From assembly GCA_001938485.1 (NCBI GenBank), contig MQRK01235035.1, positions 1 through 56,256 on the forward strand: a DNA stretch of 56,256 bases. The letters run 5' to 3'. This DNA is from Girardia tigrina (lineage: Eukaryota). The notes beneath the pieces are model-generated. The model saw nothing but the letters and a program-made list of their open reading frames with translations. It was not told the DNA's origin and made no database searches. Shown here piece after piece: positions 1 to 56,256 of this stretch (position 1 is its first letter; every line of letters starts with the position of its first letter). The translations under genes and the position numbers were made by a program.

Positions 1-614
1 TGTTAGGATAATTAAATTAATATCAATACATATTTATATTTAAATTCATATATCTATTTATAAATATATAAAGGATCCATTATATGATTATATAGACTCC
101 TGAAATTGTTTAAATCAATAAACGTAATTATAAATTACGCGCATAATTTAATTTTGATTGAAAATAAATATTTCTTCTAGTTTCGATTTTTTAATGAATA
201 ATTCTTACAGTGTAGACGATTTATATCCACTGAATAATATTTTCCGGAACATATTTATTCAATATTACTTGCCGGATTATTATTTCCAACTAATTCCAGA
301 TAAATTTTTTTTATTAATTACACTGATCTGCGAGACAAACAACAGTTGATAATCATTTGTCATAGTCAGTGGTTATTCTTTGTTTGTAAGTGATAATCTA
401 TTGTACTAAAAGTTCTGTACGTTCGTTTTGATTCAATATCATTTTTTACTGTTAGTTTCCTTTTTAGTCATCTTCAAACTAGGTTAACCAAATAAAGTAA
501 TTTTTGGTCAGCTTAGTTTGCTTCTAACAATAGTTAAAATAACAGAGTTGTCGTCCCAAAATAAAAGGAAAACAAATTTGTCATTTTACATTATCTTTTA
601 AAAGTTATCAGGAT

Positions 615-700
615 AAAATTACACAGGTAAAAATTGCACTGGAAACAATTACACATCGAAAAAAATTCACGAGAAAAAATTACATGTGAAAAATTAAACT
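615..700. repeat. ~15-bp periodic AAAATTACAC-like repeats (MULE TIR-like)
   Basis: aaaattacac / aaaattgcac / caattacac / aaaattcac / aaaattacat spaced about 15 nt apart. Confidence 0.4.
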
Positions 701-930
701 ATTTAAAAATAAAAATTCTCAGCAATTTCTATTTATTCATGATTCTTGTCTAACTACTTTGTAGAAAAAAAGACAGGTGAAAAATGGTTTTGTCAGAACT
801 GTTTCAATTTTCCCATCAAACAGTTTGGAAATTTTTGGATAGTATAATTGAAGAATTATCTTTTGAAGAAGTTTTACTTTGAGATTTTTTTATATAATTA
901 TTAAAACAACTTATTTTTTCATATCTCACA

Positions 931-943
931 TCCTTCCTTTCTT
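931..943 (-). other. Polypurine tract directly before the 3' LTR start (TGTGAGATA from 930 leftwards)
   Basis: Minus strand reads AAGAAAGGAAGGA-TGTGAG just after the integrase end. Confidence 0.7.
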
Positions 944-3716
944 GATGTTGTTACCGGAACCTAATTGAAATTTTTCCCCTTGTCGATTTGATTAGAAGTC
1001 TTCTTTCGTCTGATTCTTGATTTTTATTTTCAGTTTTCACGGATGTTCGACAAGTAATGGATTTTTTACTGAAAATACTGCTATCACTGCTATCTTCCTC
1101 GGAACTTGGTGATACTAATTTTAATTTATTATAATTCCTTTTAATTCTTCTATTATCCGTTTCGTTAAATAATATAAGTCCAATTATTAATAATTTCTTC
1201 TATATTGAATGGACCGATAGATGTCTGTCAGGATTTCACAAGCAAGATATCTCCAACTTTTAGCTTCTTATTTCAATCGTGTTTATTGTATCGACATTTA
1301 TATTTCTCATTTTTTTCCTTTCCTCGTTGCAATATTATATCTTTTGTTATCTGAAGTATTGTTACTTCCTCAGATTGTTTTAACCAGCTAAATGTGATTG
1401 AAAAGTATAATCGTCATGGAGAAGTGGCAAAATTTTGGGTATTGACGAGTGTACTCGTCATTCCTATAAATCAGTGTCCATTGGCTATTTAAATTGCAAT
1501 TTTTGCGAAAAATTCTTAAATTGCAAAGGTGAAACAAAATTGTGGCCACTTTTAAATGAGGGCGCTACAGTCAACTGGTTAAGAAGGATAGCTCTGGTTT
1601 AAAGTCGAATAATATCTCAAAGAGATTAAAACCAGTTGCCTTCTGTACAGTGTTCCAGATCCCAAATTCAATGAAAGGTATTGTTTCAGGCCAGTTTTGG
1701 TGTTTTCCTTCTTCCATCATTGCTGAATCATTGGTTTGACACTCCTAAATAGTCATTCTATTAGTCCGCCACTTTGAAGGTAATATAGTGAGGAAATGAT
1801 TTCTTTATGTCTAATAGTTTTCATAAATCTGTCGCTATTGCAGACTTAAAATTCGATCCAGAATTACTATAAATTTATTGTGGTATTCCGAATTTAGAAA
1901 TTCAATTAATCCATATTGCTTTTTATATCGCAGTTGCTGAAATAGATTCCATTGGAACAAGACAGATATGTTAGGGGCTGAAATTAAATTAATAAAATAT
2001 ATAAAATAAAAAATTAATATGTTCATGCTTTATCCTCTCTACAAAGAATATTAAATTGAAAAAAAATATTTCAAAAAATCAAATTTTGTTTGAGCTCAGT
2101 GCTTAGGGACTCTTGGTAGCTTGTAGGGATAATATTGAAATTTTAATATATATTATTATAGTTATAATTATTATTATGTGTCTTACTATAATAATATTAT
2201 TGATTTACAATATTTTAATATTATTATTATTTTTGTTACTATTATTAATATTTAAATATTATTATTAATATGAATAATATGATTATTTCATTATTCGTAA
2301 TATTATTATTTTTATTTTTATCAAAATTATTATTATTATTATTATTATTATAAAAAAGAGCACTTACTTTGAAATTGATAAATTTTGAAAAAATAAAATA
2401 ATTCCCAATTCTGGCCGGATAAGAACGATTGAATTGATAATTGAGTAGTTATACCCAATAAATAAAATATAATGGATAATTATATCCAATTAAAATATAA
2501 TTATATTTGCCTTAGGCAAATATTTAAATTAGATATTTAAATTTTTAAATATAAATTGATTTTTTTATTATTATATAAATCGGGTATAGATACCCAAAAT
2601 TTTTATAAAAATTCTGAATTGAATTTATCATTGTAAAATTATTTAACAAAACGAATTATATATTTTGGATCCTCCATCGTTATTCTTAAGGCGTATTATT
2701 TTGAAAGACATTCGTGCTGAAATGAATAAAGTTATAAAACAAATTGTCTTGTGATCATTATTATTATTAGTTATTCGGAAACAAATCTCTTTCAAGATTT
2801 ATTTTAAATTTGATACCTAATCAGAATCTCAAGCGATATTAGTTTTATATTTAAGTGAGGAAACATTTATTGAATCTAAAGTGACAGTTGGATGAACCTT
2901 ATGGTAGTCGAGTCAGATATCATAATAATTGTTTAAAACTCAAGATATTAAAAGAATTAAATTCTTCAAATACCCAACAGATATACTTAGAGTAATAATC
3001 TATTATTTCATAAATAAACCGGTAACTTTATGTTGTTTCTTTAAATGGTTCCTTAATATCCATATACCGAGTTATTCAAACCGTCCATTGGTTTCAGTTT
3101 TTGTAACGGTGCTCGAAAATTTCCACATACATCTTTATATCTAGTACATATATTGCATTTACTAATAATTTCTTGAAGATAGTCATGCAAATTTCGCCAG
3201 TCATAGTCACTTGACATAGCCTTTGCAGTCTTCTCAATCCCAATGTTTCCCAGTCATTTATTCGTTGCTTTTATCGTCTGTTCCTTAACTTCTCTTAGTA
3301 CTATCAAATGGTATTTATCAGTCTTAAATCAGTATAGTGTATCTCCTCTTATCCTGCTATTTTCTCGTACATTCCACAAATGTTTAAAATTCTTAATCCA
3401 GTAATGATGATTTCTGGTATCGTTGTTTCATTTTTTCGAGAAAGTAGCTGTTTAAAATTATTAATATTAATACCATTGTCTTCTGCAATATGCCATAACA
3501 TTCTCTCTGATTCATTGTCTGTTACATATTCTTCTAAATTTAATTATTTGTCACTTAGTACCTTGTTTTTTTGTTTCTTCTTTCGATCCACCTGTGGTAG
3601 TAAACATTGTTCACATTGTGGTAATCTAGACACAGCGTCTATATTCGTATGTTTTTCACCTTTCCTGAATGTGACAGTCACGTAACTCTAATTCAGCTTT
3701 CCAGATACAATATTGC

Positions 3717-4739
3717 GGTATCCATCAATAAGATCGCGCACAAAAGGTCGCGCTTCAAAAGGTCGTGCACAAAATGTCGCCAAACAAAAGATCGACGGGC
3801 TAAAAAGATAGCCACATATAAGATCGCCTGCAGACCGCATTAATATCGCCTTTCAATTTTAGTTGAAATATTTACACAACTGACGCCGATTTCGCATTAG
3901 CAATACGCCAGTTAGCGGCACTAGCTTTCGTTCCTACTGATGACGTCACAACTGCCTTCGACGATCTTATGGAGTCAATTTTCTACCAGGCAAACAGCGA
4001 TATATTACGTGATTTGGTGAATTATTTTGAAGACACGTGGATCGGGCGACCAAATCGGCGAGGAAGAGGTCGAAGTGAACCAATATTTCCACACTCTCTT
4101 TGGAACTGCTACGATGCTTCCCTGGATGATCTTCCCAAAACAAACAATGCAGTAGAAGGTTGGCATCGAGGATTTAGCCAACTTCTAGGTGCTCACCATC
4201 CTACCATCTGGAAGTTTATTGACGGAATAAAAAANNNNNNNNNNNNNNNNNNNNNNNNNNNNNNNNNNNNNNNNNNNNNNNNNNNNNNNNNNNNNNNNNN
4301 NNNNNNNNNNNNNNNNNNNNNNNNNNNNNNNNNNNNNNNNNNNNNNNNNNNTGGACTTCGACCAATAACCGATTATCTCCGGGGTATTGCTCACAACTTG
4401 AGTTTGCAAAATTAAAAATAAAGACAATAGTCCGTAACTTTACTATAGACGTTTACAAAATAATTTACTATAATAACATTTAATATTTTTACTTATTCTT
4501 CTGATATTAGTCTAAATTGATTTTCGTAACTATTTTATACTACTTGCATATTTTATATAAGAATTTGAAAAAGAAAGTATTAAAATTTATATTAAGGTAT
4601 GGTGGCGCGATATTAATGCGGTCTGCAGGCGATCTTATATGCGGCTATCTTTTTAGCCCGTCGATCTTTTGTTTGGCGACATTTTGTGCACGACCTTTTG
4701 AAGCGCGACCTTTTGTGCGCGATCTTATTGACGTAAACC
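3717..4739 (+). mobile_element. Internally deleted MULE/Mutator element inserted in the Gypsy RNase H
   Basis: ~135-bp near-perfect TIRs with GG...CC ends; 9-bp TSD CAATATTGC (3708-3716, 4740-4748); transposase C-terminus YFEDTWIG..WN..PKTNNAVEGWH (ORF 3969-4415). Confidence 0.92.
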
Positions 4740-7167
4740 CAATATTGCGAGGTATTTGTAGATCTTTAATCAAACAACTATTTTACCGCTTGCTGATCGG
4801 TACGAACTTAAAAATTAACTCCTAAAAGGTAATGCTTAAATTTCAAAACAAATACATATACTGCAAGTAGTTCTTTGTGAGTGATACAATACATCCTTTG
4901 AATTTTTGTACGGTTCTTAGACACATAATCAATCACATGATGTTTTGCTTCTTGAATTTGTCATAACACTGCACCAATACTGTTATGAGAAGCATCTGCG
5001 TCCAAGATGTATCTTTCATCTCGTCCAGGAAGTTTCAATACTGTAGGGGACATGAGTGCCGTTTTAAGTCTCATAAATGCTGTGATTACTTCCTCCGTTC
5101 ATCCAAGATCACATCTTTTTTCTTAGCATTCCATTCAGTAGCCAGGCTATTGCTGCAAAATCGTTTATAAAAGTACGATAATAATAACAAAGACGAAAAT
5201 ATTCTTGCAGTTTTTTCTTAATATTTGGTAAATTCCATTTACGAAGAGATTGTATTTTATCGGCATATATCCTAATTTAATTTTTACTGATAATGTGGCC
5301 CAAATATTAGACTTCTTGCTGCAAAAAATTACATTTTGATGAAGATAATTTTAGTCCAGCTTCTTCTATCAGTTGTAAAAATTCATCCGATCTCTCATTG
5401 TGTTCTTCCACTGTCTTTCCGTATATTAAAGCATAATCTAAATAAATAACTCAAATCACCCAGTTTTGTGTTTTCAGAATTCTGCTCATCATCCTCTGGA
5501 ATGTTGCTTGAGCGGCACATAGCCCAAACGGCATTCGAGTAAATTCAAATTGCCAATATCTTGTACTAAATGCAATTTTCTCGATAATCACATATCTTAC
5601 CGATAGTGGATGATACTCTTTGCTTAAATCTAATACAGTGTTATAATCAACATTTCAAATGGTGTTGAAAAGCTTGGTTGTTGATGGGATCGAAAATATT
5701 GGTCCGCTCGTCTGAGCATTCAAAGCCCGATAATTCATGTACATTCTGATACCACCATTTTTTGTATCACCACAATTGGGATGTTCCATAGTGATTCACT
5801 GAGCCTAATAACTCCAACTTTTAACACTTCATCTATCGTCTGTTTTACGTTATCTTCTAAATCTTTTGGAATCCGCCTTGGTTTGTGTGAGAAGTGGTTG
5901 CAACGTCTGTATCAGAATTCATTTTTTTTAAACACCAAAATTTATTACTATAACAATTCACATTTCTAAAACAAATTTTCCTGTTAATATAATTTAATTA
6001 TCTCGACCCAAATTAATCTATTAAATTCTTTTCGATTTAATTTTTTAATTTTAAGATATTTAATATTATTTAGATACATTAAAGATATTTTTTTATTTTT
6101 AAATAAATATTTTACTTTTTTTATGATTTTCATTTATTATATAATTTTTAATTTTTAAAANNNNNNNNNNNNNNNNNNNNNNNNNNNNNNNNNNNNNNNN
6201 NNNNNNNNNNTTAATTTTTAAAAATATTTAACAAGCAAATTAATATAAAAATATTTTACCCTTTAAATTAAAAAATAATAAACTATTCAGGCGAGATAAA
6301 AAATTAAAATTAACCCCTCATAGTTTGAATGCAATCATCGGTATCGAATAAATGTTCTATGAAGTTAGTTGTACCAAGATCAAAATTTTACGTACTCCTT
6401 TATTTTAACTCGTTTTTTCAAATTTTCTTCCAGGGTTCCTATTGTTTCTTCATTCTCCGTGCATTGTGATTTTTCCATTTTTGATTTTATAATGTCTCTT
6501 CTCTGCATTTTGTCTTGAATCTTGTACATCATATTCGTTTTGTCAAAAGCTTCGATCTCAGTTAACTCTTCTTTGTGACCCATTCGCATCACAGTATGTG
6601 TTTTCTTTACTCCACATTCCTCCATTAAAATTCTTATTCACAATAAGTCGTCTACGTATTTTACCAGGCAATCGCTAATCAACAGTTCTCGTTAATAAAT
6701 TCTCTTTATCTCGAACAAATAAAAAAGACGCATTTACCTTGTTCTGAGATATGTTTTTCATATCCACCGCCATTTCTTGCATCTAGAAGGGAAGATATCG
6801 GATTTGTCTACTGTTACAGTTGATCAACTGTAAGTAGCAACTGCAGTTCGGTGAATGTGTGCATATGTTTTATTTTCTTAATTATTTATTTTCAGACCGA
6901 CAACCACACTTGGATTGGAATCCCTGAAAAGTAATTTGTATGTTTTTATTTATTCCGGTTCTTGTTCGTACCATTAATCATTCAGTGCTCTCATTTCTCT
7001 ATAAATAAAAGAAAAAGGAAAATAGAAGAATTATGTAGGAAATAAAAATATCAATTTTATTTAGTAAATAAAGAAGATTTTAAATAAACTAATAAATAAT
7101 TGATTAAATGTTATTTATTTTTCGTTTGTTTCCGTATAGTGTGCTAGTGTAATACTTTGCATGGATT

Positions 7168-7205
7168 GACCTGATGATATAACTGTTTTCTCGAGACGTG
7201 TTGTC
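7168..7205 (+). ncRNA. Decayed minimal type I hammerhead ribozyme motif (Penelope-type)
   Basis: gac-CTGATGA-...-CGAGAC GT GTT-gtc; GAAA mutated to GAGA, stem II eroded. Confidence 0.4.
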
Positions 7206-7843
7206 TTATTTTATTCCCAATATCAAAAAGATTTTTACATCCCTTTATTTTGTCAATTTTTGGATTAATAAATTATTTACTTCTTTAACGGTCAGGTGCT
7301 TAGTAATTTAATTACTGTATTCCATAATTTATCACAACTGAGTACAACTTAATATAAATATCTAGAAACTCCTAACAGAGTATACATGTATAATGTTATA
7401 TATGTATGATATGAAAATCGTAAAAATTATTATAACTAATAAATAAAATTAATGAAAAGAACGATTCAACTATCTGGATTCAATTTAACTTGATCAATTA
7501 TAGAAATATATAAAAAAACAATTCAAATTATTCGGTAATTTTAATTTTAATTAATTCAAAAATTCAGTAATTTTCCAAAAAAACAAACTAACTAAAATCA
7601 AACATAAAACTAATAAAAAATATTTCAAATTATAAAATTTCAACATAAAATAAAAAAATTAACTGTTTTTAAAAATAACAAAAACCAATTTATCTTTTCC
7701 ACATAAACAATCACACGAAATCGCTCTTTGTTTTACTGTTATTGTTTGTATAATTACTGTAAATTGTTGTATTTATGAAAATCTAATTTTTATTCGATTC
7801 TGAAATTTGAATTTATTATTGGTGAAATATTTGATAATCGTCA

Positions 7844-47778
<39,935 letters not shown>

Positions 47779-48163
47779 TTTTTTAAAAAACATTGAAATT
47801 TCAAATCACAAATTTTGACAGTATTGTTATTGAGAAATAAATCGGAAAATATGAATTTTGAAAACCAATTTTTTTCGTTTTTAAAAACAAAACTCAATAT
47901 ATCTATAGAATTGATTTTTTCAGTTTTTTTTCATCAAAAAAAATATTTTCTTAAATTTTATAATAGGATAATTTTGAAAAAAATTATTTTAAAATTAAAA
48001 AAACGTTTTTTTAATAAAAAGAAATTTGTTTAAATACTTTAATAGACTTGATTGTAAAAAATTCAATTTAGAGTATGTTTATGTGATTTTTATAAAAACG
48101 TTATATTTTCCAATTTTTCCAAATGAATATTTTTAATGGTCAATTTTTTTTCAAATTTTAGAT

Positions 48164-48601
48164 ATGGCATCGACCAGTGTTCCAAGTGTTCAAGTTTTTG
48201 GACGAAAAAAAACCGCGACCGCTGTCGCCCAATGCAAAGCCGGTAAAGGAAATATCCGAGTGAACGGTCACCCGATTTCTCTCGTTCAACCGTCCCCGTT
48301 GTACGCCAAGCTCCAGGAGCCTTTGTTGATCCTTGGAGAGGAGCGCGTCAAGCAACTCGACATCAAGATCCGAGTTAGTGGCGGAGGAAAAAACTCACAG
48401 ATCTACGCCATCCGACAAGCGCTCGCCAAATCCGTCGTCGCTTATTACCAGAAATTCGTCGACGAGTCATCCAAGAGAGAGCTGAAGGAGAGCTTCATCC
48501 GATACGACAGGAGCCTTCTGGTTGCCGACCCGAGACGCTGCGAGGCCAAGAAGTTCGGTGGACCGGGCGCGCGCGCTAGATACCAGAAATCTTACCGTTA
48601 A
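48164..48601 (+). CDS. RPS16: 40S ribosomal protein S16 (uS9), 145 aa, uninterrupted CDS
   Basis: [54 protein letters not shown]; AATAAA just after the stop. Confidence 0.98.
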
Positions 48602-49577
48602 TCGAATAAAAATTTTTTGGATTTATGTTGTCTTTAATTTTTAATATTTAATTGTTGTATATAAATTTAATATGGAATATTCTTTCTATTTTTTCGTGAT
48701 CTGTCTCACTTTTCGTGAAACATTTAGGAATAATTTACAATCGTGAAAGTGTCAGTAATTTTAATTCAGTTTTTTTTAAATTTAAGCGTAAATTCAATTT
48801 TCTTTCTTTGACGGATAAACTGGAAATTCCAAATTTCTGATATTGCGTATTGGATTATTTTACACTATTAATATTAATTTACAACAATCATATAGCTACG
48901 TAAATGGAGCTATATTTAAAAACATATCATGAAATTATATACATTTCAATGTTTTGTTATTTCAATAAATATTTAATGATCATTTAAATTGGAATATTCA
49001 TTTTATCAGTGAGGTTTTTTTAGAGTAAATTTCTTTTTCGTTTGTAAGATCAATCGATTTCTTTTAATATTTCATAAAAAATGAACGTCATAATTTTGTT
49101 TCCTTTTTATTTAAATTAATCGTTAGCAAAAGTTAATCGTAAATCTAAATAAACATTTGAAGATGAGCAAGTTTTATATTTTTTTGAAAGATTAAAAAAA
49201 TACGCATGTTGATATATGCGTATAAAATTATCTTTATCGATTATTTTATTAAAATCAATAAATTATGGAAAATGTCGTTTTAAGGATTTTTTAATACCAT
49301 TAGTTAATATTGAGGTTATAAAAATATGTGGTCTACATAATTCAAGGGGTTTTTAGAGTTCTTTTTCAATGTTTAGTTTTCTGAGTAGTCATCCAATTTC
49401 TCTGGGCCGTTAATGAATAATGCATATATTTTTTTTGGCGATTAAAAATGTTAAAGATGGAATGATTTTAAATGCGTTTTTTTGGTTGGCAGATTTCATT
49501 TATAACTTATTCCATACATAATAAGTGAGAAAAGTCAATGTCATTTACCGTTAATCCACAGAAGTTATTTGGTTATA

Positions 49578-49644
49578 CAGTCGAGTACGGATCAGTTGAA
49601 ACTGGTGGGCCACTTTAAAATATTCCAGTTATCCGTACTCGACT
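49578..49644. mobile_element. Tiny Tigger-like inverted-repeat remnant
   Basis: ta-CAGTCGAGTACGGAT...ATCCGTACTCGACT. Confidence 0.5.
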
Positions 49645-50092
49645 TCATTTTACTATTTACATTCTTTTGAGTCCTTTTTAGAGAAAGGAACGTTTTACAA
49701 TAGCTCTTTTGTAAGATTATTTTAATTAAAAAATGAATCACTTTTATGGTAATACTTCGTTGAAAATAACTTATGTTATACACAGGTATTTATTTTCATT
49801 GTTTTTGTTATTAAGCTACAAGTTTTCTGTTACTTTACAGAAAATATTTAATTACAAAATATACAGCTTTGAATTTTATCTCAATGTTATATTGTTTTTT
49901 ATTTCAATACTTTGTAAAATATTTAAATGTTGCGTATTTTTAGATTAGTTTTTATACATTGATTCAGTGATTCCAAGCATACCGATAAAAATTATTTCGA
50001 TTTACGTTTTCTCAAAAGTTTTTAATTTTCTAATTTTTATGTATAATTGTTAATATTGTCGATAAAGAATTTGGATAGATAACTTGCTTTCT

Positions 50093-50200
50093 ATATATAT
50101 CCATGGAATTTAGAAATATATTTTTAATGGCATTTTACTCAATAAATTTTCTCCAAACTTGGTACATTTAAAAATTTTCGATGACAATAATTTTGATGAC
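50093..50200 (+). repeat. Dispersed repeat, also at ~31755-31850 (+) and ~40950-41060 (-)
   Basis: Shared core ttttctccaaac..cac.ttta..gatgacaataa; two copies share tatatatccatggaatttagaaa. Confidence 0.65.
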
Positions 50201-52500
50201 AAATTTGATTAAAAACAATTTTAAAGGTTTCAAAATTGGAACAAAAGGGTCCCATCTGAGTTCCTGAAAAATATTAATTGAAAAAGATATTCTTATAAAT
50301 TATAAGTAGTTTGTATGAGGCGGTAATTAATTTAGTTCGCTGATCAAAATTTAAATGGTTTAAAAATTCTTTTGAATTAAAATCAAACTGAAAATTTTAA
50401 AAATTAAATGATAATTAAATATTTTAACGTTGAATTTGAAAATATTCTGTATAAAATATTATTTTGAAATATTAGAATATTATTTGATATTTTGAAATAT
50501 AATTTAGTATTATTTTTAACATAGTATTTTAGCAAAAAAATGAATGGATTAAAATAGAAAACAGATATAACAGTATTTTTAAAAAATAATCATTTTTGTT
50601 GGTTATATTAGGGTGATTTGCAAAATAAAACGAAAGTCAAAACAAGAAGATAGTTTATAAAATATTTATTTGCTAATTACAGTTTTTACAAACTTTATGA
50701 AGTAATTTAAAAACAACCTAGCTTATTTAGGAATTTTGAATTTGGATATTGGAGGAAACGAAGCTTCGCTTACCTCCAGATATTTTAGAAATATAAATAA
50801 AAATATGTTACCGTCAATATAATTATATAGTTATTATTATTCTTAATTCGTACTTTTGGTCAACTGCCGAATTCGATTTTTGATTTTTTTTAATGATCTC
50901 GCAAACTCCAGCTGAATCGCACTTTTGATTATAAAGTTTCTTCTTATCTTTTTTTCTGATTTTTCGTTTCTGCTGGACTGATTTATATATTCCAGCTTTT
51001 CCGCTCTGGGTGGTCAATTGCCATAAATTCCTGGAATTCCTTTTTTCCTTTTTAAATGTCAATTTTAATTAATCTTCTTTAAAATAATATGACTTTTAAA
51101 CTTTTTTTTTAAAAAAAATAATTCTTGCAGCTCCACGAAGCTTCTAAACTTTTAGAAATAATTTCTTTTTGTCTACCTTTTACTAACTTTCTTTCTTGCT
51201 CTTTAAACTAAGATTTTCTTGTGAACTTATTATCTCAAAATATGTTCTCCTTTCTTTAAAATCCTTCTCTATATATTTTTCTTTTCAAATTAAATTCTTC
51301 TTATTTACCTTCTAAAATGACTTAGATATCTTTCTATGAAAATATTCTTTTATTTAAATTACATTCTTTATTTCTTTTGTTTATTTTANNNNNNNNNNNN
51401 NNNNNNNNNNNNNNNNNNNNNNNNNNNNNNNNNNNNNNTTTAATTATTTATATATAATTTATATTTAATACAATAAAAAGGTAAATAATTTTTTATTATA
51501 CCTATTTAATTAAAACAAATATTAATTTTTAATATTTATATTTTATATACTCAACATTTTTGCGAGGAATATTTTAAATTGTTTGAATTTGTAAATGTAT
51601 TGATGCTGTATGTTGAATTTAGAATGATGATTCTCCCACCCAGATGGAAATTGGTATTTTTTATTTAAAGTTAAAATGATTGCCTATTCAAACAAATAAA
51701 ATAATCATTTTATAAATTCATATTTTTTAATTTAATAATTAAAATTAAGTTAAATATTTTTAGTAAAATTTTAATTAGATGCATTTTTAATAATTTGATA
51801 ACATTTTTATTATTTTGGGATTTATTGAGAAATGGTAAAAATTATTATTTTTAATTAATAATTTTTAAAAAATGACTTAGAAAAATCATTCGAATATTCA
51901 TGATTAAAAATATAAATAAGAAAACCAATTAGAATGATGACAAACGATGAAAAACTTTCTGAAAGTCATAATGACTCTAAATGTGATTGTAATAAAAATT
52001 CAAACGAGACTTGTTTAAATTTTCTTAATATGGCGAGTTTTAGTTGAACTTATCAACCATAAATATTCGAAGTTCTGCATCCTTTGGAGCACCTCTTCTA
52101 ATAACTTTATTCTTCCATATAGAAAATATGTTCTCAATATGGTCAAGAAAGGTAGAATAAAGCAACAAATACATTAGCAGAATTTGCCAAATTTCATCAT
52201 CATCCATTAAACCGCGATAATGATGAATTTGAGCATATATTTTGATTACTTTTATTTAAAATTAATATAGCTTGATCCAATTTTAAAATTTGTAAAACTG
52301 GAACTTTCATTCTAAAACTAATCAGAATTTTAATAGATAAGAATTATTACTATTTAAGCTGCCTCAAATGGTATGACAATTATATGATATTTTTCTGCAT
52401 ATTTAAATGGGGGTGAGTTTATTTAAGAGGGGTGCATTTACTCAAAAGAGTGCGCTAATTCGATAAAGTACGGTAAATAACTTTCTTTTTTTTAAATCAG

Positions 52501-52550
52501 CTGTTCTAAAGAAGACGGTTAATCCGTCGAAATTCATGAATTTATTTACA
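52501..52550 (+). ncRNA. Decayed hammerhead ribozyme motif
   Basis: CTAAAGA-a-GACGG ttaat CCGTC-GAAA-TTCATGAA-T; perfect stem II, palindromic stem III, G5>A. Confidence 0.45.
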
Positions 52551-52573
52551 GTTTTCTCAATTTTTTTACGATC

Positions 52574-52648
52574 GAACCGAGACGATGCAAGATCAAGAAC
52601 TTTGGAAGAAAGGTTGCCCGTGCACGAAATCAGAAATCTTACCGTTAA
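52574..52648 (+). pseudogene. RPS16: Decayed partial copy of the RPS16 3' end
   Basis: Reads EPRRCKIKNFGRKVARARNQKSYR* vs [24 protein letters not shown]; 3' UTR (tcgaataaa..tttggatttatgtt) also matches 48602-48630. Confidence 0.85.
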
Positions 52649-52989
52649 TCGAATAAATATTATTTGGATTTATGTTTTCTCTTTATTAATTTAATTTGTT
52701 TTAAGACCGATTTATGATGGTTAATTTTTAAGAGTGAAATATTCCTTTCCTTTTGCGGTTATACTTCATAGACAAATAATATTTTGGTAATGAAGAGAAA
52801 ATCGATTAAAATTTAAAATGAAATATGTAAATAAAAATTAGCTGTTTTAAATTTCAATGAACGTGACCACCGTAATTCTCACCCTGCTCCCTCTTTATCT
52901 GTGAAACCCAATATTCGGCCGCAGTCTATATGGACTGAATCTTTCGCTTCTAATCTGAAGTTCCGCAACATTGTTATTACTTTATTTAC

Positions 52990-54300
52990 TGGTATTTCAG
53001 CGACGCTGACCGCGATGCCTTTGAAGTTAAGCGTCCGTCTTTGCTTACACCACCGGATCCGACCACAACACGTGTGTTAAAGTTTTCTGAATTATTTTTG
53101 GGGCTACGCTCAACCCAAATCCGAGCCTGGTTAGACACTAAGATTTATTTTTATGATTTACGACTTGGTAAGACCACAGCAATTTGTCGACTATGATTTT
53201 CAAGTATGCCCGCCGCGGATCCACAATAACTAGGTTTCGTCCCATTCAGCACCAGGCTCTCGGCCGTGTAGTTGGAAGTTGACTCATTGAGTTTCATGTA
53301 ATCGAGAACCCGCCGAACTTTTTCTTTCGCCTCTTGCAACATTGCTATGAGAGGCAATGTCAGTTGCCATTGACCTTCACACTTCAGCATCAATTCTTTC
53401 GCTTTCCAGTTGTCGATTTCGGCACTAATCTCAATTTCGTGCAATCGTACTCAGCTACAATGTTGCGAACTGGCGGCACCCGCCCATATTTCCATTTCCT
53501 CGTGGCGGACCACGACGATACATCAAACACCACCCTGAAATCTTGATCAACGATACGAGTTGGCACAACGCTCTTCACTGCACTTATCCCGTTTCCCTGT
53601 CGATTTTTCTTGGTACTCGCTGGTGCTGCTACGGCATCCACGGGCGGTTCTTTCTGATCGCCTTTAAACTCATTCTGCTCTGGTTGAGATTTAATCACCT
53701 TGCAGCACAGAAACTGGTTCTTTCTCCTGCGACGCCTACGTTCATCCCTCCAATCGTCTTGATTACATCCATTCCTAAATTCATCTCCACTCCAATTGAT
53801 TTCAAACTTTGAGCCAACAAGACCTATTATTTCAACTGCTGCTCCCACACCTCAATCTCCATCTACGATCCATGCGTTACCACCGCCTGTCCAAGCCCTG
53901 TTTGCTAATTTTCGGATACCCGTTAAACTCGATCCGGTCGCACCAAGCGCTGCTCCATCATTTTACTGAATGCCCGTGTCGACCAGTGCTCCCACCATCT
54001 GCCCTGCGACGCGCACATCGACCATGGGCTACTGCGCATCGATATTCACAGGTACCCTACCTGCACAGAAGAGAGGGTCTGTTGATCTTTTCCCAACTTT
54101 TGATTTCTTTGCGGGCAGATCACGCAAAAATGATCTGATGTGCCGCATATAAAGCACACTCCGAAATTCTGAACCGATGACGGGTTTTGTTTCACTTCTG
54201 ACGTCATCTTGCAGTTCCGTTGAAGGTGACCATGCTGGTTGCATTTTAACCACCGTCTATTATCGAGCCGTAATTGATATTCCACGCTGATGCTACCACT
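52990..54300 (-). mobile_element. Gypsy-type gag-PR-RT remnant
   Basis: Knuckles LKCNQHGHLQRNC and CFICGTSDHFCVIC; ALVDTG protease; LPLIAMLQEAKEKVRRVLDY and TRLGFGLSVAPKI in RT. Confidence 0.85.
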
Positions 54301-54328
54301 CTACCTGCTAACGGCTCAACTGCCTTGA

Positions 54329-54362
54329 TTATTATTATTATTAATAATAATTATTATTATTA

Positions 54363-54393
<31 letters not shown>
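54329..54393. repeat. (ATT)n/(AAT)n microsatellite, partly self-complementary
   Basis: Direct reading. Confidence 0.8.
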
Positions 54394-55384
54394 CATTGAT
54401 AACAGAGTGTGTGGTGCAGTGGTGTGACTGCGGCGGATTGGTGACGGTGGCGACTCTATTGGCAGAGGGGAAGAACAAAATAATATCTCACGCGGAAAGA
54501 GAGGAAATCAAATAGAGTAATTTTTTTGTTTTTTAAGGTCATTAAATTCCGTGTCCTAGTTATTACTTAGTTAAACTTTATAGCCACAATTTTTCACACT
54601 TATTTTACAAAAATGATTATAAAAAATTTTTACATTATAAAAAACATTTTACATTATCACATTTATAATGTTCTATAGAAATAGTTAAATTTTTAAGTAA
54701 TATCAAGTCAATATTTAGTAAATATTGACGAGCTGACATAACATTCGACTCTCGCTAATCAGTGCATTATGTCACCGAATAAACGTGATTCTGGGGGATC
54801 ATCGAATTTGACCGGATTTAAGAATGTTGAAAATGTCATTCTTTAATCCAATCAAATATTACTAATCCTTTTTGATTTTTTTTTCAAAATATAAAGCATT
54901 AAAATTTTTATTAGTGTAGGAGAGAACGGAAGGTTTAAATGGCTTTGGTTTGAAAGTTATTTGTAAAATATTTAATGAAAAATGAACAGAAAAATATGAA
55001 TGTTTTATTTTTAATTTCAATCATGGAACTCATTTTTTACAGTCTTTCAATTGTGATTTAAATATCACGTATTTTACTTTAGTTTTTATAACTTAAAACT
55101 TCACATAAAAATATTTTATTATTTAAACGTCTCGAAGCAAAATGATCTATCATTTTTTAAACTGCAACCTTTTATGATTTTTTTCCGTTAAAATTATTAT
55201 TTATTTAAATTTTATAAGCCCGAAATTTTACTGTTAATCTAATAAAAACCATTTAGATATGCATTTCTCTATAACTTATTATATTTTCATCTGCTCTTTT
55301 TGTGTTTTAACTAATTCATTAAAGGAGATATGACTACGAGATTTTTGACAAAATGTTGAGACCTTCTAATTCTTTCCCCGCCAA

Positions 55385-55561
55385 CAGTAGTGGTAAAAAT
55401 AAGGTTATAATCCAAACGCAATTATTTTTAAAAAAACTAATTTAAAAAAAATAAATATATATTATATGCCATCAAAGATGGCATAAAAATATTTTTTTTC
55501 TTAATTTATTTTTCTTAAAAATATTTACCTCTAACTTATAACCTTATTTTTACCACTACTG
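55385..55561. mobile_element. 177-bp foldback MITE
   Basis: Perfect 26-bp TIR CAGTAGTGGTAAAAATAAGGTTATAA; central hairpin tatgccatc aaa gatggcata. Confidence 0.8.
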
Positions 55562-55604
55562 TAAAATAAATATTTTAAAATTTTAAAATTTTAATTCGAT
55601 CAAT

Positions 55605-55715
55605 AAAATTTTTTTTATTCAAAATTATTTTTTATTCAAAATTTTTTTTTATTCAAAATTTTTTTTATCTAAATTATTTTTATCTAAAATTATTTTTAAA
55701 AACTCAAATTATTTC
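55605..55715 (+). repeat. ~16-bp tandem repeat (AAAATTTTTTTTATTC), about 6 decaying copies
   Basis: Direct reading; immediately upstream of the ATPase ATG. Confidence 0.75.
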
Positions 55716-55723
55716 TAATAAAA

Positions 55724-56256
55724 ATGGATTATAAAAATTCAAAAAATTCAAACAATAATTGTAATCAAAACTCATTCACTCCAAAAGTATTAAATTTATA
55801 CAAATCGGATTTTACTAATCGATTCTTTCCGTCTAATTTTCGTTTACTTCTAATTGGTGAATCCGGATGTGGAAAAAACGTATTATTAATGGAAATGTTA
55901 ACAAGACCTGGATTTTTAGATTACACAAATCTAATATTTTATTCTACAACAGTAAATCAACCAGAATTACTTCTTTTAAAATATGCATTCCAAAATGGAA
56001 TAACAAAAGAAGGAATAATTAATATTTTTGAAAATCAAGAATTATTATATAGAATAGCAAAAAATGAATTAGGAATTAATCATATTCCATCTCCAGAAAT
56101 ATTAGTAGAAACATATTTAAAATTAGTTAAATTAAAATTTAGTGAAGAATATAGAAATCTTGTATTAAATTTAAATATTGAAAAAAGAATAAAAGTACAA
56201 TTTACAAATAAACCAGCAGATATTCAATCTTGTGATGATTTACCAAAAAAAGAAAA
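55724..56256 (+). CDS. Polinton/Maverick (adintovirus)-type A32-like packaging ATPase, 5' part, runs off the window
   Basis: 177 open codons: FPSNFRLLLIGESGCGKNVLLMEMLTRPGFLDYTNLIFYSTTVNQPE...; Walker A at 55856-55879; FLDY-NL and NQPE segments as recalled for Polinton ATPases. Confidence 0.75.
   Translation, partial: MDYKNSKNSNNNCNQNSFTPKVLNLYKSDFTNRFFPSNFRLLLIGESGCGKNVLLMEMLTRPGFLDYTNLIFYSTTVNQPELLLLKYAFQNGITKEGIINIFENQELLYRIAKNELGINHIPSPEILVETYLKLVKLKFSEEYRNLVLNLNIEKRIKVQFTNKPADIQSCDDLPKKE

Follow-up and report, generated by a model that had tools for sequence, protein, structure and literature searches.

The stretch of DNA analysed here, 56,256 nt of Girardia tigrina and hereafter called the window, is the whole of contig C235035 in an assembly of 1.43 Gb in 255,254 pieces. 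Its right edge holds the 5′ part of a packaging ATPase gene, preceded by short AT-rich tandem repeats, a terminal inverted repeat (TIR) that opens with a long imperfect palindrome, and one copy of a target-site duplication (TSD) (Table 1). The ATG at 55724 is followed by 177 stop-free codons reaching the last base of the window, in a frame that is free of stops from 55700, and re-reading this frame confirmed both the open run and the motifs quoted in a preliminary description of the locus: FRLLLIGESGCGKN, MLTRPGFLDYTNL and NQPE are all present. With an ORF GC content of 22%, the probability of an open run of 177 codons at the local composition is about 5e-8, and the run is thus not due to chance. 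The preliminary description had also taken the absence of lesions to set this ORF apart from the other mobile-element ORFs of the window, a distinction that does not hold: others also reach 200-300 codons, and siblings of the ATPase gene elsewhere in the genome are open over the same span in 48 of 56 readable cases, these 56 having been chosen as best protein matches, which favours open frames. The frame is open to its end in 13 of the 24 fully readable siblings, and six siblings stop within about 10 codons of the A-run at which the window ends, so that the window copy may or may not be intact.

Table 1. Positions of the features discussed in the text (window coordinates unless a contig is named).
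Feature	Position	Strand	Basis or remark
Target-site duplication GCCAAC, left copy	55380..55385	+	Partner end on C16452
Left terminal inverted repeat, ~260-340 bp in the ATPase (GKN) family	55386..55725	+	BLAST on 8 TSD pairs whose ends are unlike
Terminal imperfect palindrome, 175 nt, AGTAGT...ACTACT	55386..55560	.	Folding; present at ATPase and pPolB ends
Outer arm of the 26-bp stem	55386..55411	+	T at 55411 private to the window end
Central 9-bp hairpin TATGCCATC-AAA-GATGGCATA	55465..55485	.	Two-sided change in 5 of 9 pairs
Inner arm, inverted copy of the terminal 26 nt	55535..55560	-	Pairs with the outer arm
AT-rich tandem repeats of 16-17 nt before the start codon, copy number variable	55606..55703	+	Repeat family D1; length differs among copies
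Packaging ATPase, 5′ 177 of ~295 codons	55724..56256	+	A32/FtsK-type; contig end cuts the frame
Walker A variant GESGCGKN (Asn for Ser/Thr)	55856..55879	+	81 of 83 entries; 7 outside relatives in one clade
Helical, fast-evolving insert (residues 94-153) separating Walker A from Walker B	56003..56182	+	pN/pS; helical in the sibling model
Second-family elements, 14-16 kb	C197927:38139-53280, C220222:18106-31932, C224481:5325-20339, C234723:60214-76479		Palindromes at both ends

Elsewhere in the window lie an intron-less, full-length ribosomal protein S16/S9 frame (48137-48601, + strand; PF00380, E 5e-36), which may be a gene or a retrocopy, and broken DNA-transposon frames recognized by Pfam (MULE, mariner and DDE_1; 29792-30739, 39305-40380 and 43592-44095) or by eye (3867-4415, 21794-22769 and 37790-38515). 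A GC-rich segment at about 53000-54260 on the - strand resembles, by eye, the gag-protease part of an LTR retrotransposon. The stretch AGTAGT...ACTACT at 20182-20347 was dropped, having only the hexamers in common.

A count of genomic copies, proposed with the preliminary description, gave at least 151 matches to the ATPase protein (150 of the 1,685 candidates were scored). Full-length siblings of about 295 aa score above the cut-off of the Pox_A32 profile (PF04665; E 6e-8 and 2e-7), and the window fragment alone falls below it (18 bits vs 22.8). The presence of a Walker B motif had been left as a question; in the siblings it reads LVIFDD and lies about 4 codons past the position of the window edge, followed by RGRH and an SQ motif. 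Walker A, Walker B and the Arg finger expected of a packaging ATPase are thus all present, Walker A in a variant form. The structure model of a sibling has a pLDDT of 89, and its fold matches the HerA, STIV B204, mavirus, A32-type and adintovirus ATPases (TM ~0.4-0.5). The initial proposal of a Polinton/adintovirus packaging ATPase was therefore sound, and the identification of the ORF as the A32/FtsK-type packaging ATPase of an adintovirus-like Polinton/Maverick is supported. A PDB sequence search with the window fragment did return weak matches to Rab and ABC P-loop proteins (best E 0.04), as might be expected if the ORF were a P-loop NTPase of cellular origin or an accidental frame, a reading that has next to no probability and is refuted by the number of genomic matches, the Pox_A32 scores, and the Polinton termini, TSD and viral gene set described below.

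Across 60 copies, pN/pS is 0.11 in the ATPase core vs 0.95 in the insert between Walker A and Walker B, and the pairwise dN/dS of the copies drops to about 0.4-0.5 at higher divergence. This selection on the core acts while the element itself replicates and does not speak for retention of the window copy by the host; the earlier suggestion of an ORF under selection is right for the family and tentative for the window copy itself. In a search of sequencing runs, the best shares, 0.53 and 0.50, both came from DNA runs, and RNA runs gave small shares.

As the contig stops at 56256, the downstream genes were studied in sibling copies. A 16,770-bp element with TIRs and the TSD CATTTC lies on one contig (C223675:7234-24003), where the order of genes is ATPase, an integrase with a PLA2-like domain (PLA2-rve), double-jelly-roll capsid, a pX-like ORF, several unknown ORFs, protease-like and penton-like ORFs and, on the opposite strand, pPolB; several of its frames are broken. 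Its pPolB matches PF03175 (E 5e-16), carries the motifs DANSLY, YGKT and YTDTDS, and contains an Endonuclease VII/HNH domain (pPolB frame at L259:387-2894, - strand), a candidate for resolving the putative folded ends discussed below. The two frames upstream of pPolB have a C2H2 finger as their only Pfam match. In siblings, the rve integrase matches PF00665 (E 4e-11 and 8e-10), and two siblings have matches to PF21738 (E 4e-14 and 5e-14). Thus pPolB, rve integrase, double-jelly-roll capsid, TIRs and a 6-bp TSD, all of which the preliminary description had expected downstream, are present in this sibling. For the penton and the cysteine protease, also on its list, there are candidate ORFs of fitting size and place: the protease-like ORF shows H..L..D..G..Q..CG motifs by eye and only DUF3335 in Pfam (E 0.03), and the penton-like ORF has no Pfam match. 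Both are conserved in the second Polinton family of this genome (see below). There is no PLA2X fusion: unlike in the Alpha virion module of adintoviruses, where PLA2 is joined to a C-terminal pX (PMC8502044, in part), the PLA2-like domain is N-terminal on the integrase ORF and the pX-like motif lies in a separate ORF. As far as the consulted parts of the two sources extend, the sibling gene set is that of Polintons/Mavericks (PMC8502044, PMC8097293), which are common in animals and known from planarians (PMC8532177, in part). The 5′ part of the ATPase gene was seen at both ends of one insertion on C223675 and in the pair C15425/C64799. The corresponding 892-bp 'TIR containing ATPase' on C223675 and that pair were set aside as a probable assembly error, since the two ends match at 100%, one of them lies against a 50-N gap, and four of the six pairs with a class for each end are ATPase/pPolB; a real long-TIR variant is the less likely reading.

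Homology between the window and its siblings begins at 55386 with AGTAGT, directly after GCCAAC, and extends over 340 bp in the alignment with L031. As a duplication, GCCAAC occurs at exactly one element end in the genome, on C16452, a contig that holds 475 bp of element. About 340 bp of this end can be aligned with the window, and the ATPase start is missing from it, which fits a pPolB-side end. C16452 is probably the right end of the window element, a link that rests on a 6-bp match for which one to two chance pairs are expected per 27. A DNA search for the empty insertion site with the left flank returned only the window itself. The exact 28-nt terminus occurs 83 times in the genome; 80 termini were recovered, 79 of them with flanks, and these gave 27 pairs with a common 6-bp duplication vs 2, 1 and 1 for control hexamers. 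TSD-paired ends differ at 25 of 3,775 positions vs 2.3% for random pairs, and the window end differs from its TSD-matched partner by one substitution in 175 aligned bases, indicative of a young insertion, with the proviso that selecting termini by exact match favours young ends. The AGTAGT boundary, the TIR, the 6-bp TSD and the sibling gene set bear out the earlier reading of this DNA as the left end of an endogenous Polinton-like virus, and the near identity of the paired ends agrees with its description as recent; the terminal palindrome was overlooked. A break 116-119 bp inward of the terminus, within the palindrome, is seen in many contigs, and assemblies may thus hide this structure. By eye, several insertions (L031:1-1105, L006 and L023) lie in or beside apparent LTR retrotransposons.

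The first 175 nt of the element fold with -44.5 kcal/mol (z -9.6), a value reached by 0 of 200 shuffles. From the outside inwards, the fold comprises an outer stem of 25-26 bp, an unpaired stretch, an AT-rich stem with imperfections and, at the centre, a hairpin of 9 bp. At 55411, the last position of the outer arm, the T of the window stands against G in the partner end and the aligned siblings, and the complementary C is retained in the inner arm. The palindrome was found at both the ATPase and the pPolB ends. Across 19 arm variants, 16 of the 26 pairs of the outer stem show two-sided change and none shows one-sided change, 99.6% of the stem cells being paired. The covariation score of the stem is 0.49 vs 0.06-0.11 in slid controls and is reached by 0 of 500 shuffles; it is descriptive, as the 19 rows are related and were chosen for a perfect inverted copy, and kinship, with three main arm types in the first family, inflates the covariation counts. 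When termini were picked by their outer arm alone, the inner copy was perfect in 37 of the 43 readable ones, had one mismatch in five and was truncated in one (37 further termini were unreadable or too short for this check). Closely related termini differ at two to four stem positions, each time on both arms. No comparable terminal palindrome was found in 42 outside loci (3 viral and 39 metagenome contigs), most of which are too short to reach an end. Our preferred reading, to which we give a probability of about 55%, is that the window ends in the left end of a young Polinton whose conserved tip palindrome likely folds back on a single strand, re-creating a flush AGTAGT/ACTACT end.

The arms could also act in duplex DNA as a pair of binding sites, for the integrase or the packaging ATPase or as a promoter of the first gene. 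Selection, or conversion now and then, would keep them alike, and single strands would not need to fold. The stem positions that never vary (AGTAG, A11, A16, G19, T23 and A24) do resemble a protein footprint, the ATPase gene begins about 160 nt inside the inner arm, as would suit a promoter or binding site, and both Polinton families retain a motif at about positions 26-33 that is confined to the outer side. However, in binding sites a change on one side alone would be tolerated at variable positions, and there is none among the lineage variants; pairing continues through the middle of the palindrome, where the central hairpin covaries too, and the palindrome is also present at the pPolB end. 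We consider this explanation distinctly unlikely.

The asymmetric middle of the palindrome occurs in one orientation only. An outer-type arm was found at the inner position in 0 of 79 cases and an inner-type arm with a host flank in 0 of 43; 42 of these 43 inner-type arms are preceded by an interior motif and the remaining one lies at a contig start (another check found one more interior arm). The flip and flop orientations of a parvovirus- or poxvirus-type telomere were thus not seen among the 79 outer-type and 43 inner-type arms. In AAV and poxviruses, nick-and-transfer or dimer resolution inverts an asymmetric middle and gives rise to two orientations. The single orientation seen here bears on the idea that the 3′ hairpin itself primes DNA synthesis, as in parvoviruses and poxviruses, with protein priming bypassed or secondary. 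The geometry would suit it: the 3′-terminal ACTACT forms a flush pairing with the inner AGTAGT, from which synthesis could run on into the element. Copying of the arms would follow from self-priming, and the Endonuclease VII/HNH domain of pPolB could resolve the ends. Hairpin priming of this kind has been proposed for the palindrome-ended Halocafeteria virophages and PLVs (Model D in the part consulted of 10.64898/2026.07.28.741278), although the same part of that work ties palindromes mostly to elements that do not have pPolB. The single orientation argues against the simplest self-priming model, which predicts two, as do the protein-primed type of the polymerase and the 3-nt repeated tip of the element, and we regard self-priming as unlikely.

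The same genome harbours a second Polinton family with a canonical GKT ATPase, proteins 30-44% identical to those of the first family and another gene order. Its TSD is readable in three elements. Ten palindromes of 164-191 nt with perfect stems of 18-28 bp were found on six of the nine contigs examined, no terminus being found on the other three. The arm sequences are unrelated to those of the first family and the palindrome design is the same. It is very unlikely that the palindrome is a functionless by-product of template switching at free ends, mechanically regenerated, since its length (152-198 nt), its stem (mostly 24-28 bp) and its polarity are kept in both families despite wholly different arm sequences. 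Such an origin would draw on the signs that ends are shuffled: a copy with 94% identity in the ATPase bears another terminus type (L002, on C240415), two termini are nested at C197927:52672-53280 and half of a palindrome is repeated at C222998:5833-6187. We take these three loci as signs of end exchange.

How might a folded tip serve the element? Among the proteins encoded by Polintons are a protein-primed polymerase and an rve integrase; the replication of these elements is thought to pass through a single strand with pairing TIRs (PMC11161782, PMC8097293 and PMC4046053, each in part). If the palindrome folds as we propose, each end of a displaced or looped-out strand would snap back over 175 nt, with no need to await a 17-kb TIR panhandle, and the terminal 26 nt would pair with their inner copy to form a duplex that is flush and does not differ from the normal end. 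The terminal-protein/polymerase complex or the integrase, if not both, would act on this folded duplex of 25-28 bp. The folded 3′ end may at times be trimmed and refilled on the inner-arm template, so that the arms would be copied and not merely co-selected, which would account for lineage changes always affecting both arms. The refilled end would then be cut or stopped at ACTACT, possibly through 3′ processing by the integrase, the weakest step of the proposal. Copying cannot span the whole palindrome, since an unpaired stretch of 7-12 nt and imperfect middle stems persist, and refilling from an inner template that has no natural stop counts against the mechanism.

The P-loop of the ATPase is unusual. 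It was overlooked in the preliminary description that Walker A reads GKN and not GK[S/T]. This is the case in 81 of 83 genomic entries, a few of which are one copy seen in overlapping loci, and both Asn codons, AAC and AAT, are used. Seven outside relatives, 46-75% identical, likewise have GKN. Among 144 homologs with a readable Walker A, 132 have Ser or Thr and eight, the window included, have Asn. In a quick tree of the top 70 homologs by score and one genome copy, a branch with an SH-aLRT of 99 separates the GKN rows from all others. No report of a GKN packaging ATPase was found in the literature searched, which lay outside the founding Polinton papers, Repbase and supplements. The P-loop Ser/Thr at this position binds Mg, and its replacement by Asn is a classic inactivating change in other NTPases, which counts against an ATPase that still serves in packaging. 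The GKN protein may have lost ATP hydrolysis and persist in a structural or adaptor role, the GKT-type Polinton family in the genome supplying the packaging function; the loss of the Mg-binding residue retained by most homologs and the existence of that family speak for this possibility, to which we give somewhat less than an even chance. It is opposed by the conservation of Walker B, RGRH and the SQ motif within the GKN clade over about 50% divergence and by the purifying selection under which, on the pN/pS evidence, the ATPase core of this clade stands. We rather favour a GKN protein that hydrolyses ATP and would still work in packaging, with altered Mg/ATP handling. The non-hydrolysing reading concerns the ATPase only, is compatible with every reading of the hairpin and has odds separate from theirs. 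The fixed GKN P-loop offers a natural test of whether the A32 motor needs the Ser/Thr-Mg contact.

We know of no demonstration of how Polintons leave the chromosome and restart replication, and the standing model demands that two ends 15-20 kb apart pair with each other. A covarying local hairpin at each end would be a short, concrete substrate, which opens the question to tests in vitro and to searches of any genome. Taken further, and only tentatively, the ends of animal Polintons may be kept in a telomere-like manner, the tip folding on an internal copy 150-170 nt away and being rewritten from there, such that a local duplex serving as origin and integrase substrate would replace the 15-20-kb 'racket'; this feature would be old, widespread and overlooked, and one lineage would run its packaging motor with Asn in the Mg-binding position of the P-loop.

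Several known systems share parts of this design. AAV ends fold back with a perfect outer stem and occur as flip and flop; the putative terminal fold-back and the perfect outer stem of the Polintons described here are similar, without flip or flop. The adenovirus ITR has a 3-nt repeated tip, protein priming and a long-range panhandle and no local palindrome; the repeated tip and the presumed protein priming are similar here, and only here is there a local palindrome. Casposons, in the part of PMC4046053 consulted, are also self-synthesizing, some with palindromes inside their TIRs, and have a single-strand panhandle model; they differ in being prokaryotic, in using a Cas1 integrase and in having no common descent with Polintons. 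Palindromes in TIRs beside the TSD of integrating Preplasmiviricota elements, with a proposed role of hairpins in replication, are described for endogenous Halocafeteria seosinensis virophages and PLV subtype 4 in the excerpt of 10.64898/2026.07.28.741278 that we consulted. Those palindromes are 52 nt long (subtype 5) and belong mostly to non-pPolB protist elements, whereas the present ones are three times longer and lie in pPolB-bearing elements, and covariation and a single orientation are shown for the present Polintons. The nematode/oomycete pPolB2 with an HNH insert (10.1101/2023.08.22.554363, in part) resembles the sibling pPolB in this domain, which in the sibling is of the Endonuclease VII/HNH type.

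The closest known systems are the Polintons/Mavericks (Polintoviricetes) and the adintoviruses of Starrett et al. 2021. No report of terminal palindromes in animal Polintons was found in the literature searched, which lay outside the founding papers, Repbase and supplements, any of which may show them; 'hairpin' and 'palindrom' have no match in the available text of PMC8097293 and the nematode Polinton preprint, and the portions consulted of PMC4642659, 10.1101/2022.07.28.501842 and PMC6431247 hold nothing on terminal palindromes or a GKN ATPase. According to the same partial sources (PMC8502044, PMC8097293), Polintons and adintoviruses both have AGTAGT...ACTACT ends, a 6-bp TSD, TIRs of a few hundred bp and a length of 14-17 kb, and share with the present elements pPolB, rve integrase, the A32/FtsK ATPase, the double-jelly-roll capsid, protease-like and penton-like ORFs and PLA2-like and pX-like domains. 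In contrast to both as described in these sources, each TIR here opens with a palindrome of 152-198 nt and Walker A is GKN, and in contrast to adintoviruses as viruses, the present elements were seen as integrated copies only. The ATPase gene taken alone is ordinary and the element belongs to a class that is well known and common; the interest lies in the hairpin ends and the P-loop variant, not in the ORF itself.
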